A stretch of 53,845 bases of DNA from positions 1 to 53,845 of the forward strand of contig CANJSM010000001.1 in assembly GCA_947477015.1 (NCBI GenBank), in the 5' to 3' direction. The notes under the pieces were generated by a model. That model made no database searches. It was given only the letters and a program-made list of their open reading frames with translations, and had not been told where the DNA came from. The stretch is from Legionellaceae bacterium (lineage in GTDB: Bacteria > Pseudomonadota > Gammaproteobacteria > Legionellales > Legionellaceae). This document shows positions 1 through 53,845 of this stretch, in pieces. Both the position numbers and the translations under genes were made by a program. Positions within the stretch are counted from its first letter, which is position 1. Every line of letters begins with the position of its first letter.

Positions 1-87
1 GATCCCATCTCGAACTCAGAAGTGAAACAAACGAGCGCCGATGATAGTGTGGAGTCTCTCCATGTGAAAGTAGGTCATTGCCAGGAT
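1..87 (+). rRNA. rrf: 5S ribosomal RNA, 3' portion (5' end lies outside the window)
   Basis: GATCCCATCTCGAACTCAGAAGTGAAAC...GAAAGTAGGTCATTGCCAGGAT matches the conserved helix IV/V and 3' end of bacterial 5S rRNA. A hairpin plus T-run follows immediately. Confidence 0.85.
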
Positions 88-102
88 TTTATTCCCTAAA
101 AA

Positions 103-128
103 AGCGACTTTCGAGTCGCTTTTTTTTT
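103..128 (+). terminator. rho-independent terminator of the rRNA operon
   Basis: AGCGACT-TTCG-AGTCGCT stem-loop followed by T8 (121-128). Confidence 0.75.
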
Positions 129-183
129 GCCTTTAAAAAATAATACTAACATCCAAATCAATTCAGTAATGAAAACTCTCATG

Positions 184-402
184 CTATGCTAAAGAACTAA
201 GTAGATTAAGTAGATGTTGATATTTATTAGTGTGTTGGTAAATAGCAATACCGTCAAAAAATTCCAGTGTATTAATAATGAATGAATCTATAGCTTTTGC
301 ATCTTCTATTTTGTTGACCGAAATGCACTGCCTTTGGTTTTCTCGTAATGCTGCCAAATCATCTTTAATATCGTCTAGATAAGTGTTTTTAATTGCGGAC
401 AA
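184..402 (-). CDS. hypothetical 72-aa protein (TTG start); possibly the tail of a decayed gene
   Basis: It is one of only two tracked ORFs in the 130-720 spacer (the other, 383-589 +, is rejected below). It has a non-ATG start and no recognisable motif. The frame stays open upstream to the stop at 439-441, and other minus-strand fragments lie further upstream. Confidence 0.25.
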   Translation of the reverse strand: MSAIKNTYLDDIKDDLAALRENQRQCISVNKIEDAKAIDSFIINTLEFFDGIAIYQHTNKYQHLLNLLSSLA

Positions 403-720
403 TCGCTTAATGGAGGTAGTTGTCCTAGCGGTACCACTTCATATCCTAATGGCAAATGCTGCAAAGGCACTGTATACAATGGGTAATACTGCGGTGGCAC
501 TACTGGGGCTTGCAGCAACAAGGGTGCCTACTGCAACTAAACCTACTGAAAAATTAACCTACTGCATGGCGATAGAGGCGCCAACCTGATGGTTGGGGCA
601 GGGTCAGTGGAATGACCGGATTACCCCGACCCACTGTTTGGGGTAAAATATCCCAAAAATTCGTTTTCTTTTGTTCATATCTCCATGTTGTTTAAATATT
701 TCAGTCGCGGTGAGTGCCGA

Positions 721-1521
721 TTAGGTTCTGTTGGCAATTATAAAATCATTAATTAATTTTGTACCTATACTGAGTGCTGTAGATGGTAGACCTGGCAAGT
801 TATCATGTTTATACCAGCCTGCATCGTCAATTTCAGTCGGATCCATTGCTATTTCTCCTGATGCATATTCTGCTGTGAATGCCAGCATCAATGAGTCAGG
901 AAAAGGCCATGGTTGTGAGCCCCAATACTTTAAATTCTTTATTTTTAGACCTACTTCTTCCTGCACTTCGCGGTGAACAGCTTCTTCAATGCTTTCACCT
1001 ACATCAACAAACCCTGCAATAAGGCCATAGACGCCTATTGGAAAGTGAGGACTTCTTGCCATTAAGATATGATCATCTCTGGTAATGCGTACGATAATGG
1101 ATGGTGATATGCGTGGAAAAAAACTCAGGGCGCATGTCGGACATTTTCGCTCAAATAGTTTGGCGTCATGAACAGTGGTCACGCCGCAACGACTGCAAAA
1201 TTGGTGATTCTTGTCCCAATTAATTACAGACCATGCTTTAACTAGCAAACCATATTTTTCATGGTTAAATAAGGCAATGGCTTGCCGAAGAGAAAGAGAG
1301 TATAGCGTATCTGGGAGAGTTATTCCTTTATCAATCTCAGCACAGTGATATTCTATGTTATCAAAACATCCCAGCGCATGCTGTCTCAAGTAAGTGGGAG
1401 TTAATGAAAGGCACTCATTATTAACCAGTAACGTGTTATTTTCTTTTGACAATAATAAATGATTGTCTTGAAAAATAAACCAACGAGCTGATCCAGGTTG
1501 TAAATGAGAGCTCTTATTCAT
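721..1521 (-). CDS. nudC: NADH pyrophosphatase (Nudix hydrolase NudC)
   Basis: Zinc ribbon CSRCG...CPTC, Nudix box GFVDVGESIEEAVHREVQEEVGL and the NudC signature SQPWPFPDS. Confidence 0.9.
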   Translation of the reverse strand: MNKSSHLQPGSARWFIFQDNHLLLSKENNTLLVNNECLSLTPTYLRQHALGCFDNIEYHCAEIDKGITLPDTLYSLSLRQAIALFNHEKYGLLVKAWSVINWDKNHQFCSRCGVTTVHDAKLFERKCPTCALSFFPRISPSIIVRITRDDHILMARSPHFPIGVYGLIAGFVDVGESIEEAVHREVQEEVGLKIKNLKYWGSQPWPFPDSLMLAFTAEYASGEIAMDPTEIDDAGWYKHDNLPGLPSTALSIGTKLINDFIIANRT

Positions 1522-1558
1522 TGTGTGATCTCTACATTAGGTTTGAGACTAGTTTAAC

Positions 1559-2746
1559 TTACGCCGGACTTCCAACAGCTGGAATCGGTTTTTTCTTCCA
1601 ATGAAGCAGCATTCCAGAAAGCATGCCAGCAAACAATCCCCAGAATGCAGCTCCAATACCAAATAATGAGATCCCTGATGCAGAAACAAGGATAGTAATA
1701 ATGGCTGGTTCGCGTTGAGAGTCTTCTTCTAATGCGACCTTTAGGCTGCTACCAATCGTACTGAAAATAGCAAGACCTGCTAGCGTCATGGTGAGTTCTT
1801 GTGGAAAAGCGAAGAATAGTGCCACGATGGTTGCGCCAAATGAGCCAATTAGCAGCCAACAGAAGCCGGCTATTAATGTTGATTTGTATCGGTTGGCGGG
1901 ATTATTGTCTGCTTCCTGTCCTGTGCAAATAGCCGCGGTAATGGCCGCCAAGCTGATTGAGTAACACCCAAACGGAGCAAAAATAAAGGTTGATATGCCG
2001 GTCCATGTGATGAGTGGTGAAATAGGTGGCTTGTAGCCAGATGCATTGATTACCGCGATTCCGGGCACATTTTGTGAGGTCATTGTGACGATAAACAAAG
2101 GAATGCCAACGCTTATGAGAGTGGATGCGGTAAATACTGGGAATGTGAAGATGGGAGTTGAGAAAGCAAAATGAACATTATCCAGTTGAAATAGCCCTTG
2201 CATTGTCGCCATGCATGTACCTGCTATTAATACTAAAATTATCACATAGCGTGGGTAATAGCGTTTTCCGAGTAGGTATGTCACGAGCATGGTGCTGACC
2301 AGTGCAAATTGATCTTGCATGGAAACAAACACATTCATGCCAAAATGCAACAAAATACCGGCGAGCATCGCCGAGGTCAGTGATCGAGGAATGTGTGCCA
2401 TGGCTTTTTCAAACAGACCCGTAACCCCTGCGATGATGGTTAACAGTGCTGCAAACATAAATGCACCGATGGCTTCAGCCATGGGCACACCTGATAAGCT
2501 AGTTACTAATAGTACAGCTCCAGGTGTTGACCAACCGGTTAAAATGGGTTGTCGATAATAGAGAGATAATCCGATGCAAGTAGAGGATAAGCTAAGACCC
2601 AGTGCAAAAAGCCAAGAACTGATTTCAGCAGGGGATGCTCCGGCAGCAGTAGCTGCTTGAAAGACAATCGCAGCGGAACTGGTAAAACCAACTAGCACCG
2701 CAACAAAACCAGCTGCAATATTTGAAAACGAAAAGTACTTAAGCAT
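1559..2746 (-). CDS. benE: benzoate/H+ symporter family membrane protein (BenE/YdcO)
   Basis: Polytopic protein colinear with E. coli YdcO (GFVAVLVGFTSSAAIVFQAA, WSTPGAVLLV, VTMTSQNVPGIAV). The ATG at 2746 is preferred over the track start at 2788, which overlaps rsgA. Confidence 0.8.
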   Translation of the reverse strand: MLKYFSFSNIAAGFVAVLVGFTSSAAIVFQAATAAGASPAEISSWLFALGLSLSSTCIGLSLYYRQPILTGWSTPGAVLLVTSLSGVPMAEAIGAFMFAALLTIIAGVTGLFEKAMAHIPRSLTSAMLAGILLHFGMNVFVSMQDQFALVSTMLVTYLLGKRYYPRYVIILVLIAGTCMATMQGLFQLDNVHFAFSTPIFTFPVFTASTLISVGIPLFIVTMTSQNVPGIAVINASGYKPPISPLITWTGISTFIFAPFGCYSISLAAITAAICTGQEADNNPANRYKSTLIAGFCWLLIGSFGATIVALFFAFPQELTMTLAGLAIFSTIGSSLKVALEEDSQREPAIITILVSASGISLFGIGAAFWGLFAGMLSGMLLHWKKKPIPAVGSPA

Positions 2747-2756
2747 GAGAATAATC

Positions 2757-3731
2757 TTACTTTGCAAATTGTGTGCTGATTTTAACATAATTTTCGTAAC
2801 GTTGGCGTGTTATTGACTTATTTTTTACCGCCTCAAGTAATGCGCATTCGGGGGCATTTTTGTGATTACAATCCCTGAATTTGCACTTGGAGAGAAAAGG
2901 TCTAAATTCACGGAACCCTTTTGCAATGTCTTCAGCAGGCATATGCCATAAGCCAAATTCACGAACCCCTGGTGAGTCAATGAGCGCGCCACCGGTAGGG
3001 ATATGGTAAAAACAAGAATTGCTGGTGGTATGACAGCCCAGTTCACTTTTAATTGATATGTCCGCTACTTGGATGGTGGAAGACTCTTCTGGCAGGACTT
3101 GGGCTATTAGAGAGGACTTGCCTACTCCAGATTGGCCCACAAAAACACTGGTTTGGTTATTTAGTGCGGCTTGTAATTGTTTGTAGCCTTGCTGTTGATC
3201 TCGACCTGTGAAAATAACGGGATAGTTTAATGCTGAATAATACATCAGCAATTTATCCCTTAACTGGTCTGTGATTAAATCGGTTTTGTTTAATACAATA
3301 CAGGCTTGCAGATTGAAGTGTTCGGTCATGACTAGGTAGCTATCCAGCAAAGACCATGAAATTTCAGGTTTTGGGGCAACAACTATCATCACTTGTGTAA
3401 TGTTGGCAGCAACCGGGCGTAGCTCGCCTCGTTTATCAGGACGTCCTAACACTGAGTCGCGTGGATAACGGCTGACAACAACACCTTGGCTATGGCCTTC
3501 AGTTTGCCAGATAACGCGATCGCCTGCGACTAATGTGTCAAGTGAGGGGCGTATTGCACAATGTGTTCGATTGCCGTTATCGTCCTCAATCTGAGCGTGG
3601 CGGCTAAATCGTTTAATCACCAAACCATCAGACGTAGTGATAGGTTGCCCTGTTTCCGCTTGTTGGCGATAGTTGCGTTGCTTTTTTTCGATGCGAGCCG
3701 ATTGCTGATGGCTTATTCGTCTTTTACTCAT
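2757..3731 (-). CDS. rsgA: ribosome small-subunit biogenesis GTPase RsgA
   Basis: Circularly permuted GTPase motifs (NKTDL, GQSGVGKSSL) and a C-terminal zinc knuckle CKFRDCNHKNAPEC. The ATG at 3731 (MSKRR...) is chosen because the longer track ORF would run across the cca start. Confidence 0.9.
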   Translation of the reverse strand: MSKRRISHQQSARIEKKQRNYRQQAETGQPITTSDGLVIKRFSRHAQIEDDNGNRTHCAIRPSLDTLVAGDRVIWQTEGHSQGVVVSRYPRDSVLGRPDKRGELRPVAANITQVMIVVAPKPEISWSLLDSYLVMTEHFNLQACIVLNKTDLITDQLRDKLLMYYSALNYPVIFTGRDQQQGYKQLQAALNNQTSVFVGQSGVGKSSLIAQVLPEESSTIQVADISIKSELGCHTTSNSCFYHIPTGGALIDSPGVREFGLWHMPAEDIAKGFREFRPFLSKCKFRDCNHKNAPECALLEAVKNKSITRQRYENYVKISTQFAK

Positions 3732-3796
3732 GCTAAAATCATAGACTATAATTAGAATCTTTGTAAAACGTGAAGTATGAGGGTAAAACAATATAA

Positions 3797-5014
3797 ATGA
3801 AAGCATACTTGGTAGGAGGGGCAGTTCGCGATCGATTATTGGGATATCCAGTGAAAGAACGTGATTGGGTAGTCGTTGGTTCAACGCCTGATGAATTAAT
3901 TCAGCAAGGCTATCAAAAAGTAGGGCGCGACTTTCCCGTTTTTTTACATCCTGTTACTCGTGAAGAATATGCTCTCGCACGCACTGAGCGAAAAATGGGG
4001 ATGGGTTATTATGGATTTACTTGTGATTTTAATCCTGATGTGACGTTGGAAGAAGATCTTGCGCGTCGAGATCTGACTATTAATGCCATGGCAATCGATG
4101 AAACGGGTCAAATAATTGATCCCTATCATGGGCAAGCTGATTTGAATGCCAGAATCTTACGTCATGTGTCGTCTGCTTTTATAGAAGATCCTGTGCGTGT
4201 ATTGAGAGTTGCACGATTTGCAGCACGTTATCATCATTTGGGATTTAAATTAGCGGATGAAACACGCGCATTAATGTATAATATGGTTCGACGTAACGAG
4301 CTAGGTTTTTTAGTTGCTGAAAGGGTGTGGCAAGAGTGGCAGGGCAGTTTGCAGGAAAGAAATCCTGAAGCATTTATCACTATTTTGCGATCATGCGGGG
4401 CTTTGAAAATAATATTGCCAGAGCTTAACGCATTATTTGGTGTCCCAAATTCGCAGCATTATCATCCTGAAATCGACAGTGGTATTCACACGCTGATGGT
4501 GCTTCGTGAAGCGGTTGCATTGTCAGCGGATACGATGGTTCGTTTTGCTGCTGTGGTTCATGATCTGGGCAAAGCATGCACTCCTATTACTGAGTGGCCG
4601 TCGCATCGCGGGCATGAATCGCGTGGTTTGCCTGTGATTGATGCATTGTGTCATCGATTAAGGATTCCTGTTGATTACCGCAAGTTTGCTTTAATGGTGT
4701 CACGCTTTCATCTAACCATCCATCGATTAGATGAGTTGCGTTCTAGTACTGTTGTGCAAACCTTGGAGCAAACGGATGCATTTCGACGCCCTGAGTTGTT
4801 TGAAAAACTATTGTTAGTTTGCGAGGCTGATGCACGTGGTGTCGGTAAGGAAGTTGAGTATCCACAAGCAAACGACTGGCGGAAAATATTGAGCGAGTGT
4901 AATAAAATCAGTGCCAAAGCATTGGTTGAAGAGGGTTTCGAAGGTGAGGCAATCAAGATTAAATTGCATGATCGCCGAGTTGCTATGATTGAGATATTTC
5001 GGGAAAAACAATGA
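3797..5014 (+). CDS. cca: multifunctional CCA-adding tRNA nucleotidyltransferase with HD domain
   Basis: N-terminus [23 protein letters not shown] motif and HD-domain residues [10 protein letters not shown]...HDLGK. Confidence 0.9.
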
Positions 5015-5556
5015 AAAACGAACAAAATTTAATTTGGATAGATCTAGAAATGACAGGTCTTAGTCCAGAAAATGATAGAATCATAGAAATCGCTACGTTG
5101 GTAACAGATTGTCATTTGAATATACTTGCCGAAGGACCCGTTTTTGCGATTGCGCAATCAGAAGAGCGTATATTAGGTATGGACTCTTGGAATACAAAGC
5201 AGCACAACCAATCGGGTTTAGTAACTCGTATGCGTGAGCAGGGTGTGTCAGAATCTTATGCTGAGCAAGCAACGATTGAATTTTTGAAGCGCTACGTGGA
5301 TCAAGGTAAGTCACCAATGTGCGGTAACAGTATCTGCCAGGATCGACGATTTTTATGCAGGTACATGCCTGAGCTGGCTAGTTTTTTTCATTATCGTAAT
5401 ATGGATGTCAGCACATTAAAAGAATTAGCGCTACGGTGGCATCCACAGTTGGCAAAAGGATTTAAAAAGGAATCCAAACATTTGGCGATGGATGATATTA
5501 AGGATTCAATAGACGAGCTGGCGTATTATCGCGAGCATTTTATTAAATTACCCTAA
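5011..5556 (+). CDS. orn: oligoribonuclease
   Basis: DEDDh exonuclease motifs ([18 protein letters not shown]). Its start overlaps the cca stop in an ATGA junction. Confidence 0.95.
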
Positions 5557-5570
5557 AGCGAGGGATTAAC

Positions 5571-6278
5571 ATGCTTGAACGCGAAGTATTAGTGCTGCCC
5601 AATGGTGCTGATAAATTATTGTTACATTCGTGCTGTGCACCTTGTTCTGGTGAGGTCATGGAGGCCTTGGTTGCATCCAATATTAATTTTTCAATCTTTT
5701 TTTATAATCCTAACATTCATCCTGTCCAAGAATATGAAACAAGAAAGCAAGAAAATGTAGCCTTTGCAGAAAAACATTCTATTCCGTTTATTGATGCAGA
5801 TTATGACAAAGACAATTGGTTTGAGCGTGTTAAGGGGCAGGAAATGGAGCCTGAGCGCGGTAAGCGTTGCACGACATGCTTTGATATGCGGTTTGAACGC
5901 ACCGCGTTGTATGCTTATGAACATGGTTTTCCTGTTATTTGTACCTCTCTTGGCATTTCTCGTTGGAAAGACATGAATCAAATCAACGATTCCGGCATTC
6001 GTGCTGCAAGCCGTTATCCTGGTATGGAGTATTGGACATACAATTGGCGAAAAAATGGCGGGTCATCTCGTATGTATGAAATCGCTAAGCGTGAAAATTT
6101 TTATAAACAGGAGTACTGTGGTTGTGTGTATTCTTTGCGTGATACGAATGCTTGGCGTAAGCAGAATACTCGTGAGAGGATAAAGCTCGGCGTGAGTTAT
6201 TACGGAGAGGAAGCATTGAGCGCAATCGATAAACCCGGTTGTTCTACATGTGTCATGACGAAGGACCCAAAGGAATAA
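5571..6278 (+). CDS. queH: epoxyqueuosine reductase QueH (DUF208)
   Basis: [16 protein letters not shown] and EYCGC cysteine motifs typical of QueH. Confidence 0.8.
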
Positions 6279-6311
6279 ATAGATAAAGTCTAACAAAGGG
6301 AGATTTGGATT

Positions 6312-7076
6312 ATGTTATTGATCAATAAGCTATACGTGTTAGTGGCTTTTTTTGCAACCTTGATTTTAATCTTGTCGCATACATTAAGTCCTTGGTTTTC
6401 AGAGCGCCTCCCCGGCAAAAGTAAAGCATTTGTTTCTTTTGCTGGCGGAGTCTCTGTGTCTTATGTGTTTTTAGACATGCTTCCGAATCTCGTGGAGTAC
6501 AATAAGCCCATTGGAGAATATTTGCTTGCGAACCACTGGCTGACACCCTTTACACAAGTATCGATTTATATTGTCGCTTTGTTCGGGTTTCTTGTCTATT
6601 ATGGGTTTGATTTATTTGCAGAACGTTATCAAGAAAAAAAACATGATAATCGAGTAGTCTATTTATTGCATCTGGCCATGTTTTCTATTTATAACATCTT
6701 GATAACCTATACTATGTCTTTACGGGCATTGACGGGTATCACATATACCGTTTTATTTACCTTTGCTATGGCGCTGCATTTGGTGTTGACGGATCGTAAA
6801 TTTACTCGCATATTTCCTGTCCAATTTAATCATCTGGGACGTTTTGTGTTGAGCTTGGCCTTATTCAGTGGATGGTTGATGTCTGCTATATTTGATCCGA
6901 TTCGTGTCTTGTTTGTGGCATTTATGACCGCATTTCTCGCGGGCTCTATATTGTTAAATGTGTTTCGTGAAGAGCTTCCCAATAGTGATTTGGCTAGCTT
7001 TCGTTGGTTCGCATTCGGCTCGTTGATGATTGCTGTGATTTCTTTATTACAAACATGGATTGTCAGAACGATGTAA
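6312..7076 (+). CDS. integral membrane protein of unknown function (possibly a ZIP-like metal transporter)
   Basis: About 8 predicted TM helices and an internally repeated motif (VFLDMLPNL / VFREELPNS). There is a GGGAG RBS upstream. The family assignment is uncertain. Confidence 0.55.
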   Translation: MLLINKLYVLVAFFATLILILSHTLSPWFSERLPGKSKAFVSFAGGVSVSYVFLDMLPNLVEYNKPIGEYLLANHWLTPFTQVSIYIVALFGFLVYYGFDLFAERYQEKKHDNRVVYLLHLAMFSIYNILITYTMSLRALTGITYTVLFTFAMALHLVLTDRKFTRIFPVQFNHLGRFVLSLALFSGWLMSAIFDPIRVLFVAFMTAFLAGSILLNVFREELPNSDLASFRWFAFGSLMIAVISLLQTWIVRTM

Positions 7077-7134
7077 GAGTGTATGCCTGGCTTAGGAAAA
7101 AAAATAGTATGTTTAACCAAGAGATGTTTTCATA

Positions 7135-8364
7135 ATGAGTTATCTGATTGATATTTCGCTGTTAAAAGCCAATCGTGAATATTCACTCCTGTATAGTGGA
7201 CAGTTTATTTCGTTCATAGGCACCATGATCACAGGCGTAGCCTTGCCTTGGCAAATTTATCAATTAACAGATTCTTCCTTAATGGTTGGTCTGTTAAGTT
7301 TGGTGCAATTACTTCCTCTGCTTTTCACGGCTTTGTTAGGTGGTGTATTTGCCGATCGTTATAATCGACGCAAACTAGTTATTATCAGTGAGTGCGTCCT
7401 CATGGTTGGGTGCGCTGCGCTGGTATTTAATGCCCATCTGGCACATCCGGATTTAATTACTATTTATGTTGTTTCAGCGATAATGTCAGCGATTACTGGA
7501 CTGCATCGACCTTCTTTTGAAAGCATGACACAACAATTGGTCAACTCTGCTGATTATAAAGCGGTCGGTGCTTTAGCGAGCTTCAAGTTCAGTTTTTGCA
7601 TGATTGTAGGACCGGCCATTGGCGGTTTACTGATCGCACGCTTTGGCGTCTTTCTGACGTATATTATTGATCTATTAACTTTTTTTATTTCATTACTTAC
7701 CTTAAGTTTAATGGCGCCATTTAAACAACCCGTTGTCGCAATACATCCCACAGTGATTAAATCGTTAAAAGAGGGCCTGACATTTGCCATGACGAGACAG
7801 GAGTTAATGGGAAGTTATTTGGTCGATTTTATTGCCATGATCTTCGCGATGCCTAACGCCTTGTTTCCTGCTATTGCTCAATCACTTGGTGGAGCAAAAG
7901 CATTAGGACTACTCTATGCATCACCAGCAGTCGGGTCTTTGCTGATATCATTTTTTAGCGGTTGGACTGCGCGGGTAAAACACGATGGAAAAGCCATTGC
8001 CATTGCCGCAGGCTTCTGGGGGCTATCCATGATTGGATTTGGAGTGAGTACCAACCTCTATGTTGCCTTGTTTTGTTTGGCGCTCTCAGGCGCCTTTGAT
8101 GCCATTAGCGGTATATTCAGAAGCACATTATGGAACAATGTCATTCCACGCGATTACCGAGGACGTTTAGCAGGAATAGAAATGCTAAGTTACATGGGTG
8201 GTCCAAAACTTGGCGACACCAGGGCTGGTGCGATTGCTTCACTTTTTGGTATTACGACAGCAGTTGTTTCCGGTGGAGTGCTTTGTGTTGCTGGTGTAAT
8301 GGTCTGTTGTTTATTGATGCCAAAATTTTGGAATTACAACATGTCAGATAAAACGAGGTCATAG
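7135..8364 (+). CDS. MFS transporter (EntS / transmembrane-secretion-effector-like)
   Basis: Twelve-TM profile with the MFS loop motif GGVFADRYNRRK between TM2 and TM3. Confidence 0.8.
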   Translation: MSYLIDISLLKANREYSLLYSGQFISFIGTMITGVALPWQIYQLTDSSLMVGLLSLVQLLPLLFTALLGGVFADRYNRRKLVIISECVLMVGCAALVFNAHLAHPDLITIYVVSAIMSAITGLHRPSFESMTQQLVNSADYKAVGALASFKFSFCMIVGPAIGGLLIARFGVFLTYIIDLLTFFISLLTLSLMAPFKQPVVAIHPTVIKSLKEGLTFAMTRQELMGSYLVDFIAMIFAMPNALFPAIAQSLGGAKALGLLYASPAVGSLLISFFSGWTARVKHDGKAIAIAAGFWGLSMIGFGVSTNLYVALFCLALSGAFDAISGIFRSTLWNNVIPRDYRGRLAGIEMLSYMGGPKLGDTRAGAIASLFGITTAVVSGGVLCVAGVMVCCLLMPKFWNYNMSDKTRS

Positions 8365-8465
8365 CGAATTCCAAAAACAGCGATTAAAATTCTAAAATCG
8401 GATGGTCTAACCCATCTCATTTGTGGTTTAATAAGCATCACGTTATCACACTTAAAGAGCGTATC

Positions 8466-8801
8466 ATGACTTTTGTTGTTACCGAGAGCTGTATTAAATG
8501 CAAATACATGGATTGTGTTGAAGTATGTCCGGTGGATTGTTTTTATGAAGGACCGAATTTTCTGGTGATTCATCCTGAAGAGTGCATTGATTGCGCGTTG
8601 TGTGAACCAGAGTGCCCTGTAAATGCTATCGTTTCCGAAGATGATTTGACCGATAACCAGCGCCAATTCATGCAGTTGAATGCTGAGCTGTCACAACAAT
8701 GGCCAAATATCACCGCGATGAAAGAGGCTCCTGCTGATGCTGCGTCATGGGAAAAAGTGGACGGCAAGCTGCAATACTTACAAAAAGAATGGACGAAATA
8801 G
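8466..8801 (+). CDS. fdxA: 7Fe ferredoxin (Azotobacter FdxA type)
   Basis: [26 protein letters not shown]...[13 protein letters not shown] cluster ligands. The ATG at 8466 is preferred over the upstream track start. Confidence 0.9.
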
Positions 8802-10747
8802 CCAGCGTCGCTGACGATGCGGCTGCTGATTGTCAACGTATTTTTGGAAATAATGGCCGTTTAACCACGGCCATTCCTGGTTATGTCGTTCGTGAACAGC
8901 AAACTGAGCTAGCCTCAACGATTGCCCGTGTTATTCGCGATCAAACCACCTTGGTGGCTGAGGCGGGTACGGGAACGGGAAAAACATTCGCGTACTTGAT
9001 TCCTTGTTTGTTGAGTGGCAAAAAAGCACTGATCTCTACTGCTACCAAAACACTACAAGATCAACTGTTTCAAAAAGACTTACCCATGTTAGTGCGCGCA
9101 TTAGGCTTATCCGTGCGTGTTCAGAATCTTAAAGGGCGAGCAAATTATTTATGTCGATATCGTGTGGAACTGCATGCCGAAGAAGGTCATTTTAGTACAC
9201 CTCAGTGCGCCAAAGAAATTATTCATGTGCGTGAAAAAATATCGCAATTAACCCACGGCGAGCGCAGTGAGTTGCCTGAGATTGCTGAGGATTCTAGCGT
9301 TTGGCCGTATGTAACGTCCACGGCAGACAATTGTTTAGGCACTGAATGCAAAGAGTATCAAGAATGCTTTTTAGTCAAAGCACGAAAACGTGCGTTGGAA
9401 GCCGATATTGTGGTCATCAATCACCACTTGTTTTTTGCGGACTCTCGCCTTAAGGACGAGGGGTTTGGCGAATTATTGCCTGGCGTCAATGCCGTTGTAT
9501 TTGATGAAGCGCATCAATTGGCTGATATTGCTGCCAATTTTCATGGTGAACGGCTGGGTACGCGACAATTTCGTGACTTGATGGATGATATGCTGCGTGA
9601 ATGGCCTGTTCTTGATCTCGCCAATCAGCCTTTAAAACAATTAGACATCACCTTGGATCAGATCATTGATCAGCTGCTCATGGCCATACCCGGACGAGAT
9701 GATCGCATGAGCTGGACTCAGGTGGCTCATCATCAAGCTTTCATGACAGCTTGGAGTCAATTACATGCTCTGGGTCAACAATTATCGGATTGTTTTACAT
9801 CGGTTGAATTAGCTGAAGAAGCTGGTTTGACGCGATGTAAAACGCGCCTTGATCAACTGTTGAAGTTGTTAAACGTGTTTGCGCAAGTTCAGCCTGATCA
9901 AATTCGATGGCTTGAGCGGTTTAAGCAAAATATTGTTTTTTATTCGACGCCAGTAGACATTGCTGAATCTTTTTCTGATTTGCTGGTGCGCATGCCCTGT
10001 GCATATATTTTTACTTCCGCGACACTCACCATGGCTGAGTCTTTTGATTGTTTTACGCGCCCATTGGGATTGACGCAAGCCACGCAATTGTCTCTGCCCA
10101 GTCCTTTTGATTTTAAAAAGCAAGCGCTACTCTATTTACCTCGCGGGTTACCTGATCCAAAGGATGTTCGCTATTACGATGAATTATTGGCTAGAGCGTT
10201 ACCTGTGATTGATGCCTGTGGAGGGCGATGCTTTTTTCTATTTACTAGTCACAGGGCGTTAAAGCAAGTCGCGCAATTATTGGGTAAACACTATAAATAC
10301 CCTTTACTGATACAAGGAGAGGAAGCCAAACCGATTTTATTGGCACGCTTTCGTGAGTTAGGCAATGCCGTTTTGTTAGGTACGGGTACGTTTTGGGAGG
10401 GGGTGGATGTTAAAGGTGAAGCGTTATCATGCGTTATTATTGATAAGTTGCCGTTTGCAAGCCCTGCGGATCCGGTGATTCGCGGTAGAATGGATTATTT
10501 GAAATCATGCGGCTTATCAGGTTTTGATGAGTTGTCTTTGCCTAATGCCGTGCTGGCTTTGAAGCAGGGGGTCGGTCGATTGATTCGCGATGCCACTGAT
10601 AAAGGGGTCTTGATGATTGCCGATCCACGTTTAACCGGCCGTGATTATGGTCGACAAATTTTCGCAAGCTTGCCGGCCATGCGAAAAACCCGTGATGAAC
10701 AGGTCATACTGGATTTTATTCGCGATAATTTGGTGGTCCGAGCATAG
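8789..10747 (+). CDS. ATP-dependent DinG/YoaA-family Fe-S DNA helicase
   Basis: Walker [13 protein letters not shown] box (VFDEAHQL), Fe-S cysteines (YLCRY, NCLGTEC, ECF) and helicase C motifs. The ATG at 8789 overlaps the fdxA stop by 13 nt. Confidence 0.85.
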
Positions 10748-10953
10748 TTTATGTAAAATTTGAACCGGATTTTTTAGAAGGGTCACGGTATTTCAAAGTA
10801 ATAGCAGACGATCGTTGTGCCATAGGCTTTTTGGTCTGTGCGGGTGAGCGTGAACAACGTATAGATGATTTTTATGTGAGGCAGTATACGCACATTAAAC
10901 AAATCAGTGAAACCATTGAATAACACCCTAAACATTGGGTATGAGGACATGAC

Positions 10954-11622
10954 ATGAAATTATTGGCAATTGATACATCTACTGAGCGCGCCTCAGTTGC
11001 GTTAGCGATTGGCGCTGAGGTTTACAGCGATGAGCAAGGCAGCTTGCGTCAGCATGCTCAATTATTACTGCCGATGATAGACGGTTTACTCAAACAAGCC
11101 TCTATGCAATTAAATCAACTCGATGGCATTGTCTTTGGCTGTGGGCCCGGTAGTTTCACCGGCTTGCGTGTAGCTTGTAGCATTGCAAAAGCCTTAGCTT
11201 ATGCCCATGATTTACCGTTGTTTCCGGTCAGTAGCCTAGCTTCCATTGCAGAGGAAGTGTATTTTTCTGACCCTAATTTGGCGCCCGATACCCGCGTATT
11301 GGCGATCTTAGATGCACGCATGCAGCAAGTGTACTGGGCTAATTTTTCGCGAGAAGGGATTTTGTCTCCGGAGCAAGTTTCTGCAGCTGAAGATGTATGT
11401 GTAGCACCCGAACCACTGATTCTAGCTGGAGTAGGATTGGATACCTATGCTTCACAGTTCCCTGCGTCGTTGCAAACGCACATCATCCAGCAACGTGTGG
11501 TGTATCCTGAGGCCCGTGCGATGATACGGCTGGTTAGACGAGGTGATGTTCAAGGCGTTAGTGCGGCACAAGCTATGCCTGTGTATGTGCGAGAATTAGA
11601 GTTTTCGAAAAAAAAGAGTTAA
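10954..11622 (+). CDS. tsaB: tRNA t6A37 biosynthesis protein TsaB
   Basis: MKLLAIDTSTE...GPGSFTGLRV motifs. Confidence 0.9.
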   Translation: MKLLAIDTSTERASVALAIGAEVYSDEQGSLRQHAQLLLPMIDGLLKQASMQLNQLDGIVFGCGPGSFTGLRVACSIAKALAYAHDLPLFPVSSLASIAEEVYFSDPNLAPDTRVLAILDARMQQVYWANFSREGILSPEQVSAAEDVCVAPEPLILAGVGLDTYASQFPASLQTHIIQQRVVYPEARAMIRLVRRGDVQGVSAAQAMPVYVRELEFSKKKS

Positions 11623-11685
11623 TCAAGGTCAGTCGCATATGATATATTGTTGTTAAATACTCACACAAAAATCGAAAACCGCATC

Positions 11686-12147
11686 ATGCAACATTCACCA
11701 CTCAATGTATCAGCTCTTGTGAAAGCCTTAAGTCAGCTAGAGCAAAGTTTGGTTTATTATTATTCAGATGTTGTTCAACAGGATCCTGGTCTGATTCAAC
11801 AGTTACGAGCAGCTGCGATACAAGCTTTCGAGTTTACCTATGAATTAACATGGAAAATGCTGAAGCGTTACTTGGTGTTAACAGAGCCCAATCCGAATGA
11901 GGTTGAGGAGATGTCCTTCCCTGATTTAATTCGAACAGGCTGTGAGAGAGGCTTGTTGCAATCAGAGCTGTCTTTATGGAAAAGTTTTCGTCAGGATCGG
12001 AGTGTGACTAGTCATACGTATGATGATTCAAAAGCGCAAGAGGTTTTCGAGCACATTCCTCTTTTTTTGAGTGAGGCACAAAAATTCCTTCTTGTGTTAC
12101 AAACACGGTTAAAAAATAATGATAGGCCTGATGAAAAACACCATTGA
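11686..12147 (+). CDS. hepT: HEPN-domain toxin, HI0074 family (nucleotidyltransferase substrate-binding protein)
   Basis: IQAFEFTYELTWKMLKRYL core and an intact Rx4H motif (RSVTSH). The ATG at 11686 is preferred over the TTG at 11647. Confidence 0.75.
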   Translation: MQHSPLNVSALVKALSQLEQSLVYYYSDVVQQDPGLIQQLRAAAIQAFEFTYELTWKMLKRYLVLTEPNPNEVEEMSFPDLIRTGCERGLLQSELSLWKSFRQDRSVTSHTYDDSKAQEVFEHIPLFLSEAQKFLLVLQTRLKNNDRPDEKHH

Positions 12148-12148
12148 T

Positions 12149-12472
12149 ATGCGTCCTTCGGATTTGACCCTCACGCGTCAAATTCTTTCAAAACACCTTC
12201 CATCCAATGCAACCGTTTGGGTTTTTGGTTCGAGAGCAAAGGGTGGGGCAAGAATTTTTTCAGATTTAGATTTGATGATAGACAACAATCATCAACCCCT
12301 TCCATTAGCAATACTGACTCAATTATTGGATGAATTTGAGGAGTCTGATTTGCCTTATAAAGTAGATGTTTTAGATTGGAATGGCATTGGTGATGATTTT
12401 CGAACAATGGTTTACCACGAAAGAATTCCACTGTCTTTATTGCCAAACGCTAAACAGTTAAGCGATGATTAA
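12149..12472 (+). CDS. mntA: minimal nucleotidyltransferase (MNT) antitoxin partner of the HEPN protein
   Basis: GSRAKGGARIFSDLDL (GSx10DxD Pol-beta NTase motif). The ATG lies 1 nt after the HEPN stop (TGATATG). Alternative starts exist at 12119 and 12131. Confidence 0.75.
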   Translation: MRPSDLTLTRQILSKHLPSNATVWVFGSRAKGGARIFSDLDLMIDNNHQPLPLAILTQLLDEFEESDLPYKVDVLDWNGIGDDFRTMVYHERIPLSLLPNAKQLSDD

Positions 12473-12544
12473 ATAAGTGTTACAATCCTATTTTTAGTAC
12501 TATCTCGATTGCAACATCGAGTATCTAGCGTATGAGTGGAATCA

Positions 12545-12724
12545 ATGGATAAAAAATTACTCGATATTTTGGTGTGTCCTTTATGCAAAGGCAAGTTGCT
12601 GTTGAAACATCAGGAATTGATCTGTTGTTTTGATAGGTTGGCTTATCCTATTCGTGACGGCATTCCGGTTATGTTGGAAACGGAAGCACGCGTATTGTCG
12701 TTAGAGGAAAAAGATGAGCTGTGA
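12545..12724 (+). CDS. ycaR: Trm112-like UPF0434 protein (YcaR)
   Basis: [14 protein letters not shown]...[11 protein letters not shown], located upstream of kdsB as in enterobacteria. Confidence 0.85.
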
Positions 12725-13457
12725 TTTTCATGTGATTATTCCCGCCCGTTATCAATCATCTCGCCTGCCGGGTAAATTGTTAATGGATTTACAGGGACAA
12801 ACCGTGCTTGAACGCGTGTATCGACAAGCGTTAAAAGCAGCTCCAAAGTCTATTCTTATTGCCACAGACAGTGACGCAATTTTTAATGTGGCGACGGAAT
12901 TTGGCGCGCAGGTTGTTATGACGGCAACGACACATCAAACGGGTACAGACCGGATTGCTGAAGCCGTGAAAAAAAACGCTTTTTCAGCTCACGATATTAT
13001 TGTGAACGTGCAAGGTGATGAGCCCTTGATAGCCCCTGAGTTAATCACTCAAGTAGCGAATAGTTTGGCTCAATCCGATGCCCTCATGGCAACCTTGTGT
13101 TGGCCGGTTGAGGAGGTTGCAATGTGTTCCAACCCCAATGTAGTTAAAGTGGTACGTGATTGCAATAATAACGCGCTGTACTTTTCTAGAAGTATGATTC
13201 CTGCTCATCGAGATAACCCTATGAGTTGTCATGGTGTGTTTCGTCACATCGGATTGTACGCGTACCGGGCTTCTTTTTTGCAGGACTTAGTGAATTTACC
13301 GGTGTGCGAACTCGAAACAATGGAGTCACTGGAGCAATTACGGGTGCTGTGGGCGGGTTATAAAATTCGAGTCGATGAAGCTTGCATGCGGCCGTTGCAA
13401 GACATCAATACGGCTGATGATTTAATCGCCGCAAATCGTGAGCTGCAATGTCAATAA
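12714..13457 (+). CDS. kdsB: 3-deoxy-manno-octulosonate cytidylyltransferase
   Basis: [14 protein letters not shown] and VNVQGDEP motifs. Confidence 0.9.
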
Positions 13458-14773
13458 CGATTCTGACTGTTAGCCAACTCAACCGTCATGTACGCGCCTA
13501 CCTCGAACATGAAATGGGTGAAGTCTGTGTTGCCGGAGAGATCTCTAATTTAAGCAAGCCTGCTTCAGGGCACTATTATTTTACGTTAAAAGATGCCTCA
13601 GCACAGGTACGGTGCGTGTATTTTCGCAATCGTCACGTGGGTGCTCTAGGGCAAGCTGTTCAAAATGGGCAGCAGGTTGTTGCTCGTGGAAAATTGAGTT
13701 TGTATGAGGCTCGAGGCGATTATCAGTTAATTGTTGAGCAGCTTGATGAAGCAGGTCAAGGTGATTTATATCGACAATTTGAATTATTAAAAGCGAAACT
13801 GGCGGCCTTAGGCCTGTTTGATCCGGTCCGCAAAAAACCATTGCCTCGTATTCCTGATTGCATTGGCGTCATTACATCATCCACTGGTGCGGCATTGCAC
13901 GATATTTTGACGACATTGGGGCGTCGATTCCCATTGATCCCTGTTATTGTTTACCCCAGTGATGTACAAGGCAAACAAGCCGCGCCACAATTGATCAAAG
14001 CGTTGCAACTCGCTAATCAAGATAAGCGTTGTGAAGTGTTGATTCTTGCACGCGGCGGCGGCAGCATTGAAGATTTATGGGCTTTTAATGACGAACAGCT
14101 GGCATTGGCTATTGCTAATAGTTCAATTCCTGTTGTCTCAGGCGTGGGGCATGAAACCGATTTTACCATTGCTGATTTTGTTGCCGATTTACGTGCGGCG
14201 ACACCAACGGCTGCAGCAGAATCTGTCGTTCCTGACTGGCTTGATTTAATTGCTCGATTGCAGATCATACAACGTGCTTTGACCTCAGCTATGTCACGCT
14301 ATATCAAGCACAAACAGTTGCTTCTTAGTCATGAAGTTCAAAAAATTGCATCTCCCGGTCGTTTGATTAATACCTATTGGCAAACCCTGGATTATTTGGA
14401 TGCTCATTTGCATCGAGCGCAGAAGCAATTGCTCGCACAACAGCAGTATCGATTGCGTATGGCGATGATTCGTTTAGATGCTAAACACCTCAGTGGTTTT
14501 TTACAGCAGTCCCGGTCGCATGTTCAGCATTTAACACATCAACTTAGTCAGAAAATGGCCCTTAAGATAACAGAATCCAAACAGAATTTTATGCAACAAC
14601 TGGCAACCTTGAATGCGGTGAGTCCTTTAGCTACACTGGATAGAGGGTATGCGATAGCGACGTGTCAGAAGACAGTATTGATGAATAGTGTGCAGGTTAA
14701 GGTTGGAGAGCAGATTGATGTAAGGTTAGCAAAAGGGGCCCTAGTGTGCGAGGTTAAACGAATTAACTCATAA
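13448..14773 (+). CDS. xseA: exodeoxyribonuclease VII large subunit
   Basis: N-terminal OB fold (LTVSQLNRHVRAYLE, SGHYYFTLKD) and catalytic region GVITSSTGAALHD...RGGGS.EDL. Confidence 0.9.
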   Translation: MSITILTVSQLNRHVRAYLEHEMGEVCVAGEISNLSKPASGHYYFTLKDASAQVRCVYFRNRHVGALGQAVQNGQQVVARGKLSLYEARGDYQLIVEQLDEAGQGDLYRQFELLKAKLAALGLFDPVRKKPLPRIPDCIGVITSSTGAALHDILTTLGRRFPLIPVIVYPSDVQGKQAAPQLIKALQLANQDKRCEVLILARGGGSIEDLWAFNDEQLALAIANSSIPVVSGVGHETDFTIADFVADLRAATPTAAAESVVPDWLDLIARLQIIQRALTSAMSRYIKHKQLLLSHEVQKIASPGRLINTYWQTLDYLDAHLHRAQKQLLAQQQYRLRMAMIRLDAKHLSGFLQQSRSHVQHLTHQLSQKMALKITESKQNFMQQLATLNAVSPLATLDRGYAIATCQKTVLMNSVQVKVGEQIDVRLAKGALVCEVKRINS

Positions 14774-14784
14774 GAAGACCCGCT

Positions 14785-15360
14785 ATGCTTGATGAATTTA
14801 TAAATAGCTTAATTGTTCTGGTGAATCAAACAAAAAACAACCTGCCTATTTTGGGTGTGATCGTTACCGTGCTCTGGGGTGTTTTTTTGATGACTTCAAT
14901 CGAAAAACGACTATTAATGCTGGGTATTATACCTAGAAGACTGTATGGTTTGCCGGGCATTTTGTTTGCGCCATTATTGCATGCAAATTTTAATCATTTG
15001 TTTTTTAATACGATCCCAATGGTTGTCTTGAGTAATTTTTTGCTCATTAACGGATTGAATTATTTTTTAATCGTGACATTGGCAATTACTTTATTAAGTG
15101 GTGTATTGATTTGGTGTTTTGCAAAGCCCGGTTTACATATTGGTGCTAGTGCTCTTATTACTGGATACTGGGGATTGTTGGTGAGTAATATTTATCAACA
15201 GGCTACGACCCTGTCCATCATTCTTGGGCTTATCAGCATGTATTACTTTGCCGGGATTTTATACGGCGTATTTCCTGGCGAAAAAGGTGTTTCTTGGCAA
15301 GGGCATTTGTTTGGGTTGATTGCCGGATTAATCACGGGATATATGTTTGCTCTTAATTAA
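14785..15360 (+). CDS. rhomboid-family intramembrane serine protease
   Basis: Six TM helices, HxxxN (HANFNHL), a GASALI serine motif and a downstream GHLFGLIAG histidine helix. Confidence 0.75.
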   Translation: MLDEFINSLIVLVNQTKNNLPILGVIVTVLWGVFLMTSIEKRLLMLGIIPRRLYGLPGILFAPLLHANFNHLFFNTIPMVVLSNFLLINGLNYFLIVTLAITLLSGVLIWCFAKPGLHIGASALITGYWGLLVSNIYQQATTLSIILGLISMYYFAGILYGVFPGEKGVSWQGHLFGLIAGLITGYMFALN

Positions 15361-15374
15361 TAGGTGGCATTATC

Positions 15375-16943
15375 ATGCTAAAACGAGACATATCCAGAAC
15401 CAATGTATTAATTGCCGCAGCGGGCGGGATGATAGGATCCGGCTGGTTGTTCAGCCCCTTCATTTGCGCGCAAATTGCAGGCAGCAACGCATTAGTTAGT
15501 TGGCTGATTGGCGGGCTCTTTATGTTGTTTATTGCCTTGCCGCTGTGTGAGTTAGGGGCTATGTTTCCTATTTCTGGCGGTATGACCAATTACCCTAGCT
15601 TTACGCACGGCAGTGATGTCGGATTTTTATTTGCATGGACGTCTTGGTTGTCTTATGTTGTGATGACCCCGATTGAAATACAGGCTATTTTGCAATACTC
15701 CGGGCGTTTGTTTCCGATTTTAGTGGCTAAACATACCACTGCGTTTGAATTGTCTGCGGTAGGGTATGCTGCGGCTGTTTTTATAATGTTCTGTGTAGTT
15801 TTATTAAACTCATTCGGCATTAAATTGTTGGCTCAGTGCAACCGATATGCCAGTATTATTAAGTTTATTCTCCCAAGTATCGCTGTTGTGTCGCTGATTA
15901 CCATTTCACCAACATTTCAAAATATTCATATTCACTTGTCTGATAAAGCGGGCTGGGCTCAAATATTTTCTGCTTTATCGGTAGGGGGGATAGCGTTTGC
16001 CTTTACCGGATTTCAGAATGGATTAATGCTTGCAGGAGAAGTGGTCAATCCACAACGCAACATCCCTATAGCCATTTTGGGTGCGGTATTGATAGGTTTT
16101 ATTCTTTATTTTATGTTGCAACTGAGCTTTTTGGTTGCAGTGCCCACTCAGTACTTAACACAAGGTTGGCAGCATTTAACGTTTCCTGGAGACAGTGGCC
16201 CCTTGGTGGGTTTGTTGCTATTGGTGGGCTTAACTTGGGTTGCGATTCTTTTGATGGGTGATGCCATGTTATCTCCATTTGGAACGACCCTTGTATATAC
16301 CGCTGCGACGTCACGAATTGTTTATGGCATGGCACTGAATCATCATTTGCCTACCGTGTTTACAAAACTCAATAAATATAAAATCCCCTATATTACCCTT
16401 TATGCCAATTTCCTAGTGGGAGCCTTATCATTTTTACCCTTTCCGGGCTGGCAAAAAATGGTTGCTTTTTTATCATCCTGCAGTATATTGTCCTATGGAA
16501 TTGGTCCGATTTGTTTGTTGGCAATGAGAACATTGCAACCTAATTTGCAGCGACCATTCAAATTATCGTGCAGTTTGTTGTTCTCGTATATTGCCTTTTA
16601 TGTCAGTAATTTAATGCTCTACTGGTGTGGCTTTGATATTTTGTGGAAATTGGATTTGGCGTTATTGGTTGGGTTGGTGATAAATTTGTTGTATCAAAAA
16701 CGCAGTGTTCTGTCATGTAATCGTAGTTTTTATTGGTTTGCAGGCTATATGCTGGCTTTATTACTGTTGTCTTACTTGGGCTCCTTTGGAGGCATTGGGG
16801 TCTTAAGCTTTCCAATCGATGTCGCCATTATTTTGCCTCTTAGTATGGCTGTATTGTATCTATCACAACAGGTGATTGTGAGTGAGGCTGATAATCAAAA
16901 AGCGATATCTGACATCATGTTGGCCGAGGCGGTAGAGATCTAA
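15375..16943 (+). CDS. APC-superfamily amino acid permease
   Basis: Profile of 12 or more TM helices, with N-terminal motif AAGGMIGSGWLF typical of APC transporters. Confidence 0.8.
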   Translation: MLKRDISRTNVLIAAAGGMIGSGWLFSPFICAQIAGSNALVSWLIGGLFMLFIALPLCELGAMFPISGGMTNYPSFTHGSDVGFLFAWTSWLSYVVMTPIEIQAILQYSGRLFPILVAKHTTAFELSAVGYAAAVFIMFCVVLLNSFGIKLLAQCNRYASIIKFILPSIAVVSLITISPTFQNIHIHLSDKAGWAQIFSALSVGGIAFAFTGFQNGLMLAGEVVNPQRNIPIAILGAVLIGFILYFMLQLSFLVAVPTQYLTQGWQHLTFPGDSGPLVGLLLLVGLTWVAILLMGDAMLSPFGTTLVYTAATSRIVYGMALNHHLPTVFTKLNKYKIPYITLYANFLVGALSFLPFPGWQKMVAFLSSCSILSYGIGPICLLAMRTLQPNLQRPFKLSCSLLFSYIAFYVSNLMLYWCGFDILWKLDLALLVGLVINLLYQKRSVLSCNRSFYWFAGYMLALLLLSYLGSFGGIGVLSFPIDVAIILPLSMAVLYLSQQVIVSEADNQKAISDIMLAEAVEI

Positions 16944-17545
16944 TGCTTGAAGTGAACCACCTGAATTTTGATTACAACGACAAGCCCTTACTGCAGGACG
17001 TGCATTTTACTGTCAAACCAGGGCAATTGTTGCATTTACAAGGTCATAATGGTGCTGGTAAAACAACCCTATTGAAACTGCTGGCGGGATTATTACATCC
17101 AGCTGAAGGCGAGATACGTTATCAACATCGGCTAATTACCGATGATTTGGCAGACTACCAACAATCTATGTGTTATGTGGGTCATAAAGCAGGCATCAGT
17201 CAAGTATTAACCGTACGGGAAAATTGTCAGTTTGAGTTGCAGCGCGGACCGCATTGCATGCCGTTTGAAGAGTTAATCGATCGATTTTCATTAACCGGCT
17301 TGGAAGAGGTGCCGTGTGGCTTGTTGTCCACGGGGCAACGTCGACGGGTTGGATTACTGCGTATTTTGATGTCGGATGTGTCCCTCTGGTTATTGGATGA
17401 ACCTTTGGTGGCTCTCGATCAAGATGCGGTAATGATCTTGATGGACTGTTTTGGCCAACACCTTGAAAAAGGCAGACAAATTGTATTGACGTCTCATCAG
17501 CCACTGCCTTTGTTTGATAAGGATTGTTTGGACTATTGTTTATGA
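16943..17545 (+). CDS. ccmA: cytochrome c maturation ABC ATPase CcmA
   Basis: Walker A GHNGAGKTTLLK, signature LSTGQRRR and Walker B LWLLDEP, with the short CcmA-type length. Confidence 0.85.
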   Translation: MLEVNHLNFDYNDKPLLQDVHFTVKPGQLLHLQGHNGAGKTTLLKLLAGLLHPAEGEIRYQHRLITDDLADYQQSMCYVGHKAGISQVLTVRENCQFELQRGPHCMPFEELIDRFSLTGLEEVPCGLLSTGQRRRVGLLRILMSDVSLWLLDEPLVALDQDAVMILMDCFGQHLEKGRQIVLTSHQPLPLFDKDCLDYCL

Positions 17546-18219
17546 TCATCTTCTTTATTTTTATACGTCAGCTAACGAGAGAACTGCTGATGCAAGGGCG
17601 TCAGTTACGCATGACTGTTAATGCGTCTTTGTTTTTTTTAATGGTCATGGTTTTTTTCCCGCTAACGATGCCTCCTGATGAGTCTTTATTACGGACGATC
17701 TTACCAGGCTTAGTTTGGATTGCGGTATTGTTGTCATTGTTACTCTCGTCCGAACGCTTGTTTCAACAAGATTATGATGACGGGGTGATCGAGCAATGGT
17801 TAGTTTCGGGTTATCCTGTGAGCGTTTTTGTCGTTGCCAAAGTCATGGTGCATTGGCTGTCCACGATAATCCCAATTATTGTGTTTTGCCCTTTATTGGG
17901 GGTGTTGTTTACCTTGAATGCACATGAAACAGGCATTTTAATGCTTAGTTTATTGTGTGGAACCCCCGCTATTTTATTTCTCTGTGCTTTGGCGGCAGCA
18001 TTTGGTACTGGGTTGAGGCAAAAAGGGGTTTTAATGGCACTGATTTTATTGCCATTGACTATCCCGGTTATGATCTTTGGAAGTGGCGCAATTACCGCGG
18101 CAATGCAAGGGCTCCCTGTATTGGGTTATTTGGCTATATTGCTCGCTATATCTGTCATCGCTCTCGGCTTTTTACCGTTCGCTATTGCTGCGATTGCGCG
18201 AGTGGGTTTTGTGGATTAA
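17542..18219 (+). CDS. ccmB: heme exporter membrane protein CcmB
   Basis: Six-TM protein immediately after ccmA, with an ATGA overlap at 17542-17545 and the DGVIEQW motif. Confidence 0.8.
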   Translation: MIIFFIFIRQLTRELLMQGRQLRMTVNASLFFLMVMVFFPLTMPPDESLLRTILPGLVWIAVLLSLLLSSERLFQQDYDDGVIEQWLVSGYPVSVFVVAKVMVHWLSTIIPIIVFCPLLGVLFTLNAHETGILMLSLLCGTPAILFLCALAAAFGTGLRQKGVLMALILLPLTIPVMIFGSGAITAAMQGLPVLGYLAILLAISVIALGFLPFAIAAIARVGFVD

Positions 18220-18289
18220 TCCTTGCGACTCAAGTGCTGCAGCGGTATAGTCTCATGTTCAACCTCTAATTTCAGCAAGACAGACCAAT

Positions 18290-18730
18290 ATGAGCATTGA
18301 AATATACACAGACGGCGCGTGCAAAGGCAACCCAGGTCCTGGTGGATGGGGTGCGATATTACGTTTTAACGATCAAGAAAAAGAACTCAAAGGGGCTGAG
18401 CCTCATACCACCAACAACCGCATGGAGTTGATGGCGGCTATTCAAGGATTAATGGCGTTAACAAGGCCTTGCAAGGTGGCATTGTATACCGATTCACAAT
18501 ACTTGCGGCAAGGCATGATGGGGTGGTTGGCGCAATGGAAAAAGTCAGGTTGGCGTAACTCTAAAAAAGAGCCGGTGAAAAACATGGATCTCTGGCAACA
18601 ACTGGATGAGTTGGCGCAACGTCATCAAATCAGTTGGCACTGGGTCAAAGGCCATTCAGGACATCCTGAAAATGAACGCGCGGATACCTTGGCGAATGAG
18701 GCGATTGAAACCCTGTTGGGAATTGCCTAA
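18290..18730 (+). CDS. rnhA: ribonuclease HI
   Basis: [25 protein letters not shown] and TDSQY motifs. Confidence 0.95.
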
Positions 18731-18732
18731 CC

Positions 18733-19431
18733 ATGAGACAAATTATACTCGATACTGAAACCACCGGTATTGGCCCAGAACTTGGCCATCGCGTGATTGA
18801 AATTGGTTGCGTTGAGTTACTCAATCGCAAACTCACTGGCAATCATTTTCACGTCTATTTAAATCCGCAACGTGATGTCGATGAAGGGGCGTTTAGAGTT
18901 CATGGTATTAGCACAGAATTTCTGCAAGATAAGCCTTTATTTAGTGACGTGTTGGCTGAATTCCTAAAGTTTATAGACGGAGCAGAGCTCATTATTCATA
19001 ATGCTCCGTTCGATGTCGGTTTTTTAAACGCAGAATTAAAACGAGCGAAGTGGCTCAAGTCCCTTGATGCGCACTGCACTGTGTTTGATACGTTGGTGTT
19101 GGCGCGAAAAAAGCACCCCGGTCAGCGCAATAGTTTGGATGCATTGTGCAAGCGTTATGATATAGATAATTCCAACCGCCAACTGCATGGCGCGCTGCTC
19201 GATGCGGAAATTCTTGCGTTTGTCTACCTTGCTATGACGGGTGGACAAACCCAATTATTTGTTGAAGAAGAGGCCTCGGGTGCGCGTATAAATGAGCAGA
19301 CAAATCAAGTCATCCAAACCTTAAGCACGCAGTCTCCAGTGACCGCTGCTAGTTTGGATGAGTTGAACCGCCATGATGAGTTTATTCAATTTTTAGTTAA
19401 AAAATCAGGCGTTAATCGTTGGTGTGATTAA
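18733..19431 (+). CDS. dnaQ: DNA polymerase III epsilon subunit (proofreading exonuclease)
   Basis: ExoI ILDTETTG, ExoII HNAPFDVGFL and ExoIII HGALLDAEIL. Confidence 0.95.
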   Translation: MRQIILDTETTGIGPELGHRVIEIGCVELLNRKLTGNHFHVYLNPQRDVDEGAFRVHGISTEFLQDKPLFSDVLAEFLKFIDGAELIIHNAPFDVGFLNAELKRAKWLKSLDAHCTVFDTLVLARKKHPGQRNSLDALCKRYDIDNSNRQLHGALLDAEILAFVYLAMTGGQTQLFVEEEASGARINEQTNQVIQTLSTQSPVTAASLDELNRHDEFIQFLVKKSGVNRWCD

Positions 19432-19450
19432 GGACTGAGGTGTTCATTAT

Positions 19451-20587
19451 TTAGGTGGGTAGCAAGCTGCTGCCACTTTTTTTTAGAGCATCATAGTCCT
19501 CATCAGTTTTAACAGGAAACAGTTCGTCTTCTGCCCAACCGAAAGAATGACTCCAACCTCGCTCCTTTAGCATCGTCTGTTGGACCATTTCCGTATCTGC
19601 TTTAGAGCAATGATAATATCCTATGGCCGATACAAATTTTTCAAGGGACTGACGCCTTGATGGTCTGCAATCGTTTTGTAGGGAGTTTGTAATATCAATC
19701 GTATATCTTAGCACTTTTGTAAATTCTAATGTAAAAATGTTATAGACAGAGAGAGTGGTCTTTTGACAACGCTCGGGAGATCGGGCTGGGAAAAAAGAAT
19801 GATCAACTGCCCCTACTTTTTTTGTAATTGATTTATAATAATGAATTGCGAAGCAAGGCTCATTATTCTTATTCCAACATTTGATGGCTCGCATGTCTCT
19901 CTCGGTACCATTCAATTCCACATCAAGCGCTGTTACTTCTCTTAATTTCTGACCAAATTTAAAAATTACAAGACGTTGATTGTTTTTACCACTGGATTCT
20001 GAATCGGGTTTTTGCTCGAGTACCAATAGGTGTTGATCAGGTAAGTCAAAAACGAGAGTGTTTATAGTGCTTGTTTGAGGAAATCGTTTTGTACTAATCA
20101 ACGCGCCTTCTATTGTATACTCATTGAGGCCGCCATTCGTCATGCAAACCAGGATGTTGCCGTTACTGCGCAGTAAACAGTTGGGCAATTTGCTGGTATT
20201 AATAGTTTGAAAATCTACTTCAATAGCCCGTTGGTATTGACCTGTGATAGAGTAAATGTATATGCCTTTTTTGAGTGTGTCACCATCGAACATCTCATTA
20301 GGGATGTTTCTAAAATGAGTGGCTAGAGGTTCGCTCTTCTGTGCAGATATGCGTCTTTGAAAAAAATTATCTGTGATTTGTTGTTGCTCAACAAAAATTG
20401 CAAGTTCCTTGTTCCAAAGTTGAAACATGGTTCTTGCTTCAAAAGGAAGGTGGGTTTCTATGGTTGCACCTTGAAAATCTCTTTTAAGTATTGCATTCTT
20501 ACATCCGGGACCATAAGCTCTTTCAAGCGGTTGTGTCAAAGCAACGGTACCTTCTTGCGGAGGGACTTCAGGTCGTGATCTAGCCAT
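19451..20587 (-). CDS. orphan hypothetical protein, 378 aa (candidate secreted effector)
   Basis: Long ORF with a strong RBS (AAGGAG 6 nt before the ATG). It has no signal peptide and no recognisable domain. The C-terminus is acidic and polar (...EDELFPVKTDEDYDALKKSGSSLLPT). Confidence 0.7.
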   Translation of the reverse strand: MARSRPEVPPQEGTVALTQPLERAYGPGCKNAILKRDFQGATIETHLPFEARTMFQLWNKELAIFVEQQQITDNFFQRRISAQKSEPLATHFRNIPNEMFDGDTLKKGIYIYSITGQYQRAIEVDFQTINTSKLPNCLLRSNGNILVCMTNGGLNEYTIEGALISTKRFPQTSTINTLVFDLPDQHLLVLEQKPDSESSGKNNQRLVIFKFGQKLREVTALDVELNGTERDMRAIKCWNKNNEPCFAIHYYKSITKKVGAVDHSFFPARSPERCQKTTLSVYNIFTLEFTKVLRYTIDITNSLQNDCRPSRRQSLEKFVSAIGYYHCSKADTEMVQQTMLKERGWSHSFGWAEDELFPVKTDEDYDALKKSGSSLLPT

Positions 20588-20666
20588 TTCAGGCTCCTTG
20601 TATACGTTTAAAAATTTTCATCATACCATATTTTGTAAATTAGCCCGTTTTTTGTTCTAAAATTAC

Positions 20667-20694
20667 TTGAAATGCTCTATATTTGGTCTAATAT
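20667..20694 (+). promoter_or_regulatory. candidate sigma70 promoter for the L,D-transpeptidase gene
   Basis: TTGAAA, a 16-nt spacer, then TAATAT, about 35 nt upstream of the ATG at 20730. Confidence 0.4.
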
Positions 20695-20729
20695 AACTTT
20701 GTGGACTCGAATTATATAGGACATTGATC

Positions 20730-21200
20730 ATGAATCAAAAAAACAAATTGGATGTTTCGCGCTTGAGCGTGTTGTTGTGCTCGAGCTTGTTGATTCTCAG
20801 TGGGAGCGCGCATGCGAATGAGTTCGTGTTTAGCCCCAAAACACACCAGTGGAAGGCTATCAATGATAATGGGGTGGTTGTGCGTACAGGTAAAGGCTCT
20901 GGTGGGCGTGCTTATTGCCCTGATATTCGCCGGGCGTGCAGAACGCCTACGGGGACGTTTCATGTATTATCAAGACGAGGGGCGGATTGTCGCTCGAGTA
21001 TATACCCTGTAGGTAAAGGTGGATCGCCAATGCCTTACTGTATGTTCTTTAGTAAGTACTATGCAGTGCATGGTTCACATGAGGTGCCAGCAGGCCGCAA
21101 CGCCAGTCATGGTTGTATCCGTATTGTACCCAGTGAAGCGCGTTGGTTGTATAACAACTTTATGCATGTTGGCACTACGGTTGTCGTTAAGCCGTATTAG
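20730..21200 (+). CDS. secreted L,D-transpeptidase (YkuD domain)
   Basis: Signal peptide ending SGSAHA and catalytic motif HGSHEVPAGRNASHGCIRI. Confidence 0.85.
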   Translation: MNQKNKLDVSRLSVLLCSSLLILSGSAHANEFVFSPKTHQWKAINDNGVVVRTGKGSGGRAYCPDIRRACRTPTGTFHVLSRRGADCRSSIYPVGKGGSPMPYCMFFSKYYAVHGSHEVPAGRNASHGCIRIVPSEARWLYNNFMHVGTTVVVKPY

Positions 21201-21206
21201 TGCAAG

Positions 21207-21229
21207 TCCCCGCGAAAGCGGGGGTTTTA
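21207..21229. terminator. bidirectional hairpin terminator between the ldt gene and the hipT remnant
   Basis: CCCCGC-GAAA-GCGGGG stem-loop followed by GTTTT. Confidence 0.6.
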
Positions 21230-21669
21230 TCCATTGGGTTTAAGTGATAGCCTGTGACATCGAATTGCCAAGAGCTCCAAGTATTTTTTTTGCATTTCTT
21301 TCGATAATAGGCTTGCCTGAATCAAATCCATCCATTTTGGGATGGCCATTGCAAACTCTTCTACGACGCTTGCAATCACAGATGCATTTAGTTTTAATCG
21401 TTCTTGCGCAAAATAATTAAAAAAATCATGTTGAGTTAAATTATTTTTTTTCCCGTGCAAGGGTAGGGCGATTTCTTCTTTTACATTTTTTTGCACAATG
21501 GTTGAATGGACATCTTGCCAACACGATCGATGGCTTCTTGACGCTGCTCATCGGCACTTAAATCGAGCGCTTTAAGTTCGGTCAATTTAGGAGCAAGTAG
21601 TCGCAAACCCTTTGGGGAATAGTGTTCTTTATCATGGATCAGTTCGTAACTGATAGGGCAATGTTTCAT
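21227..21669 (-). pseudogene. hipT: hipT kinase remnant: N-terminal 60 aa fused out of frame to the C-terminal 89 aa, with the kinase core deleted
   Basis: ORF 21669-21481 ends ...GKMSIQ (the HipA/HipT Gly-rich loop) and then stops. ORF 21496-21227 begins at ...LPLHGKKNNLTQHDF, the HipA C-terminal helical domain. The catalytic DxHxKN and YD motifs that lie between these parts in intact kinases are absent. Confidence 0.75.
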
Positions 21670-21974
21670 TCTATTGCCTCAATGGTTACTGCCCCAACCA
21701 CGTCTTGGCCGACTATCAATAACTGCGAAAAATAGTCATGTTTGTCTATTTTATACTTACGTAATAACGCTTCCAGCATCATGCCTTCGGGTAGCAGCCC
21801 TTCAAAAAAAGGCGGAAATACATCGAAGGAATAAGATGCTTGGTTTAGGGGCATGGTCAATGAAACGGGAGCGCCTTGATAATAGGGGTGGTAGGTAAAG
21901 AGATATTGTTTGTTCGATGACATCTGCAAAATACCCGCCTCGACGCCATTTACCAAGATTCGTGCAGTTCTCAT
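21666..21974 (-). CDS. hipS: HipS (stand-alone HipA N-terminal subdomain protein)
   Basis: A 102-aa protein with the HipA_N/couple_hipA pattern (VNGVEAGIL..., FFEGLLPEG, VGQDVVGAV). It overlaps hipB and the hipT remnant by 4 nt each. Confidence 0.8.
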   Translation of the reverse strand: MRTARILVNGVEAGILQMSSNKQYLFTYHPYYQGAPVSLTMPLNQASYSFDVFPPFFEGLLPEGMMLEALLRKYKIDKHDYFSQLLIVGQDVVGAVTIEAIE

Positions 21975-22198
21975 GGTTGCTTATCCAATGTGCTGTCGAA
22001 AGGCGTTTTAAGAGTCATGCGAATATTTAATACATCAAATACTTTTGATAACGTATCTAACTGTACTGATGCTTTACCTTTTTCAATATCAAAGATCACC
22101 GTTTTACCAACGCCAGCTAATTTAGCTAAGTCACGTTGTGACAATCCACTTTGTTTGCGACAATAATGAACGATGTTGGCTATCTCGATAGAGGACAT
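21971..22198 (-). CDS. hipB: HipB-like XRE-family HTH regulator
   Basis: HTH RKQSGLSQRDLAKLAGVGKTVIFDIEKGK. It is the first gene of the hipB-hipS-hipT order. Confidence 0.8.
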   Translation of the reverse strand: MSSIEIANIVHYCRKQSGLSQRDLAKLAGVGKTVIFDIEKGKASVQLDTLSKVFDVLNIRMTLKTPFDSTLDKQP

Positions 22199-22211
22199 TT
22201 CACACCATAAA

Positions 22212-22311
22212 AAAGGTATATATTACCTTTATAGCAGTAAAAACCGCCGATAACAAGAATTTATAGCCCATATTCTTATTAAACACCCGTTTTTTACTGC
22301 TATAAAGGTAA
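22212..22311. promoter_or_regulatory. palindrome-rich hipB upstream region with a perfect 21-bp inverted repeat pair (candidate operator)
   Basis: TTACCTTTATAGCAGTAAAAA (22223-22243) and its exact reverse complement (22291-22311) are separated by a 47-nt spacer. The palindrome AAAGGTA-TATAT-TACCTTT sits at 22212-22230, 14 nt upstream of the hipB ATG. Confidence 0.5.
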
Positions 22312-22356
22312 ATAAGCCATTTTTTAATGTTTACTGCTTTATTGAATAAGAAAATG

Positions 22357-22388
22357 CACTAAATTACTTCCATAGCAGTAATTTAGTG
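22357..22388 (-). terminator. hairpin terminator downstream of erpA
   Basis: CACTAAATTACT / AGTAATTTAGTG form a perfect 12-bp stem with an 8-nt loop, followed on the minus strand by a T-rich tract (CATTTTCTTATT). Confidence 0.55.
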
Positions 22389-22410
22389 TTGGTTAGTCTG
22401 TGTAAGGCAA

Positions 22411-22800
22411 TTACTCATCATCGTCAATACTAAACGATGAACCACAGCCGCACGTGGTTTTAGCATTGGGATTGTAAATTTTAAACTGTTCTTCGAGTCC
22501 AGATGTGAAATCAATTTCCGCACCCTGTAGGTATTGAAAGCTCATGGAGTCAACCAATAATTTAACGACGGACTTACCGTCAGAACAGCATTGTTCTATG
22601 ACGGTGTCATCGTCTTGGATGGTTTTATCGAATGTAAAGCCATATTGAAAGCCTGAGCAACCGCCACCGGTAATGTATACGCGCAAGTTAAGTGCCGGAT
22701 CGTTTTCTTCAGCAATTAATGATGCAACTTTATCTGCCGCGTTGACTGAAAAAGTGACTTTTGCTGTTGCTGATGTTGGTGATGCATTGATTGCGCCCAT
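22411..22800 (-). CDS. erpA: iron-sulfur cluster insertion protein ErpA (A-type carrier)
   Basis: HesB/IscA motifs GGGCSGFQY and C-terminal CGCGSSF. Confidence 0.85.
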
Positions 22801-22898
22801 GAAGGTTGCTCCCGTTTGTCTATGTTTTAATAGCTATTATACTCGACTTTGGCCATTTTTACTGAATAGGTACGTTTTAAAATGGCGAAAGCCGAATT

Positions 22899-23993
22899 TT
22901 AGCGAATAATTTGCTCGATAGTTGCCCCGCCGAGGCATTGGTTTTTATCATAAAATACAATGTATTGTCCCGGAGTGACCGCCCTTTGCATGCTGGAAAA
23001 TAGTACGCAATGTTGATTGTTGTTATCTAATGGTGAGATGACACAGGCTTGATCCTCTTGGCGATATCGCGTTTTAGCGTAACACGTCATTGGAAAAGCG
23101 TCCTCGGCAAAGGTTTTTAGCCAATGAATAGGCCCACACATCAGCCCTTGTGAGTACAACATTGGATGATGATTGCCTTGGGCTACGATCAACGTATTGG
23201 TCGCTGTGTCTTTATCCACCACATACCATGGATTTTCACTGCCATCCCGCGTGCCGCCAATCCCTAACCCTTGGCGTTGGCCCAACGTATAAAACATCAG
23301 CCCATCATGACGTCCCAGTGTTTCACCTTGAGCGCTTTTCATCACACCAGGACGCGCCAAGATAAATTCATTCAAAAATGTTTTAAAGCGTTTTTCACCA
23401 ATAAAACAAATTCCTGTTGAATCTTTTTTAGCATGCGTCACCAAACCCATTTCAGCGGCTATTCGTCTGACATCGGTTTTAAGTAGCTCACCTACAGGAA
23501 ACAATGTTTTGGCCAATGCTGAGGGTTCAACGGCATGTAGAAAATAGCTTTGATCTTTGTCGCGGTCTTTCGCTTTATATAGCTCACCGACGCCTTCATT
23601 GACTTGAACGCGGGCGTAATGGCCTGTTGCAATAAAATCAGCTCCTAGAGATAAGGCATGCTGAAGAAACGCGTTGAATTTAATTTCTTTATTGCACAAT
23701 ACATCAGGATTGGGGGTGCGTGCTTGCTCATATTCATTGAGAAAATGATTAAAAACGCGATCCCAGTAGGCTTGCGAAAAATTAACGCTGTGTAGTGGAA
23801 TGCCTATTTGATCACAAACAGCTTGCGCATCCGCCAAATCTTGAGCTGCTGCACAGTAGCCTTCTTTGTCATCCTGTTCCCAATTTTTCATGAACAGGCC
23901 TTCAACCTCATAACCTTGTTGCTGCAATAAAAAGGCTGCAACGGAGGAGTCTACTCCACCCGACATGCCTACAATCACTTTTGTTTTTTTCAT
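22899..23993 (-). CDS. mnmA: tRNA-specific 2-thiouridylase MnmA
   Basis: PP-loop [10 protein letters not shown] and catalytic cysteines (CNKEIKF, GICFIGE). Confidence 0.95.
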
Positions 23994-24023
23994 TAGGTGT
24001 CACTCTCCAAGGACGTTATCTTG

Positions 24024-24977
24024 TTAAGCACATTCCGTTAGCTTCATTTTTTTAAGCCCTAGTCGATTAAACAACGCATGGTCTTCTTCTGGAACAGGGT
24101 TTGCTGCAGTTAAGAGTTTTTCGCCGTAAAATATTGAATTGGCTCCGGCCATGAAACACAGTGCTTGCAGCTCGTCCGACATTTGTTCTCTGCCTGCAGA
24201 CAGACGAATCATGGTGTTAGGCATGATGATGCGTGCTAGGGCTATGGTGCGCACGAAATCAAAACAGTCTACATCAGTTTGTTGGGCTAGGGGCGTGCCG
24301 GGTATTTTAATCAGTTTATTAATTGGGACTGATTCAGGTGGCTCATCAAGGTTTGCGAGTGCTATTAACATGCCGATACGGTCAGTATTTGTTTCCCCTA
24401 GGCCAAGAATACCACCACTGCAGACTTTGACACCAGATTGACGAACCCGGCTTAAAGTGTCTAGTCTATCTTGGAAGGTACGTGTAGAGATGATTTGATC
24501 GTAAAATTCGGGAGAGGTATCGATGTTGTGATTGTAAAAATCAAGCCCCGCTTCTTTCAACTGCGTGGCTTGTTCGTCTTTTAATAATCCCAGTGTCACG
24601 CAGGTTTCAAGCCCTAGCTTTTTGACCTCGGTCACCATTTCACACACGGTATTTAAGTCTTTTTCACTCGGGCCGCGCCAAGCAGCTCCCATGCAAAAAC
24701 GAGTGCTTCCCGCTTCTTTGGCACGCGTAGCTGCTTCCAAAACGTCTTTTAGTTCCATTAAGGGTTCTTTTTGCAATCCTGTTTTATAATGAGCAGACTG
24801 TGGGCAATACGAGCAATCCTCAGGGCAGCGACCTGTTTTAATGCTTAGCAACGTGCTAATCTGCACGCTGTTTGGATCAAAGTGATTGCGATGTGTTGTT
24901 TGAGCTTGATACATGAGTTCATTGAATGGCAGGTTGAACAGGTGCTCTGCCTCTTGTAAAGTCCACGTTTTCTTCAT
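24024..24977 (-). CDS. bioB: biotin synthase
   Basis: Radical-SAM motif [11 protein letters not shown] and YNHNIDT. Confidence 0.95.
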
Positions 24978-25009
24978 GATTAAATACCCATTAATTTTAC
25001 AGGAATAGC

Positions 25010-26146
25010 ATGTTTGAACTATACCGGCAATACGGTGAAAAGCGGAAGATTACAGGAATATATCGTCAATTACCAGAATCAGGCCGTTCAACAGCAGTCA
25101 CAACATTAGACTTTTCAAGCAATGATTATCTAGGACTAGGCCAACGAAAAGAGCTCCTTGATGCAGCCATTGAGGTTGGTTTGCGAGAAGGTGTAGGTGC
25201 TACCGGATCACGCCTACTCTCTGGCAATAAGCCCATTTTTGAGAAACTTGAGTCTCGTATTGCACTAGATAAGCACACAGAAACAGCACTCTTGTTTAAC
25301 TCAGGTTTTCAAGCCAATTTAACGGTGTTGTCAAGCCTACTGGATTCGAGAGTACTCAACAGCAAACCCATTGTATTTTTTGATCGATTAAATCATGCGA
25401 GTTTATATCAAGCCATGTTCTTAAGTGGTGCAGAACTGGTTCGGTATAGGCACTTGGATTTGGATCATTTGTCAGAATGCTTGAGGCATTATCAACAAGA
25501 TAAACGCCCTAAATTTATTGTTACTGAAACGCTGTTTGGAATGGATGGTGATATTTTGCCTCTCGATAATGTATTGGAGCTTGCTCGAGAGCATGATGCG
25601 TTATTGTACTTGGATGAGGCCCATGCGGTTGGCATTCTTGGGAAGCAGGGGTATGGTTTGTCGACAACCATTGAGCATGATGTTCCCACTATAGTAATAG
25701 GGACCCTGAGCAAGGCGATTGGTTGTGCGGGTGCCTATGTTGCTTGTGATAACATCATGAAAGAGTATTTGATCAACAAAGCAGAAGGCTTTATTTATTC
25801 TACGGCCGCATCACCGATGGTGATGGGGGCTGCCTTAGCAGCATGGGAGATGATTCCTTTATTTAATACAGCGCGCAAAACCTTGTTTACTTTAGCGGAT
25901 GGTTTAAGAACGCGATTGCAAACTTTAGGTTTTGATACAGGCCCCTCCCTTTCACACATTATTCCCTTGATTGTGGGACAGTCGGCTTTAACAGAGCTAA
26001 ATACTAAACTACGAGCTGCCGGGGTGGTCGCATCATTCATTCGAAAACCCACCGTCCCGTCTGGTCGCGAGCGCGTTCGTTTGGCGTTGACTGTGAATCA
26101 CACCCAACAGGATATTGATTACTTGCTGGATGTGCTTGCATCATGA
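25010..26146 (+). CDS. bioF: 8-amino-7-oxononanoate synthase
   Basis: FSSNDYLGL, the DEAH..G motif and the PLP lysine region GTLSKA. Confidence 0.9.
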
Positions 26147-26844
26147 TGGAAGGCACTTCAACAATCTTGGAATCGCATAGAAAACAATGTGTTGTGTTTT
26201 GTCATGGGTTTGGGTTTGATGCATCGTTTTGGGATGCTTTACGGCCTTATTTTGTAGGATTGGATACGTTTTTTTTGGACTTAGGCTATTTTAGTGAGAT
26301 GCATGAGGCTTTTTCTCAATATTCGTGTTGGGCCAAGGCCCAACCTACGGATACTGACTTCATCGGTGTTGGTCATTCAATAGGACTTATTAAGTTACTC
26401 TCATTAAACATCTCGTTTAAATATTTAGTTGGATTGCATGGATTTGTGAATTTTTTGGGAGAAGATGCGGCACTTCATCGTCGAAGACAGCGTGAATTAA
26501 GTGTCTTAACGAAGCACTGTATGGATTCTTCGGCATTAACTTTACAAGCATTCTATCAGCGAGCAGGGGTGGACTTTACTGCGCCCTTAGGGCATTTAAA
26601 TCAGCAGAGATTGCTCGATGATCTAGCGTTGTTGGCACATCCTATCCCTATACCAAAGAATATTCCATTGCTTATTTTAGGCAGCAATGACGATAAAATT
26701 ACACCACCGGCATTGCTGCTCGATAATTTTGCTGGCCACCAACAGGTCACCGTTGAGATTTTAGATCAGGTTCAGCATGGGTTGGGGTATCTTAAACCCG
26801 CTGAAGTGTATCAACGCATCATGCGTTTTTTAGAGGAGGTTTAA
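26143..26844 (+). CDS. short alpha/beta hydrolase, candidate pimeloyl-ACP methyl ester esterase (BioH-like)
   Basis: Nucleophile elbow GVGHSIG, with later Asp (SNDDKITP) and His (VQHGLG). It sits between bioF and bioD, with an ATGA overlap onto bioF. Confidence 0.65.
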   Translation: MMEGTSTILESHRKQCVVFCHGFGFDASFWDALRPYFVGLDTFFLDLGYFSEMHEAFSQYSCWAKAQPTDTDFIGVGHSIGLIKLLSLNISFKYLVGLHGFVNFLGEDAALHRRRQRELSVLTKHCMDSSALTLQAFYQRAGVDFTAPLGHLNQQRLLDDLALLAHPIPIPKNIPLLILGSNDDKITPPALLLDNFAGHQQVTVEILDQVQHGLGYLKPAEVYQRIMRFLEEV

Positions 26845-26845
26845 C

Positions 26846-27484
26846 ATGCGGATTTTTATTACAGGCACGGACACTAACGTCGGAAAAACCGTCGTGTCCA
26901 GCTGGCTGTGTTTGAAAACAGGCTATGACTATTTTAAACCCATACAGTCTGGCGTGAGTGAAGGACGAGATAGCCAGGTGGTGGCAGCATACTCTGGTGC
27001 ACGCGTATTTCCCGAAGCCTATTGTTATCAAGCGCCTTTGTCACCCCATTTGGCAGCTGCTGCTGAACACGAGACGATTGATACTCAGCGCATTCAATTG
27101 CCTGACTCGAATAACTTGATAGTCGAGGGTGCTGGTGGCGTGCTAGTGCCGATTAATGACGATACCTTAATGGTTGATTTCATGAAGCAATTGAATGTGC
27201 CAGTGATCTTGGTGGCGTCATCGCGCTTAGGAACAATCAATCATTCTTTGCTAAGTCTAGAAGCACTTCGAGCCCGAAATATAGACGTATTGGGTGTGAT
27301 TGTTACCGGAGAACCTAATGATGCCTCGATTAGATCGATAGAAGTTTACGGCCATACAGAAGTACTCGCGCATCTGCCTTTTTTGCCTGAGTTGAATCAA
27401 TTCACTTTGAACCAAGTGGACTTTGGCGTAAAATTAACGTCTATTTTTGACTTAAAGAAACGGCTCTTTAGCTATTCTACCTGA
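26846..27484 (+). CDS. bioD: dethiobiotin synthetase
   Basis: MRIFITGTDTNVGKT P-loop and the EGAGG motif. Confidence 0.9.
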   Translation: MRIFITGTDTNVGKTVVSSWLCLKTGYDYFKPIQSGVSEGRDSQVVAAYSGARVFPEAYCYQAPLSPHLAAAAEHETIDTQRIQLPDSNNLIVEGAGGVLVPINDDTLMVDFMKQLNVPVILVASSRLGTINHSLLSLEALRARNIDVLGVIVTGEPNDASIRSIEVYGHTEVLAHLPFLPELNQFTLNQVDFGVKLTSIFDLKKRLFSYST

Positions 27485-27510
27485 AAAAATAAGATTTTCA
27501 GGTAGAATAG
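27472..27510 (+). other. perfect 16-bp stem / 7-nt loop hairpin spanning the bioD stop codon (intra-operon attenuator or processing/stability element)
   Basis: CTATTCTACCTGAAAA-aataaga-TTTTCAGGTAGAATAG. No clear T-run follows. Confidence 0.5.
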
Positions 27511-27551
27511 GTGTCTTTGGATGAGTCAGTGAAACGAATGAGAGCTCCTTT

Positions 27552-28832
27552 ATGACTTTAAGTGAACGTGATAGAGCCCTTATATGGCATCCTTTCACGC
27601 AGGAAAAAACCGCGACGATCCCGCTTGCTATTCAACGCGCACAGGGTTCTTATGTTTATGATGAGCAGGGTCAATGTTATCTAGATTTGATTTCTAGTTG
27701 GTGGGTTAATTTGCATGGGCATGCACACCCTGTGATTGCAAATGCCATTTATGAGCAAGCTAGTACGCTGGAGCATATTTTGTTTGCGGGGTTTACCCAC
27801 GAGCCTGCGGTGAAATTGTGCGAGCAGTTAAAGTCGATTGTATCGGATACCCTGACGCGTTTTTTCTTTTCAGACAATGGATCAACTTGTGTGGAAGTGG
27901 CGTTAAAAATGGCGTCACAATATTGGTATAACCGAGAGCAACAAGTCAGGCCACTCTTTATTAGTTTTGAGGGGGGGTATCATGGCGACACCTTTGGAGC
28001 CATGTCGGTGGGTGCGCAATCCGGTTATCATGATCCCTTTAAATCACTTTTTTTCAAAGTATTAAGTGTGCCTTTTCCTGCCACCTGGGACGGGGATGAA
28101 GACATTGATAAGAAAGAGCAGGATGCGCTGGCGTGTCTTGACGAACAGTTGCATGACCATGTCGGTGAGATTGCTGCCATCATTTTAGAGCCGTTGATGC
28201 AAGGCGCCAGTGGCATGCGCATGTGCCGCCCAACGTTTGTGAAAGCCGTAGTTGAGCGGGTGCGACAAGCGGGTATTTTGGTGATTTTTGATGAGGTCAT
28301 GACCGGATTTGGACGCACCGGAAGCACGTTTGCTTATCAGCAGACCGGTGTTACGCCAGATTTTTTATGTGTTTCCAAAGGCATTACCGGTGGTTTTCTG
28401 CCCTTGGCGTTAACCATCACCACCGATAAAATCTATGATGCTTTTTTAAGTGAACACTGGCACCATGCCTTCGCACACGGGCATTCCTATACTGCAAATC
28501 CCATAGCTTGTGCCGCAGCTGTTGCGTCGTTTGATTTGTTGATGCATCCTGAAACACAACAGGCTATCAAAGCTATTCATGATGCGCACTTAGAAGGGTT
28601 GGCCTATTTAAGCAAAGCGTCTGACTGCATTGAAAGAATTAGATGTCTTGGGACTATTGCGGCCTTTGATATTAATGGGCGAGACATGAGCGTGTATAAG
28701 CAGGCCTTTTTGAACCACGGACTGTTGATTAGACCCATAGGCAACACGGTTTATTTATTACCTCCTTATTCAACGACACCTGAACAAATTCGTGCCGCGT
28801 ATGCAGGGGTAGGTGAGGTGATTTTAGGTTAA
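27552..28832 (+). CDS. bioA: adenosylmethionine-8-amino-7-oxononanoate aminotransferase
   Basis: Class III aminotransferase features: WHPF, FDEVMTGFGRTG and the PLP lysine in CVSKGITGG. Confidence 0.9.
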   Translation: MTLSERDRALIWHPFTQEKTATIPLAIQRAQGSYVYDEQGQCYLDLISSWWVNLHGHAHPVIANAIYEQASTLEHILFAGFTHEPAVKLCEQLKSIVSDTLTRFFFSDNGSTCVEVALKMASQYWYNREQQVRPLFISFEGGYHGDTFGAMSVGAQSGYHDPFKSLFFKVLSVPFPATWDGDEDIDKKEQDALACLDEQLHDHVGEIAAIILEPLMQGASGMRMCRPTFVKAVVERVRQAGILVIFDEVMTGFGRTGSTFAYQQTGVTPDFLCVSKGITGGFLPLALTITTDKIYDAFLSEHWHHAFAHGHSYTANPIACAAAVASFDLLMHPETQQAIKAIHDAHLEGLAYLSKASDCIERIRCLGTIAAFDINGRDMSVYKQAFLNHGLLIRPIGNTVYLLPPYSTTPEQIRAAYAGVGEVILG

Positions 28833-28899
28833 GCAGGTGTAATTCTTACTTCTAATGTTATACCTGGACATTGGACAGAATACAGGATTTAATGTTCAT

Positions 28900-29214
28900 A
28901 TGAATGATAAAATTGATGTCCGCTGGGTTCAGCGTTTCGCGAATTATAAAAAAGCGTTGTCTCAACTGGAAAAATTTATTGCCAAAGGCAAGCTAAATGA
29001 GCTTGAAGTACAAGGTTTAATACAAGCTTTTGAGTATACTCATGAGTTGGCTTGGAATGTTTTGCGCGATTATTTGCGAGACCAGGGCAATTTCGGTATC
29101 CACGGATCACGAGATGCTACACGAGAGGCATTCAAATTAGATTTAATTCAAGAGGGCGAGATCTGGATGGACATGATCCAAGATCGTAAACGCCTCCTCA
29201 GCCTGAACGGTTAA
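28900..29214 (+). pseudogene. orphan HI0074-family HEPN gene truncated at the active site
   Basis: It shares IQAFEYTHELAWNVLRDYL with the intact copy at 11686. It ends ...MIQDRKRLLSLNG* exactly where the Rx4H motif (DRSVTSH in the intact copy) should be. No MNT partner is present. Confidence 0.6.
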
Positions 29215-29328
29215 GGAATCGATATAGAACACTAGGGCGGTTTGTCCGCGGGACGTCGAACTTCAGAAGATGAATTGTCTAAACGCCCTAGGACATTAAG
29301 TTTTTTTGTTTTTTTGGGATGTGATTGG

Positions 29329-30015
29329 ATGAGTCGTTCAAAGGAAAAGGAGTGGATGGATCTGGGGCCTGCGTTTTATACGCCAGAAGAATATGCCGAT
29401 TGTCTCAAAATTTTGTTTGATGTTAACAGGCTGTTAGGTTTTTTCAGAAGTACTGTGAAGTTGTTAAAACAGTTTCCTGGTGATGCCTCTTTGGTTGATG
29501 TAGGCTGTGGTGGGGGACTGTTTTTACTTCATTTGAGTCAACACTTTCCAAATATGCAATTCTTAGGTATCGATGTATCGGAGGTTGCGATTGCACAGGC
29601 GAGAAATGAGTTAATGCATTCGCCGAGCTCTTTTGGCAAGGTTGAATTTCAATTACAACCTCAGTTAGCACTCGAGCTCGCCAAACAAAGTATCGATATT
29701 GTTCTTATTACGTTGGTTTGCCATCATCTTGATGACGACGAATTGGTTGGTTTCTTGCAAAATGCTTATCAAGCAGCACGCCGTGCGGTCATTATTAATG
29801 ATTTACATCGTCATCCAGTCGCCTATTGGTTTTATAAAAAAATCAGTCCAGTGATGTTTCGCAATCGATTAATTACCCATGACGGGTTGGTCTCTATTCA
29901 GCGCAGTTTCACGCGAGCTGAGCTACAACGTCTGTTTAAGCGTGCGAATATTCAACAGTATGAGATTAAGTGGTGTTTTCCCTTTCGATGGCGTGTTGTG
30001 TTATGGAAGAATTAA
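29329..30015 (+). CDS. class I SAM-dependent methyltransferase (first gene of the PKS operon)
   Basis: SAM motif I LVDVGCGGGLF and post-I acidic GIDVS. The stop overlaps the start of the next gene by 13 nt. The ATG at 29329 is preferred over the non-ATG track start. Confidence 0.8.
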   Translation: MSRSKEKEWMDLGPAFYTPEEYADCLKILFDVNRLLGFFRSTVKLLKQFPGDASLVDVGCGGGLFLLHLSQHFPNMQFLGIDVSEVAIAQARNELMHSPSSFGKVEFQLQPQLALELAKQSIDIVLITLVCHHLDDDELVGFLQNAYQAARRAVIINDLHRHPVAYWFYKKISPVMFRNRLITHDGLVSIQRSFTRAELQRLFKRANIQQYEIKWCFPFRWRVVLWKN

Positions 30016-31079
30016 TCATTGTTGGGGGTGGTGTTGCAGGCCTTGGATGTTTAAATGCACTCCTGGATCACAACGTGTCACCCTTACTGCTTGAGGGCTC
30101 AACCATTGGTTCGCCTAAAATGTGTGGGGAATTTCTAGCTCCTCCTGTGATTGAGCCGCTCAAACAATGGGGGATTGGACCTTTACAGACGATAAAGCAA
30201 GCGCGGTTTATAGGAACAAATACGGCAATGCAATGTTCTTTTCCTAGACCAGCAGGAGCCTATGCGAGACATGAGGCTGAGCTTGAATTGGCTGTGCGTG
30301 CAAGAAAACTTGGGGGGCGTATTCTTGAGCAGTCACCGATTAAACACATTATCCCTCCAACAAAAAAGGCACCTTATGTCTTGCAGTTGGCTTCAGGTGA
30401 AACCCTGCAAGCGCGAGCGGTGATTTTTGCGACGGGACGATTTTCGCAATCTCAGGGGCTATCGAAGTATGTGGGATTTAAAACACATGTGTCTAAGATT
30501 GTTGAACCGGAAACCTTACTCATGTTTGGTTTTTCAGGCGGGTATCTGGGTATCGTTCCGGTGACCTCTGAAACCAGTAATTTGACGTGTTTGGTTAAAC
30601 GAGAAGTGGTTGAGGCGGTGGGATCGTGTCACGATTTTTTGGAGGCAACATTAACACGCTTCTCGTCTTTGCGAGCAACGCGAAGCAATCCAGCCGTTCA
30701 GGATTCGGCGCTGGATTGCTTCGCCTCGCTTGAAAAGACCGACTGGTTAGAAGGCCCTGCACCTGCATTTGGCATGAAAACGCGCCCTAACTGGTCTTCA
30801 GCCTATTGGATTGGCGATGCATTTGCGAGTGTACATCCAGCCATTGGGTACGGATTTGCGCACAGTGTGACCAGTGCTCTACTGGCCGCAAAATATTATT
30901 TAAAACAAGACCCATCAGGATATCAGGCGATGCTTCAACGAACGATGCGACCAAAGCGGATGATAGGGTTAGGGATGCATCATTTACTACAAAAACCCCG
31001 GCTTTGCAGTGCGGTGTCTCATTGGGTTGAGGCAAATCAATGGATTAGTCATGGATTATTAAACTTTTTGGACTATTAA
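30003..31079 (+). CDS. FAD-dependent oxidoreductase/monooxygenase (geranylgeranyl-reductase / PHBH-fold family)
   Basis: N-terminal dinucleotide fold LIIVGGGVAGLG...LLLE and the late motif GDAFASVHPAIGYGF. Its stop lies 1 nt before the PKS ATG. Confidence 0.8.
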   Translation: MEELIIVGGGVAGLGCLNALLDHNVSPLLLEGSTIGSPKMCGEFLAPPVIEPLKQWGIGPLQTIKQARFIGTNTAMQCSFPRPAGAYARHEAELELAVRARKLGGRILEQSPIKHIIPPTKKAPYVLQLASGETLQARAVIFATGRFSQSQGLSKYVGFKTHVSKIVEPETLLMFGFSGGYLGIVPVTSETSNLTCLVKREVVEAVGSCHDFLEATLTRFSSLRATRSNPAVQDSALDCFASLEKTDWLEGPAPAFGMKTRPNWSSAYWIGDAFASVHPAIGYGFAHSVTSALLAAKYYLKQDPSGYQAMLQRTMRPKRMIGLGMHHLLQKPRLCSAVSHWVEANQWISHGLLNFLDY

Positions 31080-31080
31080 T

Positions 31081-32178
31081 ATGTACTCTGCAATAACGGC
31101 AATTGGAACGGCAACCCCTGCATATCGGCGTGCGCAGCACGAGCTTGCTGAACTCATTTCGGAAGGCTTTCACTTAAATCCTGTACAAACAAAACTATTG
31201 AAGCGAATTTATAAATCATCTGGTATCGAGCAACGGCATAGTGTGTTGACCGATTATTGTAAATTACCCGGAGAGTTCGAGTTTTTTCCTAACGATCCAT
31301 CCGTGAGTTTTCCAAGCACAGCTAAGCGTATGGCTGTATACAAAGAGAATGCTTTAAACTTGGCAATTGCCGCAATTGAAGATTGTCTTGCTCCCATCAA
31401 ACAACCTCACATTACTCACGTTATCACTGTAAGCTGCACGGGCATGTATGCACCAGGGATTGATATAGAAATTGTGCAGAAATTGAAGCTAGCCTCATCC
31501 ACGAAACGTACCTCAATTAATTTTATGGGGTGTTATGGCGCTTTTAACGGCATGAAAGCGGCTGATTCAATTTGTCGCGCTGATCCTGATGCCACGGTTT
31601 TGTTGGTTTGCGTTGAGCTTTGTTCGATTCATATTCAAAATAACTTTACTCTGGATAGTCTTATTTCAAATGCAATTTTTGCAGACGGTGCGGCAGCGGT
31701 ATTGATTCAAAGTCAACTTGCAATCTCACAAAAGCACTTAAAGTTCACATCATTTTATTGTGACATCATGCCTCAAACTCACGATGACATGGCTTGGCAT
31801 ATTGGCGACTTTGGCTTTGACATGGTGTTGAGTGCTTATGTTCCCGAAGCCATTAAGTCGGGTATTTTGGCGTTTTCTGAAGGCTTACTCAGGCAATCCA
31901 ATCAATCATTGGGTGATATCGATTATTTTGCAATTCACCCCGGGGGTGTAAAAATACTTCAGGCCTGTGAATCAGCATTTAATATTAGCTCGTATGATAA
32001 TCGCTTTTCATATGATGTGTTGCGGCAATATGGCAACATGTCTTCCGCTACGGTGTTGTTTGTTTTGAAAGAAATTTGGGCCAATCTGGATGAAGTAGAT
32101 GATCAAAAAACCCTGTTTAGCTGCGCGTTTGGGCCGGGCTTAACCTTGGAATCCATGTTGCTAGAGGTCAAATACTAA
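31081..32178 (+). CDS. type III polyketide synthase (chalcone/stilbene synthase superfamily)
   Basis: Colinear CHS-like motifs are present: ITHVITVSCTGMYAPGID, FMGCYGAFNG (catalytic Cys151, codon 31531-31533), FAIHPGG (His286, 31936-31938), YGNMSSATVLFVL (Asn319, 32035-32037) and GPGLT. Confidence 0.9.
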   Translation: MYSAITAIGTATPAYRRAQHELAELISEGFHLNPVQTKLLKRIYKSSGIEQRHSVLTDYCKLPGEFEFFPNDPSVSFPSTAKRMAVYKENALNLAIAAIEDCLAPIKQPHITHVITVSCTGMYAPGIDIEIVQKLKLASSTKRTSINFMGCYGAFNGMKAADSICRADPDATVLLVCVELCSIHIQNNFTLDSLISNAIFADGAAAVLIQSQLAISQKHLKFTSFYCDIMPQTHDDMAWHIGDFGFDMVLSAYVPEAIKSGILAFSEGLLRQSNQSLGDIDYFAIHPGGVKILQACESAFNISSYDNRFSYDVLRQYGNMSSATVLFVLKEIWANLDEVDDQKTLFSCAFGPGLTLESMLLEVKY

Positions 32179-33107
32179 GGCGTATTTAAGCTCTCACTAA
32201 TAATACTGGTTAACATGCCTTGCCGCGTCCTGGTCCGTTTTATCACCGTGTAAACAGTTAGATGACTATCACGGCTTGACGTGGTGGCGATACTTAAAAA
32301 ATAATTGCTCTCAACAGTCACTTGTTCTTTAGGAATATTTAATTTTTGTAATAACGAAATACTATTTGCAAGCGTTATCCCGCCTGATTCCTCTCGAGCT
32401 ACTAAAATTTCTTTCACTTGGGCTGCATCCAGTCCATTACCTAGGGTCATAAGTATAGCTTTGGGTGCGGTATTGATGTTTATTGGTGTAATTTCGGGTA
32501 ATGCTGTCATGACAGGCAATGCCATTTGATACACGTCAGGAGTGACGCCGCTGACTAGGCGAAACTCGGATATATTTCGCATGGGTTGATGACCTGGGTT
32601 ATAGGGTGGATTTCGTTGTAAATAAGCACTTGAAAATGAGTCAGCTCCTTGTTCGAGCCGATTAGTTCGAATCCAATGGGTGGTTGCATCAAAAATTAAT
32701 TTTCGATCGGATTGGTTAATTTTTTTAGGCCAATTCTCTAACAGTCGATAGAATAACGCATGAAATTTTTTATCCTGCAAATTGTTTACATTAAATCTTG
32801 CTTGTAGATCATACACCGCCCCTTCAGTATGAACGTTTGGATAAATGGATTGTAATTTTGTTGGAAAAGTAAATATTTTTTCCTTTGTATTTAATGTGTT
32901 TGATGAGTTGTTCTGGGCAGATAATTTATCCATAGCCCACCAAGTGACCGCTTGCGAGGCTAAATACAGTTTGTCACTGTTGATGTGTGCAGAGGTGCGA
33001 TAAATATCTAATCTTAAGCGCGTACTCATTGCTGTTGCTGCAATGGCAACGAGGGTCATGATGAACAACGCTGAAATGAGCGCACTTCCCAATGATTTAT
33101 TCTGCAT
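32175..33107 (-). CDS. gspK: type II secretion minor pseudopilin GspK (LspK)
   Basis: N-terminal hydrophobic helix GSALISALFIMTLVAI, GspK size, and position as the last gene of the pseudopilin operon. Confidence 0.8.
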   Translation of the reverse strand: MQNKSLGSALISALFIMTLVAIAATAMSTRLRLDIYRTSAHINSDKLYLASQAVTWWAMDKLSAQNNSSNTLNTKEKIFTFPTKLQSIYPNVHTEGAVYDLQARFNVNNLQDKKFHALFYRLLENWPKKINQSDRKLIFDATTHWIRTNRLEQGADSFSSAYLQRNPPYNPGHQPMRNISEFRLVSGVTPDVYQMALPVMTALPEITPININTAPKAILMTLGNGLDAAQVKEILVAREESGGITLANSISLLQKLNIPKEQVTVESNYFLSIATTSSRDSHLTVYTVIKRTRTRQGMLTSIISESLNTP

Positions 33108-33711
33108 ACAGCGCCTCTGGTACGATAAACAGTAAACTCATGTCCCCCCAGTCTTTTACATTTAATGTAAATTGTATGGCGGTGGGTAGCGACTCTTTAC
33201 GTTGATTTTGTTTTAAGGCATTTTCACGCCAAGTAGAAAGGACTTGGTTATTGTGTGCTAGGTATGCGAATTGGCATTGAGTCAAGTGGCTAAGCAATAC
33301 TTTGTCTTGATAAGCATTTCGATGGGGGGTGTCTAGCGCCTCCCAGCTTCGCCTTATCAATTGCCCATTACTACAGATAAAGGCTATGCGCATCAATGTG
33401 CTGCTTAATAATTGGCCGCCAGGGTTAACCTCTCCGCCACGCGTGAATTCTACATACTGTGGGCGACCTGTAAATACAGGTAAATGCTGAGATGTGTTGC
33501 TGCGGACACTCCGCTCCACAATTTGTTGAGTATCTCGCCGAATCAATGCCATGGCTAGTTGTATTACACTGAGTTTGTCGGCTTGCTTTGTGACAATGGC
33601 TCGCGTGTTAAACGCGTGATACATGGCAGAGGAGGTGATGGTCGCTAAAATTGAAAAGATAACAAGGGCGATTAGAATTTCAAAGAGTGTGAAGGCGCTC
33701 TGTTTTTTCAT
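33097..33711 (-). CDS. gspJ: type II secretion minor pseudopilin GspJ (LspJ)
   Basis: Prepilin leader MKKQSA/FTLFEILIAL. Confidence 0.8.
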   Translation of the reverse strand: MKKQSAFTLFEILIALVIFSILATITSSAMYHAFNTRAIVTKQADKLSVIQLAMALIRRDTQQIVERSVRSNTSQHLPVFTGRPQYVEFTRGGEVNPGGQLLSSTLMRIAFICSNGQLIRRSWEALDTPHRNAYQDKVLLSHLTQCQFAYLAHNNQVLSTWRENALKQNQRKESLPTAIQFTLNVKDWGDMSLLFIVPEALYAE

Positions 33712-34073
33712 GGTTGACGCTTGAATGCAATTAATAAATCGCCATAAGGCCCGGATTGATGTTTACTGACAGTGATCTTGATTTGTTGCATGTGATGAAC
33801 CTGTGTAGGCTGTAATTGTGCCTTCCAATACCATTTTTGCCCCAGCATCTTGGTGACTTGATAACTTTCCTGGTTACCAGATGGGCTTAACAGCCCGAGC
33901 TGAATCATGGCGACGCCCTGCATGGCGACCCAGTGACTAATCGATTTGTCTTTAATGCGTGAGGTGCCGGCTACTGTTTGAGCGGTGGCGTTAATAAGTG
34001 CCGTTAATGCGATAGCAATGACGGCTAATGCCAGTAACACTTCTATCAGAGTAAATCCCTTGGATGTTTTCAT
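33708..34073 (-). CDS. gspI: type II secretion minor pseudopilin GspI (LspI)
   Basis: Prepilin leader MKTSKG/FTLIEVLLAL, about 120 aa. Confidence 0.85.
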   Translation of the reverse strand: MKTSKGFTLIEVLLALAVIAIALTALINATAQTVAGTSRIKDKSISHWVAMQGVAMIQLGLLSPSGNQESYQVTKMLGQKWYWKAQLQPTQVHHMQQIKITVSKHQSGPYGDLLIAFKRQP

Positions 34074-34606
34074 GGCGACTTCACAGTTTGCAGGGCACCG
34101 TTGTGCTCTCCAATGATGGAAACAATTGACGGTTGTTTTGCTGAGCCAAATGTCATCGTGAATGCAGTCATGTCACCGGAAGAATTGATGATAATGGATG
34201 GACTGTTGCGCGAACTCGCGTTATTTTGAAGATTGATGACCGATCCTTTGGGGAAATGCTGCTCATGAAAAATACTGTTCGATGACATGGGAAGCCATTT
34301 GGCGTTGGGTGAGAGCCTCATGACTTGATATCCATTTTTATGAATACCAATCCCCAAAGTAGTGGTTTCTAAGATGGCTTGTTGCTGGGCGAGTTTGACA
34401 TATTGATTAAATTGCTCAGCTGAAATCAAAATACGTCGCTTTTCACCAAAATCACCAAATGCCATTAATGCAAAACTCAGTGTGATGCCGACTATCAAGA
34501 TCACCACTAGAATCTCAATGAGTGTAAAACCCTTGTTCGACTTTGCGAACGCAGTGAAGCAATCCAGCTTTTCAGAGTGGGCGCTTGGAAGTGCTTTACT
34601 GCGCAT
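34070..34606 (-). CDS. gspH: type II secretion minor pseudopilin GspH (LspH)
   Basis: G/FTLIEILVV prepilin motif. The nearest in-frame ATG, at 34606, gives an unusually long 26-aa leader and overlaps the gspG 3' end by 11 nt. Confidence 0.75.
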   Translation of the reverse strand: MRSKALPSAHSEKLDCFTAFAKSNKGFTLIEILVVILIVGITLSFALMAFGDFGEKRRILISAEQFNQYVKLAQQQAILETTTLGIGIHKNGYQVMRLSPNAKWLPMSSNSIFHEQHFPKGSVINLQNNASSRNSPSIIINSSGDMTAFTMTFGSAKQPSIVSIIGEHNGALQTVKSP

Positions 34607-35015
34607 TCCAGTTACCCACGTCGGCATTACTTCCGGTGCCACCAGGTTGCCCATCAGCGCCATAAGTAAACACATCTACTTCATCGTGTTCCCCAGGATT
34701 TAGATAAAGATAATCATGTCCCCATGGGTCTTTGGGCACTGATTTGAGATAACTCTGCCAATTATTGGGTGTGGGATTGCCGCTGGGTTGATGCACTAAC
34801 GCACTAATGCCCTGATCTGTTGATGGATAAAAGCCGTTATCCAGTTTATATAGATCAAGCGCGCTTTGAATGGACATGACATCTTGTTTAGCCTTAACCA
34901 TGCGGGCTTCATCGGGTCGGTTAATAATTTTAGGCACAACCAATGCGGCTAAAATACCAAGAATAACGACAACAACCATGATTTCAATGAGTGAAAAACC
35001 CCGTTGATTTCCCAT
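34596..35015 (-). CDS. gspG: type II secretion major pseudopilin GspG (LspG)
   Basis: MGNQRG/FSLIEIMVVVVILGILAALVVPK and the conserved GspG C-terminal region (DPWGHDY, YGADGQPGG). Confidence 0.95.
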   Translation of the reverse strand: MGNQRGFSLIEIMVVVVILGILAALVVPKIINRPDEARMVKAKQDVMSIQSALDLYKLDNGFYPSTDQGISALVHQPSGNPTPNNWQSYLKSVPKDPWGHDYLYLNPGEHDEVDVFTYGADGQPGGTGSNADVGNWNAQ

Positions 35016-35028
35016 AATAAATAAACTC

Positions 35029-36228
35029 CTAAGTGACTAGTTGTTCCATTGAAAAAATAGGTAATAAAGTAGCCAGTACAATAAATAACACCACTGCTCC
35101 CATGAACAGTATGACCAAAGGTTCTAGTAGGGTCAACGCTGTATCAATCAAGCGCTGAACTTCTTTATCCATGTGTAGGGCTGCGCGCTCCATCATGGCG
35201 GCGAGTTGGCCGCTTTTTTCACCACTAGCAATTAAATGAGTCGCCATTGGGCTTAAAAAACGCGTTTCTTTTAATGCAAGACTGATAGCCGTCCCTTCTC
35301 GAACTCGAGTTGCGGCTCCATCAAAGGCATTGCGCATGACGAGGTTCGTCACAAGACTTGCAGATACGCGCATGGTTTCTAATACATTGACGCCGGCTGA
35401 AAATAGAATACCAAATGTATGAATATAACGTGCTACATTGACGGACTTAACCAGATAACTGGCTATAGGCAGTTTTAAGATGAGTTGATGCCATTTGAGT
35501 TTGATACGAGGTTTTTTTAAACTCTGTTTAAATCCGACAAACAAGACCAATAAGCCAAATAATAGATACAACCCATTTGATTTTACAAACGTACTAATAT
35601 TTAGCAGAACAAGGGTCATTGCTGGTAAAGATTGACCACTGCTGGTAAATACTTCGATAATTTTAGGCACAACAAAGGCCAACAAAAAACTAATGATGGC
35701 CGTCGATACGACGATCATCAATGTTGGATAAATCAGCGCTTGCTGAATTTTTTGACGTGTACGTTGTTGGTTTTCAGTATAATCAGCTAATTTTTCCAAG
35801 ACTAAATCTAACCTGCCTGTTTGTTCTCCTGCAGAGACTGTGGCGCGATATAAATCAGGAAACGCTTGAGGATAGTCGCTCATGGCTTGAGCCAAGGCAT
35901 AGCCTTCCATGACCTTTGAACGGACTCCCGTGATTAATTGACGAACATTGGATTTTTCAGATTGCTCAGCGACACCCCGCAATGATTCCTCAATGGGAAT
36001 GCCAGCAGCGAGCAGGGTGGCAAGTTGGCGCGTTAAAAGCGATAGATCGACTGCGGATAATTTATCGCGATGCTTTAAAAGGTTGCGTTTTTTAAGCGTA
36101 TTGAGTTGAACGGGAATCATGCCTTGTTCGCGGATTAACTGGCGGGCATGGCGTTCAGAATCAGCTTCAATCACCCCTTTGACTGTATTGCCGGATTTTT
36201 TTAATGCTTGGTATTGGTACGCACCCAT
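35029..36228 (-). CDS. gspF: type II secretion inner-membrane platform protein GspF (LspF)
   Basis: Duplicated GspF/PilC domains and three TM segments, about 400 aa. Confidence 0.9.
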   Translation of the reverse strand: MGAYQYQALKKSGNTVKGVIEADSERHARQLIREQGMIPVQLNTLKKRNLLKHRDKLSAVDLSLLTRQLATLLAAGIPIEESLRGVAEQSEKSNVRQLITGVRSKVMEGYALAQAMSDYPQAFPDLYRATVSAGEQTGRLDLVLEKLADYTENQQRTRQKIQQALIYPTLMIVVSTAIISFLLAFVVPKIIEVFTSSGQSLPAMTLVLLNISTFVKSNGLYLLFGLLVLFVGFKQSLKKPRIKLKWHQLILKLPIASYLVKSVNVARYIHTFGILFSAGVNVLETMRVSASLVTNLVMRNAFDGAATRVREGTAISLALKETRFLSPMATHLIASGEKSGQLAAMMERAALHMDKEVQRLIDTALTLLEPLVILFMGAVVLFIVLATLLPIFSMEQLVT

Positions 36229-36308
36229 GATTGCCCGATTTCACTTTGACTCAACTTAGTTTAATATATTAGCAACTATAAGTCACTTAAGGTAATCGGG
36301 AGAAAGTA

Positions 36309-37718
36309 ATGAACAAAAATGCGCTGTTGGCGGCAATTAAAGAACATGATGCTAAGTTTGTGGACTTAAGGTTTACCGATACGCGTGGTAAAGAGCAGCA
36401 CATTACCATTCCTGTGTCGGCTGTGAGTGACGATTTTATTGAAAATGGAAAAATGATCGATGGCTCTTCTTTTAAAGGTTGGCAAAAAATTCATCAGTCA
36501 GATTTGGCGTTATTACCTGATTTAAGTTCTATTTTGCCCGATCCGTTTTTTCAAGACAGCACCGTGTTTATTCATTGCAACGTGGTTGATCCACAAACCA
36601 TGATGGGCTACGAGCGCGATCCTCGTTCATTAGCACAGCGCGCTGAAACTTACTTGCAATCAACAGGCATTGCGGATCAGGCTTTGTTTGGACCCGAACC
36701 TGAATTTTTTATATTTGATGACGTGCGCTGGGAAACCAATATCAGTGGCGCATTTTACAAAATTGATTCAGAAGAAGCGGTATGGAACTCGAGTAAATTA
36801 ATGGAAGGTGGCAATATTGGTCATAGACCAGCTCTTAAAGGTGGCTACTTCCCGATGCCTCCGATTGACTCGTCTCAAGACATCCGTTCAGCCATCTGCT
36901 TAACATTGGAGTCACTAGGTATAGAAGTCGAGGCACACCACCATGAAGTGGCTACAGCAAACCAATGCGAAGTTGCAACCCGATTTAATACCTTAACGAA
37001 AAAGGCAGACGAATTACAAATCACTAAATACGTGATTCGAAACGTAGCTCATAATTATGGTAAAACGGCAACATTTATGCCTAAGCCATTGGTCGGCGAT
37101 AATGGTAGCGGCATGCATTGTCATCAATCATTGGCTAAAAATGGCGTTAATTTGTTTTCTGGTGATCAGTATGCGGGTCTCTCGGAAATGGCGCTGTATT
37201 ATATTGGGGGAATCATTAAACATGCTCGAGCATTAAACGTGTTTACAAATCCTGGTATTAATAGCTATAAACGTTTGGTTCCAGGCTTTGAGGCGCCAGT
37301 ATTGCTCGCATATTCAGCCCGAAATCGTTCAGCTGCAATTCGTATTCCTCATGTGAATAATCCTAAAGGTCGTCGAATTGAAGTGCGTTTTCCAGATCCA
37401 ACTGCGAACCCTTATCTAGCTTTTTCTGCAATGTTAATGGCAGGTCTAGATGGAATACAAAACAAAATTCATCCAGGGCAGGCAATAGATAAAGACTTGT
37501 ATGATTTACCTCCCGAGGAGCTGGTCAATGTTGCAACCGTTGCAGAGTCCTTGACACAGGCCGTTGATGCATTAGAAAAAGACCATGAATTCCTCTTGCA
37601 AGGGGATGTGTTTAGCAAAGACTTCATCAATAGTTGCATCAGTTTAAGACGAGAAGACATTCAACAAGTCAGCAGTTTAGTGCATCCAATTGAGTTTGAA
37701 ATGTACTATAGTGATTGA
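36309..37718 (+). CDS. glnA: glutamine synthetase type I
   Basis: [28 protein letters not shown] and the adenylylation-site context [10 protein letters not shown]. Confidence 0.95.
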
Positions 37719-37761
37719 TTATAAATCCAAGCTGTGAGATAAAATAAGTAGTAAACGTCAT

Positions 37762-37869
37762 GCTCGACTTTTTATGAACGTAGGTTGGGCCTTGGCCCAA
37801 CAAATTCTGTATTCGTGCTCCATCGTGTTGGGCCAAGGCCCAACCTACCGGTTGATAAATAAGTCGAGC
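37762..37869. repeat. composite REP-like palindromic element (two inverted 23-bp units inside 9-bp outer arms)
   Basis: GTAGGTTGGGCCTTGGCCCAACA (37780-37802) faces its exact reverse complement (37827-37849). The outer arms are GCTCGACTT (37762-37770) and AAGTCGAGC (37861-37869). A third unit lies at 53732-53755. Confidence 0.8.
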
Positions 37870-37894
37870 TTCGCGTTAGTAACCATTCAGCATT

Positions 37895-37924
37895 ATTCCT
37901 GACGTTTCACTGAACGTCAGGAAT
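37895..37924. repeat. perfect 12-bp stem / 6-nt loop hairpin
   Basis: ATTCCTGACGTT-tcactg-AACGTCAGGAAT with no T-run. It lies between the REP composite and the orphan ORF. Confidence 0.6.
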
Positions 37925-37977
37925 GGTGAGCAGTAATACTAAGGGGCTGTTTAGGTGACTTGAAAGGAGGGTTAATC

Positions 37978-38841
37978 TTGAAGAGGATGATGCCAGCTCA
38001 AAGTGAGTTTGACCTTTTTATACAGACTCGTGAGGTTTTTTTTAAGGATTTGATCAGCTGTGCTGGGGATGCTTACATCCGATTGTTCATCAAGAATCAA
38101 ATGGAAAACGAGTTTTTTCGTGACCACAGTCAAATGAGTTTTTTTCATATTCACCCAGCTAGAGATGCTGCTAGAAAAGCACTCGAACGTTATTATCTCA
38201 CTTTTATTCGATTGCATGACGATTACTTGCATTCCCTCCTCACCGCCAAACAAATCAAACGTCAAGCCAAGTCTTTTTTGAAAAACTATATTGGCCAACA
38301 AGGTAACCAAGAGGCGTTTAAAATGGATTTTGAAGGCCGTATACGTCAATTGGCTTGGCAGCCTAGTTCTCAGTTCAATGAGGCTGATTACGCACCTGAT
38401 TCGTCTGATGATGAAGAGTTAGCCCCTGAGCAAAGGCCGCATGAGCCTCCCCATTCTTCTTCTATCTTCTCACCGATAAGGCGTGTTTTTTCGAGTTTAG
38501 GCGAAGTATTTTTTGAAAAAAAGGTCTCTGAACCAATGATGATCGAACTCATCAATACCCAAGAAGAGCCTTGGTTTCTCATGGAAGACGATAAGGACAT
38601 AGAGGGATTTTTAGCGGCTTTTTCAACGACTGATGAGCCTTGTATGGACGTGGAGATTGATCTTGCCCCTCAGCCGTTTGACAATGATGAAAGCTCTGAA
38701 CCCATTCATCTGTCTTGCTTTACTTATCAAAGGGCTTCAACAAAGCGAGTGACTTTTTTTGGGCTACCTGAAATCGATGAGATTCAATTAGAGCATCAGC
38801 CTTCGATTGAACAATCCATGACTGATTCCATGGATTTTTAG
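37978..38841 (+). CDS. orphan acidic hypothetical protein (candidate secreted effector)
   Basis: An AGGAGG RBS lies 7 nt before the TTG at 37978 (alternative ATG at 37987). It has no signal peptide, a Ser/Asp/Glu-rich C-terminal half, and ends ...EIDEIQLEHQPSIEQSMTDSMDF. Confidence 0.65.
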   Translation: MKRMMPAQSEFDLFIQTREVFFKDLISCAGDAYIRLFIKNQMENEFFRDHSQMSFFHIHPARDAARKALERYYLTFIRLHDDYLHSLLTAKQIKRQAKSFLKNYIGQQGNQEAFKMDFEGRIRQLAWQPSSQFNEADYAPDSSDDEELAPEQRPHEPPHSSSIFSPIRRVFSSLGEVFFEKKVSEPMMIELINTQEEPWFLMEDDKDIEGFLAAFSTTDEPCMDVEIDLAPQPFDNDESSEPIHLSCFTYQRASTKRVTFFGLPEIDEIQLEHQPSIEQSMTDSMDF

Positions 38842-39023
38842 TATGCTGTCACAAGCGCTGAGTAAGTCCAAGCCATTAAGCGCGAACTAATCGGAACCCT
38901 ATGAAGAATAGACGGATTGCCTAGGTGGCACTTTTCACCAATGCAAACATTGCTATATCACAAATATAACGCGAAGCTCGAGTTTTCTGTATTTGAAAAA
39001 TATTCTGCATTATCAAACGGTTT

Positions 39024-39055
39024 CCTCTTGAAATTATTCTGCTTTGTCCTCATAT
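39024..39055 (+). promoter_or_regulatory. sigma32 (RpoH) heat-shock promoter of htpG
   Basis: CCTCTTGAAA, a 14-nt spacer, then CCTCATAT, compared with the consensus CCCTTGAA-N13-15-CCCCATNT. It lies 39 nt upstream of the htpG ATG. Confidence 0.6.
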
Positions 39056-39093
39056 AAGAAAAGTAATTTTATTGTTTAACAGGAGATTGAGTA

Positions 39094-40977
39094 ATGGGTA
39101 ATAAGCAACAAACGATGGGCTTCCAAACTGAAGTCAAACAAATGCTGCACTTGGTGGTTCACTCGTTATACAGTAATAAAGAAATTTTTCTACGAGAACT
39201 CATTTCTAATGCATCAGATGCCTTGGATAAGTTACGATTTTTGGCGTTAGAAAATGGTGCACTTTACGAAGGTGACACGGACTTGCGTATTACCGTTGAA
39301 TACAATGAAGCATTAAAAACGGTGACTATTTCAGATAACGGCATTGGGTTAACATGGGATGAAGCTGTAGAGAACTTAGGTACGATTGCAAAGTCAGGTA
39401 CCAAAGAATTCATGAGTCATTTAACCGGTGAAAGCGCTAAAGACTCACAATTAATCGGTCAGTTCGGGGTTGGTTTTTACTCGGCATTCATTGTGGCTGA
39501 CAAAGTAACCGTTAAAAGTCGACGCGCAGGCACAGCCCCTGAAGAAGGCATTGTTTGGGAATCTGCTGGTGAAGGTGAGTTTACTATTGCTCAAGAAACA
39601 AAAGCAGGTCACGGCTCACAAATTATATTGCACATAAAAGACGGTGAAGAAGAGTTTTTAAGTGGTTGGCGTTTGCGTAGCATCATCAGTAAATACTCTG
39701 ATCATATTTCTTGGCCTATTGTCATGAAAGTAGAATCAGACGATGAGACAGATGATAAAAAAGAATTGAAATTTGAAACTGTGAACAAAGCCAATGCTTT
39801 ATGGACTCAGCAAAAATCTGAAATCACAGACGAACAGTATAAAGAATTATATAAACACATCTCGCACGATTATCAAGAGCCCTTGATGTGGTCACACAAT
39901 CATGTTGAAGGCAAGCATGAATACATCAGTTTGTTATACATTCCAAGTCATGCGCCTTATGATTTATGGCAACAAGAAGTCAAGCACGGCCTAAAATTAT
40001 ACGTGAAACGCGTCTTTATTATGGATGATGCTGCACAATTCTTGCCACGGTATTTACGCTTTATAAAAGGGATTGTTGATGCAGGCGATCTGCCTTTGAA
40101 TATTTCTCGTGAAATATTGCAAGACAATAAACAAATTGAAAGTATTCGTGGCGCATGCACTAAGCGTATATTGTCGATGCTTGAAAAAATGAGCACCCAA
40201 GATGTGGACAATTACCAGCGTTTTTGGGATGAGTTTGGTTTGGTTTTAAAAGAAGGGATGGTGGAAGATTTTGCCAACCGTGAGGCCATTTCAAAATTAC
40301 TACGATTCACAACAACAACCAGCAATGATGAAAAGCAAACGACTTCATTGATGGATTATGTCTCTCGTATGAAAGAAGGGCAGGACAAGATTTACTACGT
40401 CACGGCTTCAACCTATAACGCAGCAAAACATAGCCCTCACTTGGAAATCTTCAATAAAAAAGGCATTGAAGTGTTGTTGCTGAGTGATAGAATTGACGAG
40501 TGGTTGACTGGCCATTTGAATGAGTTTGAAGGTAAAAAACTACAATCAATTAGCAAGGGAAAAATTGACCTAGGGGATGAAAAACAGGACGAAAAAGAAG
40601 TAGAAAAACAAGAGAAATCGATGGCGCCTATGTTGGAGCAAATCAAAGGTGTATTGAAGGATCGTGTAAAAGATGTTCATTTAACCCATCGATTGACGAA
40701 TTCTCCTGCTTGCGTGGTTGCTGATGAGCACGACATGGGGTTTGAAATGCAACGTATTTTACAATCTGCAGGTCAAGCATTACCCGCTAGTAAACCAATA
40801 TTTGAAATTAATCCAGAGCACGCTTTGATTAAGCAGTTGCATGATATTAATGATGATACACGTTTTGCAGAATGGGTCATTGTGTTGTTTGAGCAGGCCG
40901 TTTTGGCTGAGGGTGGGCAACTGGATAATCCGGCTGATTTCGTCAACCGTGTTAATCATTTGTTAATTAACGCTTAG
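39094..40977 (+). CDS. htpG: molecular chaperone HtpG (Hsp90)
   Basis: Hsp90 signature [22 protein letters not shown] and [10 protein letters not shown]; full length, 627 aa. Confidence 0.95.
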
Positions 40978-41160
40978 GCACTATTGTTTTATAGATTCCA
41001 ATAAGCTTAATATAAGTAAACATTGCACGAAGGCATAAAAATTGGCTAAAAGATTACGCAGATCTCTAGCTTATCAATTATCCTTCGTGTACAATTAATC
41101 CTGTTTCCAACTATATTGGGAGCAGGTGGACTATTCGTTTAAATTTAGGATAAGGAAGTT

Positions 41161-41466
41161 ATGATGAGTGATGTTGAAGTGCAAAAAGTTGCTGAAAATG
41201 TAATACAAGAAAAAGAACATGGATTGCAGGACTTAGTCTATGGTTTAGTAACACGTTTTCTTGCTGAAAACAAAAGTAAATCAATTAACGATTTATACGA
41301 CATGATCCTTTGTGAAGTTGAGCCGCCTCTGTTGCAAGCCGTTATGGAAAAACGCAGAGGGAATCAGTTGCAAGCAGCTAAAATGCTGGGTATCAGTCGC
41401 GGTACAATTAGAAAAAAACTTCAACGTTATTTTGGTACCAAATATTTTCGTTTAACAGACGAATAG
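41161..41466 (+). CDS. fis: Fis-family nucleoid-associated DNA-binding protein
   Basis: About 100 aa with the C-terminal HTH GNQLQAAKMLGISRGTIRKKL. Confidence 0.8.
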   Translation: MMSDVEVQKVAENVIQEKEHGLQDLVYGLVTRFLAENKSKSINDLYDMILCEVEPPLLQAVMEKRRGNQLQAAKMLGISRGTIRKKLQRYFGTKYFRLTDE

Positions 41467-41509
41467 TTGAAGTACGAAGTAAAATGGTGTGAGGTTAAAT
41501 CATACCGAC

Positions 41510-41547
41510 ATAAACGAAAGGCTTGCATTTGCAGGCCTTTCGTTTAT
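41510..41547 (+). terminator. hairpin terminator after fis
   Basis: ATAAACGAAAGGC-12 nt-GCCTTTCGTTTAT, a 13-bp stem with a T-rich 3' arm. Confidence 0.55.
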
Positions 41548-41587
41548 AGTATTGCGACCTTTTGCAATATTGATAAGGAAGTTATAA

Positions 41588-41941
41588 ATGATTAAAAAAG
41601 CAATAATGCTTATGATGTGTTTCTTTTCTTTCGCAAGTTTTTCTACAACCCTAGGTTTATGTCCTCCAGCGACAGAAACAAACTCTCAAGCTTTTTGTTA
41701 TTCATTTAAAGTAGCTGCTCAATGTCACTGTTCTTCATCGGGTTTACCTCGAGGTATGTGCATGAACATGAAATCTCTCTACGATCGTATGATCAGTATA
41801 TTCGGCTCGGTTCGTCGCGCCTGTGAATATCAGCGTGATACCAACACTCAAAACTGTATTGATTCTTGGACATGCTATCGTTCAGGTGGTTACACAAGCC
41901 AAAATACACTTTGCAATGGTAATGGTAACGCTTGCGAATAG
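41588..41941 (+). CDS. small secreted Cys-rich protein (10 Cys in the mature region), unknown function
   Basis: Signal peptide MIKKAIMLMMCFFSFASFS and a good RBS (AAGGAAG). There are ten cysteines in about 95 mature residues and no known motif. Confidence 0.6.
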   Translation: MIKKAIMLMMCFFSFASFSTTLGLCPPATETNSQAFCYSFKVAAQCHCSSSGLPRGMCMNMKSLYDRMISIFGSVRRACEYQRDTNTQNCIDSWTCYRSGGYTSQNTLCNGNGNACE

Positions 41942-41955
41942 GTGAACTTGTTGTT

Positions 41956-42606
41956 ATGTATATTTTTATATTTTTAAGTACTTTATTATGTTGTACCGCT
42001 TCTTTTTCGCAAGAAACGCTACAACCGAGCCCATCATCGCATCCACTATATATTGGGTTAGCCGGAGGTTACGGCTCAACCACATGGCAGGGATTGGTTC
42101 CCACACCTGAAAATCAGAACATGGGCATGAAAACCTCAACACCGCTTGTGGTGAGTGAAGGAGGGGGGATTTGGGGAATTTTAGCTGGATTAGAGTTGAG
42201 TCCTTATTTTGCCCTAGAAGCAAATTACTTCCGTTACCCCAAAGCAACGGTTTCTTTTGATGAAGAAAGTATATTTGCCTTTGAAAATGATGGCTTTCTT
42301 GATTTGCATACGGATACTAATGCCATCTCCATTATGGCGAAAATCATGCTAACTATTCCTAAAACCAATTTTCGTGGTTATTCTAGTTTCGGTGGCGCTG
42401 AAATTCATCGTTGGGATGAGCTCAACGACACAAAAAAAATGTCACCCTCATTTGGCGTCGGGATTATCTATGACATTTCACCGCATTTTATGACCGAATT
42501 AGGTTTTAATTATATTGCAGGTTATGGTGAATCTGAACTTAATCCAGCACTGGATTATGTGCCATTTTTGTATTCTGGTGTGTTGAAGTTGGCATATAAG
42601 TTTTAA
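41956..42606 (+). CDS. small outer-membrane beta-barrel protein (OmpA-N / OmpW-like 8-strand class)
   Basis: Signal peptide, alternating amphipathic strands with aromatic girdles, and the C-terminal OMP signature ...LKLAYKF. Confidence 0.65.
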   Translation: MYIFIFLSTLLCCTASFSQETLQPSPSSHPLYIGLAGGYGSTTWQGLVPTPENQNMGMKTSTPLVVSEGGGIWGILAGLELSPYFALEANYFRYPKATVSFDEESIFAFENDGFLDLHTDTNAISIMAKIMLTIPKTNFRGYSSFGGAEIHRWDELNDTKKMSPSFGVGIIYDISPHFMTELGFNYIAGYGESELNPALDYVPFLYSGVLKLAYKF

Positions 42607-44825
42607 ATCTTGGGCAACACTCTATCCAACCACTTCGGTAAATACCAGTTCCATTGTTTAACCAAGACCATTGTTGCCGGCACAAAAATACTTCGAACGA
42701 TAAATGCATCCACAAATATTGCTACAGCAATCCCAAGGCCAAACTCCTTCACCATGAGCACTTCAGCGACCATGAATGAGCCACAGGTGACGATAACAAT
42801 GATCGCAGCACTGGTAATAATTCGACTGCTATGTTCAATGCCATAAATGATGCTTTGATCGTTATCATGACATTTTTTATAGGATTCTTGGATCCTAGTC
42901 AACAGAAATACTTCGTAATCCATCGAAAAGCCAAATAAAGCACAGAAAATAATGACCAGTAGACTGACATCCAATATTCCTTGAGGGTTGAAATTTAACA
43001 GTTGATGTAAATGGCCTTCTTGGAAGATAAAAACAAGAACGCCATAGGTTGCACTTAAGCTTAATATGTTCATCAGGATAGCTTTAAACGGTAAAAACAA
43101 AGACCTCAACAGTAAGAGCAAGATAAGATAGGTCAGTCCAATAATCCATGCGAGAGCATAGGGAAATAGGTGTGATATTTTATGTAGAACATCGGCATTG
43201 GTCACAGGAACACCGGTTATTTGCATACCAATACCTTTGCCTTGATGCATATGATTTAATTGCGAAATTAATGTGTTCATTTCAGGAGAGTTAACACCAT
43301 GGTTGCTGACAATACTTATCACCGTGAATTGTTTACGCGTGCTGGTTTTTAATAAACTGTTGACGTTAGGATCATGAATGCGTCCTGACGTGGAATATAA
43401 CGCTTTATACTGTTCTTTTGTCAGAGAGGGCTCGAGGGTAACAATACTGTTTACTTGATTAATAAGTTTGTTTTTTTGCAGTTTTTGGGTTAGGTCATAG
43501 AGCGCGCCAATGTGCTTAGATGATAAAATATCCCCAGTTTTTGCCGTGACAATCAATTGTATAGGCGTTAGCTCATGTTCATTAAATTTCTTTTTATAGG
43601 CATCAAAAAACCGCATGCTGTCAGAGTGGGCGGGAAGAATATGAAGGTCTGAAACACCTGGTCTTACCGCTAAAAAGGGTGAGCCAAGCAATAGCAATAC
43701 AATTAACGCTGAAACAAAAAACAATAGGGGCCTTTTGACCACAGCAGTCGCCATAGTACGCCATGCGTTAACAGGACGAGGCTTAAATAGGACATTAAGA
43801 TTAATCGGTAAAAAATTGATTTTAGTATTTAAAATCGCAAGCACTGAAGGCAAGACAATGATCGAGATGAACATTGCTGTGAAGACAGCAGTCAACCCCC
43901 CAACTCCAACCGAAAATAAAATGTTAACGGGAAATAACAATAACGCCGTTAGACTGACAAAAACCGCTAAACCACTGAAGAAAACCGCTTTTCCTGCTGT
44001 ATCCATGGTATTTGCAATCGCATCAAGGTAATTAGACCCTCGATTTAACTCTTCTCGAAAACGACTAATCATGAATAACGAATAATCCAAACTCAGGCAA
44101 ATGCCTAAGAGTAAAGCAATATTAATTGTAAAAATGGAGAGCGAGAGAACGTGTCCTAAACAATATAAGGCCGTCAGAATCATCAAGGCACAACCACCAC
44201 ACAATATAATGGGTACTATGGCTGCAGATATAGAGCCAAATACTAAGACTAAAACAATCGTAGCAATAGGTGCTGCAATAAAATCAGCATGAAACAAATC
44301 TTGCTGAGTTTGTTGATTGACGCCATCCAAAAAAATAGGTTCACCACCTAGCCTTACGGTCATCTTATCGGGCGTTTTTACTTGGTGCTTAAACGCCGAC
44401 AGCCATTCAGTATCGTCTCCTGCTTTTGCATCAAACAATACCACAACGTATGCCGTGTGCTGGTCAGATGAGATTTGTTGTTTATTCATATCTGGAAAAA
44501 TGATTTGATGCTTAATAGGAAAGTTCTTTAAACCAGCTAAAGAATGCTTGATTTTATTGATATAGTCAGGACTTGAGGCCTGTAATTCGTTGCTGTGGTA
44601 AATGATTACAAATCGATTGTCGCCATAGCCTAGTTTTTTATCAAGATAGCGACTGGCTTTAGCGCTACTTGATTGTTCATCAACAAAACCCGTGTTTTGA
44701 AATGGATCCATCAGGTGAGGAATAATGGGCAGACAGCAAATCACCAATAACGTCCATATTGAAATAATGAACACTCGAAACTTATAGATAAATTGTCCAA
44801 GACGATAGAAAAGCATTGATTGCAT
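42603..44825 (-). CDS. MMPL-family RND-type membrane transporter
   Basis: A 740-aa protein with 12 TM helices in two 1+5 bundles, each preceded by a large periplasmic loop. It has the duplicated MMPL pattern (LSLDYSLFMISRFREE / FGFSMDYEVFLLTRIQE). Confidence 0.8.
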   Translation of the reverse strand: MQSMLFYRLGQFIYKFRVFIISIWTLLVICCLPIIPHLMDPFQNTGFVDEQSSSAKASRYLDKKLGYGDNRFVIIYHSNELQASSPDYINKIKHSLAGLKNFPIKHQIIFPDMNKQQISSDQHTAYVVVLFDAKAGDDTEWLSAFKHQVKTPDKMTVRLGGEPIFLDGVNQQTQQDLFHADFIAAPIATIVLVLVFGSISAAIVPIILCGGCALMILTALYCLGHVLSLSIFTINIALLLGICLSLDYSLFMISRFREELNRGSNYLDAIANTMDTAGKAVFFSGLAVFVSLTALLLFPVNILFSVGVGGLTAVFTAMFISIIVLPSVLAILNTKINFLPINLNVLFKPRPVNAWRTMATAVVKRPLLFFVSALIVLLLLGSPFLAVRPGVSDLHILPAHSDSMRFFDAYKKKFNEHELTPIQLIVTAKTGDILSSKHIGALYDLTQKLQKNKLINQVNSIVTLEPSLTKEQYKALYSTSGRIHDPNVNSLLKTSTRKQFTVISIVSNHGVNSPEMNTLISQLNHMHQGKGIGMQITGVPVTNADVLHKISHLFPYALAWIIGLTYLILLLLLRSLFLPFKAILMNILSLSATYGVLVFIFQEGHLHQLLNFNPQGILDVSLLVIIFCALFGFSMDYEVFLLTRIQESYKKCHDNDQSIIYGIEHSSRIITSAAIIVIVTCGSFMVAEVLMVKEFGLGIAVAIFVDAFIVRSIFVPATMVLVKQWNWYLPKWLDRVLPKI

Positions 44826-44973
44826 AAATTACCCTCGTTTATTATTTGCTTTTATTGTTCTATTATAGATCATTGTGAGCAGAACAAAAGAAAAATTCAT
44901 TTAAAAAATTGTATTCTACTGGATAGGCGGGCAGGTTTCAGTTATCATGTGAATTTTTCGAGCGACATATTTT

Positions 44974-45399
44974 ATGAAAATTTGTTTAAAAACCCATGCG
45001 AAACAAACGGGTTCGAGAACAGTTCAACTGTCTATACAAGATCGAAAACCTGCACACGTTACCTCGCCCTGTGAAGTGACTTGTGAATTTCAAGTAGAGG
45101 CATACAAAGGTTATTATCTATTGACGTTAAACGTGAGTGGATCGTTTGAAATTGCTTGTCAACGATGCATGGATGATTTTCACCATCATTTTGAAAACCA
45201 AACTCAATTAGCTCTTTGTGCCAATGATGACGTTGCTGAAACACTAATGGCAAGCTATGAATGTATTGTTGTCAATGATTACCAAGTTGACCTAATTGAT
45301 GTAGTAACCGATGAGTTACATTTGTTTTTACCAGAAAAGCATCCAGATCCGGCTGAATGTGAGCTTCAAATAAGTGGCTTGATTGGAGAATTAATCTAA
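44974..45399 (+). CDS. yceD: 23S rRNA accumulation protein YceD (DUF177)
   Basis: CQRCMDDF motif and the conserved position upstream of rpmF-plsX. Confidence 0.8.
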   Translation: MKICLKTHAKQTGSRTVQLSIQDRKPAHVTSPCEVTCEFQVEAYKGYYLLTLNVSGSFEIACQRCMDDFHHHFENQTQLALCANDDVAETLMASYECIVVNDYQVDLIDVVTDELHLFLPEKHPDPAECELQISGLIGELI

Positions 45400-45482
45400 A
45401 TTAATTCAATACCACTTGGATTGTAGATAAAAAATAGGTAAAATTCCGGCTTAATGAAAACAATTTGTTTAGGAGTAAGACA

Positions 45483-45680
45483 ATGGCAGTACAACAAAAT
45501 AAAAAATCACGTTCACGACGTGATATGCGTCGTTCACATGATGCCTTAACCATGCCAACACTTTCTGTGAATGCAACCACAGGTGAGCGTCATTTGCGTC
45601 ATCACATTACACCCGATGGTTATACCATTGGTGGTCGTAAAATTATTCTGTCTGGTACCGTTTACGAAGAACAAGAGTAA
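45483..45680 (+). CDS. rpmF: 50S ribosomal protein L32
   Basis: [22 protein letters not shown]...HLRHHIT, with an AGGAG RBS 7 nt upstream. Confidence 0.95.
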
Positions 45681-45685
45681 AACGT

Positions 45686-46714
45686 TTGAATACGATTACC
45701 ATTGCCATTGATGCGATGGGCGGGGATCACGGCCTGAGTGTTGTGATTCCAGCCTGTCTGCGTGCCGTGCAAAATAATTCAGCATTGAAGCTACTCTTGG
45801 TCGGTGATCGGAACCAAGTCAATCTTCATTTGAAAAAACACGGTGCGTCCGTCAACGACCAAATTTCTGTTGTACATGCATCAGAAAAGGTAGGCATGGA
45901 CGAGTTGCCATCGCACGCGTTACGTAATAAAAAAGATTCATCGATGCGTGTCGCGATTAACTTGGTCAAAGAAGGTAAGGCTCAAGCTTGCGTGAGTGCT
46001 GGTAATACTGGTGCTCTTATGGCGACGGCGCGGTTTGTTCTTAAAACACTTCCAGGCATTGATCGTCCGGCTATTATCGCCGAGTTACCGACCAAGCAAG
46101 GTAGAACGCGAGTCATGGATCTCGGTGCAAACATTGATTCTTGTGCAGAACATTTATTTCAATTTGCCGTGATGGGCTCAGCTTTAATTCAAGCTCTCGA
46201 TGGAAAAGCAGCACCCAAAATTGGGTTGCTCAATATTGGTGTTGAAGAAATTAAAGGAAATGATCAAGTCAAACGCACCGCCCATATGCTGACAGAATGC
46301 AAGTTACTAAATTATGTCGGTTACGTAGAGGGTGAACATTTCTACACAGGTAAAGTTGATCTGGTGGTTTGCGATGGTTTTGTTGGTAATGTTGCATTAA
46401 AAGCCAGTGAAGGTTTAGCTAATTTAATGATTTCGGTTCTTAAAGAATCATTTCTGCAAAACTGGTGGGCAAAATTGGTCGGCCTCATGGCACGGCCTGC
46501 ATTAGCTCACTTGAAAAAACGCATGGATCCGGCTCGATACAATGGTGCTAGCCTATTGGGACTAAACGGCATAGTCGTTAAAAGCCACGGTGGCGCAAGT
46601 GATCATGCCTTCCAATTTGCCGTTGAAGAAGCGGTGCTGCAGGTTCAAAATAATGTGGTTGAATTGGTTCGAAACCAAATCACCGACTTTGTTAATCAAG
46701 GTTTGTTGCTCTAG
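45686..46714 (+). CDS. plsX: phosphate acyltransferase PlsX
   Basis: [12 protein letters not shown] and SAGNTGA motifs, with a TTG start. Confidence 0.9.
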
Positions 46715-46726
46715 GAATCCATCATC

Positions 46727-47680
46727 ATGACCGTCATCGCCTATGTTTTTCCAGGACAAGGATCACAATCCGTCGGTATGTTACAAGAGCTCAGTGCTCG
46801 TTACCCCTTAATCATAGACTTATTCACATCGGTATCACAACGTGTTGGTTACGATGTGTGGGACTTGGTACAAAACGGTCCACAAGAACGCCTTAATCAA
46901 ACCGAACAAACTCAAGTGGCTATGTTGACGGCCGATGTCGCTGTTTATCAATTATTGCAGCAACTGGGCGCGCCCCGTGCTTCCATTATGGCCGGTCATA
47001 GTCTTGGTGAATATGCCGCATTAGTGTGTGCCGGCGCAATCGACTTGCCTGATGCCGCGGAATTAGTGGGCTTGCGTGGGAAGTTGATGCAACAAAATGT
47101 GCCCTTAGGCCAAGGTGCGATGGCAGCAATAGTCGGTTTGACTGATGCACAAGTCCTTGAGTTGTGTGCGACTGCAACAACAGCTACGCACCAAGTAACG
47201 CCAGCTAACTATAATGCGATTGGACAAGTTGTGATTGCAGGTCATACGCCTGCCGTAGAAAAAGCCATTGCCCTAGCCGATGAAATGGGCGCGCGCATGG
47301 CCGTTAATATCCCCGTGAGCGTACCCTGTCATTGCCCACTTCTAGCACAAGCATCCGAAATTTTTGGAGAAGAGTTGCGTAAAGCACCCTTCAAAACACC
47401 TATTGTGCCTGTGATTAGTAACGTGGATCTCAGTATTTACCAATCTGAGGAACAAATTAAAACATTATTAACACATCAGCTGTGTGAACCCGTGCGTTGG
47501 GTTGAAACGATTCAGATGATGAAAAACAAAGGTGTTGAGTTACTGATTGAATGTGGACCTGGGAAAATATTAAGCGGGTTAACTAAACGAATTGATAAAA
47601 CGTTGGCTGCCATGAGCGTTAATGACCAGTCTAGCTTAGAGCTCGCGTTAACTGCTCTGCAAAACCAAGACAAGAAATAG
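46727..47680 (+). CDS. fabD: malonyl-CoA:ACP transacylase
   Basis: FPGQGSQ and the active-site motif GHSLGEY. Confidence 0.95.
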   Translation: MTVIAYVFPGQGSQSVGMLQELSARYPLIIDLFTSVSQRVGYDVWDLVQNGPQERLNQTEQTQVAMLTADVAVYQLLQQLGAPRASIMAGHSLGEYAALVCAGAIDLPDAAELVGLRGKLMQQNVPLGQGAMAAIVGLTDAQVLELCATATTATHQVTPANYNAIGQVVIAGHTPAVEKAIALADEMGARMAVNIPVSVPCHCPLLAQASEIFGEELRKAPFKTPIVPVISNVDLSIYQSEEQIKTLLTHQLCEPVRWVETIQMMKNKGVELLIECGPGKILSGLTKRIDKTLAAMSVNDQSSLELALTALQNQDKK

Positions 47681-47697
47681 TTTAAGGGGATATATCT

Positions 47698-48444
47698 GTG
47701 TTAAACTTACATAATAAAACGGCGTTGATAACCGGTGCAAGTCGTGGAATTGGTAGAGCTATTCTTTTAACATTAGCTAAAAACGGCGCTTATGTAGTGG
47801 GTACTGCTACAACACAAGCTGGCGCTGATGAAATCACTGCGGCATTGCAACAAGAACAACTTGCAGGTCAAGGTGTTGTCTTGGATGTGACCCAAGCGGA
47901 TAGTGTGGCTACATTGATGGCTTATCTCGCGTCAGAAGATAAAGTACCTGCGATTTTGGTGAATAATGCAGGCATCACACGCGATAATCTTTTGTTGCGT
48001 ATGGATGATGAAGAATGGTATCAGGTCATTGAAACGAATTTGAATTCGGTATTTCGTTTAACCAACGCATGCATAAAACCTATGTTTCGTGCGCGTTGGG
48101 GGCGAATTATTAGTATTGGCTCAGTAGTTGGCTCAAGCGGTAATGCCGGTCAAGTCAATTATACTGCAGCTAAAGCTGGCGTTGTTGGTTTTTCTAAATC
48201 CTTGGCTCAAGAAATAGGCAGTAGAGGCATTACTGTGAATGTCGTGGCGCCAGGTTTCATTGATACTGACATGACAGCAGCATTACCTGATCTTGTGAAA
48301 GATGAGATGCTTAAGCGAATCCCCATGAAACGCTTAGGTAAAGTGGATGACATTGCCAATGTTGTTGCTTTTTTGGCATCTGATTGTGCGAATTATATTA
48401 CGGGTGAGACGATTCATGTCAATGGTGGCATGTACATGGATTAA
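47698..48444 (+). CDS. fabG: 3-oxoacyl-ACP reductase
   Basis: TGASRGIG, NNAG and YxxxK (YTAAK), with a GTG start. Confidence 0.95.
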   Translation: MLNLHNKTALITGASRGIGRAILLTLAKNGAYVVGTATTQAGADEITAALQQEQLAGQGVVLDVTQADSVATLMAYLASEDKVPAILVNNAGITRDNLLLRMDDEEWYQVIETNLNSVFRLTNACIKPMFRARWGRIISIGSVVGSSGNAGQVNYTAAKAGVVGFSKSLAQEIGSRGITVNVVAPGFIDTDMTAALPDLVKDEMLKRIPMKRLGKVDDIANVVAFLASDCANYITGETIHVNGGMYMD

Positions 48445-48538
48445 TGGTTTGGTTTTTTGCATTTGAAAAATTGCATGAACTAGCGCAAAATACATATTTT
48501 TTTTAACATTTTTATTAACCGAAGAGGAAATACAAGTT

Positions 48539-53845: not shown

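Follow-up and report, generated by a model that had tools for sequence, protein, structure and literature searches.

Here, we analysed a 53,845-nt stretch of DNA (the window) from a Legionellaceae bacterium (contig CANJSM010000001.1, assembly GCA_947477015.1), which carries three same-strand open reading frames for a methyltransferase (MT), a FAD-dependent flavoprotein and a type III polyketide synthase (PKS). The coordinates given for them in an earlier note on this DNA, including the MT/FAD overlap and the FAD/PKS gap, all proved exact when the sequence was read again (Table 1), and the three start codons agree with the N-termini of orthologues.

Table 1 Genes and other features of the cassette, in positions of the window.
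Feature	Position	Strand	Details
Spacer 5' of MT gene	29215..29328	+	114 nt; no recognisable control element
SAM-dependent methyltransferase (MT), class I	29329..30015	+	228 aa; HidA-position gene; ATG 29329, TAA 30013-30015
MT 3' end / FAD start codon overlap	30003..30015	+	13 nt; direct sequence reading
FAD-dependent oxidoreductase, short subfamily	30003..31079	+	358 aa; HidB-position gene; ATG 30003, TAA 31077-31079
Type III polyketide synthase (PKS)	31081..32178	+	365 aa; HidC-position gene; ATG 31081, TAA 32176-32178; 1-nt gap to FAD gene at 31080

From geometry alone we infer translational coupling on a single transcript, which the 13-nt overlap and the 1-nt gap fit well. Tight junctions are kept in L. 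maioricensis (locus L019; a 1-nt gap and a 1-nt overlap), and those of a Paludisphaera operon (L081) are 4-nt overlaps. Compared with a 97% identical sister contig, dN/dS amounts to 0.21 for the MT, 0.16 for the FAD and 0.09 for the PKS gene, values resembling those of bioA and gspK. All three reading frames are intact and closely spaced, purifying selection acts on them, and they form a real, conserved operon; a chance arrangement can be set aside.

The cassette is flanked by bioA upstream and by the convergent gspK downstream; a 119-aa HEPN-like ORF, absent from the earlier note, lies between bioA and the cassette. The synteny of bioA, cassette and gspK, for which that note had proposed a survey, persists on one side: the gspK junction is kept in the nearest relatives, while the bioA junction is common only to the sister contig (L089) and missing in the next relatives (L001, L003 and L004). 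On the + strand between 28440 and 32276, neither a sigma-70-like site nor a terminator was found. The spacer in front of the MT gene gave an RNA fold z-score of -0.07 and no Rfam match, and a search for its conservation among relatives revealed none. Transcription may start from a weak promoter of the operon itself or reach it by read-through from the same-strand bioF-bioA/HEPN genes.

Judged by sequence and by a structural model, the third gene encodes a genuine type III PKS with complete catalytic machinery, for which enzymatic activity is predicted. HMM searches with Pfam returned Chal_sti_synt_N with 91.6 bits (6.3e-26) and Chal_sti_synt_C with 74.4 bits (1.3e-20), both above the cut-off of 27. 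The motifs quoted earlier for all three proteins are present, in the PKS FMGCYGAFNG from residue 148 (Cys151), FAIHPGG from 283 (His286) and YGNMSSATVLFVL from 317 (Asn319). When aligned, Cys151, His286 and Asn319 are in register with C175, H313 and N346 of PKS18, so that the proposed superposition of the triad holds, and the three residues are invariant across the 31 and 33 family members of two alignments. Further features are a Phe200 gatekeeper, an AFGPGL loop and Cys181, which corresponds to Cys205 in the tunnel of PKS18. Might the protein instead be a FabH-type KAS III of fatty-acid synthesis, with unrelated housekeeping genes as neighbours? It does match ACP_syn_III (29.2 bits), ACP_syn_III_C (45.9 bits) and the FabH models TIGR00747 (46.5 bits, cut-off 292) and PRK09352 (63.9 bits, cut-off 249), but weak scores of this kind are expected of any thiolase-fold condensing enzyme; the CHS/STS domains outscore the KAS III domains, and every FabH model stays far below its own cut-off. 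All 60 PDB sequence matches listed are type III PKSs, the best being PKS18 (5.7e-49), Ectocarpus PKS1, Steely1 and the M. marinum T3PKS. The same applies to the best 50 Foldseek matches in the PDB (TM 0.77-0.86), obtained with an AF2 model of pLDDT 86 and pTM 0.90. As the linkage of PKS and MT is also kept across phyla, a FabH identity has practically no probability left and can be regarded as already refuted at the level of sequence and predicted fold.

The MT carries SAM motif I (VDVGCGGG) at residue 56 and matches Pfam Methyltransf_25, 12, 11, 31 and 23 (1e-15 to 1e-9) as well as, over its full length, NCBIfam PRK06202 (124 bits, under the 243-bit cut-off). In 41 of 80 related loci a PKS-adjacent MT is 51-74% identical to it; identity to the MT of a Deinococcus cluster is 31%, and to that of the MT-FDO-PKS operon of Paludisphaera borealis 28% over 230 aa (E 1e-18). 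The flavoprotein shows VGGGVAGLG at residue 7 (GxGxxG at 8-13), KMCGEF at 39-44, GGYLGIVP at 179-186 and GDAFASVHPAIGYG at 271-284. Its own family profile recovered 181 50%-clusters at E<1e-30, and all four distant members that were sampled sit in PKS/MT/FAD clusters; a fusion protein of MT and FDO, which also speaks for a dedicated family, was found as well. MT and flavoprotein belong to families consistently encoded beside type III PKSs, and by its sequence the flavoprotein represents a separate, previously undescribed subfamily of ~350 aa, whose sampled members all sit in PKS/MT clusters.

The cassette is no rarity. Orthologues of the PKS (63-68% identity) and the MT (54-62%) occur in L. 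longbeachae, L. parisiensis, L. anisa, L. bozemanae, L. wadsworthii, F. gormanii and others, and the cluster was already noted in 2016 by Tobias et al., who listed it as 'cluster K' among the Legionella gene clusters, a type III PKS cluster (PMC5126622). In these named Legionella and Fluoribacter species, in contrast to the window, MT and flavoprotein genes are mostly divergent from the PKS gene, and the flavoprotein there has ~400 aa and is only 21-22% identical to that of the window. A colinear version with the short flavoprotein was found in uncultured Legionellaceae and in Coxiellaceae-labelled MAGs, a rearranged one in Psychrobacter and Psychromonas. The claim that no type III PKS product has been characterised from Legionellales stands, since a literature search yielded no described product for such a cluster; few Legionella metabolites (legioliulin, legiobactin and legionellol) have been solved at all (PMC5126622).

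What is known of comparable operons? The operon hidABC of Cyanobium sp. LEGE 06113 and other picocyanobacteria (Costa et al. 2019) is described in the order MT, FAD oxidoreductase, type III PKS (PMC6836626, PMC8086630). Its PKS is an alkylresorcinol synthase primed by a long-chain acyl group, and the alkylresorcinol ring is the target of its MT. The window holds the same order in a co-directional, compact, stand-alone cluster, a likeness drawn with this published description; its host is a gammaproteobacterium of intracellular lifestyle and not a phototroph. A tricistronic operon of MT, oxidoreductase and type III PKS was moreover reported from 58 planctomycetes, including Gimesia maris and Rhodopirellula baltica (Milke et al. 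2024, PMC10896814). The planctomycete PKSs tested there produced C15/C17 alkylresorcinols, and one C-methyl group was added when the G. maris genes for MT and flavoprotein were jointly co-expressed, the flavoprotein being without detectable effect in the expression experiment (PMC10896814). We found an operon of this type, with the same gene order and overlapping junctions, on plasmid PALBO1 of P. borealis (L081), and the same arrangement also at locus L088. All three P. borealis proteins are homologous to those of the window and the PKS Trp at the cyclisation position is common to both, but identity is low throughout. For the flavoproteins, hhalign gave a probability of 98.75% (E 1.4e-16, 343 columns) with an identity of only 24%; that of P. 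borealis (~390 aa) belongs to another subfamily, and the planctomycete type scores 41 bits with the HMM of the window family, a distant relation. The two PKSs are 39% identical, no higher than the window PKS is to Deinococcus PKSs, so that a specific relationship to HidC is unproven.

The core of the earlier reading, an operon of MT, flavoprotein and type III PKS that probably makes a tailored phenolic lipid from a fatty-acyl starter, held on every test run. Its remark on gene order was correct in that the order differs from srsABC, in which the PKS comes first, but the order is not unusual, as it equals that of hidABC and the planctomycete operons; the note had cited the hierridin genes without remarking on this match. 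The window operon adds an uncharacterised member from a Legionella relative to a type known from cyanobacteria and planctomycetes; it is not a new kind of system. The cassette is probably an operon of the hidABC type, with three genes that would make a tailored long-chain phenolic lipid. We propose that its three genes would be translated from one mRNA and that the PKS would load onto Cys151 a long-chain fatty acyl group, delivered by primary metabolism as its CoA or ACP thioester, and extend it by three malonyl-CoA units. C2-C7 aldol condensation and decarboxylation of the tetraketide would give a 5-alkylresorcinol. The MT would then methylate the ring (homologous operons offer examples of O- as well as C-methylation), and the flavoprotein would oxidise it, most likely as a hydroxylase, yielding either a methoxy-alkylphenol like hierridin or an alkyl-hydroquinone/benzoquinone. 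Such a product is hydrophobic and would be expected to partition into the envelope of the cell.

The predicted resorcinol hinges on the mode of cyclisation. In Azotobacter, a Trp in ArsB leads to alkylresorcinols and a Gly at the same site in ArsC to pyrones, and introducing Trp turns ArsC towards resorcinol (PMC6274091); PkqA likewise carries the ArsB-type Trp (PMC9927152). This rule was derived from Azotobacter and actinobacterial enzymes. In the window PKS the aromatic residue at the position of ArsB Trp281 is present as Trp239, invariant in 31 family members; the equivalence is based not on direct alignment but on the alignment with L266 of PKS18 and on Met248, which follows nine residues later with the spacing of Gly284 and Met293 in ArsC. 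The AF2 model is unreliable in this region (pLDDT 54-73, residues 231-260). A long-chain starter is favoured, since the best solved relatives (PKS18, Ectocarpus PKS1 and Steely1) accept aliphatic acyl starters and since Cys181 matches the PKS18 tunnel residue. A rather unlikely alternative is that the enzyme lactonises its product as do M. tuberculosis PKS18 and Azotobacter ArsC, and that the operon makes methylated long-chain alpha-pyrones. The Bacillus enzymes BpsA and BpsB, which make alkylpyrone methyl ethers, offer a comparison for such a route. PKS18 is indeed the best solved sequence match and homologues are named 'alpha-pyrone synthase' in public sources, but these names derive from similarity only, and the invariant Trp239 stands where PKS18 has Leu266 and ArsC Gly284. 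In favour of pyrones, many resorcinol-forming type III PKSs also release them as side products (PMC6274091); against them, operons with such MT and FDO partners have been demonstrated to make alkylresorcinols (PMC10896814). The same partners, together with the aliphatic acyl starters of the closest solved enzymes, make it very unlikely that a small aromatic of the phloroglucinol, dihydroxyphenylacetyl-CoA or THN type is formed from malonyl-CoA alone. DpgA is the top NCBIfam model for the PKS, but its 148.9 bits lie far under the cut-off of 425, and neither dpgBCD-like nor phl genes are located nearby.

The flavoprotein is less easily assigned, and its role as a flavin hydroxylase, as put forward by the earlier note, is not borne out by the profiles. 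It remains under the cut-off of every curated family, with weak matches to Pfam DAO (31.9 bits) and to the geranylgeranyl (GG) reductase superfamily TIGR02032 (50.9 bits, cut-off 158.8), and carries a Cys motif like that of GG reductases. Foldseek with its AF2 model (pLDDT 91.5) placed FasV and PqsL (TM 0.74-0.78), the archaeal GG reductase 3oz2 and the phenolic halogenases Bmp2 and PltM on top, so that the predicted fold fits monooxygenases, reductases and halogenases equally well. Does the protein hydroxylate the ring at all? It might act as a GG-reductase-like C=C reductase on an unsaturated acyl chain or intermediate, or as a halogenase, and the product would then differ from a hierridin or quinone; we consider this improbable, yet worth weighing. 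The GG-reductase superfamily is the best curated family match, and the invariant KMCGEF aligns with the Cys motif GSPVRCGEG of 3oz2. The usual DG motif reads ATG, and GGYLGIVP occupies what we take to be the place of the reductase GGYxWxFP. The bit score nevertheless lies far below the cut-off, and, although the Cys motif is kept, the aromatic motif departs from YxWxFP. Although 3oz2, Bmp2, PltM and RadH rank as high as monooxygenases among the fold neighbours, the best TM-scores go to the monooxygenase PqsL, and the halogenases are neighbours only at the general level of the PHBH fold. The 358-aa protein contains no WxWxIP and no invariant Lys ~60 residues past GxGxxG, K39 and K160 being its only invariant Lys residues. 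From the known pathways, chlorination of hierridin C by an unknown enzyme (PMC6836626) and the lack of hydroxylation on co-expression of the planctomycete FDO (PMC10896814) speak for another activity; against it, an oxygenase is required for the hydroxyl of hierridin B and for the PkQ quinone, and the cluster flavoprotein is the sole candidate (PMC6836626, PMC9927152).

Two actinobacterial operons are also comparable. pkqABC of Mycobacterium smegmatis and srsABC of Streptomyces griseus combine PKS, MT and a flavin/oxidoreductase to make methylated alkyl-benzoquinones from a fatty-acyl-primed alkylresorcinol, in the order PKS-MT-oxidoreductase instead of MT-FAD-PKS, and a respiratory role of PkQ was demonstrated under hypoxia and in spores (PMC9927152). 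ArsB and ArsC of Azotobacter vinelandii are likewise long-chain acyl-primed type III PKSs, and the window PKS has the ArsB-type Trp with the Met nine residues downstream; the ars operon, in contrast, couples its PKSs to dedicated type I fatty acid synthases, ArsA/D, and is devoid of MT and flavoprotein. By analogy with the polyketide quinones of mycobacteria and Streptomyces and the cyst lipids of Azotobacter, one may speculate that the ~350-aa flavoprotein oxidises the ring and that the cassette makes a redox-active methylated alkyl-hydroquinone/benzoquinone. Such a compound could act in Legionellales as an auxiliary electron carrier of the membrane or as an antioxidant, in stages when the cells do not replicate, are cyst-like or are short of oxygen, be it within amoebae or outside them. 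We regard this as a long shot; evidence at the window cassette for a cyst link as in Azotobacter was not found. If the operon does yield hierridin- or quinone-like phenolic lipids, these would be a new lipid class for the envelope biology of Legionellales, and the known range of the hid-type operon would then include intracellular gammaproteobacteria. In practical terms the gain would be modest, because the type of pathway, the order of its genes and the likely scaffold have been described before in other organisms. Most useful among the new points is the presence of two deeply diverged flavoproteins in one and the same cassette.

The methyltransferase (MT), flavoprotein (FAD-dependent oxidoreductase, FDO) and polyketide synthase (PKS) genes at 29329-32178 belong to the hid/pkq/srs operons, a known family in which alkylresorcinols are tailored. 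Within it they are a new member, uncharacterised so far, whose one real twist is an undescribed subfamily of short flavoproteins. Re-reading of the sequence returned exactly the ORF positions of the earlier note, and the start codons are backed by the N-termini of orthologues against upstream TTG or GTG alternatives. The motifs named there are likewise in place at their residues, i.e. Cys151, His286 and Asn319 of the PKS, VDVGCGGG of the methyltransferase, and GxGxxG and GDAFASVHPAIGYG of the flavoprotein. Judging from the geometry of the junctions, the three genes are probably translationally coupled and co-transcribed. Compared with the 97%-identical sister contig L089, their dN/dS values are low (MT 0.21, FAD 0.16, PKS 0.09), indicating that all three are kept by selection; the flanking genes bioA and gspK gave 0.10 and 0.14, respectively. 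Upstream of the methyltransferase gene, a promoter and terminator scan stayed at chance level overall with the spacer itself empty, and this region yielded no regulatory RNA signal (fold z-score -0.07), no match in Rfam and no conservation across the relatives compared. We also sought a compositional trace of recent transfer, and found the GC content of the cassette (41-49%) similar to that of its flanks. The stop codon of the PKS gene overlaps that of the convergent gspK at 32175-32178, so that the cassette abuts the pseudopilin operon of type II secretion with no space left for an intrinsic terminator.

Coordinates of the cassette, its surroundings and the longer flavoprotein genes of two related loci
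Feature	Locus	Position	Strand	Remarks
5S rRNA gene, 3' part	window	1-86	+	cut by the edge; Rfam RF00001, 47.6 bits
mnmA-like gene	window	22899-23993		upstream of the biotin operon
Biotin operon (bioB, bioF, hydrolase, bioD, bioA)	window	24024-28832		between mnmA-like gene and cassette
HEPN-like ORF	window	28855-29214	+	119 aa; Pfam NTase_sub_bind 4.4e-29; HI0074 family
MT gene	window	29329-30015	+	ATG 29329, TAA 30013-30015; read from sequence
Flavoprotein gene	window	30003-31079	+	ATG 30003, TAA 31077-31079; 13-nt overlap with MT gene
PKS gene	window	31081-32178	+	ATG 31081, TAA 32176-32178; 1-nt gap after flavoprotein gene
~400-aa flavoprotein gene	L016 (related locus)	3946-5151		counterpart of window 30003-31079
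~400-aa flavoprotein gene	L019 (L. maioricensis)	4778-6001		counterpart of window 30003-31079

The last ORF had been read as a type III PKS, for which a FabH-type enzyme was the alternative to be weighed. Chal_sti_synt_N scores 91.6 bits and Chal_sti_synt_C 74.4 bits, above their Pfam cut-offs and above the KAS III domains, while every NCBIfam FabH model stayed far under its own cut-off, and FabH identity was thus rejected. The catalytic triad is in register with C175/H313/N346 of M. tuberculosis PKS18, so that the type III assignment withstood both comparisons. PKS18 (5.7e-49) is found among the best solved sequence relatives together with Ectocarpus PKS1, Dictyostelium Steely1 and a M. marinum enzyme, all of which accept aliphatic acyl starters, and the top 50 PDB neighbours of the AlphaFold model (pLDDT 86) are exclusively type III PKSs. 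In an alignment of 31 members (Legionellaceae, Coxiellaceae-labelled MAGs, Psychrobacter, Cytophagales, one planctomycete and Deinococcus), the triad, Phe200 and the GFGPG loop are invariant; Phe200 aligns with PKS18 Phe224 and is taken by us as the gatekeeper Phe215 of CHS. In public records, these Legionella genes already bear the label type III PKS. Tobias et al. 2016 (PMC5126622) listed a type III PKS cluster of Legionella, 'cluster K', as restricted to a clade, and for L. lytica and 'L. felix' antiSMASH reports mention T3PKS regions. Full-text literature searches returned neither a product nor a phenotype for the Legionella type III PKS cassette, in agreement with the earlier note, which knew of no characterised type III PKS product from Legionellales.

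Concerning the product, Trp239 of the PKS is invariant across the family alignment and aligned with PKS18 Leu266, which we take to be the position of Gly256 in alfalfa CHS numbering. Met248 follows nine residues C-terminal to it, and Cys181 corresponds to the PKS18 tunnel residue Cys205. The AlphaFold model was set aside for inspecting Trp239, since the segment that includes it (residues 231-260, about 31771-31860) has a pLDDT of 54-73 and is modelled as helices, where solved type III PKSs have strands. In Azotobacter, the choice between alkylresorcinol and alkylpyrone is set by ArsB Trp281 and ArsC Gly284, together with Met293 nine residues further on, and the swaps ArsB W281G and ArsC G284W invert specificity (PMC6274091); Trp also occurs in mycobacterial and Streptomyces polyketide-quinone PKSs (PMC9927152). 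Given the Trp239/Met248 pattern and the Cys181 tunnel match, we favour a long-chain 5-alkylresorcinol rather than a pyrone as the predicted PKS product, the equivalence of Trp239 with the ArsB residue being indirect, via PKS18. A more novel, rather unlikely reading is that the cassette as a whole would yield a polyketide quinone or an envelope lipid linked to dormancy-like stages.

Operons of this type are known from other phyla. According to Milke et al. 2024, 58 of 96 planctomycete type III PKS genes end an MT/FAD-oxidoreductase/PKS operon in the order of the cyanobacterial hierridin operon hidABC, four planctomycete PKSs make pentadecyl- and heptadecyl-resorcinols, and joint co-expression of the MT gene of G. 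maris with its flavoprotein gene led to the gain of one C-methyl, an experiment that assigned no role to the flavoprotein (PMC10896814). HidA is an O-methyltransferase with activity shown on pentadecylresorcinol, while HidB is a presumed, unproven ring hydroxylase (reviews, PMC6836626, PMC8086630). The gene order of our cassette had been pointed out as differing from that of srsABC, which is correct; as a peculiarity it does not stand, since the order is identical to that of hidABC, the hierridin genes that the earlier note had likewise cited. Among the plasmids searched with two PKS queries, no cyanobacterial hid cluster was found. The operon on a Paludisphaera borealis plasmid (L081) shares the order with 4-nt overlaps; its MT is 28% identical to ours over the full length (E 1e-18), its PKS 39%, and the two flavoprotein families align end-to-end in a profile-profile comparison (probability 98.75%, E 1.4e-16, 343 columns). 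In Deinococcus radiodurans the order is PKS-MT-FDO, followed by a glycosyltransferase gene. This trio of genes is thus found again and again in different phyla, its order varying among several forms. The initial biochemical reading as a phenolic-lipid operon is supported.

The flavoprotein is under all curated cut-offs (DAO 31.9 bits; GG-reductase superfamily 50.9 vs 158.8 bits). Its confident model (pLDDT 91.5) has a general PHBH-type fold, with the monooxygenase PqsL (TM 0.74-0.78), FasV, an archaeal geranylgeranyl reductase, squalene epoxidase and phenolic halogenases among its neighbours, none of them decisively closest. The invariant motif KMCGEF aligns with the reductase Cys motif; the reading as a true geranylgeranyl reductase was not adopted because of the score, nor was that as a halogenase, as the protein is without the WxWxIP motif. 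A search of 1.84 billion representatives with the family profile retrieved 181 clusters at E<1e-30, and all four distant members sampled (134-227 bits) lie inside PKS/MT/FAD clusters, in the orders PKS-MT-FAD, FAD-MT-PKS and MT-FAD-PKS. In the related Paludisphaera-type FDO family, a natural MT-FDO fusion with methyltransferase domains exists (P0461, 637 aa, ENA metagenome protein), which suggests that the two tailoring enzymes work as partners. In view of this fusion and the cluster linkage, the short flavoprotein family is dedicated to type III PKS pathways. Links by name to HidB were not obtained, as the clusters of 10 distant representatives contained only unnamed metagenome proteins and the Paludisphaera FDO, used as query in a full search, retrieved nothing beyond generic names. 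In one distant FAD-MT-PKS cluster (L087 3214-8326), genes for a short-chain dehydrogenase, a FabA-like dehydratase and a ketosynthase follow, and some versions of the module may thus supply their own starter unit.

Among 80 related loci surveyed (of 399 matches of a pattern-based genome scan), 41 carry a close MT (at least 48% identity) and a flavoprotein beside the PKS. The short type is present in 16 of these (uncultured Legionellaceae, Coxiellaceae-labelled MAGs, Psychrobacter, Psychromonas and a Cellvibrionaceae MAG) and a flavoprotein of ~400 aa in the other 25, including all named Legionella/Fluoribacter species with an MT among the surveyed loci, such as longbeachae, parisiensis, anisa, bozemanae, wadsworthii, gormanii and maioricensis. 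Set against L. maioricensis, the window shows 61% identity in the MT and 63% in the PKS, compared with only 22% in the flavoprotein; with L016 considered as well, the ranges are 58-61%, 63-66% and 21-22% (~350 vs ~400 aa). The same slot of an otherwise orthologous cassette thus holds two deeply diverged enzymes, both of which keep the motifs K(M/V)CGEF, GGYxG and FKxH. A short-flavoprotein cassette (PKS 60%, MT 51% and FAD 40% identical to ours) is located at 6001-8824 of plasmid 5 of Psychrobacter urativorans R310.10B (L082; NZ_CP012711, 49 kb), with a recombinase gene and an IS630-related gene within about 3-4 kb, which suggests horizontal spread. This carrier also offers a culturable test organism.

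In the nearest relatives (L001, L003), the cassette lies between an mnmA-like gene and gspK, while in the window and L089 the biotin operon and the HEPN-like ORF intervene upstream of it. The biotin operon is missing at this position in L001, L003 and L004. Hence, of the arrangement bioA-cassette-gspK, the gspK junction is conserved and the bioA junction lineage-specific. In L004, glnA and gspF follow the PKS gene without gspG-K matches in between, indicating a rearranged locus. The window contains no tRNA genes. No partner minimal nucleotidyltransferase ORF was found near the HEPN-like ORF, which sits between bioA and the cassette and measures 153 aa in L089 (7755-8216); an NTP_transf_2 gene (L084 2254-2577) is located upstream of a distant PKS-MT-FAD cluster. 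Between bioD and bioA, where the window has only a 67-nt spacer (in the region 27484-27552), L089 contains about 1.3-1.4 kb extra (5078-6350), encoding a repeat-rich protein broken by a scaffold gap and, by eye, with an ankyrin-like C-terminus.
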